Below are positions 1 to 64,000 of a stretch of 64,000 nt of DNA, piece after piece. Source of the DNA: Stylophora pistillata (taxonomy: Eukaryota); the NCBI RefSeq assembly GCF_002571385.2, contig NW_019217887.1:415010-479009 (forward strand), in the 5' to 3' direction. The position numbers and the translations under genes were made by a program. The notes under the pieces are model-generated. The model ran no database searches. It saw only the letters and a program-made list of their open reading frames with translations, and was not told the DNA's origin. Each line of letters opens with the position of its first letter. Within the stretch, counting starts at the first letter, position 1.

Positions 1-209
1 GATAATAGTGCATGATATAGCTGTCGTATGTTCATGTTCAAACACGCGTGATAGTTGAAACTATCATCAGCTACAGGGACTTTTTGAACAGGGCTTAAGT
101 TATTTGGAATTTTTTGAACTTTTATTTGTTAGAGAAGCATGAGGTTCAAGCCAGCAAGGATTTGACTAATAGAAGTAAGATATGGTTTTTTTCTTTTATT
201 TTCCCTCAG

Positions 210-3200
210 CTGAAGTTTTAAAGAACAATGGGAAAACCAGCATATTAAACAGAACATCAAGAGCAGTAGCCAACTTGGCAGCTGACGAGCTTAGTGTACA
301 GGTCATGGAGGAGCTCGGAGTTATTCATGAACTTGTTAAATGTTTTACAAAGACATCTGATAGTGATTGCCAACAGTCTGTCTTAAGAGCTCTGAGGATG
401 GTGTGCACAAATTCAGAAAGAAAAAAGGCCATAGTGGATTTAGATGCCATTAAAACCATCATGGAAGTGCTACAATCTGATAAGCCTTCACTAGTGAATT
501 GCTGCATAAAAACTGTAGCAGAACTTACCAAGGAATGTAGTAAGGAATTTGCACAGCAAGTTCAAGATTGCGGTAGTGTCAAATACATTGTTAAGCTTAC
601 CAGCAGTGACCTTTTGCAAGTGAGGAACTCAGCTACTCTGTCCCTAGCAAACTTAGCCCATCATGCTCATGTGCGTGTTTGTATTGGCAGTGAAGGTGGG
701 ATAGAGGCTTTGACTGAACAGCTCAAAAAAGATGAGCTGGGGCATGTTACTGTCAAGGCCATTGAAGGACTTTGCTATTGTTGCAGAGAAGGGATCAACC
801 GCCTAAGGGTGCGTGATTCTTCAGCATTGGAACTGTTATTGAAGATTTTACTGTCAGGAAAGTGGCTGAGTCTTGAGAAAAAGATTGTTGCTGCATTTGC
901 TCAGTTCTGTCACAGTGAAGTAGACTTGGAAATTCTCCTTAATGGAGATCTAGTTCCAGGTCTAATGAATCATCTTAACAGGATTATACATCAAGTACAA
1001 TCCAAAAATGACCATGATGATGACCATGATGATGGTTTAACAGATCATCAATCATTTTCAGCAGACTTCTACACTGATTACTCAATGAGGACAACATCAG
1101 TCAAAAGTGTATTTTCCGATGTTAGTGCAGAGGCGCTGAAGGATGAAACTTTCCTCAAGAAGCTTGAAGAAACAGCAAGGGAGGTCACGGACACAAAAGT
1201 GACAGGCCAACTTTCAAAGTTCAAAAGGAGACTAAAACTAAAGCCTTCACCCATTCCAACCACCCCACCTCCAGGTGTGTGTACCATAGGACAGTCAGTG
1301 TTCAGTTTTGCTTCCAGACAGACTGATACAACAACATTAGTGTCGGTATGCACCTCTTCTCGCAGTGTTTCATCCCTTGCATCTTCCTGGAGTGACTTCG
1401 CAACATTGCGAAGTGCAAGTTGCCCAAGAGTGTTGCCGTCACATCAAGATTTTTCAAAAACACAGAGAGAATGTGATTTACATGAACCAACTGCAGCTCT
1501 AACTTGTGATGATCCTACTTCAATGTGCATTGAAAATCAAACCCAGGTGATGCTAGGTTCCCCAGTTGGCCTACATCCTGCTAGTGGTAGTGTTCAAGGT
1601 GAACCTGTGAAAAAAAGTCCTGTCTCTCCTTTGTCACCAAAGGTTCAGTCTGGGTTGCATCACAATCGGAGTCTTGGCCAAAGTGCTCTTACCTTGCTAC
1701 TGCGTATAGCACATATGACCAATCCAAGCATTCATCTTGTGAACAAGGATTGCATTGGAGTTTTGTTGGATTACCTCTGTTTGGTGAACAATCCTAACCC
1801 CAAGTGTGCACGTATCCTTAATCTTCTGGCTGCAAATCCACTATGTTTCAGAGATTTAATAGTGCATGGAGCTGTGGTTGCCATTCATCACCAGTTGTGC
1901 TTCAGGAATTGTGAATATCAAGAAAGTACTGGCCCACTGAAGCCCTGTGATCCTGATTTAAATGCTTATTCATTTGAGGAACAGAGATTGCCAACACCCT
2001 TCAACAGCCAAAGTTCTGAAGACAGTGTATTCAAACCAAAAGACAAGATCAGCCCTAATGCAAAATACCAGTCTATGTCTTCAGCAACCCAAAGCCATTG
2101 TCAGGAAACAGGAAATCATTTATTAAAGATCCTCTCTAACCAAGCACAAACCCCTTGTGGAAAGGGTGAGATTGAACATATACTTCTCACAGGATCAAAG
2201 GAAGAATGTGAAGACTGTGTGCTTGCCTTGCCACTTCTATGCAGGTACTTACATGTGGTACTACATTTTGCCTATGTTAAACATTAGGTCCTTGCCTCAT
2301 CAAAGACATTTAATTTGGGATAGTGTTTGTCTTCATTGACAAGTTCACCTTTTGTTGATACATTTTTGAAAACACTGTCCTCTACACAGTGGCCAGTGAC
2401 ATGAAGCTGCCTACCTTTATAGTAAATGCAGGGGTGGTACAGGTCCTGGAATATTATTTTGACATTTCCTGGGACTGGATTGTCTTAAAAAAAGACTACA
2501 GGTCTTGGAAAGTCATCTATATATGCTCAACTGAAGCAAAAAAGTTTCACAATTTGTTTTATTCAGTGAGAAGTGCATGTGGTGTAATGAAAATTGATTT
2601 TGAAATCTTGGGAATAAAAGGCCCGGGAAAATTTAATCTGAGTCCTGGAAAAGTCTTGGAAAGTCTTTGAAATTTGATTCTGAAAAAGGTGATGAACCAT
2701 GTAAATATAGAATATGTCCCACTGGGCATTTTGCCTCTTCCCCACCCTTTTCTTCAGCATGGCCTATTTGTACCATGTTAAAACCAGTAAAGGGCAAATG
2801 TGCTCACCATGCCTAGTTTTCAAATACCTAGTTTATTGTTTGAAAGACTTGTATACCCAAAAGAAGGCTTTTTACAGTTTGTGTTTACTGCATTTTTGTG
2901 TCCAATGGCATTACATCAAGTACATGAACCATCACAGGATCTTTCAGGGACCAAAAAAATGCTAAAAATGTTTATTTTCATATTTTCTAGGACCACTAAA
3001 CTGAGACAACAAATGCTTGTTGATAGGAAGGGCTTAAGGATGCTGTGTGATATTTTCAAATCACTCTCTCCAACTGGTAAAACCTTTCCAACTGTTGTGG
3101 AGTCTTTGATAGTTTTGGCGAATGAGTTACAGCTAAAGTTCCCCTCGAATGTTACAAGGAAGGAAGGTGAAGGTATTTCTAAAGATCTGACTTCATCAAC

Positions 3201-3942
3201 CAATGAAGAAACAAACCTAGAGGCTTCTGATGATCTGCACCAAAGGAAAAAGCTGAAAAAGGATTTCAGCAACATCCAGGCTTCATCCTCAAATGATGAG
3301 AAAGATTGTTTGTCATGCCTGTACCATGCAAATTCCCTTGGTCTTCCCGATGCTACATTTGTAATGGACAACGGGGATAAAGTTGTGGCACACAAACAAC
3401 TTATGATGTCAGCCTCTGATTTCTTTGCTGCCATGTTTTCAGACAGTTTCTTAGAATCAACACAGTCTGACATCTCTCTTCAAGACATTTCTGTGGATGT
3501 CTTTGGATTTGCATTACATCATATGTATGGATGCAAGATAATTCCAAATGAACAGATCTCTAGTGAAATGATTTCATCTCAGTCATGCTGTGACGTGTTA
3601 AAAAGAAAAGTTATGGAAATTCAAATGAATCACGATGAACTACAGTTCTTTTTAGAGCTGTTAACACTTGCTGACAGGTTTTTTTTGGACAAACTGAGAA
3701 CCCTTTGTGAGAAATTCCTGGTTAATTTAATTAATGCTTCCACTGTGCTGCAGGTGTACAATTATGGTTATCAATGTAATTCTCCACAGTTGTGTTTGCT
3801 TTGCCTTACATACCTTCTGACCATCAACCCATCCAATTTGCCAAATCATATGTATATATTCAAAGAACTGTTCCTTAGTAGTGAACAAGGACATCTTGCA
3901 GATCAATTGTATGAAATACTCCTTTCTCATTTAAAACATTAA
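210..3942 (+). CDS. ARMC5: Armadillo repeat + C-terminal BTB protein (ARMC5); last two exons, 5' end lies upstream of the window
   Basis: Exons 210-2244 (after ttccctcag, donor gtactt) and 2991-3942 (after tattttctag) join in frame as ..LLCR|TTKL.. ARM repeats (SILNRTSRAVANLA, VRVCIGSEGGIEAL) plus a BTB domain (DATFVMDNGDKVVAHKQLMMSASDFFAAMF) match the ARMC5 architecture. Confidence 0.88.
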
Positions 3943-5082
3943 TATACAGCCTTTAATGGTACCAGACAATTTGCTTATGCGCACAGGAGACCCTCAGTCA
4001 TTGAAATTGGTATCTTAATCCAAAATATGTGTAAATCAATTTGCCGCTTCAACATCCTTCTCCTCTGTTCATACAAGCACTTCTAAGTTCAGTTTTATCT
4101 GCATGTAACAAGTTGCACAATTGTAATCTTTCAAATGAATCATCTTGTAATCTGAATTGGGAGACCAGAAAAGAGTAAATTTGTTGGCAGAATTCACTTA
4201 CAACTGTATTAAAAAATTCATTTGTCTTTCATAAACCCACAACAAACACTTGTTTAAAAAACATATTATTTTAAAAAAAAGTATATATTATCATGTAAGT
4301 TAAAATGTAATTAGATAATAAATATTTAAACACTCAGGTAGTTTGAATTTGAAGTGATTGGTATTTCATTTGGCATGCAGAGCAGTTACATTGTTCCAGT
4401 TAATTTTTTCTGGCAAGGTTTTATGTCATTTTTCAGGGGGTTGCACAAAGTAGGTCTGCCTGGCCAACTGCAGCTGCAGCGCTACGCAAAGATAAGGGGT
4501 GGGTGTTGGCAAACAGATAAAGGATTGACTTTCAGGAATCTAAAAATGTTTGACATTTGATACCTCGGAATATGACCTTAGACAGACAAAAACAAAAACT
4601 TGAACTGGCTTTTTAAAGACCCGATTTTTGGCAGATTATTTACACACTAGCGTAGCCAGTACGTGCTCGTGCCACTAAGTTGAAATGATTTATTCTGTAT
4701 TTTTGTAACTTTCTATTTTTTAGTGTTTTTTTAATTCATAATGGGTTGCGTCTCGCATGGGACTTTACGTCCCGTTCGTGCCCTCCCTTTTGGGTGCAGT
4801 TTTATCTCAGTTTCTCTTCTGTTTTCTATTTGTTATTGTGTTATTGTACTTTTGCCTTGCTTAAATATTTATCTGATATGCCCAATAAAGTCGTTAAAAA
4901 AAAGGTAGTTCTAAGGATTAGACAACAAATTATCTCCAAAATTTTCATTGATAGCAGGCCTGTTGGGTCCAGCTGCTGTTCGTGTAACCTTATGGAACCT
5001 TGTTCACAAAGAAATGAAATTCAATCAGGGAAAAAATTGATCACGTACTAGGTAACCGAGGAGAAAATCACACAAGTCAGAG

Positions 5083-5535
5083 CACAGGGAGCCCACACAA
5101 GCAGCGTGTCTGGTTGTTTGTTTGAAATATAAAGAAATGAACATATGAACTTCATATATTCATTGTATAAAGAAATGTATGGGAGAATATTGAAGAGTCG
5201 TAATATCATAAACCTATATCGAAGAATGTCTATGTTAAGGCTCAAATAAATGTACACCTACCTCACTTGCCGTGTATTGTCGTTTCTGTGGTTCTAAATG
5301 GCATATTTGAGCGATTTGGTAGATTTTGCGTCGACTGTTACTCCACTGTATAAGAAGGTTAGAACCACAGAAACGACAATACACAGCAAGTGAGGTAGGT
5401 TTACATTTATTTTGAGCCTTAACATAGAAATTCCTCGATATAAGTTTACGATATTACGGCTCTTCAGTATTCTCCCATACATTTCTTTATATTTCGAACA
5501 AACGACCAGACATGCCGCTTGTGTGGGCCCCTGTG
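5083..5535. mobile_element. Foldback element with long TIRs (P/Galileo-like), 7-bp TSD
   Basis: Arms 5083-5297 and 5359-5535 are inverted copies; termini CACAGG..CCTGTG; gtcagag at 5076-5082 and 5536-5542. Confidence 0.8.
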
Positions 5536-6319
5536 GTCAGAGCCACCACGAATGAATCAGATGAATAGTTTCTCAGTTTCTTGAGCTTTAGTGAGATCAT
5601 TGAACTGTATTTATTTTATCCTTAACTAACAAGTATGGAAATTAACAATGCAACAGCAAGGCAATTTTTATTTCAGGGGCACGTTCTTTTTTATTTGCTA
5701 AATTAACAGAGGACCAAATGATTCGCAAGTGTAAGTCGCCTTTGGAAATTTGTAGAGTTGTTTTTTCAAACTTCTTTTCCTTGATATCTTGTATTAGTTA
5801 TTTTTTTTCAATTGTTTTTCATTAGAAACTTCACTCTTTTATTTACTTTTGTTTTCTTTCGTAATTATAGTATTTTAATTTATATGAGTACTTTAGGTGA
5901 TTTTCCTTTTAGTCAGAGTCGGGTCAGGTAGCGGTTGCCGTCGCGTATTTGACCCGAGACCCGTCTCTTATCTGGAACAGTGAGTTATGCCACTAAACCC
6001 TTCAACTCCCCAGATCTGATTGTTAATTCTCCCCTCTAGCTGCTACTCATTTCCTTGTAAATTAGTCACAAGGATTTGGTGTTAGATCAAGATTGCATCT
6101 AACTGATAGGTTTGAGAATAATTTCTCATTACCTGTTTGCTGGATAAAATATGGATATTGAGAGGAGAGGTTCCTTGTCAATCACTTCTGGGAGTTAAAG
6201 GGTTAGCCTGGCAATGGGTAGGAACAGTTTTCACATGGATCTTGTTGATGATCATTCTAAACTAGACCTGCCACTCATGTTACATTTTAGAGAGAAAATA
6301 TTATCAGTTTTATAAATTT

Positions 6320-7764
6320 TCAGGAACAGTTCAGATTAAAACCATGTGACAGAATTTTTAGTCTTGGTAAAACATCTCCAGCAATAGCTGACACTTTGAC
6401 TGCGGCTAACCTATCAGCCCTTGTTGCACCAATATTCAAAATCGCTATGGGCTTGCTTTGCCGCCAGGCAGCATCAGCAAAGCGATATGATGAATGCACT
6501 TCAACTGAAGATCCTATGATTAAAACTGAATCAGATTCTTCTAAGCGTTTTTGAATTGAAGACACCATTGGTTTAGGAACAGAGTCACCAAAAAATACAA
6601 CATGAGGCTTAAGAATACCACCGCAGTTAAGGCAAGTAGGTACAACAAAGTCCTTGACTTCATCATCTGAGAGAAAGGTGTCTCCATCAGGTGCATGGCC
6701 ACTTGCAGTAGCCTCCCAGAAAGGATTAAGTTCTTTAATTCTTTGTTGGAGATCATTCCGCAAAGTCAGCTCATTACACCCTAGGCAAGTAACCCTGAAA
6801 GGAACAAGAGAGTTAAGAGGAAGGTAATTAAAGTCACCCCCAGGCATTTACTTCAATCTAAAGTAAGAAGAATACATCAATAGAAAAGAAACCCAGAATT
6901 CCTCTAACTGACTGAATAACAAACTGAATAACTAGCCATTACAAACGCCACACCTAGAGACACAGAGAACATTAAGAAGGAAATATGCCGCATCTTTNTT
7001 GTTATGATACAAACCTTGCTGCCTTTAAAATGTAAATCACTTTGTTATCATGGTAAGCAGTTACAGGTCTCTATCACAACAAGGTCACCTTCAGCCTCAC
7101 TCTGAATCAAAGGCTTGGCAACTAAGTACACAACTGTAAAATGACCTATTTAATTTAACCGTGGTTTAATTCTATTGTGTGTTCGAATTGTCTTCTCCGC
7201 TATACTGTCTAGTAACCTTTGGAGGTTACATTGACAAGGTGAATTAAACAACGAAACAGCCATACACTACCTGTGTGCACAACCATGAAGCTCTGAAACC
7301 CTTTGAGAACCAGCCTTGGTGTGCAGAGCGTCCACATTTTGCGTCACTAGCCAATGCATTTTGCCTATTTCCTCGAGCTCTGCCAAGGCAAAATGGCCTC
7401 TATTCGGTTCTCTTGATGAAAATTCTTCCCAGCCAACATAGTTCCTTGCCCAATACCTCTTTCTATTTGCGGCGCTGTTTAGAAAGTCGGCATACTGGAT
7501 TGGTCGGCTTTCGCTGATTGCGTATAAACCAACATTTTCGGAACGATAATCCCTAATCCCAGATTCCGTGGAAATGCCCGCTCCGGTTATTACGAACAAA
7601 CGTCGACTGCTTTCGATATGATGGTCGATTTTCTTTACAACTTCTTCAAGTTCTTGACCAGTCCTTTCGCATTTGGGTACATAAAGCCTATGAACTGACC
7701 TTCGACACGATCGAAACGGCTTTAGATTGAAGAAAAATCTACAAAATATTTTTGAAGCTTGCAT
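6320..7764 (-). CDS. SIRT4: Mitochondrial NAD-dependent sirtuin 4 (class II), 2 exons
   Basis: Exons 7764-7271 and 6794-6320 join as LHGCAHR|VTCLGC. Motifs [58 protein letters not shown]; basic N-terminal presequence. Confidence 0.95.
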
Positions 7765-8071
7765 ACCCGAGGCCGATCGATTACGTTGCTGTCTGAAAAT
7801 TTTACCGGGAGTGCCTGGTAACTACTGACTCGAAATTATAATGGCGATTTTCCTCATTTGACAACTGCCTCCATGCGTTTTAGTTACATCGAGTGATTCG
7901 CCATTTTATAGAGTTTGGTCGTTTTCTGGGTTCACAGGAGTAGGAGGAAAGATTTACATAAGAGACAAGTCGCACACGAAGGATTATTGGCTTCTGACCA
8001 ATTAAGTTGTACATCGCTCACTACTAACTGTGAATGACCGGTGACTGCGCTCGTACATCGCCGACGCTACC
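7765..8071. promoter_or_regulatory. Bidirectional promoter SIRT4/TMEM116
   Basis: 307 bp, CpG-rich, between divergent start codons. Confidence 0.7.
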
Positions 8072-11000
8072 ATGTCAAACTACATTGGAAGCTCAATTGC
8101 CAACAATACGTCTGTGCAAAAATCTATGTCACTAATATGTCCCATCCAAAGCAATGAAAAGGTATGAAACTTTTCGATAATTATCTCTGCGCAAAAAAAT
8201 AATTCTTTGTCATCTGTAAATTAAGTTGAGCTAAAACCTGTGACGATCCTCCTGAGATTTTCTCATTTATCTGTTTCTTTTTTTCTTCACTTAAATATCG
8301 CAAATTTGTTTTATGTCACAATATTCATTTTTCATTTTTCATCATGTTTTAGTTTCACAGATTTCTAAATTCGACAAGGAAGAGCTGTAATTTTTAATAT
8401 GTTCCTATAGTAACAGTTCGAGCCCCAAGGTTGAATTAAAATTCATCTACAGGGGTATACTGGTTAAGATTTCCACACAGTCCCGTTCTATTGTAAAATA
8501 AAGCTGTAGTCCCAAGGGCAATCAAATTTTTTGCCATTATTGTCTTTATCCAGGAGTCCACACATAGTGAAATAGGGGGCTGTGTGGAAATCTTACTGTT
8601 AACCGCATTGAAAGCAGTTTAAGTAGAGTTTTACTGTCCATGTGCAGACACCTCAATATCACTGATACCTTGCTATGGGGGAAGGGGGTATCTTTAGGAA
8701 CTCTTGTTAAATACATGCTTTCTGTTTCTCTAAATCCTGAACCTGCATCAATCCAAAATATTCTGTTTCATTTTCCAAACCTGTCTCCTGAATTAATGTC
8801 TTAGATCTACACACAATTATTCAAACCTGAGTTCTGAAAGCTGTAGACAGTTGTAGACAGTTCTAAACAGTATTTTGTGAAGTACTATTGAACTCTCTTC
8901 AGTGTTGAACAGAAGGTAGAGGAAATGGTAGAGAGGACTGTTATTGAACAATAAACCTGTTTAGTCTTTAACCTGGTCCACTTAACTTTGAAAACATTAT
9001 GTCAATGACTGCTCAAGCAATCATGTTGAGTGATTTGATGTGTTTGGCCAACCTACTTTTTTATTTTATAGAAAAGGGATATTGCCATTATTTACCTGGT
9101 GACCTCAGGACTAAGGTTTGTTTTGGGTTTTTATTTCACATCACTTAATTAGTATCCCTTTCAAGTGGTAATCAGTAAAATTTACTGTCTGCAGTTGACA
9201 GTTATTCACCCAAGTATAGACGTGACTAGTATTGGATATTAACCAAGCTGTGAAGCCATGAGGTGCATGTCCACCACCAGCCACTGACACTGAATAGTCG
9301 TTTTAGAATATATAAAAACCCTGAGATAATAGAGCACAAAAAAATGATTTAAACTCATTCATTCCTGCAATCATGATAACAGTTCTTTTGGGTGCAAATC
9401 CTTCGTGAGTGGTGGATTGTGAATAGCTAGGGATTTTCAGAGTTTAAATAGCCGATCAACTCACGTTCTCAATGACATCCAGTGTATTAGTATACACTTA
9501 ACCTCTTATTAGATTGCTGGCAGTACCCAATATAGGCAATGCAAAGCAAATCCTGTGTTCTAATTGGCTACTCAGAGTGGGGGGCAAGATGGGCCCATCT
9601 TGCCTGCTTGGGATGGCCCACTTTGGCTTATGCAAAAAAGAAAACTGCTCGGAGCAAACTTACAAAAAAGTTCATAATTTTTTACAGAGTTGGCAATGGA
9701 GTTTCCTAAGCGGTAGTAGAAAGTCTAAATAAAGAAAGCAGAAGTGACTCTTGAGCTACAAACACAGTTTGATTTCTTTCCAGTCTCTCAAACAACTTTC
9801 ATTTTGTAATTCTTGATTCTTACTAAAGCAAAATCTTTTTGTGAATACGATAAATCTTATATTGTCCAAGCTTGTTTGGTCGAGATGGCTGGATATTTGC
9901 CTCATTTGAAAAAAAAGAACTCAGCCAATATCTAGCCAGCTTAAATTTACTGCATGTTAGGTCAATTATGCATATTTATTACCCCAAAATATTTCCAGGA
10001 ATTCTTAAAAATTAAACTGGTTACTGGGTTGCTCTACTAGTCTCCCTTGCAGCCCTTTCCGGCGTCGTCACGGAAGCAAAAACTCCCCCACCAACGGCTG
10101 CTCATATTCAAACAACATTCCTTTCCAGAAATTGGCCAGTGAGCATTTACTTAACATATTGTGGAAAGCATTCGCGTCTCAATAATCAAACCAATCACAG
10201 AGTTCGTATTATCCGACCATTGAAACTGACAAAATGAAGATGCTTTCGACTTAGTGCAAGATACTTTTGGTATTGAGAGCTTGAATTCACATCAGAGAGA
10301 AGCCATAACAGTAATTATAGAGGAGAGAAGAGATGTTTTTATAAATTTTCCTACAGGATTTGGGCAAACAAAACAGCGATCATTATCTGATATTTTCTTC
10401 GGAGTTTCAATGACATCAGATTCCATCTTTAGAAACTAACGCTAACGCGCTTCCTGTGAATTCGCAGGAGTAAATATATTGCATGTTCATTGGTTGTTTG
10501 TCAGACAATAACTTTATTTTGATTGGATAACACATTACAATGGGAAAGGAATGTCGTTCAAATGTGAGCAGCTGTTGGTGGGGAAGTTTTCGCTTGCACA
10601 ACGACGCCGGAAAGGGCTGCAAAGAGACTATTGCTCTACTAGTTTGAAATTTCTTTTACATGTCATAGTTAAAATTAAGGGGAAACATGGGACTGATATA
10701 GTCATACTGACTTCATAGATGTATGGTAGAGATATTTGACTTTGTTTAGGGCAATTTTGTCCTCATGATGTTGCTTTTTTTTTTTTCCAATAGTCTGCCT
10801 TCTGCCTAAAGAATTAAAATGTTTTTTTTAAGCAGACCTTATTCAAAACCCACATCTTGTTGCTCTGACATTTTGTTGTTTTAAACTTTACATTTAAAGC
10901 ATCCTGGGAGCTAGCTCAGTGATCATTTTTTCGGTCTTGAAAAGAATTGTAAGAAGTCCAGAGGTATGTGAAAGTCCTAAATTTTATGACGTATTTAGTC

Positions 11001-11869
11001 AAAAGAGGTTGACCATCAGCACTTTGTGCTGATTTCAACATGTTGGTATTCAATTTATCCTTCAATTTAATTGCCCTGGTGAAAATCCTGTTCAGGATCC
11101 TGTCCAAGATCTTGATAGGATCCTTACTAGGATCCTACCTGAAATCCTATTCAGGATCTTGTACAAGATCCTATGGGATACTTTAGGATCTGGTAGGATC
11201 CTATAGGATCCTACAGGAGTATAAGATCCTATTTTGATGAAACAGGATCCTGTACAAGATCCTGTGAGATATTACAGAATCCTGTACGAGATCCGAACGA
11301 TATAATAGGATCCTGTATAAGATCCTCCAAGATCTAACAAGCAATAACTTTGACAAAGAAATGGGAACATATTACACCTGCATTAAAGAAACTTCATTGG
11401 CTACCCGTTAAGTATCGCATCATCTTCAAAATACTTCTACTTGTCTATAAAGGTCTACATGGCTTAGCTCCAACTTATATTGCTGAATTGTTGCATCAAA
11501 GGAATTATGGCTCTCGTGTACTGCGTTCCTCATCACAAATGCTCCTGATGATGATGACAATCTTTAATGAGGAAACTTTTTCACTAAAAAGTGGTTTACA
11601 AAAAGGACCTCCTGACGGTTCCAAGAACATTCGAAAGAACTATGGTGACCTTGCCTTCTCCATTGCCGGTCCCAAGCTTTGGAACAATTTACCATATTCC
11701 CTGAAAACATCTGAATCTTTTGCAATTTTCAAGAAGAACCTTAAAACATACTTGTTCAATTTGTTTAATTTGCGATTTTTTATAATTTAATTGCTATGTT
11801 AATTAGTCTATAATTTTGTAAAGTGCTATGTACAGAGAACTAGTTGAGCTTAGCGCAATGTAAATGCTC

Positions 11870-11900
<31 letters not shown>

Positions 11901-14900
11901 AACCACAGGGCCTGAGTTCAAGTGACAGTAATAATTAAAATTCAAGACGGGGGCGAAAGGTTAGGGTAAAATAAAATTAGTTATATATCAGATAGATATA
12001 TGAGGGATTTTTAGGGTGATGGTTAATTTGTTATTCATTCAGGGTTATGTCTTTAGGAGTACAGTTAATGTTATTTTATATATGTGTTTTAGGGTTAAGG
12101 TTAATTTATTTTCATATTTATTTATATATTAATTTAATTCTTTAAGTTGTTTACTCACTGTGCATATAGATCTTGTTGGAGCATTGAGTCAGTCAAATTT
12201 ATATATGAAACAACCAAAACTTGTCAAAGTCTGGGGCTTCTTCTAGGAGATGTTTTTCCGCGAGAAAACAAATTGGGAACTGTTTGCCGAAACTGCTCGA
12301 AATGCAACGAAACACTTACAAAGAAGATTTTGACTGAACGCATCGTACAACCAGCGGAAAATTTAAGTTTAAGTAAAAGTCTCTACCTAAGCAAACAGCG
12401 AAGCAAAACACTCGAGGCAAATTTTACCCAGACAGGTTTCATGTTTCAATACCTTGCATGCGTGATCTGTTTGATTGACGTGTGGTTTGATAAGGCTGCT
12501 TCAGATTGGATAAAATTACAGGAGGAAAATTCCTCCTGTAAATTTGGTGCACTGTAAGGGATAAAAGTCGGTTGTGTGGGTCCTACCACACCAGAACAGA
12601 AAACCAAGTGAACAACTTTAAGAAAGTCTACCTTTGCACATGCACATTTGTAGTGTATGATAAAAGTGTGGTGTAATAGTCACGAAAAATGCGAAATATG
12701 ATTAAAAATAGGAACTTTATTTATAACAAATTCACTCCACTAGAATACACATCAAATGATATAAATTACAATTAAGGCTAATAAAAAAAAAATTTAACAA
12801 TTTATCTGCTGTGACTTTGGTCTTTAATGTTCCTGTTGTCGGATTCTTGTAATTTCTCCTTCCATTTTCTACAATCAGCACAATCACATGGATTAGGCTC
12901 CAAAGAGTTCTTGTAATAATATTTTACAAATGCCAAAAAAAGCTTCCTACATAGGATCCTATATATATATCTAGGATCCTATTCTTGCCCAGGATCCTGA
13001 TCAGGATAGTGATCCTACATAAGATCTTATAGAAGTCCAAGATCCTATTCTTCCCCAGGATCCTGATCAAGATATAGTGATCCTACATAGGATCCTATAT
13101 ATAATCCAGGATCCTAGTCTTGCCCAGGATCCTGATCAGGATAGTGATCCTACATAGGATCCTATAGAAGTCCAAGATCCTATTCTTCCCCAGGATCCTG
13201 ATCAAGATATAGTGATCCTACATAGGATCCTATATATAATCCAGGATCCTAGTCTTGCCCAGGATCCTGATCAGGATAGTGATCCTACATAGGATCCTAT
13301 AGAAGTCCAAGATCCTATTCTTCCCCAGGATCCTGATCAAGATATAGTGATCCTACATAGGATCCTATATATAATCCAGGTTATTATTCTTACCCAGGAT
13401 CCTGATCAGAACAGTGATCCTACATAGGATCCTATATATCTCTAAGATCCTACTTAGGACCCAATTCAGGATTTGTTATCATTCTAGGATCCAGTTAGGA
13501 TTCAGATCCTATACAGGATCCTGGTTAGGATCCTGTTCCTATTCAAGATCCTATAGGATCCTACATGATCCTACAGGGTCCTACAGGATCCTGGACAGGA
13601 TTTTCACCAGGCCAAGGGTGAAGGGAAAAGGAAATTATTTAAGTATTTATTGCTTTACATCCATCGCAAATTAAAGTAATGTTTGTTACCCAGCCTACCA
13701 GGCCAAATGAATGAAAGGTAAATGCACAGCAAAGTGAACATACTTATATTCCTAACAAGCTGTTGACATTGTTTTAGACAAGTCAGAATGAGTGATTTTT
13801 CGAATACATCATTGATACCTTTGCTCAGATTGAAGCTTCTTTGGTATAATTATTCTTTTTAAATAAAATAACCATTTAAGAACATGAAAAGTAATAAACA
13901 GTATTTTTCCCAAAATTACCTGGAGGAATATCTGTGGTTCTTACCTAATTGGCTATGCTGTTTGCTAAACAGTAAGATTAGATGCTCTAAATTTCTATGA
14001 GTAGGTGTTCTATTTGATTTGTGGTTTGCTCACACCAATCATCCTGGAGCTGATAATCTGATTGTTAATTACTGGAATGATATCCGATGTTCTTCACAAG
14101 TTTTTTTCTGGTAATTTTCATATTTTAGGTGCACCCTTTGTTTCACTTAGCCTTGGCAGATCTGATTTTAGCTTCTCTCTGGTTTGCTGGGGCTTGTCGT
14201 TGGTTTCAGAAATATGATTCTTTTGCATGTTTTTACTTAGATGTAGTAGCAGAGGTAAGTTAATGTGTAATTTTTGCAAATACTGTGCTCTAACCTTATA
14301 AATCCTCACATCAATGTGAAAATTCTCCATACTATTCTATATACATTTCCTAAAGATATTGTCAAGATGTGTTTAACAAACAGTAGCTTCTTTAGTTGGT
14401 GATCATTTCCTCTATTCTTCTAACCTTTTAAAACTGTTTGATTCAAGAGTGACATTGTAAGGAGAAATCAGGTGGTGGTGACTGTTAAAGGGTTCATTCA
14501 TGTACAAGTAGCACTAAACAACAATATAAAATAGTGTTAAATCCTTTTCCCCCGAACATCAGCATGCATTTTCTCCATACTGCTCCTCATACATTTTTTA
14601 AGCTGCTGACAAGGAGAATTTGTTTAACAATCAAGAGCTTCTTAGTTAGCTTTTTACTATCAAATTGAGGTTTATTGATGAGAACCATTTTATTATGAAT
14701 ACCATTTATTTTCTTCCATAGATGGCACACCTGGCATCATTCTTTTTGACAGTCAACTATGGTTTAAATGCATACATCAGACTCAGAGGAAAGACTAAAA
14801 GTATAGCTAATTTTCAGTTACCTTCAGTAAGTACTGTTATAGTTATTAAATAATTTTGTGAACCTCAAAAAACTCCTGTCACAGTAGGTGATTTTATTAT

Positions 14901-17900
14901 TGTACTTAGAGTTATTCAATGTGTATGAACTGTTTTTAATCTAAGAAATCAAATTAATATGCGGGGTTTGTATGGGTCATGGAAAACCTGGAAACTTGTG
15001 GAAGTACACAATTTGTTGTGTTCCAGGTCTGGAAATCATTGAATACAAAAGTGGATCATTGGGAGTCGTGACAAAAAGAGTGAACTAAGAAAAAGTGTCT
15101 TCATTGACCACTTTCATAAATGGCTGCCAGATTGATATTCTTTTGTTTAAATTTGAATTAGCCTTTCTGGTCTCATTCTCCAGTTTAAAATTCAAAAGAA
15201 TGCATTATCTCAAGCAAGGCTAGTGAGGCTAATTTGAATTTAAACAAAAGAAAATCAATCCGGCAGCCATTTATGAAAGTGGTGTATTGCGTGATTGTTT
15301 TAGCATCACATTGGACTCAACTCATGCATAGGTTGTGTAAAACATAAAAAAAGTGTGGGAAAAGGTCTTGGAATTTTATGATTTCAGACTGTACAGACCC
15401 TGTGTATCATGCACATCAATTAACAGTCTTTATTAGTACTCTCTTGCATCATAAGCTGTTATGAATAAAAAAAAAAGAACATTGAAAAAAATACTAGTCA
15501 AGAGTACTTGCTACCTGGAATAACCATAAGGGCCAGTGAAGCTTGACAGGCAGTTGACATCAGCATTAAATAAAAATGAATTACATGTTTGCAAGATGGC
15601 ACAAAGAAAGGCATTATAATGTGACTACTCTAATTATATCAAATTTTATTTACAAGGTTTCTTCAACAACATCTTATGTATGGTCTACAAGGATATTATA
15701 TGCATTGTGTTGGTGAGTGATTTGGGTCATATCATAATGATTGTAAATTGAAATAAGTGTATTTTGGTGTATGTAGCATCTTTCTATTTTATCTCTTAGC
15801 TATAATTGGTCAGTTTAACAGACTGTATTTTACTGTACAGCTGGCTCAATTAAAAAAAATTGTTTTAATTGAAAACTTCCCCCTGTATTTGAACTCAGAG
15901 AAATAGTACTGAAATATCTTACTTAACCTCATTTTCTCAGTCCTTATGTTAAGTGACAGAACCACTTTTTTCCCCACTTGGTGTTAATGTCCTGCAGGCT
16001 TCAGGCTTGGGCCATAAATCCTAGTGGAAAAAACTTCTTCCCTAACTTACTGATTGGCTACCCAATCTGATTAGTGGCATTATTCAGTCAGCCTATTTCG
16101 TTATAGGTTAGTGCCTGTTGCAATTATGTTGCCTTTGCTGTTGCATGTGTATGATGAAGAAAACTCCCCACCTGACAACTGCACTCGGTAAGAACTGGCA
16201 TTGTATATGAGGACTGCTACTTACCGTAAAAGCCCGGGTATAAGCCGCACTTTTTTTTTTTCCAAAAATCGTCGTTAGACATTGGGGGTGCGGCTTATCT
16301 GCGGGAACATTCGAAAAAGGTGTCGTGAATGTCGACGCCAATTTCCATTTTCGCATCCGATCTAATGCCTGGTTACTAAACTTCGCATGTTCTGCTCACG
16401 TTCTTGTTGTAATGCAAAAATTTATTTATTTATTTATAAAAAATATTTAAAAAGGGAGCCCAGCTCGCCATAGCGGTTTTCAGTGAGGCCCTCAATGATC
16501 TGACGGCGGAGGAGTAATATGCGACCAGCTTTTTAATAATCACTATCACTGGACTCAACAAAGCAAGTTTGTTTTTCTTGTGTGTTAAAAAAAAATAGAG
16601 ATGAAAAGATGAAAATTTTAAGCAGGCTTTTTTTCCACTGGCTTTGTTTCTTTCTGACGGAAATAATCAGAGGAAAAGTATTGAAGCAGATGGGAGTTAT
16701 TGCTTGATAACTATCCATTGATTTTGCCCCAGGCGACGTTTAGTAAAATCGCACGGAAAAGCTGTGTTGAATGAAGAAATTCCTGTCAACAAATACCAGA
16801 AAAAGACCAATCATAATTATGTCAAAGTTGGTAGAAACGATGTTCATTATATTAAAGTGCTAAGAGTGTGGGTAAGACTGTGAAGTAATTTCCGTTGCAA
16901 TGTTAATATTGAGTTTACGTTAGATGAACAGTCAATGAAGAAGACTTCTCAAGACTCGACTTTGGATTTCTTTTGATTTCTTTCAAAACACTTTTTTTCC
17001 AAAATTTGAGCTGCTATTAATTTAGGGTGCGGCTTATCTGCGGGCTTTTACGGTAGTTAAATTAACGATGATAGAATATAGTTCTAATGATAAGAGATGA
17101 TATTGCTTTGTGAACTGAGCTCAAAATTGAGCATTTTTCTTTTTCTGTCTACTTGTATGACACATCCAACATTGCTGATCATAACACAATGCAGGATATT
17201 TGTCACACATCAGCCAACATGTAGTTTTGGCCGAGTTGACCATGAGAGTTAGCTGTAGTTCAGTGGTAGAGCATCGGAGCGCATGGAGTGCTCTTCGATT
17301 GAGTGTTGTAAAACCAAAACCAAAACCAAAATAATCAGAAGGGCCAATCAGAAGAAAGAAAATTACCTTTAGGAGCCAATGGGAACTAAAAACAAAAACA
17401 AACAAACAAACAAACTGCTTAAAGCATAGGCAACCGGGTAGTGAATGGTTTTAGTGTTGTATGTGATTGGTTGAGAGAGTGGCGTAAGAAGTTTTCTGGA
17501 CTAATCACAGAGCAGAGTGATGCAAAAGCAAAGCAATCCAGGATTACTTTCAACACCCAGTTGTAAATTGCTCTATTCAAAAGACTGAGGTTTTCTTACT
17601 TGTGAGAATTCAGATTTTATGCATTTTCTCACCTTCATGACAAAAAAATTGAGATCCTTCTCAGTAACTTTCTTCAATATCTAAGATCAACTTTGATAAG
17701 CCTTGCTTTATCGCTTTATTGGCCTCGTAAGAGTTGGCCCTTGTCATCACTGGGTCGTCATTCAGTTTGATGTATTACCAACATGAATTCCTCCTATATA
17801 ATGTTTTACTTCTGCCACAACTGGGTATAATTTTTTTTACTTTTGAAGGTTAGATTAAACTGTTGTGAAAACCAGACGAAAATGATCATATAGAGGCTAT

Positions 17901-18754
17901 CTAATTGTAAAAAGAAATGTTTTTCAAGGGTAATGCGGTGAAAAAGAAATGATTTATATGCGATGATCGTCAGATGTTGGTTATTTCTCAGTATAGCGTC
18001 TACTTTACTCTTAATCCCCTGCTGTGTTCGTAACTGTCTCCTATTTTTTTCTACTTAGTTGCCTTTTACTCTTTGATCGACCAAAGCCAAAGGTATAGCG
18101 TTAAGTTATGAGATTAGTATTATTTGAATATTATTACTGAACCGTTGTAAACATGATAGTAAAATCTGGTTCTTGGACATCAACGCCAGGGAAAGAGGAA
18201 TAACTTTTACGTCGCGTAAACTGGGCTGATAGCAGGATTGATGAATACGTTATGATTTTTCAACTCTGTGTGTACCAATAATTAAATTCTCTAAGGGTTT
18301 CGTGGCCATTACGTCCTTCCCCGTGGAACATCAGTATGTTATGGGTACAATGATGATATGATAATTATCGTATGTTGTTTCGATTCTTTTTCCAAGATTA
18401 AAGGAGCTGCTTCTCGTTATGCACATATTTCAGTTCTTATCCGAAATGTTTTAGGCGCGTCAGTTGCGGCTGGTGCATTCCAGCTCCTTTCCATTTTGTC
18501 CCGGCTGACAAAAAATCAAACTTTTATCTCCAACTAACGTCAATGGTCAACGATTAAAGACATTGAAAAGTGTGCGGCCCAGGTCGTTTTAGTTAATAAC
18601 AAAAATAGCTTCCATTTTTCGTCGTTTCTTTTCAGGATGGTGAAACATCATCACATTCAATATGGAAGGTGTATGGTTCTATTGCACTGGTTGCGACACT
18701 TGCTTTCTCCATCGTGGCGCTCATGGTAGGAGAAATTGTGTCCAGCTTATATGC

Positions 18755-18791
<37 letters not shown>

Positions 18792-18937
18792 CCTTTATTT
18801 AGACACGATAATGTTTAAAGCTGAACAGCTTGTGAGGTCGTGTGTAAATCCAAATAAATTCTAAATTAAATAAATTCAAATGATGATGGTTTTTGAGGAG
18901 AGGGGAAAACCGGAGTGCCCGGAGAAAAACCTCTCAG

Positions 18938-18969
<32 letters not shown>

Positions 18970-21327
18970 TTATAACGCCGGGTCCGGGAATCGAACCCGG
19001 GACATATTGGAGGAAGGCGAGCGCTCTCACCACTACACCAACCCTGCTCCCCAGTCAAGTATTATTTTAAATTAAGAGATCCAGGAGAAGTCCCTTTACA
19101 ACATCAAATCTCTCCCGCTCCCCCCAAGTTCTGTCTCGTAGGTGAACCATCTTAGCTTATCTTGGTTTCCTTGGAAATGGCAACTAGTAACAAAAGCCCC
19201 CCACTCCAAAGCCCCCCACTCCCCCCAAGTAATCTCTTGCACGCAAGCTTAAGGTTTCCCTGGCAATTTTCTAGCTATCTGGGGTTGGGAGGGACATCTT
19301 GAGAGTACAGTGACAAGCACACAAAAGATAAGCCCGGCTAGAACTCAGACCAGGACCTTTGGATCGGAGTCGAGCCCGTCAAACATCGGGTCACCGCGCC
19401 TCCTTCAGTTCATGAAATTATTTCGGATGTTAATTCTGGAAGAGGAGCGGGTTTTGGTTGCTTATCGATCCCTGTTTCATTAGTTTTAAACTGAGAAAAT
19501 GCGTTAGAGATCGAAGGAAATTATGAAAATTAAACTTAATGCAACGACCAGTCGAATTGTTAGGATCACAGAGCTATATTTTCTCTCCCCTTTATCTTAA
19601 CGGCTTATTCAAGATGACTGTCCTATCATTGCAGTGACATTTGGCCTCATGCTACTATCCATCTTCACACTGCATTTTACCAGAACACTGCCCAATACTC
19701 TTTAAGAAAATCTACATTCCTGCATCTCAATGTTGTTACATTCGTTTTACAGGTGGTGTATTTTTTAACGGTCAGAACGTACAGAAAAGCTGTCCTTCAT
19801 TCGGGTTAGTATTTTGCGTTAAAACAAAACATTACTATTCTGAAAAGAAGCTTAACATTTCTCGCCTACATATAATGCAACTATTTTAACTGGAATGTAC
19901 AATGTACAAACGACTGAAAGCGCACGGTGAGAAACTCAATTTTTTCCGTTTGCCGAGAACCCAGTGCTTAACTTCTCTAACACTGACAATGAAGGGTTAA
20001 AAAGACATGAATCGTTTGTGCTACTACCCTAGTTTGGGAAACAAGGTAAAGTACAGTATATTTGCGCCGAGGTTTGTGAGCCTTCATCAGTTTCGCGTTG
20101 CCTTCGTTGCTTTCGTTTAGCGGAATAGGCCCGTAAGGTTGTGGATGCGTTGTGTAACAGTCACCTATTGGTTTTAACAGGTATCACAAAAAAAAGAGCA
20201 CCACCTTTGTTCGAAGAGATACTCAACCGCTACCCGCTAGGAAGTTTTTGGAAGGATAATACATCGCCTTTGAAAAGGGGAGGGAAACATCAGTTGATGG
20301 AACCGAGCATGCATCATATTCTTTGACGACTTCGCGTTATGCGTTTTCTTTCTTTTTCTTTTTTTCAGGAGTATTAACAGATCTTCAGCGGGTCAGCATT
20401 GATGCTATTCGCAACAAAGTCTTTCTTTACATACTGGTGTTCTTGCTATGCTGGAGCCCAGGTTAGATATTGCTTGCGTTTTAGTTTCGACAGTCATCAT
20501 CTCGTGCGAAGAAAAGCGCGGCATTTGTCACGACTGACTCATAAGTGAGGCCTGATTTCCGTCGTTTTCTCGACCCAGTCTTCAACCCTCCTTGTTGGGG
20601 GGGGAAAGGAGGTAGTGCGCGGGCTCATTTCCCGACCAGCGGCTGATAATCGAACCTAATTTGAAGTCCGATTCGTCAACTTTCATCTTCATGTGTTTGT
20701 TTGTTATTATTTTCAGCCCTCGTGGTAGCATCCTGTGACATCGCTCCCAGCATAACTATAACTAACCTACATCATTGGTTCCTTGTGTTCCTCTTTCAGG
20801 TAAGTGTTGACACTATTTTGGGCTGCGCTCTCTAGAGATTTGCGTCAACAAAATTAAAGTTGAAAACAGGCAGTTTGATTTAAGTGGTGGAGCAAAAACA
20901 CAGTGTTTTGCAGACTCTGTTACCGTACAACACGTTGGTAAATTACTTGGACCAGACTGAGTTTAAAATCTTTTCAAGGAACTCGGATTTTTCTTCCTGG
21001 GATTTGATCCTCTCGAAGAAGCCAGAATTTTCTTTGTTCGCAATCTTGATATATCTTTTTTACATAACATACAAATTTCCTTGTGGTCTTGACATCTAAT
21101 CATGTGCATTTTGTTATAAACAGGGTTTTACCGCACCCATGCAGGGTTTTTTCAACTGTATAGTCTATGGCTGGGCCAGGAAAAACTTTCGTGAAGCTCC
21201 AGAACAGCGTAAAAATTTACTGCTGGAGAGTGAAGACAACTTCCGGTTTCCTAGGTCTCGACGGACCTCATATGGATCACTTCGTTCGATGACAAGTCAA
21301 AAGGGTGGGGGAGAGGGGGGATCCTGA
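8072..21327 (+). CDS. TMEM116: TMEM116-like multi-pass (cAMP-receptor-like 7TM) membrane protein, 13 small exons
   Basis: Phase-consistent GT-AG exons: 8072-8161, 9072-9115, 10900-10963, 14129-14254, 14722-14826, 15657-15712, 16107-16187, 18059-18092, 18636-18725, 19753-19804, 20369-20461, 20717-20799, 21124-21327. Translation includes SGLSILGASSVII..RSPEVHPLFHLALADLILASLW, VFLLCWSPA and QGFFNCIVYGW. Confidence 0.8.
8465..8595. mobile_element. Small MITE
   Basis: taagatttccacacagtccc ... gggggctgtgtggaaatctta terminal inverted repeats. Confidence 0.6.
10038..10630. mobile_element. Non-autonomous AcademH-like DNA transposon with helicase remnant
   Basis: TIRs of about 85 bp (TAGTCTC..GAGACTA); perfect 9-bp TSD ttgctctac at 10029-10037 and 10631-10639; internal frame LNSHQREAI..RDVFINFPTGFGQT. 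Confidence 0.8.
11349..11897 (+). mobile_element. 5'-truncated LINE (L2/CR1-like) 3' end with (TAT)n tail
   Basis: ORF2 C-terminus HITPALKKLHWLPVKYRIIFKILLLVYK..AFSIAGPKLWNNLP; (tat)n tail; aataac flanks both ends. Confidence 0.85.
12946..13440. repeat. Minisatellite with 135-bp higher-order repeat (68+67 bp)
   Basis: gatcctacat recurs at 13011, 13079, 13146, 13214, 13281, 13349, 13416 with alternating unit types. Confidence 0.9.
14961..15402. mobile_element. Degenerate hAT-like MITE (relative at about 2428-2700) containing a nested MITE at about 15103-15287
   Basis: ggggtttgtatgggtcatggaaaacctggaa ... tgtacagaccctg; nested TIRs accactttcataaatggctgcc / ggcagccatttatgaaagtggt. Confidence 0.55.
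16224..17053. mobile_element. Tc1/mariner-pogo type MITE, TA TSD
   Basis: ta|ccgtaaaagcccgggtataagccgcac ... gtgcggcttatctgcgggcttttacgg|ta; a short retroposon tail is nested at about 16418-16495. Confidence 0.8.
17286..17576. repeat. Dispersed ~300-bp CCAATCA-rich repeat family
   Basis: Related copies at about 22568-22740, 56844-57150 and 58417-58782 (aaaccaaa..gccaatgagaactc..tgattgg..ccaatcacagagc..aattgctcta). Confidence 0.7.
18755..19052 (-). mobile_element. tRNA-derived SINE with (TAT)n tail
   Basis: Minus strand: A box tggtgtagtggt, B box ggttcgattcc, body ggtttttctccgggcactccggttttcccctctcc, tail (tat)n. A related copy lies at about 60670-60962. Confidence 0.85.
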
Positions 21328-23012
21328 TCCCGTTTTACACCCGTCATGCATGTTTTAAGCAGCAATTTACGAATTTAAAAGGAAAGCGTCATTCTCTCTT
21401 CTTTTGTGGGAGGTTTCAGAAAATCCTGAGGTCGTCACTACATCAAAAAAATATTCTCCGGTTACGTTTATTCCAGGAGCAAATCACGTCTCACGCTGGT
21501 TCATAGATTCACGAATCTCGCTCACCTTTCTGTAAAATTCACGCTTCACTTCTTAAAATTAGCCTTAATCAAGCGTCACGGTCCAACCCTTTGCAAATTT
21601 CTCCGGACGACGAAAAATAATTCATTTTCTTTCACCTTGCCTAGTTTCATAAACTCTTAACTTGTAATAAGTTTGTTGATATGTCTCTTTTATTCATGAA
21701 TCCTGTGATGGAAAAAGAGTGTTATTTAAACAAAGTTTAAGAAAAGCATTGCTTAAGACTTAGCAAGCCAAGAATTGTTTTCAAGATATTTGAGGAAGAT
21801 TGTTAAAGTACATAATTTATTAAAAGCCCTTTAGTTTTTTTTGTCGCAGACTAAAGAAGAAAACTATTTGACGACAGGCACTTGTGGGACGAACTAAGTG
21901 TTGAATGAGAAATCGGCAACCCATTCCTCTCAGAATCAATTTGAATCCATACACGCTCAGTTAAACCTTTTGTTTTCAGCTGGTTCCCAAACTAAATATA
22001 TTTTTGGTCCGTATATTTTCTGTACGAAAGCTATAAGCAGTTTAACAATATGAATACTAAAGAGATGTTTGTAAATATTTTAAGTTTTCTACAATTTAGA
22101 TGAGTATACTGTATGTACTAAGTAATAAACAGATGTTTATTTAGGCTATATCTGTCCAGTAACGTACGTTTGCAACATTTTTGCTGATGTCGTGTTTTAC
22201 AGTATATGTAAAAATAAATGTAATTTTAACTTTTTCATGAAGCTGTTATTGTGCTTCTTTGACAAATCGATCGTTCCCCTTGTTCACCAAAATCTAAAAG
22301 GTTGTTTTCCTTAGTGATGAGTGAATGTTTCTTTGTTGGCTGGTTTGTAGGATTCATTGTCATTATGACGCAGGACAAGCGCTGGTAACTTCAGCTTTAG
22401 AAACTCTTTACGGTGGCCAATTTACAATATCAACTCTGATAATAAAAGCAAATTAGCTTGTAGAGTACCCCCCCCCCCCGCACCACTTCTTACACTGCAC
22501 CACGGTTTCCTTAGAAACTCCCCCCGCCCTTATTCATAGGGATGTAGACAACGTCCCACGGTTTTCAGAGTGCATTTCCATCGAGTATCGCAAAAATCGC
22601 TGTGTCCAATAAAAAAAAAAGGAAAATGTTACAAGCCAATGGGAACTCATAGTAAAAACATGGAAACTGCTTGAAGACAGAAAAACATGAGTGACCAAGA
22701 TGCTTTAGTTTTTAGTCCGGTTGGTTGCTGGAGTGGCGGAATGTTCATTGTTCAAGGAAAGAGCTTTGTCTTTAAGAAAATTAGAAGTTCTCTGCGTCTG
22801 AAAATTTACTGACGATTTCCATCGTTAGAATTGCGATTTCTTTACGAGAGTTTGGACACTCACGAATTTCCAAGTAAGCAAAGAAATTGAGTTTCGGGTA
22901 ACCTGTGCTCATGTGCGCCCTACTGTATTATTGGTCAGCAGTAAAACAAAATGGTGGATACCGTGCGGTAATACCTATCGTAGTTATTCGTTCCTTTCAG
23001 GCAAAAACGCAG

Positions 23013-26000
23013 ATGGTTTCTCCTTCTTTTACCGTCACTGCCCCGGGAAAGATAATCCTTCATGGAGAACATGCAGTTGTTTATGGAAAGGTAGGTAGTT
23101 TTAAGCGTATCATCTTGGGCAAAGTGTGATTTGAATGAACCGGTCCAGGGGCGAATTGATGGTCACTTTCTCCTCCTTTTTAGAAAGCCGTTGCAGCAGC
23201 TATTGGGTTGAAAACGACACTCCAATTAGAAGCAACCAACGACGGACAGTTTACACTTAACTTGTTGAGTTTTGGGACAACCTGCAGATGGAAAGCCGAG
23301 GAGCTGCGACAAGACGTTAAAAGACTTAGTAAGTGCTATATTCTTAGTACAGAGTGAACTGTATTCTGTTATTGAATGTCTTGAAACTCAAATCGACGCA
23401 AATCAATCTTGCAATCCCGTGGTCACGGGCTCTGAGAACTTTACACTCTCTGCTATAAACCACTAGGGTGAGACTGTCTGAGATGGTTAAGGGTGGGGGT
23501 GGAGGGGGGATACTTGGTGGCCTATTAATGGCTTTGCAGGGCTCCAGATCAAATATTATGGGCTGAAGGCTCGGCTGGGTCATTATGTTGAGTTCTCTGG
23601 GAAGGTACAGTCATACCTGTATTAAGCAGTCATCCACAGGGAATGGTGGGGTGACTGCTCAATACAGTTTTCACAAAATAGGGGTATTGGATGAACTGTA
23701 AAAAATGCAATTTTGTTCCCTGATTGATAATAACAATAATAATAATAATAATAATAATAATTTATTTCTTATATAGCGCTACTTACAATAACAGATCAAT
23801 AGCGCTTTACAACTGATATCTCTAAATATTAAAATCTCATCTAATTAAAAAATAAATAGATAAATAAATAATAATTACATATTACAGTTAAATTGGCTAT
23901 ATAGGATTCATAATTTATCTACCATTAAAAGGTTTGCCTAAAAAGAAAAGTCTTAATTGAATTCTTAAAAATTTCTACAGATCGAATATTGCGTAGTTGC
24001 AATGGAAGCTCATTCCATAGATGCGGTGCAGCTGCCTGAAATGCACGTTTACCCAGGGTTGCCATCATTTTGCCTCTAGGTGGCTCTAATAAAATACCTG
24101 AGTTAGATCTAAGATTGTACAAGGACTTGCGTTTGATAACTAAAAGATTGCTAATATATGCGGGTGCGAGGCCATGGATGGCTTTAAAAGTTAATAATAG
24201 GATCTTAAAGTGTATACGCACTAGTACTGGTAACCAGTGTAACTCATAGAGTACTGGAGTAATGTGAGAATACTTCCCGATATCCATAATTAGTCTGGCG
24301 GCAGCATTTTGCATGCGTTGTAACTTAGCTATTTGCTCTTTGGGAAGGCCATACAATAAAGCATTACAGTAATGTAACCTACTCGTGATGAATGCGTGTA
24401 CCAAAGTGAGTAAGCTGTCTCTCGATAAATACTTCTTAATGCGTCTAATATTATGCAAGTAGAAAATACCGCCCTTACATACATTAGTAATATGGTGGCG
24501 CATATTCAGGTTTGGATCAAGCCAGCTCCCAAGGTTCTTAACTTGGTGGCTAGATTTTATCTCTGAACCACCTACATTGACCACTTAATGTACAAAAAAT
24601 TCTCAAAAACACTACCTGAATTGATTTCAGGAGATAAATGTGGATTGACCATACTCAAAAGCCTTAGTTTTATTTGTGTGGTTCCACTTTGGGTGACTCT
24701 TTAATATAGGTGGAAGACAATAGAAACAGGCCATTGGGGACTCAGTAAAGGGTGACCACAATGGTTTAGTTGGAATAACTGCTTAATAGAGATGAATTTA
24801 CAGTGTTGAAAAGGAAAACATTTTAAGACTTTTGAAAACTGACCACTTAATACAGGGTGACTGATCAATAAAGTGTGGCTTAATACATGTCATGAGGCCT
24901 TAAGTGCCACATGGCATGAAGAAGATAGCACGTAGCACCTAAAACAAGTCAAACTGTTGTTGTTCATATGGTGCTTCTCTTTAAGCCACTCAACTCATAA
25001 AATTTTTTCTTTAGTGTGTCTATGAAATAATCATTCTGAAAGACTTAAGTGGGTAGATATCAAAACATTACCCAAAAGTCAGTCGATGTTTAGTTTAGTT
25101 TAGTTTATTAGCTTCGCCGACAGGCAGGGACACCGCAACAGCTTGCGCCAATTACTGCGGGCCCAGTAAACCCACCCATCCCAGCCCAGGGGAGGACATC
25201 CATCACACAGTAATCTCGTGCGTGGGAAATTAACGTCTCCTACCCCTAACCCTGCAGGAGACGCGACCTCCATTTATTCGTCCCTATCCGAGAAGACTAG
25301 AATATGTAACCATTTCTTGATGTTATAGAAAGGCAGCATATTCTTTTCAGTTATATTAAGACCTTGAGTGTTAGTCTGGCCAGCACTCGAACCCTTGACC
25401 TCCCGCACAACAGTCCAGCGCTCTATCGATTGAGCTAGCCGGGAGGCGGATGTTCTATTCTCAGAACTGATAAATGATTGTCATTACTTTTGAGACTGTG
25501 GTCTGAAACACCATGCCATTTAGTATTCTGTGTTCAGCATCACATCATCAAAATCCTACTTATGTTTAAATGAAGGAGTAATTTACTTTATATATAATTA
25601 TATATTTGTCCTGTTGGATTGCCTCTAGAGTCCATTTAGAGTCATCCAGGCTTTTTGGGGACCAGGTGAATTGTAAATGGTGGAGTGAGTGTGCCCATTG
25701 CACTTTTTGCATGATGATAGTTGTTCAGTTATCTTCTAACACATTGCTAGGAAGGAGAGTTTGTTAATTAATTCCTCTACATCCCAGCTACAGATGGGTC
25801 ATGTTGGCCTCAGGAGGGAAGAGAGCTGTTCAATAAGTCTTCTGAACAATCTGAGGTCAAAGTAGTGGATAAGAGAGCCATCAATGATGCAATTAGAGTG
25901 TTTATTTTCCTCATTGGCAAGTTTGTTGAGGAAATTGACAGGTATGCTCGGATAATGTTTATGCTCAATGGACCTTAAATGTAATGGTAATTACATTTAC

Positions 26001-29000
26001 ATAAGTTTATGGAAAAAGCAATAAACTTACCGTTGATTAATATAACAACCTTTCTAAAAAACTTTGGAAAGTAAGAGAAAGCCTCAACTATTCTTGTGTG
26101 TGAGAGTGTGCCCATACTTAACATGGTTGAAATTATGTAGTCAGTCTTTGTGATGCAATATGAGCAAATGAAAGTTGTCTTCTTGTAGGATAATTTCCTA
26201 GAGGATGTGTGGCATTACTATTCAGAACATTTTACAGTTAAGACAAAAGTTGATTATTAGGGATACAGTGAGCAATTTAACCCTTCCACTTCCAAGATCT
26301 TAATAGTAATTCTCCTTTCTGTCTTCCATAAAATTCTTTTGATGTTATTTTGGAGATTCTGGAGTTGGATCAACTAATAATCCCCTAATTGATACTTTTC
26401 TTTATTCTCATCACCTGTCTGCTTGATATTGTAAGGAGAAATTCTGGCTTGGTCACTCATGGGAGTTAGAGAGTCATAATTTGCTCAATAGTTTGCTCTA
26501 AAATCCAAACTTTTGTGCAAATCAATTGTCCTCTTTTGAAGGGTTCCTTCATTCTCAGTGGAAGTGAGCACATCCATTCCAGTTGGAGCTGGTTTGGGAT
26601 CATCAGCATCATACTGCGTTTGCCTTTCCACAGCCCTTCTCGCAGTAGCAGGGAAGGTTTCACAACCTTCAATGATGAGGTCCATACCAGGTGATGAGAG
26701 AGAGCTATGCCGAGATGAAATGGCATCTCTGTCTAGGGAAGACCTGGAGTTAATTCATATGTGGAGTTTAGAAGCAGAAAAGCTTGTTCACGGAAAGCCA
26801 TCTGGAATTGACAACTCAGTTTGTACATATGGTAGGTAGATAAGAAACACATTTTGATGTTTTTGTGTTGCTAGTAAGAATAATTGTACAGCAGGTAGTC
26901 CTTCTCTCTTTCCACCCAGCTTACCATGCAACGTTATGTAAGATTAACATTTATGAGTGACTAGCAACTAGTTTCTCCTTACAATGTCAGCCCCAAATCA
27001 CACATTAAGGTCATGAGAATAAAGGAAATGATCACCAACTAAAGAAGCTCTTAACTGTTGAGAAAATTCTCCTTGTCTGCACCTCAGAAAATGGAGAATA
27101 ATTATAAGAAGGGGTTGGCCAGCCTGCAGTGCAGGTGGATTCTGGCAGGGTGAGTGGATATTTCCATTGGTTATTCAAGCCGCCATCTTGAATTAGAAAA
27201 TCAGTGGAGAGTTGGGGTGAGGTAAAAAGTTAACCAAGCTTCCCTGTCCCCCCACCCACTCCAACATTCTCACTTTCTCACCCCAATTCTCCCCGTCTGC
27301 AGCAAATCCAACATGGCGACTAAACACTCGAAAGATGAAAACCACCAAAACTGCCGGCACTGCAGGCTAGGGGTTGGCAGAAGACAACCCTTTAATGGCT
27401 TATTTTTAAGTCCTTTGATTATTAGTTGATTGTTTGTTTTCAGGAGCTGTTCTCACATTCAAAGATGGAACTATTGAGCACTTGGCAAAGTACTTAAGTA
27501 TATGAAATACTTTTAAAACCAAATAATTGTCGACAAAATCATTCAAATTACAGGTTTGATCATTGGTGGGTGGGCATTGGTGGGTGGGCTATGGCATTTG
27601 TAGATAGCTACTCTCACTTCATTTTGCAGACTAATTAAAATTGCTTCTTATTCAAGATTTTATTTATGTACCATAGAATTCCACAGCTCAGGGTCTTGAT
27701 CACAGACACAAAGGTACCTCGCAGCACAAAGGACTTAGTGGCAGGCCTTAGGGACAGATGTCAACAGGTGAAGTTATATAAACTGGCCACTGAAATTTTC
27801 TAAGCTGGCGTTGTTTATTGCACCAATTGTGTTTCCTGACTTGAAGGCTAGCTAAACTAGTCCCTGACAGAACAATTTTCCAAAGGGAACCAAAGCTATT
27901 GTGAAAATGTAATATTTTCAATCACTCCTTTTTTTAAAAAAATCTCCAGCTTCCTTCTGTGTACAATCCCCTGTTTGATGCTGTTGGTGCTGTTGCAGAA
28001 GAGAGCTGTGTCTATCTTGAGAAGCTGTATCAAATCCAAGGTATGTATTCTCAACAGTTTTTGTTTTAAGTTTATAATGTGTATCAAAAGTGGACCTGGT
28101 ACAACTCAGGTGTAGATGGAATTTTCACTATATAGGTAGGTAAATTCTGTACTCTAGCCTATTGGTTAATCCAGCAGGAGCTTATCCTGGTTTCCAAGCA
28201 GCAGGAAGCCACTAAGAGTGTTACTTCTCCCCCCTACATGGGATGCAAGTTCATTGCAAGGTTACCCCTTGGCATTTCATCAGGCTTCCTTGATAATTTG
28301 CCAGTACCTATTTATGCTCGTGGGTGAAATTGGCACTGTGAGAGTAAAATGTTTAGCCCAAGAACACATCACATGACCTGGCTATGTCGTGAACCCAGAC
28401 CTCTCAACCCAGAGTCCAGTACAATGACCACAAGACCACAGTGTCTCACACATAGATAAATTAGGTAGAGAGGTTTCATATCAGAGATGGTCACTATTGA
28501 CCACTAGACTGTTTCTTTTTGTAGCCGTATCACCATCGGCAAAAGAAAACCTTCAAGAGCAGTATTATATGTTGGAGGTACATATGTTTTTCTTCATTGT
28601 ATCACCATACTGTCACTACTGTGCTGGCTATCTAATTGACAAGTTTGCTTTACTTGTATTACGATGGAATGGAAAAGAGAACTTTTTTAACCAAATATGC
28701 GTTTCCAGCCTACATTTGAGATACATCTTGCTCGAAAATGGGAGGTAAGAAGGAGATGCCCCAAACCAACAACGCGGTTAAACGTTTGCACATGTGCAAA
28801 CTTTTGGTGGTGTGCCTTCAGGTTGTCAGAACCGAGTTGTCGCACTGGAGTTACAAACAAACACACAAGCAAGCAGGTCGTGGTGTTTGAAAACCGTATA
28901 ACTTTTTTGTGAAAGTTCAAAACAAAATGGTAAATCGGCGTGAACCTGTAATTTATTAAGCTTGTGTAAAGAAAGACTTCAATTTCCTTTTCTCTATTTT

Positions 29001-31060
29001 TGTTGCTTTTTTTTTCTTGTCATATTTAGCGTGACAGCTGTTGTTTCTTGTCTTTGCGTTTGTAATTTTGCGCGGGAAATTGGCCCGCAGCCACCCTAAA
29101 ATGACCCTCCTGCATATGCTCCATGTTTGACCGCAGTGTTCCCCAAGCCTCCCCCCTTTCCCCGCTCTGTGCCAATGTTGCGCCATGTGTACTGAAACGC
29201 TAGAACAGAGTATTTCTACGCTTGAAGAGTTAGGTCGTTGTTGAATAAGGAAAATAACGTTAGGCGAGAAAAGAAATTATCATGTTTGTCTGCTTATCCG
29301 TTTATTTTGTTTATGTTGGTTATTTTGAACGCAGAAACTTATTGACTTGAACCAACAGTTGCTTGTGACATTAGGAGTAAGTCACACTTCATTGGACCAG
29401 GTGTGTCGCGTGACTGCTAGACACGGTTTGCACTCCAAGTTGACTGGGGCAGGCGGTGGAGGGTGTACCTACACACTTGTCACGCCAGGTATACGGTTGT
29501 CATCTTAGATATACTTTTGTCATGCTAATTTAGTTCGTTGGTACAGAGAAAGCACAGGCTTTATACAAGGTGAAATTACGCCACACAAGTTTTTCACGTG
29601 TTTTTCCATTTATTTGTTCTGACTTCTTTTTAGTGGTTCGATTACGCCGTTCCAATGCTAAGAAAAACGTTCCAATGTTAAAGAAAAACGTTGTCCTTCC
29701 TAACATGGGCTGAAGAAAATCGTAGGCTCTCTATTTTAAGCTCATATTGTGTCTCGGTATTCTTCGAAGTATTGCATATGATCTTTTGTTGGTCAAGACA
29801 TTTCACGTACCTCTTACGAAGTTTACACTTTACCCTTAAACCCCCATTACTGACCAAGACAGAATCTCTCCTCGCAATAGCAATACACTATCAAACAGAC
29901 AGGTGAAGGCAGTAAAGAAAAATATAAATAAGGGGATTGTTGGTCGATCCAATTCTCCGAACTAAGATCGTAAGAATTGTATAGCAGACAGTAAGGAGAA
30001 TTACTAATGCGATCTTGGATATGAAAGGGTTCAGGTGGCTTCTATCTTTTTATGGAGTGTTAAATTTCTAAAACTTTTTCTCTGGTTTTCTTTTTTTTCT
30101 TTCTTTTCTATATGATTTACAAATTTGTTATGGATCCAGACAAAAAGGGGCTTCTTCGAAGAGACTTTTGTTCAGGACTTAAGGTCGGCACACACGAGGG
30201 GACTAGTCCCTGCGACTAGTCCGTGCGACTAGTCCCGGCGACAAGTCTTTGAAGGGTTTACACGAGGGGACCNTTTTTTATTTTATTTTTAACAGACACA
30301 GTCAAATAGGGTAAAAATTCCATCAAAACGGCTCCAAGACATCTGTATATGTTTACAAAACTAGAGATAGTTTTTTATTCTTCAGTTGTAGAAATCTAGA
30401 GGTCAGGGAAAATTCATCATTAGAAACTGCAATGTTTACAAATACCGGAAGTCACGCATCATACTGACACGTGATTGGCTTATTTACCGTTTAGTCGCAG
30501 GTACTGGTCGCACAAACAGTTCACACGAGGAGACAAACATTTGTTTCATGCGACCAGTCGCAGAGACCAAATTTTGGTTCCTGCGACCACAGAAATGTGT
30601 AGTTCACACGAAGGGACTAGTCGCATGAAACTGGTCGCTGGGACTAGTCGCAGGGACTAGTCCCCTCGTGTGTGCCGACCTTTATAGATTGCTGTTCATT
30701 TGAACTCCAAATGTTTCAGGACAGTTTCGAGTCAGACACTTCAGAAACTTTTTCTTTAGGCTGCGAGCAGTACATCCTTTTCGGCGATATCCGTCGCGCG
30801 AGTCGAAAAGAATTAGCGTTACAAAATTTATGTTAGCGCGTCGCATGGAACTCTGGAAGGGAAGTGCACGAAAAGAAGAACTGCTCTCAGTTTCAGTTTT
30901 GGTACGTGTTTTGGTTCACTTTTACACAGGTACCAGCGAACTATCCGTGACTTCAGTCACTGAAGAACTGACCGCCATGGGTTTTGATGTTTGGGACACT
31001 TGTCTTGGCGCGCAGGGTGTTACCCTCTCGCGCACCCCACTCACGCATCCCTCGCAATAG
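23013..31060 (+). CDS. MVK: Mevalonate kinase (GHMP family), 10 coding exons
   Basis: Exons 23013-23090, 23184-23328, 25788-25941, 26542-26831, 27444-27489, 27677-27767, 27950-28040, 28525-28577, 29335-29488, 30930-31060. Motifs [56 protein letters not shown]. Confidence 0.95.
23725..24584 (-). mobile_element. 5'-truncated LINE (L2/CR1-like) in MVK intron 2
   Basis: ORF 24584-23925: [46 protein letters not shown], followed by a (TAT)n tail; inserted in a tacagtcatacctgtattaag-type MITE. Confidence 0.9.
25091..25448 (-). mobile_element. tRNA-derived SINE with (TAAAC)n tail and 6-bp TSD
   Basis: Minus strand head ctagctcaatcgatagagcg..ggttcgagt; 3' hairpin ccgcag..ttgcgg; gatgtt at 25085-25090 and 25449-25454. 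Confidence 0.8.
27120..27369. mobile_element. Academ-like MITE, 9-bp TSD
   Basis: (c)agcctgcagtgc ... gcactgcaggcta; ggggttggc at 27111-27119 and 27370-27378. Confidence 0.75.
28137..28452 (-). mobile_element. Degenerate tRNA-derived SINE
   Basis: Minus strand gtggtcttgtggtc..ctgggttcacgac..gtgttcttgggc..actctcacagtgcc; fragments of the same family at about 19220-19405 and 60975-61165. Confidence 0.6.
30182..30681. mobile_element. PIF/Harbinger-like MITE, TTA TSD
   Basis: TIR aggtcggcacacacgaggggactagtccctgcgactagtcc (about 40 bp) at both ends; tta at 30179-30181 and 30682-30684; repeated GACTAGTC palindromes. Confidence 0.85.
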
Positions 31061-31793
31061 GTGAGTCTTTCTCGCTTTTCAGTCAATGAGGATAATAATG
31101 TTGATATATAAGTAACTTTATTCTTCTGTAAATGGTGTTAGCGAATGTGAAATATACATTAAAGCGAGCGCTAAAACCATAAGGTTTAAGGCCGAAATAT
31201 TACTTAGCTTTCAAGCTAGTGAATTAGTCATTCAAAAAATACGCGCTTTGCCGAAGCCTGTTAGCTTGTTATCAAATAATATGTTTTGTTCTTCGCCAAA
31301 TTTCCCGCACTTGATTCAGATCAGATATGTACAACAAGCAGCCATTTTTTTAGTGGGTTTCAATAAATAGAGGTACATTTCTTATGTGATTTCAGTCAAG
31401 TAATTGATAATAATAGTTTTTCTTGCCTGCATTTTTCATCATTATACTACATGGCATCTAATATGCACTGATGAAAAAATTTAAGGCCCTCGTTCTCCCA
31501 AGCAGACCGCCTTATCTCTAGTTATCTTTGTGCAGTTCTTTGAGGCAGAATCATTCGAACTTTCTTAACTTCTTAGAAATACCCTGAAAGCTATCTCTCG
31601 ACATCACTGTCTTCGTTTTGTGCCCTGTAATAGCGACCTTCAACTTCTCTCCAACTTGCGGTCATTCACACCGTCAGAATTAAGATGTTTCCTCAGTCGA
31701 TTGGAAGTCCTGGCAGGAACTCTGGTGTGTTCTCGGCAATTTGACCCAGGTCAGCGGCCTTACACAGAAGTAGTCACATCCGGGCACCACAGC

Positions 31794-34700
31794 TTATCGC
31801 GCCGCCCTCAGCCAGCCAACCACTGCGTCCCACTCTCCTCTTAGATCTTGGGACAATTCGTTGATTGTTGCAACAGTTACAAACATGAAGACCAACTTGA
31901 GGAATTTCACCACACTTTGTGATATGCTGGTGGGCGTTTTATTTCTTCTTCCCACGTGTGGGAACATCTCGTTACTGTACGTGTCTTCGATGGTCTTTTT
32001 GGCTCCGGACCAGGCCCCAGGTCCCATAAGGCGGTATTGGGCCGCACAGCAAGGTCCAAAATAGCACTTGAAGGCCAGGAGAGGGTCTCTGAAAAAGAGT
32101 CTTCTGAAGTCTGGTTTACAGCCAATCATTTCCGCTAGTTGGTCCTTGTACGGAATACTGGATACCTGGAAAAATAAAAGAGAGAGATAAAGTTTTGTGA
32201 GAATTTTATCTTTGAAAAAAGAGTAACAGATTTTATGAACACTTATCACAGAAAAGGGTCGAAAGTAGGGTAACCAAACGTATTCACTGTTAATTTAGGG
32301 GCATTTTCAAAAGGCAACGATTTTTATCTTGATTTTACTAAATTCTTTCAATTTATTAGCTACAAAAGGTGGCATGGAGACCTAGTTAACCAATGTTGAG
32401 ATTTGAAAGAGACCAGAGGAATGGAGAAGCCTCCCTAAGGTAATTTCGAGTCTACAATGGGACGATTTTTTCATACCTGGATAGTGAGCCTCCTTGACGA
32501 GTAAAAAGTTTTCCTGATCATTCTTTTCTCCAGACCTATGTTGTACAACATGACTTCTCTGCTGGGTAGCTTAGCCTTCCCATTGAACACGCGGGTCACC
32601 CAGCGTGCCTGCAACTCAGCCGCGGGAAAGAACGCGCCAGAGGACTGGATCAGACCTAGGAAAGCCAAGGTTGACTTGGGGTGGTGGGGTGGGAACACTT
32701 GTTTGTATAGGGATACTTGGTTCTCGTCGACTGGAAGGATGTATTTGTCTTTTAGAAACTCGAACCCGATGTCGTACCCAGTGCACATTATCACAATATC
32801 CAGGTTATCGACTTTCGTGCCGTCGGTGAAAACGACGCCTCTTGATGTGAAATAAGACACCCTAGGCTGCAGTTTGATAGTTCCAGTGGCAATACGAAGG
32901 GGGAGGTCGTCACTAATTACCGTAGGGGCATTCAAAATACCGTGTTGGGGACGGAGTCCGTACGTCTCGTGGTCAAACCTTTTCTGAGCGGTGCGAACAG
33001 CTAGCCATTCTTTGATCTTGGTCGGAAAGCTTTGAAAGAACCTCGTTTCCACGTGCTGGTCCCAGGGCAGTCCATGCTTCTCCAGGCGTGAAATTACCCA
33101 GGCTCCCCTGTGGGTACTGAGGTAAACCCGAGTGGTGTGCCGGCTCAGTTCGACCGCAATATCAGCAGCAGAGTTTCCGAGACCTGCAAATAAAAAGCAC
33201 CAATCAATACTTTTACGTCTAGGAGATCTGTAATTATTATTTAAGATACATATGGACCATTAAGGACTTTATTCATCTAAGGAGTCACTTTACTTGTAAA
33301 ATGCATGTCATAGTTCTTGAGAAAACCTACTTCCAAGTGAGGAATGCATTATAAACTGTAACTCTTAAATCAGTATTAATTTTACTGAACTTAAAACATT
33401 TCATGAAAAAATTTAAGCCGATTCATAGGTGTTACTACTTATCCTGCGTTCAGTTTCCACGATTCAGTTGCTATGTGCACAATTACAAAGATAAATTATA
33501 CTTTATGTAGTAAGAGGAAATTTCCAAGGTGAAATGCTTATCTATATTGCTCTCGAGTCTACAAGTTTGTCTGAATCGTTCTCCCCTGGTGACTCGGTGA
33601 TAAGTGCGTCGTTTTCCTCGTGATATAGGCGGTAATATAGGCCACCAGATAACGATCGGTCGACTAGGGCTAAAGCTAATGAGCTTTAACCAATTTAACC
33701 ACAGAATAAGGAAAATTACTCCACTTGTCTTGAGTTCAGTTTATCAAGGAGCCCGTGGCCGTTATGTTAATATAATTCTCCTTATGAGGAATATACATGG
33801 TCATCATAAATATTATCAGCCTCGGGCTTTGGGGTCAATTTCGACAATCTAAGGAAATCCATATTTCTATCAAAAATGTTGGCTGATAATGTTTCACACA
33901 GTCTGTAAGAATAACCAGTCTTCGATTATTTAACGCTTAGGAAATTCATTTAAAGTTTTTGAACACGATTTTATTACTTGATATTAATTGGTATTTGCTT
34001 GTTATTTATGTAACTAACTCATTTTCACTTAACACTCCCGTAAACTCTCCTAGCATGATAAATAATGCGCTAAACTTTTTTTTCGAGAAAATTCGCCGAG
34101 GTGTTTCGCTAATCCTTTAGTGAGTACAGTTTTGTGTTGATGAAAAAGTTACCGCACTATTCCGAAATCGAGGGAAAATTTAAAATAATTCTGCGGTGTT
34201 GTGGATCGAAAAGCCAGTATCTAGGCGATCATTTGAAGAATGCGAGCAATTCTTTAGTTTTGAATACAGTTTGTTGTCCGCAGAATGATAATTGATAATC
34301 TGTCGCTTCAAGCCGAGTGTAAGGTTAGGGAAATTTGTACTCTTTGATATCAATATTTTTAATAAACGCTTCCAAGTGTCTTCACTCCCTAAATACGGGT
34401 TACAATAGTGGTTTTCTCTTATTCTTTTTTACTACATTCGCAGTAAACCACAATTTGGTCGAAAATCAAAGTGTGTGCCATTCGAACACCATGTGGGTGT
34501 CTTTAGTGATCTGTTTCGTTAAGTTTGCCACACTCACTTTGCACTTCATTGCGGTCTCTATTTCCTTACAATGTCCATCTCCCCCCCACAGTGAGAAAAA
34601 AGGGTGCTGCCAAATTGCCCTTATGACAGTTAACTCCAACTGCTGCTATGCCTAGATAATCTACAAGCAAATTTGGCTTGAATATTCAAGTGGTTTTCCC

Positions 34701-36071
34701 TTAACTTAAAATCAAAATTGCTTTGTTTAAGAACGACAAAGCTAATTTGGAGGCGTATTGAATTTGTACTTTGTGGTATTGCGTCAAGATAGCACCGCAT
34801 TAGTTCTTTATTGGCGTTGGTCGCTATGGTGGTTGTATTGGTTCTTTGGCTTTTTCAATCAGTGTTTTTGTTAACGTGTTACTGAGGACTTCATTGAAGA
34901 TTCTTTGCTTCACTGTTGTGAAAATAAAGCCATCAAAACCCCATTGACATCTTGGCGTAATTAACTAATTATGAAGTAATGAAAATTGAGTTAACGATGG
35001 CGATCTGAGAACGCGGAAAAATCTCCTTACTCATTACACAATGTTATTCAATTTGTTGGAATTTTAAGCGTACATGCGTAGACTCGAACACTTCCTTGTT
35101 CTTTCTGGTGTAGATTCTTGTTACGTAATTTTAACGCAAGCAGAGTAACTAAAACTATACCTATGTTATTATTATGTAAAGGAAAGTGTTTGCGAAGGAA
35201 ATATCCCTTTGCCTTGAAACTCGTTTGAAAAAATTTACCATTCACTCTGCAAGTCATCTCTCATCTAAGCTGAGGCTTTTATGGCTACACGAGAAAAGAA
35301 ACCCAAACAAAAATCGAATTTCGTCAAGTATATAGTTGAGAGAAAACTTACCGTCCAGTTTCCTCGCAATTCTTATAACCTGGTGAAATCAAAAAGTGTT
35401 TACTTATGGAAACAGTGTGAGCAGGGATAAACTCTTCAAATGGGATTTCCGGTAATTAGCAAGCGTTCACAGTATTTGGAATTCCAGAAGAAAAACTTAC
35501 CTATGACTAGAACCGCTTTGCCTTCAAATCCTCGATAACTTTTGTACTCATGGCTGTGGAGTTTGCGTCCCCGAAATTTCTCTAGTCCGTTGAATTTGGG
35601 GATGAATGGCTTCGAGAGGTGACCGTTGCAAATCATTACGCCGCCGAAAATAGTTTCGCTGACAATTCCCTCGCCATTCGCGGAAGTCACTTTCCACTGT
35701 CCTGTTTTCTGGTGGTCTGAAGTTCGGCTGATGTCCAGCACTGTAGCACTGAAGTGAATGTGTTTGAGGAGGTCAAACTGCTTTGCATACATGTGTAGGT
35801 ACTCTATCACATGGCCATGAGGCATAAATGGCGGAAAATGCTTTGGTGCTGGAAAATCTGAAAAGCAGGTCATTTCTTTGCTGGTGTTAATAACTGTAGA
35901 TTCATAAACAGAGCCGCTTGAATCGCCCACATGTTGGGAAAATTTCCAGAGTCCCCCGATGTCGGAGCATTTCTCAAAGCAAACTGGCTCGAGCCCTTCG
36001 TCCAAACAACATTTGATGGAAGTTAATCCGCTCACCCCTGCTCCAATGATGGCGATTTTCATGGCTTGCAT
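31794..36071 (-). CDS. Flavin-containing monooxygenase, paralogue A (FMO5-like), 3 exons
   Basis: Exons 36071-35501, 33183-32477, 32165-31794. FAD motif GAGVSG, NTSKEM, FMO fingerprint FRGRKLHSHEYK, NADPH motif GLGNSA, CTGY, QYRLMGPGAW. Confidence 0.93.
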
Positions 36072-39000
36072 TCTTGCGTTCCACCGCGGGTCGGACGTCT
36101 TCAACACGATTCTGAAAGCTGTATAGGGTGTCTGGCCACCGTGGAGCTTTCACTTGGAGTGTTTATCTATCCTCGGTTGAAATCAAACTAACAGCGCTCT
36201 TGAGATACGTTTAGTTATAATTAACGCTAGCACTCATACCACTGACAACCCTTTACGTATGAAGACTTTTGTTACCGGATATTAGTGATATTGCGCTATG
36301 CGCTATCTTTGAGATGGGATCCGGAGACATTTCTAGATATTGAATCTCGCTGTATTATACCCCTGTCTTAAATAAAGCTTAAAAGTACTGAAAATATAAT
36401 AGAATTTCGAGAAAACTCGCCAGTTACACTCTTTCGTGATCATGTGTTCTCTCTGCTTGTTCAACGTGCAGCTATAACAACGGACGGAAATGAAAACTGT
36501 GCGTGATTTTACTTCAAAAACGAAGGCTTTTTGACACCTAGTGAGCTAGAATAATCGTTTCAATTGGTACCAAACCATTAACCATTTAAAAGCCATTACA
36601 CCGTTTTAATTAACCCATTGTACATGTTTATTTAGGGGACCTACGAAATCAAGGAACGACATCCTTTCGCTGTGCTTCAATAAGAGCAAACAGATTTGCC
36701 ACAGGTAAGTCTTTCGAAACTGCTTTCCGGTCAGGGCGTCTTCTAATGCGCTCTCCTGAGAGGCTTTTCCGCTGCTCAAAGCTCGACAATATCTCTTTTG
36801 TCTCCCTGACAAAAGTTGTTGGTTTGTAGTGTATGCAGCGTTTACACAAATTAGGTTCAAACTGGTGGAGATGAATAGCGAATCAGCACGTGATAATCTG
36901 CACGAAACTGCATGTTAGTTTACGAACGATGTAGAGATTACACTAATTATATTCAAAAGGGTGTTGGTCGAAAATAATCCCAAACTCATGATCACTGTCG
37001 ATGTTTTTACCTTAGCTCGGAAAGGCGACTGTTAATATAAGGAAATCTGTTATCTCTATGGAATCAAAACTTTCCTTTTATTATGTGAACTTTAAAAAGC
37101 CCGCATACTCTTGTAGTGATTGTCTGGCTTGTAACTACCAGCATGGGTCACAATTAGTGGTACACTGTGTCATATATATTTGTAGTACTTCAAATGGACA
37201 CTTTAACTGAAAGTACCATCACTATGATCGACGGAGATGTTGTTTTCGAAGCTAACTTGGTTTTATCAACTGTCACTTGATAATGTGAATTCGCACTGTC
37301 GAAGGCTGACGATCGAAATGTCAGCTTGAGAAATTCGTTACGGTGGCCAATTCACATTTAACTCGACTGATAAAACCAAATTATTTTGTAATACCCCACT
37401 CTGACACAGCATCATAGTTTCCAACTTGCTTCTTGGCAATTTAGTCATCTTTTTTTCAGTCATATTGTTGGGAATTTGTTTGATGCCTATAAATACTTAT
37501 TTTCTTTATATATTTAATTCTAAAGTGTTTAAGTGCACACAGTGTCAACCTTGAAACTTATCGGAAGTGGATCAACATTATACGACTCTAATAATAAATC
37601 ACTCCACAGTTTAAATCTAGACACGTACATATGAGCATACTGTTTGGCCAAGAGCACGTCCTTGTGGTTCATTTAGCAGAGCAACCGACCGCAAATTGAA
37701 AATCGCTGAGCTGAGGTCAGTTTGCTACATCAAGGGGTACTCATAGTTTTTCTTAAGCTTTGCCCCTTCCTTTTGAAACAATGTTTGATATCTGAACTGA
37801 CGGTTTACAGCTTTTTTATCACTTAGAGTTCCCTTTGAGCGCTTTGATATTACGTAAGCATGTTGTTATTGTTTCCATCTTATTTTATTTCTGGCCACTA
37901 GAGATTTCAATCCATTTTGATGAAGGAAAAGCTTTACAAGGTCGAAAACGTGTAGCTGAGTTGGACGTGCGTCAATTAGGAATGATAACTGATTTTCGCT
38001 TCTTTCAGAATCAAACTAGAGGCGAATTAATACAGATATCACGTAGAGATTAACGTAGAAAGTTCCAGAGATTTGGAGTGGCCAGGTTATTCTAAAGACA
38101 AACAACAAGAGATGATTCCTACCGATTGTAAGAATAGATAATTTCAGGAAAACAACATCCAGTTAGCGGTCTGATATTTATCAAGAAAGTTGACTGTAAT
38201 GATCGAAAAATTTGTGACTTTTGGTAAGGTTTGGGTGATGAATGAAATATTGCTATTGTGGTGTGCACCGGATACGTCTATAGGTCTGTGCAAAAGAGCG
38301 AACCAAGAGAGAGAGTTATCGCAGTTATGTTAGATGATTTATAGAAGTCTCAAGTTGATATTGACAACCTGAACAAATTCATTGATCATGGAAGATAAAT
38401 ACGAATACATGGCTTTTACGTCTAAATACGCCGTTTGTATTAATCTGCAGAAGAATAATTCACAGGTTCACAGATAATCAGATGGGAATCAAACGAGAGA
38501 TGGCCGTTGAAAATATTCCCGATACTACACCTGCACCTACCACACCCGTCGAATTCAGTGCAGTTTAGGCAAAAAGGGAAGAATTACCACAGATTAACTT
38601 TTGAGCCAGATAATTCAACTTCGAACGACTTTCTTTTCGTGATGGGGGAATTTTTTACCAGTGACACAAGCTCTCGCATAGGAGTGCTTACATCATAAAG
38701 GAGTCCGCCGGGCCTATCACCTAAAGATTTCTCAGGAGCGCAAGTGATCAGTCGCTGGAGCATAAAGACTCTTCAAGGGACATGTGTTGGCTAGACCCTG
38801 TAATAAGGTTCATATGTTGAACACCCCATACAAAGGCAGGATTTGACTGTCGGTGTGAAATTCATAGCAATGATGACGTGGAAAACATCAATGGTATGAT
38901 AAAATTACGTCTAGACTTCAAATAATTTGGCGGCATTTGACCGCATTTTTGAGCGCCCCGGCCAGCTAACCAGTGTCATTTTTAAGGCAGCAATGTAGCT

Positions 39001-40925
39001 GTAAACAATATGCTAATGCCGATCCCCTACTTTGCGTCCAAACCTTAACAAGCTTTTAAAACTCTTTTAGTGAAAGTTGAATATTTTAAAACCGTTATTG
39101 GAAACTATGAATCTTCCGGAATAACAATCTTTTGTGCAGTGGTCTGAAAAAGGCTAAAACGACCGCCATCTTGAATTTGAAACAAAGCAATACCGTCATG
39201 GTAGACGCAGGCTGAAGCCACGAACACATAGCTAGGAATACAAATAGCTGCTTTCGCGCCTCACAACGCAGTATAAGCATATTGTGTAAGTGCCATGTTT
39301 TTCCGGTATTACTTCAGCGGAAGAGCTAATGCATTTGTTTAAATTTCTTTATAAATCAGTAAGTTAGTATAGTTTGCGGATTTTGCCAGTATATTGACCA
39401 CTAGTCTGAGGATTCTTTTCTTGGCTAATGCAATATTTGGTTTTCCTGTTGTACTTACCAGTAACCGCAACATCTGCGTAATTCCTTTCGGTCGCGTTTA
39501 CTCTCCTGTGATCGTTAAAAAGGCGGACTCCCCACATTTAAGCTAGAGAAAGTTTTTTGCGAGTGGCAGAGAAACGCCCAGTTCACACGTGCACACGTAT
39601 GATGCAAAACAAACTGGCAAGCGTCAACACAAGAAAAGAAATCCTTTTCATTTTCTTAAAAGCGTATTTGCATCTCGTTCGCTTCCCCAGAAGTGGGCCT
39701 ACAAGACGGTATGTTTTACGAAAGAATGTAAATACATACATTAAATGACCAGCTTCCAGTTGGTAATAAACCAGTTTAATAAATTATTTCAATACTGAGC
39801 GATGGTGAGTGCGATCGTTCAGATAGTACATTTTTGGGCTTTATCAAATTTGGGGGGAAGTGCCGCTATCGTTAGCTTCCTCTGCGTCAAAGGCCAACTT
39901 TCGATTTGCATCAGAGCTGTTACGAAAGTTTAACGCGTGAAAGAAACAAGTGTTTTTTTTTTTTTTCTCCGTTTTTTTTTTTTTTCTGCATGGCGTGCTG
40001 CGCTTGGTGATGAGGAGCAGGAGAGGTTTGCAAACTATGGGACGAGGCAACACTTTTCACCTATGGACCAAACAATGTAGTTCTCCATTTAGGAAAAAAA
40101 ATTTCTCCTAAATAAAAAAAAATTAATAACAAATCAAAACATCTCAGATTCTCTTGACGTTCGCTCACAATCAGTTAGGAGATGTATTTGTAAACTTTAT
40201 TTATTCATCTATCAAAATATTTCAATATTCATTTTATTTCAGTATTTATTTCTTTTCCATTTATCTGAATCAAAATATTTCAATCAGTGTTTTTTTAGTT
40301 TACTATATATTGACTTCATCTTTTGAAATAGCTGTATTTAAATGATAAACTGAATTAGTCAAGTATTAGATTAGTTCTTATTCATGATCTAGTCACTCAG
40401 GAGGACAGATGCACAGACGAAATCACCATTAACATTTTTCTTTCTTACCATATAAAACAAACAGATTCCACGTTGATGTTGGGTCTGCACAGTCATAGAT
40501 TACCGAAGACGTCGAAATGTAGCAAGAAAATCAGTGACGCAGAGAATTTCTGTTAAAACTACACGACACTGATATCAAAGTTCAAAGCATATTGTGACTT
40601 TAACTTTTGTCCTAAAAGTCATATCAGTCCTGTTCCCTCAACTTCTAGTTCAAATTAAAAACCATTGTAAGGTTATCCAATTATCAATTAAAATGATTTT
40701 CTCTTAATAGCGAGCAGTTTTCAATACATAATTGGAACATGCTTAAAATTCATATGACCATCACTGGGCTGAAAAACATCCCTGAAAATAATAGTCTTTG
40801 TTTATACATACTTCTTTGAGGTCTATATTGTAAGTTACAGAACAAGTGTTTTCTGCCAGATTTATGGCCAAAGCTTGCAGGCCATAAACGGTGGCAGATT
40901 CAGACCTCAAGCTAAGGGGGAACCT

Positions 40926-42039
40926 GTTTTTTTTGTTTTGTTTTGTTTTTTTTGTTTTTTTTTTGTGAGTGTGTGTGTACACCTGCTGGCTTTTCTTTCC
41001 ACTGTGTTTATTTTTTTTTTACTCAAAATAAGGGGGGGCTGGGCTTCACGAGAGTAGGCCCCTCCCATACATCCACCACTGATAAAAATTTTAGTAGAAA
41101 AAACAAGGTTCTGTATCTTACAGTACAGACTGAGAAAACACGGTCGGTGAGATATGTTTTATCTCAGTGGGTTCAAATAAAGGAAGAAAATTTCAATTTA
41201 AACAAACTTTTGAATTGAACCCTTTACACCCTAACATCAGTATGCATATTCTCCATACTGTTCTCTATACATTTTCTAAGGTGCTGACAAGAAGAATTTC
41301 TTTAACAATCAAAAGTTTCTTTAGTTGATGATCATTTCCTTTATTCTCCTGACCTTACTGTTTGATTCAAGGGACTGAAATTGTAAGGAGAAATTAGATG
41401 CAAGTCACTCTTAGGGGGGGTCAAAGGGTTAAGAAGTTGTACCAAAACTTAGGCCTGCTAAATTGACCAATAATAACACTCNTTTTTTTTTTTTTGTTTT
41501 TTTTTTTTTTTTTTTTTTTTGTGAGTGTGTGTGTACACCTGCTGGCTTTTCTTTCCACTGTGTTTATTTTTTTTTTACTCAAAATAAGGGGGGGCTGGGC
41601 TTCACGAGAGTAGGCCCCTCCCATACATCCGCCACTGATAAAAATTTTAGTAGAAAAAACAAGGTTCTGTATCTTACAGTACAGACTGAGAAAACAAGGT
41701 CAGTGAGATATGTTTTATCTCAGTGGGTTCAAATAAAGGGAGAAAATTTCAATTTAAACAAACTTTTGAATTGAACCCTTTACACCCTAACATCAGTATG
41801 CATATTCTCCATACTGTTCTCTATACATTTTCTAAGGTGCTGACAAGAAGAATTTCTTTAACAATCAAAAGTTTCTTTAGTTGATGATCATTTCCTTTAT
41901 TCTCCTGACCTTACTGTTTGATTCAAGGGACTGAAATTGTAAGGAGAAATTAGATGCAAGTCACTCTTAGGGGGGGGGTCAAAGGGTTAAGAAGTTGTAC
42001 CAAAACTTAGGCCTGCTAAATTGACCAATAATAACACTC
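40926..42039. repeat. ~555-bp direct tandem duplication joined by a single N
   Basis: About 40926-41481 and 41483-42039 are near-identical (about 4 substitutions plus homopolymer differences); n at 41482. Confidence 0.9.
41216..41432. mobile_element. ~200-bp piggyBac-like MITE family (TTAA|CCC..GGG|TTAA)
   Basis: ccctttacaccctaacatcagtatgcatattctcc..aaaggg|ttaa; about 10 diverged relatives, e.g. near 5994-6205, 14290-14495, 26277-26469, 29836-30032, 41772-41990, 47848-48031, 51140-51349. Confidence 0.7.
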
Positions 42040-42046
42040 GTACTAT

Positions 42047-42191
42047 AGGAAAATTCATTACTTGGCAAGGGAATTCTGCATTAAATTGCTCATGAAAACC
42101 GATATCTCTGGAATTGTGAAGCAATGCATGTGATATCAGTTTTCAAGTGCAATTTGATGTGGAATTCACAAGTCAAGTAATGAATTTTCCT
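42047..42191. repeat. Imperfect inverted repeat (about 58-bp arms), MITE-like
   Basis: aggaaaattcattacttg..aaaaccgatatc / gatatcagttttc..caagtaatgaattttcct. Confidence 0.65.
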
Positions 42192-42805
42192 TGAATCACA
42201 TAACTGAATAAAAACAAGAAAAAAACGAAAACAGCATTACTTATACCGGTAGTTGCTATGCATACGTAGATGCAAAACAATATCACTTCGCCTCACAATT
42301 CCACACTAAATACCTCACTTCATTAACCAATCAAATGCGAGACTTTATTCAATGATGCAATTCTCTCTGGGAGACATAATAATGAAAAGTACATTACAGT
42401 ATCTAGGGGTTCCACCAGACCAAGACTATGCAGAAACTGCTACTGTTACTCTAGTACACCCTACATGAAATACAACTCTAGGACCAATGCACTAATCCAA
42501 CACCACGCCTAGCGCTATAACTATATCATGATATCTGTTGGTGATGGTTTACAGCATTTGGAGGTTCAAATGTTCAAGTTAAAGGCTGTCTGAAAATTGT
42601 GAAGATTGGAAATAAGAAGGCACAAATTATCTATGTTACATATGGCTATCTTGTGTCATGTTATTTTAGGGTTTTGTTTCTTTGTTTTGTTTTGTTTAAA
42701 ACAAGGCAGCAAGTTTTTTAAGTTAAAAAAAACAGAACATACCTCCTTAAATTATGAATTATTCTTTGAAGTCATGTGCACTCTGTGGTGACCTCTCACT
42801 CTGAA

Positions 42806-45792
42806 TTACTCAAGTGTTCTGCAGAATTGTAAGAAAATGGAAACCAACACCACAAACAAAACTAAAAACATCAGATACACAGCAGGGGTGTTAGGTGCCT
42901 GCTCTTCCTTCTTTAGCAAGACACGAGTCTTTGTTGCATAAATCACATTTCCTGGAGCATCTTCAATAGCTTTTTTAGCTCCTTTCCATGCACCAGGGCC
43001 CATTAGACGATACTGGACTGGTGTACAAGGTCCAAAAAAGCACCTCAGGGCTAGTGTAGGATCACTGAAAAAGAGCTTTACCAAGTTTGGCTTGCAACCA
43101 ACCTGATTTGCCAATTCATCAGCATAGGGGATGTAGTCAACCTGTGAAAGTGAAGAGAGGTTTTTGCAGCTGAGATTAAAAACTATCTAAGATACATTCT
43201 GGAATAAAGATAAAATGAGATGCAACTATAGTTAACGAGTTTGGAGTTGGTATCCAAAAGCATTTGCTTTTATTCACTTCAAATTTCTAAACAAGCATCT
43301 AATGCTCTAAGAAGAAAAAGAAGTTTAAAGGATCTTTCAGTTAAAATCCTGTGAAAATTTCAGCCTGTTCTAAAGGCATTGAGTCCTTTTAAGGCCATGC
43401 CTGGCAAACACAGCATTTAGATATACTGCCTTAACTAAAGATATCTAACTTTGTGATTGAAAAGACTCCAGCCCCCTTTCAGCAGGTTTGGTTTTCTATC
43501 TCATTTATCATTAGGATTTTAAATTTCTTGTAATAATTGCTCAGTGATGTCATTTTACAAACAACATTGATGTGAGCAATCAGAATTCCCACACTTGCTG
43601 AAACTCTGCAAACATTGGTCAGCAGTGGATCCAGCATTTCCATAATGGAAAACCTCAAAACAAACCTGTAGTACAAATGCAAACTAGAGCCCTCATTCAA
43701 AACTCTAGATAGGACATGATCATCTACCAAACAGAGTGTGCTCTTCTTGATAATCACAGAAAAAATCATACAAAGAAATTGATATACCACTGATAGTACA
43801 TTGGAGCTTGGTTATTTTACCTGAATTGTGTGGCGTTTAGAAGTATAATATCTATTTTGCATGGCCTCTCTTTTCATTTCAACATCTTCCATCATGGCAT
43901 TCTTAGAGGGAAGGGGTGTTTTCCCACCAAACACTCGGGTTGCCCACCGTCCCTGGAGTTCTGACAGAGGGAAAATGGCACCAAGAGGTTGCACACATCC
44001 AATAACAGCAAGGGTTGGTTTGGTAAGGTTTGGTGGGAACACATATTTGTACAAATCAACTTTGTTGTCACTAACTGGGAGAATTGATTGATCAATGAAC
44101 CTGAATCCTATCTTGTACCCTGTGCAGAAGATCACAGCATCCAAGTCATTTATTTGGGTACCATCATCAAAGATAACTCCAGTTTCGGTGAAAGAGCTCA
44201 CATTAGGTTTAATGACAACACTTCCAATGATTATGCGGTGAGGCAGTGCATCATTGACCATTGGATGCTGACCAGCAATTGGATGTTGAGGCTGCAGTGC
44301 AAAAACTTCATGATCAAATCTCTCATTTAACATTTTTTTAAAAAGACTTGTTCGAAGGGAGTTTGGCAAAAGAGTCCCAAAACGCCTGTTGACCTGCTGG
44401 TCCAAAGGCTCGCCTCCCTTCCCCATGCGGGACAGGACCCAAGCCCCTCTGCGAGTACTGAGAAAGACTTGTTTAGTGTGACGACTGAGTTCCACAGCAA
44501 TATCACCACCAGAGTTCCCTATACCTGTAGATAGAAAAAATTTGCAGATCATTGCAAAACACACTGCTGCTTTAAACTAATAAATAAAATACGAGCGTGG
44601 GTAAACGTGCCTGAAAAGTAAGCCGGAGGCTCAAGTGCATACAGAAGGTAACCATGACAACCCTTGAAAGGCCATTAACAGGTAAACTGAGTTCTCAGTG
44701 TGACATAAATCTGATCACCTCTTAACTTCTGGGGTTGTTGAAGGAGCAATGGGAGCTAGTCAGGAGCATTGAAGAAAAGAATGATTAAGACTCAGATTAC
44801 TTTGCAAGGGTCATTGGCTATTCATTTTTGTCCAATAAAAAGTGATGACTAATGGAGACGACTGTCTCTCATCTGTTTATCAACTGCCAGACAAAGAGCA
44901 TGCAAAAACAAAAGGCTGAGGGATTTGGAAGTTTTATGCAATCTTCCCAATTTCCCAATTGTTTTGTTTTAATTTCATTTTAAACAAATTTCATTAGTAA
45001 TCGGCTTGACATAATAAATCATGATCAGATCGTGCCATTATGTGGCTACGCAATTTGTTTCAGACAAAAAAAAAAAGCCAGACAAAAATTACTTATCTTT
45101 GACACTGTTTCAAAGATTCTTAAGTTTGAAGGTTGGAGATAGGGGAGCAGAGATAGCCAGGAAATTTACTTGAAAAATTAAATATTTGATTCGGGGAGAA
45201 AAAGGTCAAGAGCAAAATACCTACCAACCACTAAGACTTTCGTGTTTTCAAATGGTTTAAAGTCTTTGTATGCATGGCTGTGGATCTTACGCCCTGAAAA
45301 TCCGTCCATACCGGGAAAGGTTGGCCACGAAGGATCTGAGTGGTGACCCACACAAAGCATCACAGCATCGTACACTTCTTTCTTCACTGCGTTGGGATTC
45401 TTGTCGTCAAGTTCTTGAAAGAGGATTTCCCATTTCCCGCTTTCATCAAAATCTGGCGCTTTCTTGAGGTCAACCACCTTAGTGCGAAACCGAATGTTTC
45501 TGTACAATTCGAATTCTTTCGCGTACAAATGGAGGTATTTCATGATCAATTGGTGATGCATAAACGGGGGATATTCTTTAGGGATTGGAAAATCCGAAAA
45601 GCACATCATTTCCTTGCTGGTGTTAATTACCGTTGACCTGTATACGGAGCTATGTCGCTCCTCCTCGGTAAAATACCACAGTCCTCCAATGGAGTCCTCT
45701 TGTTCGAAACATACCGGTTCTAATCCTTCGTCTTTGCAGCATTTTATGCAGGTAAGACCACTAGCTCCAGCTCCTATTATTGCAACCCTCAT
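42806..45792 (-). CDS. Flavin-containing monooxygenase, paralogue B (FMO5-like), 3 exons
   Basis: Exons 45792-45225, 44524-43821, 43141-42806, with the same intron positions as paralogue A. GAGASG, FSGRKIHSHAYK, GIGNSG, FCTGY, RHTIQVDY and a hydrophobic C-terminal anchor. Confidence 0.95.
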
Positions 45793-45925
45793 TTTTTTAA
45801 AGCGAAGTAAATAAGAGTTTAACTATCGCGGAAAAAATTAATTATCAGAACATATTCATTATGTTACATAACATCTGCTCTCTCTGATTAGGCAACTAAG
45901 GTTAAATAGAGCAGACTCATGTAAA

Positions 45926-46552
45926 CACAGGCAGCCCAAGCTCACTACAAGAAAAGAGGACGCGACTCCTACCGTGTTGCGCAACGTTTTGTATTTGTAT
46001 GAGATGTTATTGGTTTGCTTTAAGAGAGAGAAAAAATGTCTTGTTTTGAAATAAAATGGACTTACCTTATTGCCTTGTTGTTTTCGTTGTTGATTCCTAG
46101 CGTCTCAGGCCATTTTGAAGCGTTTTCGGCGAGTTAGCGCTATGTTTGTGTTCAACTGCTTAAAGAAGCAGTTGGACACCAACATAGCGCTAACTCGCCG
46201 AAAACGCTTCAAAATGGGGCTCATTCTCGGTGTAAAACCCTGTAAAGCTCACGAGTGACGTAAAACAAAGACAACAAAACACAAAAATAGCGTACAGCAA
46301 AACAATACCTCATGAAACAAAGAAAACCTCGTCAGATTTTTACACCGAGGATGACCCCAAAATGGCCTGAGACGCTAGGAATCAACAAAGACAACAACAA
46401 GGCAATAAGGTAAGCCCATTTTATTTCAAAACAAGACATTTTCCTCTCTATTTTAAGGCAAACCGATAACATCCCATACAAACCTTTATAAATATAAAAC
46501 GTTGCGTAAGAGTCACGTCCGCTTTTCCAGTCGTGAGCTTGGGCTGCCTGTG
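45926..46552. mobile_element. Foldback element (P/Galileo-like) between FMO-B and SHPK, with nested palindrome
   Basis: Termini CACAGGCAGCCCAAGCTCAC..GTGAGCTTGGGCTGCCTGTG; long inverted arms (about 215 bp excluding the nested insertion); flanks atgtaaa / aagtaaa (6 of 7 match). Confidence 0.78.
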
Positions 46553-46611
46553 AAGTAAAATGCACCAAAAATATCCTCACGCTTTGCAAGTTTCATTTGT
46601 TGCGTGACAAG

Positions 46612-49497
46612 ATGGTGGATTGTGACTCGGAATCTTTCGTCCTCGGAATAGACTTAGGAACAACCTCGATAAAAGTGTCGTTAGTGCGAAATAGTAATAG
46701 AGATGTCATCGAAAGCTATAGAATTGATACAAGGGCGTATAATTCCGGCGAGAGATCGAACTTTGCAGAGCAGGATGTCGTAAAAATATTTGCTTGTTTA
46801 CAACATGTACTTGCCCAATTCTCTCCACATTTCCTGGCCAAAGTGGCTCGTATTGGTATTTGTGGACAAATGCATGGATGTGTGATGTGGAAAGGTGAAA
46901 CATGTAGTTTATCAAGAGGTGGTGACCATTTTATACAGAGCGATAATGTCTCTCATCTCATTACTTGGGAGGACGGGAGATGTGACAATGAATTTTTGGG
47001 CACCCTACCCCCTGCACGCACAAATATTCCTGTTTCTACTGGTTTTGGATGTGCAAGCATGTTTTGGCTACAGAGAAATGACCCTAGCTTCTTGGAACGT
47101 TTTGACTGCGCTGGAACCATCATGGATTACGTTGTTTGTGTTTTTTGTGAAATGAGAAAGCCTTGCATGTCCACGCACAATGCAGTCAGCTGGGGATATT
47201 TTGATGTCAATCATATGACATGGGAGTTAAATATGTAAGTTAGTAATTTCACATGCTTATCAAGTTCTTCTCTTCCTCTTAATGGAAATTCTGTGAAAAT
47301 TTCTGACTGCTGGGCATTTTGTCCATTTGAGCATGCCCAGCAGTCTGATTTCTAAGTGTCAACAACCAAGTGTAATTGCAAAAGTTTGGAAAATTGGCCA
47401 ATTTAAAACATCAAATTATTTTTTGGAATTGCTTGACATTTCTAAAAAAAGTTTGCATATTCTAAGAGGTTGGAAACAACCTTTCAGTGGAAATTCTGTG
47501 AAAATTTCTGACTGTTAGGCATTCAGATTGAGCCCAGTTGCCTATCTGATTTTGTACAAGCAGTCAACACCAATGTCTAGTAGGGTAGACTGCAAACCTA
47601 TTATTTTTACTCCTTATTCAGTCTGAAAAAGGCAAACTTCCCCACTCAACTTCTACCAGTGGTGGTGCAACCAGGTACAATTGTCGGTAAGCTACAAAAG
47701 TCTTTGTATGGAATTCCAGTTGGTACACCTGTGGGGGTGGGTCTCGGGGACTTCCAGTGCTCATTGCTGGCAAGCATATCCCAGGAAAGTGATGCAGGTA
47801 ATACAATATTTGAAGTGTTTTCCATGCATGTTGTATCACCAAACCTTTTAACCCCCAGAGGTGATTAATGTGCAACTTCTCCCTACAATATCCATAGATT
47901 ATCCAATAAACAAGTAAAGAGAATACTGAAACTACTCCGGTAGAACACCAAATTCTTGAAACTAATTTACAAGGAAATGCATAGTGGCTAGGGGGAGAAG
48001 TGACAATCAGATCTGGGGAGTAAGGAGTTAACAGTATTTGTGGTCTCTTTGACACAATGGTATGAGGACAAGAGGTTGTCCAAAGAAAACCATAGGAAAT
48101 GAAGTGGTGATTGAGATAAAGACTTGAATCAGGGTCATTAATGGTCAAAATGTAAGACTTGTGGGACATGAAAGGTGACAGGCCATTGCCTAAGAAGTTT
48201 AAGGGAAAAAGAAAGCATAAGAATTAATCATTCTTATCCCTTACCAGTCATGACTAGAAACTTTCACATTTCAAACAAAACAAAATTCAACCAGTGTTTT
48301 AATTTCAGTTCTCATATATTTTGATTTTCAGTTCTTAATATTGGCACATCCTGTCAACTGGCTGTGGTTATTCCTGCTAATACCAACAGTGTGGCCACAG
48401 GGGAATCTTCATTTCAAACCTCAAAGATGCCTAGTAAAGCAGTTACAATTCTTCCATTCTTTCATGGACAGAAAGTTATGACAGCTGCATCACTTTCAGG
48501 TTAAGTCAGATTGCCTTCATTTATGTTTGTACTGCTGGTTCAAAGAGTGAACAAACCCTTCCTTTTCACTCACAGGAAGTTTCTTGTACACTGGAGATAG
48601 CAGTGTTAACTTTAAATCTTTAGTCCACCACTGTTTACCTCTATCTATCTCCAGAGATATATCTTTGGGTTGCAACGATGTTATAGAAAATTTTAATTTT
48701 CTATAATGGGTCTTAAAAGACCCATAGGGGTTCTTGGAAAATTCTTAATGCATTGATCATTTTGTTGTTTGTTCAGGAGCACGTGACATTGCATTACATT
48801 TATGGTATTTTTAAAATGAGTGACAGGGATCAAATGTCAAGTATTTTTACTTCGTTCGAGTTTTTTGCCTTGTGTAGATCGAGTATTCGTCGTGGAGGTT
48901 TTGTTCTTAGTCAAACTAAAGTAAAACGTTTAGTTTAACCGTGGATTTATTGAGTCATTCTCAACAATGTTGGTAAACTAAGAAATCTTTATTAAGGTCT
49001 AACTGTCAGCTGTTGTTTCTTTTGTCAGCACAGGTGGTAATATTTTGGCCACCTTTGTTAAGATGTTGACATCATGGATGAGAGATCTTGGACTTGAAGA
49101 GAGCCTTCCTTGTACAGATGAAATTTATCGTAGAATTCTAGCCTGTGCTGATGAGAAAGGTGCAACATCACTTCAAGTGGTTCCAACTTTATGGGGTGAA
49201 AGGCACTCTCCTGATCAAAGAGGACAAGTGAACAACTTGACATCAGGAAATATCTCACTCGGTGATGTTGGATTGGGTCTTTGTCGAGGAGTTATTGAAA
49301 ACATACAAGAAATGATGACACGAGATTTCCTTCATTTGCATGGTGTGCGACAAATAGTTTGTGCTGGTAGTGCTCTGATGAGAAACCAAGTGCTACAGAA
49401 ACAGGTTGAACAGGTTTTTGAATTGCCACTGGTATTGAATGAACTTGCAGATGCATCAATAGGTGCTGCGATAGTGACTCTCTTGGAGAGAAATTGA
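46612..49497 (+). CDS. SHPK: Sedoheptulokinase (FGGY family, CARKL), 4 coding exons
   Basis: Exons 46612-47234, 47622-47797, 48332-48499, 49034-49497. Motifs LGIDLGTTSIK, GQMHGCVMW, LITWEDGRC, GTIMDYVV, NAVSWGYF, LGDFQCS, LNIGTSCQL, AASLSGGN, GERHSP. Confidence 0.93.
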
Positions 49498-50021
49498 ATG
49501 GTAACATTACAATTCTGAATTGTAACCAAACTGAGTGGAGTGCAATTTGGTCTGAAATCATATGCAATTAAACAAGCATGCAGCATGAGTTTGATTTGGA
49601 TTTCAGACCAAAATTGCACAATACAGACCTACGTTTAATTTCAACTTTATGATTGTATTTATTTTGAAATCAAAAAATTTATTCGCACAATACAAGTTTT
49701 TTTTAGTCTGAAAAAATATTTCATTTATGCAGTTTATTAAGGTGGTTTGTAAAAATTTGCACTAGTTGTCTCTCATTTTCCATCAGATTGATTTATTTCT
49801 TTCAACAAGCCTTGAAATTTGATTGGTTGTTGTGTTTTAGCAAAGCTCTCTCATTGCCTGGTTACTAACATGATTCAGAGCACACGATGGTGCAGTTTGT
49901 GAATAAATCGCAGCAGTGAGAGCCAATCAAATTGCAAGGATTCCAAGTGATTTCAAAATGAATGTAACAAAAAACTATTAATTGGCAAATCAACAAATTT
50001 AACCTCTTCACACTGATCATG

Positions 50022-52014
50022 TTATCTATCCTGTTCAGCAATAAGTAATTGTCGGTAAGCCTCATAAATAATAACTGTGCCAGCCATTGCTGCACTTAAA
50101 CAGTCAATCGTGTTTGCCATGGGAACACGAACAAGTTGTCCTTGATGTTGCCAAGCTATGTTTTTGATAATTTCCCCTAATCCTGTGGTCTCACCACCAA
50201 TAACCAAAACACTGGGTCCTTGAGTCCAGTCCACTAAGAAATGTGCTGATGATGGAATACATAGGTCATCTAAGGGAATTAAAAAAAATAATGGAGTATT
50301 GGGAAATGACTCAACCTGACTGGGCCTGCTTGAAGTCATCATCATTTGTGATTGATTCTTATTCCCCAGAAATAATATCAAGCGAGGTTTCACATTTTAG
50401 TAAGCAAGTGACTCATGGGTTTTGTTAGAATACACTTTGAAATATAAAATTCCCTGGTTCAATATTGCTCTCTGGACACAAACTTGATTAATAGTTTTCA
50501 GAGATTGACATACACTTTTTAACTCAAAAGCCACCAAAACTAAGTCTTACCAGCCAGAAATCCAAACTACAAAATTATTGAACTATATTCCAATGTATAT
50601 TAATATCTATTCTTTGCCAGATAAAAACAGGATAGGATAAAAAGAACATCAAAAGTGAACATAACATAAAAACAGATCAACTGACTGACAGTCCAAACAA
50701 CCAACCATTTGGTACTTCACATTAGGTAAAAACTTTCCCTACCAGAAATGTTATTGTCTGCAAGGAAAATCCTTTTATCTGCAATGACTGCCTCAATCTC
50801 TTCCCAATCCAAGTTGTAATGAATGGGAAGATAAAAATGACCTCCGGCAGCACATCTTAACACTTTTGGGTCCCATACATCAACACAACCTGTTGAAGTT
50901 ATAAAGGACTGGCAAGCTGCTGCTGCAGATGTGCGCACCAATGTACCTACAAAATAAAACAATGTAACATACATTAGACAAGTATATAGTAGTTACCATA
51001 AATAGTATGGAAGAAAGTAGGGTCTTGTACTTATGTACTTTTAATTTCAAACTTTCTCACTTCTTTATACTGTCCATAGTAGTAATCTCTTTTTTCTTTT
51101 TTAGTTTGTTTCCCAATTCAATGTCTTTTCTCTTTTCTCTTAACTCAGATGAGTGACCACAACAGAATTTCTCCTTACAATATCAGCACAATGTGAAGCG
51201 GACAAGTGATGTGAATAAAGAAACATATGGGGATTATTAAATAAGGCGATCGTTAGTTGATCCAATACCAAATTTTCCAAACTAACTTAAGAATTGTAGA
51301 GTTTAATAGTAAGGAGAATTGCTGATAAGATCTTGGTAATAAAGGGTTAAAGGTTTCAGAATCACCAACCTTTGTTTGACTCAAAGCGATTTCTTTGCCA
51401 TGTAATAATCATAACCCATACCTAAGTTTGTTGGATCTTTCAGCCCATCACATAACACTGTCAATGGAAGTTGAAGAGTGTTTCTGTTCTTCAATTCTCC
51501 CCCTTCGCCCTGTCTGGGACGCTTGAACATCCCTATTATACCAGGTGGTGTGACAGCACTTGATAAACTCTCCATCGTTTCTTCGCTTATTTGAGCCAGA
51601 CAGCTGGATGGTAAACTTGAAGTGTCGATGTGATCAAGCAGTGCTGGATTGGAATAAAATATATTTAACACCTTAGCTTTAGCCATAAAAGCTTCTCGTA
51701 TGTGGCGCCATCCCTCTAGCATGATACGGCCATGTTTTTCCCTGTGTTTTCTTTTGTTAAGAGATGCTGCCATCCTGAAAAATATTAAAATAGTTGTTGA
51801 ATTGAACACAATGAAATGAATTTAAATTAAATTGACATATTGGTAAAGTGCGTGTACCTACAGCCTACCTGAGTCTCGGTGTGCCACTTTCAAGAGCTTT
51901 GATGGTATGTTTTCCTTGCTTTATTGACTGGGCAGTTCGAGTTACCGCAGAAAGAAATTCAGCTGCAATTCCAGCTTCTTCTACCAAAATATGCCTTCGA
52001 AAAAGTAGGTGCAT
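50022..52014 (-). CDS. MRM3: Mitochondrial rRNA methyltransferase 3 (SpoU/TrmH family, RNMTL1), 4 exons
   Basis: Exons 52014-51869, 51774-51422, 50946-50743, 50269-50022. Motifs RKHREKHGRIMLEG, DGLKDPTNLGTLVR, GCVDVWDPKVLR, LVIGGETTGL, DCLSAAMAGTVIIYE. Confidence 0.88.
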
Positions 52015-52279
52015 TGTAAAAAAGCTTGAAACACACTAAAAATCGACCATAGATCGAACAGAAGTAGAAGCAGAAACTCGTCAGGCGTTCCTTTCTCAAT
52101 AATACTTCTGGTAAACTGGGAATTAGTTACCGGAGTGTCAGGTAGCGAGGCGGTAGCGACTCAGGTAACAAGTCAGCGGTATCCACTACAAAAACAATAT
52201 GGCGGAAAGAGCGAACTAAAATTTGCAAAGAAAAACATGTTGGATTGTACGTTGTAATCGAAGTAAAAATTTCTTAGGG
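52015..52279. promoter_or_regulatory. Bidirectional promoter MRM3/DEPDC5
   Basis: 265 bp, CpG-rich, between divergent start codons; contains a YY1-like atatggcgg. Confidence 0.7.
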
Positions 52280-55200
52280 ATGAAGCTTTTTAAGTTATGG
52301 GTCCATCAGCAGAACTTCAGTGAGGATGATCTCATACTAAATCCTAAGGAATTTCCGAACGAGAGAGAGGGAGACATCTTGGAGATTCATCACCCCGATG
52401 AAGACAATACTCGTCTTTTGCTGCAGATTAAATCGATTAATCCTGAATTTCAACAGAAAGATACAATCAGCATCGAACAGTCTGTGGCTAACATCTTTCA
52501 GTTGAGAACTTACTGGGATGTGGAGGTCACCAAGATTGAACCAAAAGATGTGTCTGTGGACATGGTGGAACTTTTGTTTAAAGACCAGTTCGTCACGAGG
52601 AGCGAAATGTGGAGATTTTCCAAACAGCTCGTTGGCTCGTGTGTTTATATCACCAAGAAGCTGTCACATTTTGGGGTGCGGGCTCAGGTTAATGAGATCT
52701 GGACTAAGGGAGAGAAGGTGTCCTGTGGAGTGATATCCGATGATACCAGGGTAAGCAAAAGAGTAGGGGGGGGGGATGAATAGGGAGGAAACAGGAGAGT
52801 ACAGTGGATGAAAGGAGGCTGCAGTGTCAGTCTTCAAAAATCTGTGGAGATTTTTTAACTTGGATCATGTCCCCATTCCTATGCCCTAATATGTTCGATC
52901 ACATGTGAGGAGAAGTTTCATATGGGGAAGGGGGGGGGCTAGCCTGTGTACAACCACCCCTACCCTCCAAAAGAAAGTTAGGAAAGGGTGTCTTTGATTT
53001 GCTGTTGACAATTTTGTTCAAGCCCCATGTGGCTTTTTTTGAGGAAAAAATGATTTGATTGGATATTACCTGCAAATTCCCCATCCTCTCCCAGGCCAGG
53101 TGGAAGGGAATGGGGAATTAGAACCCTGTTTGGTGGGGGTGGGGAATTAGGACCAGAAGTGCTAAGTCTTTCAAGTGGAATACAAGTGTTTTGCCTTTAA
53201 ACACGGAGGTGTTTTAAGGTGAATAGTTTACTTCCACAAGCTTACGGCACAGAAGAAAAGTTTTACAAGGTCTAGGTTTTAAAGATTGATCAAAGGGTAG
53301 AATGCTACAGTCGCTGAGTTTCCCTTTCCCAAAAAGTTGACCATTAAACCCAGCAGATGGGTAGTGCATATGAACACAATTTTGGCCTGGGGTGGGGGGC
53401 AGGAATTTGAACAAAGCAATCTTCAATAGTTCAAATACCGGGAATGTTGGAGCTTCAGATCAATGGAGGCATTAGGTGAGGGGGCAACATGCGAAAAATT
53501 TGGAAAAGCAGTCTTCTTGCATATTTGAGTTTCTTTCTATTTTTGTGCAATTTGCCTTTCAACTCCTTCCTTTGATTTAATTATAATGCAGTCCCCTACT
53601 GGACATCAATCATGAAATTTCTTTCCCATTGCAGGTGGTTTTTAGATCAAGTAGCACAAAGATGTATTTATTCATACAAATGAGTAAAGAAATGTGGGAC
53701 TTTGACTTCAGTGGAGATCTTTATATTGAAAAGGCAATCAATGGATTTTGTAATGAATTGTTTACCAAATGGAAGGAGCTTAAAGCCCACCATGATGTCA
53801 GTATTATTCTGTTTTCAAGAACATTTTACAATGCGCAATCTCTTGGTAGGTAATGTTCCTATTGTACTGTAAGGCAAGGTAGCTCAGTCCCAGGTATACA
53901 GAAGAAGATTCAATCATTGCATCAATAATGTCAGTTTCCGTATCGCAAAAAAACTTGGGATTCTGAGGAGGGAACTTGATTATAAAAATTCCTCATCCTG
54001 AATTATACCAAAAGATGGTTTATAAGTAAAGTGTCATTTGTTATCAGCAAATCCATTACCCTCTCTTGGTAAACTTTCCTACATAGAGGACATTACCCTT
54101 GCATCATAGGGTATTTAATTCCTACTGAGTAAGAACACTATACTTTTAGAGAGAGACTAGGAGTGAGACCTTCCATAGGACAATGGCTCAACAGGGCTGT
54201 GGTCAAGCAGTGGCCCTTGGCACCTTTCTTTTGCTCTTGGGCGACTCAGGAACCTTAGTTTTCCAATATAAAGCATATGCTGGGCACCCTGGATTTCACA
54301 GTTTCAGAGCTCTAGGCACCCTTCAATTTTTCTAAGAGCACAGCCTTGGTTCAAACCCCACAATAGGCCATAAACGGACAGTTCCAATAATGTGTTACTC
54401 TACTACACAGGACTTGGAATATGATGGGGTGGCTAAGTAATCAAGAAAATTACTTTCACTTTTTAGGGGGAGGAACCACACTATTGGTGACATAAAAATT
54501 ATATTTGTAATAGTAAGGAGAGATGCATTAGGATTATTACACACACAAACCATATGTGGCACCAATCTGGGCTGCCAAGCAAGGGTTCCTAAAGAACTTT
54601 TTTTTCACATTCTACCCACAGGTAGAGTGGGGCAAGACCAAAAAGGTAGAGGGTTCCCTCCACTCCCTGCCCCAACCCCACTCTCAGCAGAGAAAGAAAA
54701 CTGTTCAAAAGTTTCAATGTCTAAATTAATGCATAAATATTCATTCGCTACTTTTGCAGAGGACTTTCCTAAAGACGCTCAAGGATGCATTCAAAAGGAT
54801 CCTTACGGACGCTTTTATGAAGATTTCTACCAAGTTGTTGCTTTATCAGACAGGCGTGATGACTGGATCCCTATGCTAGTCACTCTGAAGCACTGCTTTA
54901 ACCAATATCCAAACCTCACGAACTGTTGTGATAAGTTGAAAGGCACAAAAATCAAGGGTAAAAATTCCAGCTCTTATGAGGGAAACTTTCTAGAAGCTAT
55001 AAACTTGGCAATGAATGGTAAGTTATGATTGCTACAGTATATCTCTGTCTTTGAACAGAGGTGTAGCTTGGGAGAAGTTCCAGGTTACCTATTACTCCCC
55101 CCTTTGTAAACCATTTAATTCGGGCAAAAAAGTGTAAATCTGAAGATTCTACTTGGCATGAAAAATATCACTTGTAGTAAAACACATGTATGTCAACATG

Positions 55201-56115
55201 ACAGCAGAGGAAGGTTCATGTAATCTGGGTATGATAAAACGTGATCCTCACCCCCCCCCCCTTGTAAACCATTTAATTCAGGGGAAAAAGCGTAAATCTG
55301 AAGATTCTACTTGGCATGAAAAATATCACTTGTAGTAAAACACATGTATGTCAACATGACAGCAGGGAAAGGTTCATGTAATCTTGGTATGACAAAACGT
55401 GATCTTCACCGCCCCCCTCTGAAAAATTCTAGTCATGCGCCTGTTGAGTAAGAAAAAAAATTAAGGATCAGATGACCTATGATATGTCTGTAACCTTTTG
55501 AGACCTGTTTCACTCGAACACCCACTCCACCTTTGCTAATATCTGCTTACACAGCTTGTCGTTAATTGCTTATCGACCTCAGCTTCTTGACTTTTCGATC
55601 TGGTTCAGCGTCAACCTTGCATGTCATTACCTCGTATTGTATCAACTACATCAATCCTCCTTTTTCTTGAGTTTGCTCTGCTATGGCGGATTACCTGAAG
55701 AAAATTTGATTGAAAATATGGTGGGAGACGCAGTTGAATCGTTTCGCTTGTGTTGCAATTTCAGTGTCCACTCACATTCCTGATTACGTCGTTTACCAAA
55801 AGATATATAGTAAAACTTCATGAAAGTTCCGTTTAGAACATGTTCTGGATGGCAAAAGGGCTCAATTTCTTTGTACACATCCACACACTAAAGATGTCCG
55901 TTGAAAGAAGATTCGTTGTCAAGGAGTTAGATTTATTAATTGTGAAAATATTGATCTGGGCCTATTTGTTTGAAGGATGGATAACTCTATCCAACGAATA
56001 AATCGCTTTCTAGCGGGTAAGTGTTTGCAAAACATACTGCACTATCGTAATTTTGTAATATCAACTAAGTTGAAATTGTAAATTGGCCACCGTAAAGATT
56101 TAAAAAGCTGACGTT

Positions 56116-56147
<32 letters not shown>

Positions 56148-59100
56148 GGAATTATGTGTTACAATTTTAACTTAGTTGATATTACCAAATTACCTTGTTA
56201 CCCCCACCGACACGGCATCACAATTTCCTTAGAAACTTACCCTCTTTATTCATACTGCACTATCCACCGTATAATGACTCATCCTGTGAATAGCGTTATC
56301 CGCTCTTTGAACAACCGGGAACTGATGTAGGCACAAACATAACATAATTTCCACTGCGTGTCTTTTGCCGAGACACCCCCCAAAAAACTACTCTTAACTC
56401 GCGACGTCGTAGTTTCTCCTCGACGCGACAAAATAGCTTCAAATTAAGCACAATGGCTAAGAAAATAATGGAAATTTGTCGTACGAAAAACAAATATAAT
56501 CTATCGAATATAAGTTAATTTAGAGCTATTTCCCTAAACAGTATCATGTCGCGGCAGTTAAATCAATTGTAAACTTAGCTGTACCATAATTTTGAAACGG
56601 TTTGACTTTGAATTGCTAAAATTCACTCAACAGCGAGGCCTTATCTCAAAAAAGAAAATCTAGAAGTTTTGGGAGTATCTATCAAGGAATTTCAGAAACC
56701 GTTCCCAAAAGCTGTTTGAAGGGATTTTCCCATAACCTTAGCACAATAGCGATTGCCATCCCACGCCCATTATTTTAAACTTCAATCCACCGGTGAACAC
56801 ATCTGTGAAATTTGTTTGACTGCGAAAGGGGAAAGTTCGTTTTTGAGCGCTTTCAGTATAGTCGGTTGGTGTATCAGAAAACTGTTTCCAGCCACCTCAC
56901 ATTCAAAACCAAAACAATGAAAACGGCGAGTCAGAACATCTGGAATGAAATAGTAATTACCAGAAGCCAATGAGAACTCAAAGTAAAAACAAGCAAACTT
57001 TCTGTGAAGGACAAGTTGTGATTGTTGTTAGTTTGGCATCTGATTGGTCGAGAGGCTGGCGGCAGTTGTGTAGACCAATCACAGAGCAGAGTGCAGGGAA
57101 CCCAATGCAATCCAAGATAACTTTCAATACTCGACGGATAATTTCTCAATTCTCTTCGCCATTTTATTTTACTTCAGCATTTGAAAGGCACCACATCGAT
57201 CGTAACTTTAGTCGTACCGGGCAGACGGTTATCATTGTTGCACCTGGGTCTGGAGTGTTTGAGGTGGACAGAGAAATGACCAGCATAACCAAACAGCGTC
57301 TACTGGATAGCGGTATGGTAATGATACACTCAGATTTTAGCGATCTCACTTCCGTAGGCTTCTAAAAAGGCCCGTTAAAATGCCAGGAAACTGTGAAATT
57401 GTTTAACAAATAGATTCTATGTTGCCATCTGTCTGACAAGTTCAGTAAGAACAAAAAAGAGGTACATGAGGTGCAGCCGAATGTGTCACGGATGTTCTTA
57501 CCACATTATGACGTCTTCTGTGTTCTATTACTGTGCAGACCCATGACAACATGGAATCCATTTGTTTTACATGATTAAAAAAGTAGTATTTTTATGGTGA
57601 CGTCATCTTTGCGGATCATGAGTAACAACCAATCAAAGTACGTGTTGGTTCATTTTATCATACAAGTTTTGCCATTAATAGTAGAAAAACATTAATAGTA
57701 ATTGATAACAATTAAATAAATAATTGAATAAACAAAAAAGAAAAACAGTGAAGAGGTGAACCAAAACCGAAAAAGTGCGAGGATTGTTTTAGATGAAGGT
57801 GATCAACGCAGATTGAAAACCATGAACTTAAAAAGTGTTTGCACTAAGTTTTCTTTATATGTATACACGATTTTAAGTTTTCTTTGTTACTTAAAAGATT
57901 ATAAGATAGATTGGAGGCAGCTTCAACGTGGCAATTTGGTAAATTAACGTAAGGTAGAGCACAGTAATATAAGTCTACTTGTACTCATGTAACCAAGGTC
58001 TCCAGGTACAAAAGATCATCTGTGAGACGTTTCCTAATTGTGTATTTGTCTCACACGGGTCATTTTAAGGGAGAGATGTCTCCTCAAAATACGGTCTCGT
58101 CCAAATGTTTTTTTTAATTTTGATCAAGGCTGAAGACATACTTCTAAGCAAGTCAACAAACTTTTCTGTGTTTCTTATTTTTATATTTCTGGATTTTTTT
58201 TACCCATACTTGTTGTTTTTGTGTGTAGCTTCAACTTCCTCATTATCTCGTTATCATTGTCGTTATTATTGTTATGATCATAGATTTCTTTCCAATTGTA
58301 AAAGACAATTAGTATAATTGGTAGGCTAAAAGAAAAGTGAAGTGGTTGTGACTCCCATTAAGTGAGGCTTTGTGTTGTCAAATGAAGTTTAGTTATTACG
58401 TTGTAATTGAGCGCAGTAGGGCAGTTTTAAATGAGTGTTGGAAGTCTAAAACCAAAGTAATCCCAGCGACCAATCAAAACAAATGATTACATTACCAGTA
58501 GCCAATGAGAACAAGCAAACCGCTTGAAGCGCGGGAAATGACTGAGTCGCGATTGTTTTAGTTTTGCACCTGATTGGCCGAGAGGATGGCGCGAGATTTC
58601 TGAACCAATCACAGAGCAAACTGATTGAAGCGCGGGAAATGACCAAGTCGCGATTGGTTTTAGTTATGCACCTGATCGGCTAAGAGGATGGCGCGGAAAT
58701 TATGGCCCAATCACAAAGCAAGGTTAAGTAACACGAAAGCAATATCGGATGCTCTCGACACTCGATTGAAAATTGCCCTAATAGACCCTTCCACGGTTTT
58801 ATCGGCCATATTGGTTGGGGGTCAAACAAAACCTCGTTGCGTAGCAACGAGCCATAGAATCTCTTATGATAANNNNNNNNNNNNNNNNNNNNNNNNNNNN
58901 NNNNNNNNNNNNNNNNNNNNNNNNNNNNNNNNNNNNNNNNNNNNNNNNNNNNNNNNNNNNNNNNNNNNNNNNNNNNNNNNNNNNNNNNNNNNNNNNNNNN
59001 NNNNNNNNNNNNNNNNNNNNNNNNNNNNNNNNNNNNNNNNNNNNNNNNNNNNNNNNNNNNNNNNNNNNNNNNNNNNNNNNNNNNNNNNNNNNNNNNNNNN

Positions 59101-59250
59101 NNNNNNNNNNNNNNNNNNNNNNNNNNNNNNNNNNNNNNNNNNNNNNNNNNNNNNNNNNNNNNNNNNNNNNNNNNNNNNNNNNNNNNNNNNNNNNNNNNNN
59201 NNNNNNNNNNNNNNNNNNNNNNNACAAGCGCGAGTGGATATGAGATGATT

Positions 59251-59308
<58 letters not shown>

Positions 59309-60588
59309 GCTCGCGGAATAATTGTTAAATATATATATCTACCATACAGGTGAATAGCGCCTTTCGTGCACGCTGATTGGCTTGTTAAGAAGTGAAAGTA
59401 AGTACTATTTACCTCCGCGCTGCTGAAGAGAAAAATCGCGACTTTTAACCGACCGAGATTCTAATAAGAGTTTACATTCCGAACATTTTGGGTATACTGA
59501 CAGAAATAAGACGTTTTTTGTTGTGTGCTTCTGTGTACTAAAAACAATAACTCACCTCGGTGTCGGTGAAAATGGTGGATATTAACCTCTACTTCGGTGA
59601 ATAATTATGAATAACGTCACGAGCTGACGCGTAAATAGTCACCTGTTAAGGCTAACAGTCGAGACGTAACGACCCATTTCAGAATTGGTCACATTGTGAC
59701 AGAAACGATGATTTTTGTCCCTATTTTTATGTTCTTTCTTCGTAGTGTACACTAATTTTGCGGAACACCGCAAGACAGAAGTGGGAGACGGCCAGCTGCC
59801 AGATCGGGTGGATTATGATGAATATGACGCCAAAATATTCAGGAACCCGCCCACCCACTCGACCCTGAAGGGCTGGGCACCCAGAGGTACGAACTTCAGA
59901 CGAATACGAAGCGCCCTCGATTTGCAGCGAATGGCCAAGTCTATGTCAAAAGAAGAACCCATTTTCCACCGTATTTCCTCGCCTCCTAGAGGGGTATCGT
60001 CCTATGAGGACATGGAGATTTCAGCTTCTTTTAGCGCGCTGACGGTAATTATTTTTCTTTTGCTGAATCTTGTACTGTATTTAGGATCTTGCCAGGTTTA
60101 AGTGTTCAAATTATGAAGTTATTCTAGATGGAAAAGTTTTGAAAAAAATAGAAAAATGTCGTAGAACGTTCCGGCTTTCCCCGTCTGTCGTCATTAGGGA
60201 TGAAAAATATTCCCGGGATGCACTTTTTCACCGTCTCACAGAGAAAATAACTCAGTTTTAATAATTTCTTGAGTTTTAAAGCTGGTCAAGGAAAATTTCA
60301 AATCATGTTTTCCGTACTATTAAAAAAGGCTCACCGAACAATTTCGAGAAAAGCTTTCTATTTTTCCATCCAGAGCAATGTTTGATGGTTTATTTTTTTA
60401 TTTCTTTGTGCGCTCGTTGTTGGTATTCCTTCACCATTCCTAGCAGCAATATACTAAATGCCTTCAAATGATAAATCGTTTTGACTGATCTTACTAGGAC
60501 CGAGATGCTGCATCCATTAAGACCCTGGACAATAGAGAAACCCATGTACTCTCTTCATCTCTGGAGTTTACGTCTCATGGTGTCCTCG
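52280..60588 (+). CDS. DEPDC5: GATOR1 subunit DEPDC5 (IML1), 5' exons; gene presumably continues beyond the last exon found
   Basis: Exons 52280-52750, 53635-53845, 54760-55017, 57178-57312, then 59746-60044 and probably 60498-60588. Motifs [75 protein letters not shown]. Exons expected after 57312 are not visible and may lie in the 58873-59223 gap. Confidence 0.92.
55099..55417. repeat. ~160-bp tandem duplication in DEPDC5 intron
   Basis: ttgtaaaccatttaattc..aaacgtgatcctcacccc occurs twice in tandem. Confidence 0.8.
56047..56250. mobile_element. Penelope-like element (pLTR) fragment with inverted end and 14-bp TSD, inserted in a MITE (about 55957-56320)
   Basis: catactgcactatc at 56033-56046 and 56251-56264; 56047-56081 is the reverse complement of 56159-56193; contains a hammerhead core. 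Confidence 0.8.
56107..56140 (-). ncRNA. Minimal type I hammerhead ribozyme
   Basis: Minus strand GCU-CUGACGA-A-GGGC-UAAC-GCUC-GAAA-CG-UC^AGC: conserved core CUGANGA/GAAA/UH, stem I GCU:AGC, stem II GGGC:GCUC, vestigial palindromic stem III (ACGU). Confidence 0.8.
58873..59223. other. Assembly gap (second gap at 61333-61439)
   Basis: Runs of N. Confidence 0.99.
59228..59312. repeat. Hairpin end of a common dispersed repeat
   Basis: ggatatgagatgattatagccaac..gttggctatctatcatctcatatcc; truncated by the assembly gap. Confidence 0.6.
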
Positions 60589-61502
60589 GTATGTTGTGTG
60601 TATCGTCACTGTTTCTGGCTTCCATGTGGGAGACTTAATGGCTCAATAGGTTTAATAGCCTGAGGTTATGATAGTAATAGTAATGATAATGATGATAATA
60701 ATATGAATAATAATAATGGCAATTATGGAAATTTAGCAATGGACATTATCCAAGGTGTCACTTGTCCACTGTTAACATATCGGCGCATTAGAATTTGGAA
60801 TGGTGCTATTTTGTGGCGGGGTGAAAATCCGAAGAACCCGGTGAAAACCCCCCTGAGTAAGGAAGAGAGCCGACAGAAAACTCGACCCACATGTGATGCC
60901 AGGTCTGGGAATCGAACCTAGATCACAGCGGTGTCGGGTCAGCGCTCGCACCACTCCGCCTTCTTTAACCTTGGCCTCAGTGCCACTCTCTCTCCACCCG
61001 GGAATATAAATTGACATCGGTGAACCTGTAAGCGAATCCTACTGTATTTGGGGTGGTTACCCATAGTTGACTAGCCTTCTATTCAGGGAGAGTAATTTTA
61101 CATCTAGTCGATCTTTGCTATGGAAACCGAGATAAGTTCTAAGTCTGTCTCATGCGCAGACTTACACTCGCAGTTCAGTCTCAGTTGTTCTATTCCCGGG
61201 CCTGTTTTTAAGCGCCTCGATGTTAAAGCCTTGAAGTTTCATTTACAAAGCGAAACAAATCGTTTTTGTTTTACCTGAAAAGCTTTTGTACGAGGAAACA
61301 GCCCGTGTGGCATTGAGACCAAACGCAAACTTNNNNNNNNNNNNNNNNNNNNNNNNNNNNNNNNNNNNNNNNNNNNNNNNNNNNNNNNNNNNNNNNNNNN
61401 NNNNNNNNNNNNNNNNNNNNNNNNNNNNNNNNNNNNNNNCATCTATCCAGTCAGCGTTTTACAGAGACCCCGTGAATTTCGCTGGCTTTACGCCATAAAG
61501 GA

Positions 61503-61791
61503 CGTGGCAAAGCCAGTTAAATTCACACGAGACAGTGGTTGCCGAGCACGTGACTCAGATCTTCTGAGAGTCTCCAGTGGATAATCTATAATATGATTCT
61601 AGACAGTTATTGACTCTAATTAATTAACGACTGGAAATTCCCCACACTAACTAGTGCAGCGCAGCACAGTGCTCAACAACAACAAAATTACAAATATGTA
61701 TATCAACATATGATCCCCTTCAAAAATAACCAGAAAGTGATCACGTGCTAGGCAACCACTGTCTCGTGTGAATTTGACTGGCTTTACAACG
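61503..61791. mobile_element. MITE with about 50-bp TIRs
   Basis: aaagccagttaaattcacacgagacagtggttgcc / ggcaaccactgtctcgtgtgaatttgactggcttt. Confidence 0.7.
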
Positions 61792-61895
61792 TAGGCTCGA
61801 TTACCAACCGCTGTTCGCAAAAATGAGCCCGCACTTATCCCCCCGAAGGGGAAGATCAAAAGACCGGACCCGGGAGACGGTGGAAATCGAGCCTA
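61792..61895. mobile_element. 104-bp Academ-like MITE, 9-bp TSD with one mismatch
   Basis: taggctcgatt..aatcgagccta; tttacaacg / tttgcaacg; a related copy lies in reverse orientation at about 20547-20658. Confidence 0.7.
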
Positions 61896-63397
61896 TTTGC
61901 AACGCCGACTTCAGGTTGAAACAGAAATATCTCTTCGAACCAAAAATACAGACACATGCAAGCTTCTTTAAAAACTAGCTTTACCCAAATTTCTCGTGCT
62001 ACCCAAAAAATCTGAGTTGCCCAAAATCTGGGGGGGGGGACTGCAACCCCCCCCCCCTCGGCCCGTACGCCTATGGGTAAAGTTGAAAGAGTTCTTGTTA
62101 ATCGTGTAAGCCGGGCACAGGCGGCATTTTGTCATCAAAATTGTAAAGGCATTCTAATGGTTTAACTTGCAAGATGTTAAATACGTAAAAACTAATATTC
62201 TGATAACTATGAACATTTCAACATAAAAGCAGTAGATTATTCAGATAAAACAAAAAAGAACTGAAAAAAAACATCGACTGCACAGTAAAGCTGGAAGAGT
62301 GTTGGAGAATAGGATTTATTTTTTGACGATATGAAAGTGACTGACATTAGAACTTCATTACTGTGTGCTTCGATGTACAATCCACATGTCTGATACAGCT
62401 TTCGGTAACTTCAGCAAGACTCCTGAAATTTACCACCTCAATTCATCACTACTTGCGTAAAACTTATAAACCCATCTGGTAAAAAGCTCGCGCAAAATTG
62501 GTATCCATGTTATCCTGACTCAAGAACAAAACAATGAAACGTCCAAAATCGACAAAAGAAAACACATCAAAAATATTTTACAGTCTGCGAGCCCAAATTT
62601 TCAATGCGAACAAACTCAAACTCAATTGTTCGTAAGAGGCAGAAAATATTTCATGTCTGCGAGCCCTAATTTTTAATGCGAACAAACCCAAAATCAATTG
62701 TTCACAAGAGGCAGAAAGTATTTTATGGTCTACGAACCCTAATTTTTACAAGTGAACAAACGCAACACAAACACGTGATTGTCAAACTACTACGCAACTC
62801 ATAGCAACAATGTGTGCACGGTCTGCGTTGGAGAAAGAAAAAAAACCTAGCGAATTGACGGTGGGCATTGCTGTTAAAAAAGCGGTTTAAGTGGTGACTT
62901 CCTGACAGAACTTTATAGTAGTTCGCTCACAGAATATCGTGCGAATTGGCTCATGCTTTGGTAATCTTGCCTTAAATAGTTTCACGGTTCGCTGCACCGA
63001 GTCACTTGAAAGTCGTACCTGTATTAAGCGGTAAACCACGAGGACCACATCTTGCAAAAACAGTTTTAGTTCGCTGCACCGAGTCACAATTAAGGGAAAG
63101 GACAGCTTAAGTTGCACGATATAGAGATGTAACAATCAAGTGAAAGGACAACTAAAGTTGCGCGATATAGAAATGTAAAAATCAAATGTAAGGACAGCTG
63201 AAGTTGTGCGAGATAGAAATTTATCAACCGATTTATATAAACAAAAAGTGGTAACATCGATTCGTCAGTCCAACGGTATTATAAACTAATGAAAACCACT
63301 TCAATCAGAAAGGAGGCAAGAAATCAAACTCGATTTGTTGGTGGATGATCTTTTATCTTTGACCTCGGTTAATTGTGGCGCGCCGAAGCGGACAAAT

Positions 63398-63620
63398 CTA
63401 CTTGTGTATGGATATATACGACTCGTTGCGAAAATATAAAACTTGTTTTGTAAAATATACGACTTGCTGCGGAAATATAAACTTGTTTTGTAAAATACAA
63501 GACTTGTTGCGGAAATAAAAGACTTGTTTTGTTAAATATACCACTCGTTGCGAAAATATAAGACTTGTTTTGTAAAATATAAGACTTGTTGCAGATAAGA
63601 CTGGTTGCAGATAAGACTTC
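63398..63620. repeat. Minisatellite, about 41-bp dimer of ~20-bp acttgtt units
   Basis: gacttgttgcggaaatataa / gacttgttttgtaaaatata alternate. A separate array of three ~76-bp units lies at about 62570-62762. Confidence 0.8.
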
Positions 63621-64000
63621 ATTGTTCGCGGTGAAAAATGATACTTTGAGGGCGCCCACTGTCTGTGGTCAGCTGCTTTGCAGCAGAGCTCATGCTGATT
63701 TCTGTTGGTAGTTGTCTGCTTGCAATGACGAGTGCGATGATAAGTTGAACAGAGTTATTCCTCAGTTTTTCAGCTGCTTCTTTATCTGCTACAAACAAGT
63801 TTCGTCTAACGTCCTCGCAAATTTGTTTTCCAAGTTCTAACACTCCAAGAAAAGCTCCTAACTCATCCGCCATCTTTTTTTAGGCTTGAGGAGCGGTGGG
63901 CTGTGTTCCACTTACCGCTGAACAGTCAAATCGCTGGCGCTGTTAAAGTAAAATATTTATACAAAGTCGTATATTTTACTAAACAAGTGTTATATTTTCG

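What the first reader, a model, noticed from the sequence alone, without database searches (positions are those of the whole stretch)
45793..46611. A foldback transposon appears to supply a mirror-image promoter and 5'UTR to two divergent metabolic genes (FMO-B and SHPK)
Seen: 627 of the 819 bp between the two ATGs are one inverted-repeat element (45926-46552; CACAGG..CCTGTG; flanks atgtaaa/aagtaaa). Reading outward, each arm has aaaATGGCCTGA (a YY1-like motif and a Met-Ala-stop uORF), a consensus donor AAG|GTAAG (46410 on +, 46065 on -) and a pyrimidine tract with an AG acceptor (46530 on +, 45945 on -). Both candidate introns are 121 nt despite indels between the arms. Only about 60 bp and 130 bp of unique DNA remain before the SHPK and FMO ATGs. 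Known: CA..TG ends, long TIRs and 7-bp TSDs typify Galileo-type P elements. Inference: an exapted element acts as a symmetric bidirectional promoter/5'UTR cassette.
Basis: partly seen in the sequence, partly recalled or inferred. Interest (0 to 1): 0.8.

Follow-up and report, generated by a model that had tools for sequence, protein, structure and literature searches.

The report
Foldback transposon splitting a coral bidirectional promoter

Summary
Window 45926-46552 is a 627-bp inverted repeat between the divergent first exons of an FMO gene and an FGGY-family (SHPK-like) kinase gene.

It is a transposon. The genome holds 664 matching termini. 29 of 36 copies have 7-bp target duplications. 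Other corals keep the two genes head to head with a 158-172 bp spacer, no element, and the target ATGTAAA present once inside the best-conserved spacer motif. The window copy is a 479-bp foldback MITE carrying a second, nested 141-bp MITE (46217-46357, duplication CAAAATG).

RNA contigs give partial support for a function:
- Kinase mRNA contigs run unbroken from inside the right arm (from 46506 or 46516).
- The right-arm donor (46409|46410) is used, but it joins a cryptic acceptor in exon 1 (46844) or exon 2 (47622). Both forms drop the start codon.
- One FMO mRNA contig runs 134 nt into the left arm with the proposed intron retained. Three others stop before the element.
- The proposed 121-nt introns were not seen spliced at this locus.

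A start site inside the element is inferred, not shown. P/Galileo membership is unproven. This is a known kind of event with an unusually clean empty site.

The parts
45178..45792 (-). FMO first coding exon (ATG at 45792; the mRNA exon ends at 45222, donor into a 700-nt intron)
   Evidence: Pfam FMO-like 4e-71. Joint 44521/45222, CT..AC on + which is GT..AG on -, in all 4 runs.
45793..45918 (-). FMO-side remnant of the old spacer. It is the FMO 5' leader at least as far as 45887-45906.
   Evidence: mRNA contigs end at 45887 (X10, X12) and 45906 (X2), and run on to 46059 in X6.
45919..45925 (.). Left copy of the 7-bp target site duplication, ATGTAAA
   Evidence: The same heptamer is present once in other corals.
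45926..46216 (.). Foldback MITE: left arm (45926 to about 46163), apex (46162-46165) and inner 51 bp of the right arm
   Evidence: Canonical copies are 485-513 bp palindromes.
45945..46065 (-). Proposed 121-nt minus-strand intron. It is retained in the only FMO contig that reaches it.
   Evidence: X6 record 23 is collinear over 45222-46059. The consensus acceptor AG is TG here.
46217..46357 (.). Nested second MITE (141 bp, 26-nt terminal inverted repeats), flanked by the duplication CAAAATG at 46210-46216 and 46358-46364
   Evidence: Absent from 15 other foldback copies. Its own family has at least 286 candidate sites. Inverted repeat I4. Loose ends of RNA contigs at 46357.
46358..46552 (.). 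Foldback MITE, outer right arm
   Evidence: 89-93% identity to other copies.
46381..46409 (+). 3' end of an element-derived leader exon. The donor AAG|GTAAG at 46409|46410 is used.
   Evidence: X6 joints 46409->46844 (depth 66) and 46409->47622 (depth 53), both GT..AG.
46410..46530 (+). Proposed 121-nt plus-strand intron. It was not seen spliced at this locus.
   Evidence: No such joint in 4 runs. Collinear kinase contigs start at 46506 (X6) and 46516 (X2), upstream of the acceptor.
46553..46559 (.). Right copy of the target site duplication, AAGTAAA (one mismatch)
46553..46611 (+). Kinase-side remnant of the old spacer, holding the conserved motifs GTAAAATGCACCAA and TTGCGTGACAAGATGG
   Evidence: Alignment with 7 coral contigs.
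46612..47234 (+). First coding exon of the FGGY-family (SHPK-like) kinase. A cryptic acceptor lies at 46843|46844. The normal donor is at 47234|47235 and the exon 2 acceptor at 47621|47622.
   Evidence: Pfam FGGY_N 2.5e-17. Joints. Sequence.

Best explanation
A non-autonomous foldback DNA transposon, about 479 bp, almost all inverted repeat, making 7-bp target duplications, inserted into a compact bidirectional promoter that the FMO and FGGY/SHPK-like genes have shared since before scleractinian corals diverged. It landed in the best-conserved spacer motif, about 50 bp upstream of the kinase ATG. A second 141-bp MITE later inserted near its centre. Both genes are still expressed. Kinase transcripts now carry element sequence in their leader, so at least some start inside the element or upstream of 46381. 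This is inferred from contig extents, not from mapped starts. The strong outward donor in the right arm is recognised by the spliceosome. It is joined not to the element's own terminal acceptor but to a cryptic acceptor in exon 1 or to exon 2. These isoforms lack the AUG and the GIDLGTTS phosphate loop, so they are most likely non-productive. On the FMO side most transcripts appear to start in the unique DNA just outside the element. One sample shows an unspliced leader reaching 134 nt into the left arm. The element is therefore a tolerated insertion that has become part of the 5' transcribed region and perturbs splicing. It is not a demonstrated symmetric promoter cassette.
For: Transposon: 664 termini against 0 in the reversed control. 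At least 740 candidate sites. 29 of 36 copies have 7-bp duplications with at most 1 mismatch, and the target motif is NTYNRAN. Size variants run from 48 bp to 3.5 kb with the same termini. Empty site: seven contigs of other corals keep the FMO and kinase exon 1s head to head with 158-172 bp between the ATGs and no similarity to the element. The window spacer minus the element and one duplication copy is 185 bp. TCATGTAAAATGCACCAA is contiguous in those contigs and is split exactly at ATGTAAA here. Nested MITE. RNA: kinase contigs 46506-46870 (X6) and 46516-47211 (X2) cross the element boundary. GT..AG joints 46409->46844 and 46409->47622 have contig depths (66, 53) comparable to the kinase exon contigs of the same run (69-88). 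In X6 a spliced FMO contig runs to 46059, and its element part is about 97% identical to this left arm, while other copies are 85-89% identical. 46844 is position 2 of codon 78, and the next in-frame Met is residue 87.
Against: All RNA evidence comes from de Bruijn contigs. They cannot show starts, strand or abundance, and a contig can fuse mRNA with rare upstream reads. The upstream side of the 46409 joints is only k-1 (30) nt long and is nearly identical in all family copies, so assigning it to this copy rests on parsimony. The joints were seen in one run (X6) only. Kinase expression is low in X10 and X12, which say nothing about the leader. Three FMO contigs stop before the element.
Confidence: 0.6

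Rival explanations
1. One reading: the element is an exapted, symmetric bidirectional promoter and 5'UTR cassette. Both genes start near its centre, and each leader loses a 121-nt intron lying inside its arm.
For: Both genes' contigs reach into the arm facing them. The donor and the acceptor TTTTCTAG|TAG are in the family consensus. A junction of exactly this type (46066->45947/45944) occurs in X2 RNA at depths 96 and 42.
Against: That junction is followed by flanks unlike the FMO flank: its short side is 22 nt, exactly the terminal 22 nt of the element, and there are loose ends at 45925. It therefore comes from other copies. At this locus the minus-strand intron is retained (X6), and the plus-strand donor goes to 46844 or 47622. 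Collinear kinase contigs include the 3' part of the proposed intron. Three FMO contigs end outside the element. The left-arm consensus acceptor is mutated. The gene pair worked with a 160-170 bp spacer before the insertion.
Confidence: 0.1
2. Inert passenger: the two promoter halves left outside the element still drive both genes from their old start sites. Element sequence in RNA contigs is background read-through or assembly spill-over.
For: FMO contigs end at 45887-45906 in three runs. The target duplication preserved ATGTAAA on both sides, and the kinase-side conserved motifs are intact. Contigs cannot prove single molecules.
Against: Two kinase contigs from two studies are collinear across the boundary into locus-specific arm sequence. 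The two canonical GT..AG joints from the arm donor to kinase acceptors have contig depths comparable to the gene's main contigs.
Confidence: 0.25
3. Not a transposon: a local inverted duplication, or an assembly artefact of the intergenic DNA.
For: None beyond the palindromic shape. Three other copies have reverse-complement flanks, which could be artefacts.
Against: There are hundreds of dispersed copies with the same termini and 7-bp duplications. There is an exact empty site in other corals. RNA contigs from independent individuals cross both boundaries.
Confidence: 0.01
4. The 46409 joints do not come from this locus: the leader exon is supplied in trans, or by a chimeric assembly path from another copy of the family.
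For: Only 30 nt of repeat-derived sequence lie upstream of each joint, and the tool flags sides under 30 nt as risky.
Against: Both joints use exact GT..AG borders. One uses the same exon 2 acceptor as the normal exon1-exon2 splice (47622). The nearest upstream donor of that sequence on the right strand is this arm. I know of no report of spliced-leader trans-splicing in anthozoans (own knowledge, not checked here).
Confidence: 0.05

Closest known systems
Galileo / P-superfamily foldback-like transposons of Drosophila (PMC4168063, PMC2775673)
   Same: Very long terminal inverted repeats, 7-bp target duplications, a palindromic target motif with T at position 2 and A at position 6 (Galileo GTANTAC; here NTYNRAN), and many deletion derivatives of variable length.
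   Different: No copy with a THAP/P-type transposase and these termini was found. The arms have no internal tandem subrepeats. The host is a cnidarian. Sequence similarity to Galileo ends was not tested. Positions 3 and 5 of the target motif differ.
Classical Foldback (FB) / Mutator-like foldback elements (for example Tetris PMC4079207, Tm1 PMC3169594)
   Same: An element that is nearly all inverted repeat, has no coding capacity and varies in arm length.
   Different: Those elements are grouped with Mutator and, to my knowledge, make 9-bp duplications and have tandem-repeat arms. Here the duplication is 7 bp and there are no subrepeats.
MITEs in promoters and 5'UTRs that alter transcription or add leader sequence (reviews PMC12595863, PMC3278479)
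   Same: A short non-autonomous element next to a start codon becomes part of the transcribed leader and offers cryptic signals.
   Different: Here the insertion lies in a conserved animal bidirectional promoter, with an exact empty site, and affects two genes at once. No change in expression has been measured.
TE exonisation and TE-derived alternative first exons (Alu/L1-type cases in mammals; own knowledge)
   Same: A transposon-borne consensus splice donor is joined to host acceptors, giving chimeric 5' ends.
   Different: The donor sits in both arms pointing outward because the element is a palindrome. The isoforms seen here skip the start codon.

Membership tests
Class II TIR transposon, non-autonomous (MITE) | Terminal inverted repeats with defined, shared termini | tested here: met
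   CACAGGCAGCCCAAG... at both ends of 36 copies. 664 termini genome-wide against 0 in the control.
Class II TIR transposon, non-autonomous (MITE) | Target site duplication of fixed length | tested here: met
   7 bp in 29 of 36 copies with at most 1 mismatch, 24 of them perfect. At this locus ATGTAAA / AAGTAAA.
Class II TIR transposon, non-autonomous (MITE) | Empty site at an orthologous locus | tested here: met
   Seven contigs of other corals have the target heptamer once and no element.
Class II TIR transposon, non-autonomous (MITE) | No coding capacity, short, high copy number | tested here: met
   The longest ATG-initiated ORF in the element is 46 aa; one search lists an 85-aa TTG ORF over 46332-46589 that runs past the element end. 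At least 740 candidate sites.
Foldback elements in the strict sense | Arms make up nearly the whole element | tested here: met
   Canonical copies are palindromes with a loop of 4 to about 30 nt. Long forms of 1.27 kb are palindromic throughout.
Foldback elements in the strict sense | Arms built of tandem subrepeats | tested here: not met
   TRF finds none in the window copy and only a 24-bp trace in L054.
P superfamily (Galileo-type) | 7-8 bp duplication with a palindromic target motif | tested here: met
   7 bp, motif NTYNRAN, compared with GTANTAC in PMC4168063.
P superfamily (Galileo-type) | An autonomous relative with the same termini that encodes a THAP + RNase-H-like P transposase | tested here: inconclusive
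   The genome has 51 matches to PF21787. None of 10 loci with 1.5-kb flanks or 8 loci of 10 kb holds the FB termini. The one coding FB copy found carries a PIF1-like helicase fragment instead.
Exapted TE promoter | Transcription start sites inside the element | not testable with these tools
   Only assembled contigs were available. They show element sequence in mRNA contigs but no 5' ends.
Exapted TE promoter | TE sequence is part of the mature host mRNA | tested here: met
   Kinase: contigs from 46506 and 46516, and the leader exon ending at 46409. FMO: one contig reaching 46059.
Exapted TE promoter | Evidence of selection or necessity (fixation, conservation beyond neutral, loss-of-function effect) | not tested
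   The arms differ by about 16%, similar to the divergence between copies.
Bidirectional promoter gene pair | Head-to-head genes less than 1 kb apart, with the arrangement conserved | tested here: met
   819 bp here and 158-172 bp in seven other coral contigs.

The most novel reading that the evidence does not exclude
The foldback family is a portable, outward-firing bidirectional transcription unit. Each arm carries a start region, a short leader exon with a Met-Ala-stop uORF, a consensus donor and a terminal acceptor. On this reading any insertion can hand a spliced leader and promoter activity to the DNA on both sides, and hundreds of coral loci, including this conserved FMO/kinase pair, have been rewired by it. 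The spliced arm junction seen in RNA from other copies running into their flanks, and the conservation of donor and acceptor in the consensus, do not exclude this.
Probability: 0.1. Interest if true: 0.7.

Novelty: new member of a known kind. Interest (0 to 1): 0.35.

Why it matters
This is a clean natural experiment. An ancient, compact animal bidirectional promoter (about 165 bp, conserved across corals) was split by a datable transposon insertion whose exact empty site is known, and both genes remain expressed. It shows how a palindromic element with outward splice donors can lengthen leaders and create start-codon-skipping isoforms of a housekeeping kinase. If start sites do lie inside the element, it would be a rare case of one transposon serving two divergent genes. 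It would also suggest that this several-hundred-copy family spreads promoter and leader modules through a reef-building coral genome. As the evidence stands, this is an ordinary kind of TE-gene interaction, well documented here.

Tried and rejected
1. Local inverted duplication: rejected, because the element is multi-copy, has target duplications and has an empty site.
2. The central 250 bp as one unit: rejected. 46217-46357 is a separate nested MITE.
3. Known RNA gene in the hairpin: Rfam gives only sub-threshold miRNA-precursor look-alikes, such as mir-9 at 52.1 bits against a 58.6 cut-off, which is expected for any perfect hairpin.
4. Search for an autonomous partner. Longer copies are simply longer palindromes. 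One 3.5-kb copy holds a PIF1-like helicase fragment, not a transposase. P-transposase loci lack the FB termini and showed no clear TIRs, partly because of assembly gaps.
6. Confirming SHPK identity. So "SHPK" rests on the FGGY_N hit plus my own recollection of the N-terminal motifs.
Only single exons were used.
8. Literature searches found no paper on a foldback element acting as a bidirectional promoter, and none on this coral family.

Full report
**What is there**

Window 45926-46552 (627 bp) is an inverted repeat lying between two divergent first exons. On the minus strand is an FMO gene (ATG at 45792; Pfam FMO-like 4e-71). On the plus strand is an FGGY-family carbohydrate kinase (ATG at 46612; FGGY_N 2.5e-17).

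The outer arms, 45926-46117 and 46358-46552, pair in blocks of 96%, 87% and 87% identity. Over their whole length they are 83.7% identical, E 1.9e-50. The whole element would fold as RNA at -385.8 kcal/mol, z = -37.
- the ends CACAGG..CCTGTG
- the flanks atgtaaa / aagtaaa
- AAAATGGCCTGA reading outward in both arms
- donors AAG|GTAAG at 46410 (+) and 46065 (-)
- acceptor AGs ending at 46530 (+) and 45945 (-)
- two 121-nt candidate introns
- 59 bp and 133 bp of unique DNA before the two ATGs

**It is a transposon family**

The window's own genome is 398 Mb in 5513 contigs. It is a scleractinian coral, judging from the run labels. The element has at least 740 candidate matches in it. Its 20-nt terminus occurs 664 times with at most one mismatch, against 0 for the reversed control.

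I read both ends of 36 copies. 29 have a 7-bp target site duplication with at most one mismatch, and 24 of those are perfect. The duplicated sites follow a palindromic pattern, N-T-Y-N-R-A-N.

Canonical copies are 485-513 bp and almost perfectly palindromic. Other forms with the same termini include:
- 0.75-1.4 kb copies that are simply longer palindromes, with arms up to about 640 bp
- 48-56 bp copies that are termini only
- one 3.5-kb copy holding a PIF1-like helicase fragment

The arms contain no tandem subrepeats.

**The window copy is composite**

Aligned with 15 other copies, the window copy has an extra 141 bp at 46217-46357. This segment has its own 26-nt inverted ends and a perfect 7-bp duplication, CAAAATG, at 46210-16 and 46358-64. 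It is a second MITE, with at least 286 candidate sites of its own. Without this MITE and one copy of its duplication, the foldback element is 479 bp.

**Exact empty site and an ancient gene pair**

A scan of JGI metagenome contigs with the kinase exon found ten loci from other corals. Nine are 65-68% identical in the kinase exon; the tenth (L076, 32%) is distant and was not used. Seven of them also carry the FMO first exon, at 64-84% amino-acid identity. In all seven the two genes lie head to head with 158-172 bp between the ATGs, and there is no similarity to the element. The window spacer, minus the element and one duplication copy, is 185 bp.

The best-conserved block of that spacer reads TCATGTAAAATGCACCAAGAG in L067 and L075, and TGATGTAAAATACAGCAAGAG in L068-L072. 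In the window this block is interrupted exactly after ATGTAAA, and AAGTAAAATGCACCAA resumes after the element. This is a textbook empty site. The bidirectional arrangement and a compact shared promoter predate the insertion, and the insertion split the promoter's most conserved motif. Because of the duplication, the heptamer survives on both sides.

**RNA evidence (four runs, contigs only)**

*FMO.* A spliced mRNA contig (intron 44522-45221) extends 5' to 45887 in X10 and X12 and to 45906 in X2, all short of the element. In X6 it continues without a break to 46059, 134 nt into the left arm. Its element part differs from the window at only a few positions, whereas other copies are 85-89% identical to this arm, so it is this locus. 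That contig retains the proposed minus-strand intron.

*Kinase.* Collinear contigs begin at 46506 (X6) and 46516 (X2). They cross the element boundary and the ATG. They also include sequence upstream of the proposed acceptor at 46530.

*Joints from the arm donor.* In X6, two joints with canonical GT..AG borders run from the right-arm donor (46409|46410). One goes to a cryptic acceptor inside exon 1 (46843|46844, contig depth 66). The other goes to the normal exon 2 acceptor (47621|47622, depth 53). Both contig depths are comparable to those of the gene's own exon contigs in that run (69-88). Both forms omit the ATG. Position 46844 is the second base of codon 78, the next in-frame Met is residue 87, and the GIDLGTTS loop at residues 12-19 is lost. 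These forms are therefore probably non-productive.

*The proposed introns.* No 46409->46531 joint was reported. A joint of the proposed minus-strand type (46066->45947/45944) does occur in X2, at depths 96 and 42. However, its short side is exactly the 22 terminal nucleotides of the element, and the contigs then run into flanks unlike the FMO flank. It therefore comes from other copies. The arm mini-intron can be spliced somewhere in the family, but this was not shown here.

*Family consensus.* In the consensus the donor AATAAG|GTAAG and the tandem acceptor TTTTCTAG|TAG are both present. In the window's left arm the first AG has become TG. The two arms lost 8 bp and about 10 bp independently, so the equal length of 121 nt is a coincidence.

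**Limits**

Contigs cannot show transcript starts, strand or abundance. A contig may also merge mRNA with rare upstream reads. The upstream side of the 46409 joints is only k-1 (30) nt of repeat sequence, and I assign it to this copy by parsimony. The joints were seen in one run only.

**Interpretation**

The best-supported reading has four parts:
- A foldback-type MITE inserted into an old bidirectional promoter.
- The insertion has been tolerated.
- Part of the element is now transcribed as 5' leader of the kinase, and sometimes of FMO.
- Its outward donor hijacks kinase splicing.

That transcripts start inside the element follows from three inferences:
- The leader exon ending at 46409 must begin upstream of 46381.
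- The FMO contig in X6 must begin beyond 46059.
- A transcript crossing the whole palindrome would form a double-stranded stem of about 240 bp.

This inference is not a measurement. The symmetric cassette with two spliced 121-nt introns is not supported at this locus.

**Classification**

The 7-bp duplication, long arms and palindromic target motif resemble Galileo of the P superfamily, which makes 7-bp duplications at GTANTAC (PMC4168063). The genome contains P-type transposase genes. None that I examined carries these termini, so membership is unproven. Classical Foldback and Mutator-like elements differ: they have subrepeat arms and, to my knowledge, 9-bp duplications. Literature searches found no description of this family and no foldback element acting as a bidirectional promoter.

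**Verdict**

This is a new member of known kinds: a MITE or foldback insertion in a promoter, with a TE-derived leader and a cryptic donor. It is notable mainly for its exact empty site in a conserved bidirectional promoter. Interest is about 0.35. It would be higher if start-site mapping places both starts inside the element.

Noticed in passing
L022 (G000:C2361), L027 (G000:C349), L055 (G000:C41:795792-796953): Three of 36 foldback copies have flanks that are reverse complements of each other for at least 15 bp, instead of a 7-bp direct duplication. The palindrome runs on into host DNA. This could be an assembly artefact or hairpin-primed copying.
   Followed up: no
L063 = G000:C525:143800-148200, element 441-3961: A 3.5-kb copy of the family with 640-bp arms and the duplication cttaaac/ctcaaac encloses a 597-aa open frame with a PIF1-like helicase domain (PF05970, 1.2e-20). 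It may be a Helitron fragment or a captured gene. It is not a transposase.
   Followed up: partly
L096 (G000:C15:1351168-1351223), L097 (G000:C22:267465-267512): Derivatives of 56 bp and 48 bp that consist only of the two termini, each with a perfect 7-bp duplication. These look like extreme internal deletions, as expected from gap repair after excision.
   Followed up: no
window 47876-48000: Another very high-copy repeat inside the kinase gene. Summed RNA-contig depth is 3500-5900, and there are many loose ends at 47944 and 47978-47979.
   Followed up: no
window 46553-46611 and L067-L075: Two spacer motifs are conserved across corals: TCATGTAAAATGCACCAAGAG, about 45-65 bp upstream of the kinase ATG, and GTTGCGTTACAAAACAAGATGG at the ATG. 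They are candidate factor sites of the shared promoter. The first contains an ATG that opens a 15-codon uORF (46560-46607) in the extended leader seen here.
   Followed up: partly
window 47275-47320 and 47480-47525: A direct repeat of about 45 bp (GGAAATTCTGTGAAAATTTCTGACTG..), 205 bp apart, in kinase intron 1, next to a 16-nt palindrome at 47302-47348. It is probably another small repeat element.
   Followed up: no
window 46114-46213: The apex hairpin of the foldback scores 52 bits against the Rfam mir-9 model, below the 58.6 cut-off. It is a generic hairpin look-alike, not evidence of a miRNA, although such palindromes are plausible Dicer substrates if transcribed right through.
   Followed up: partly
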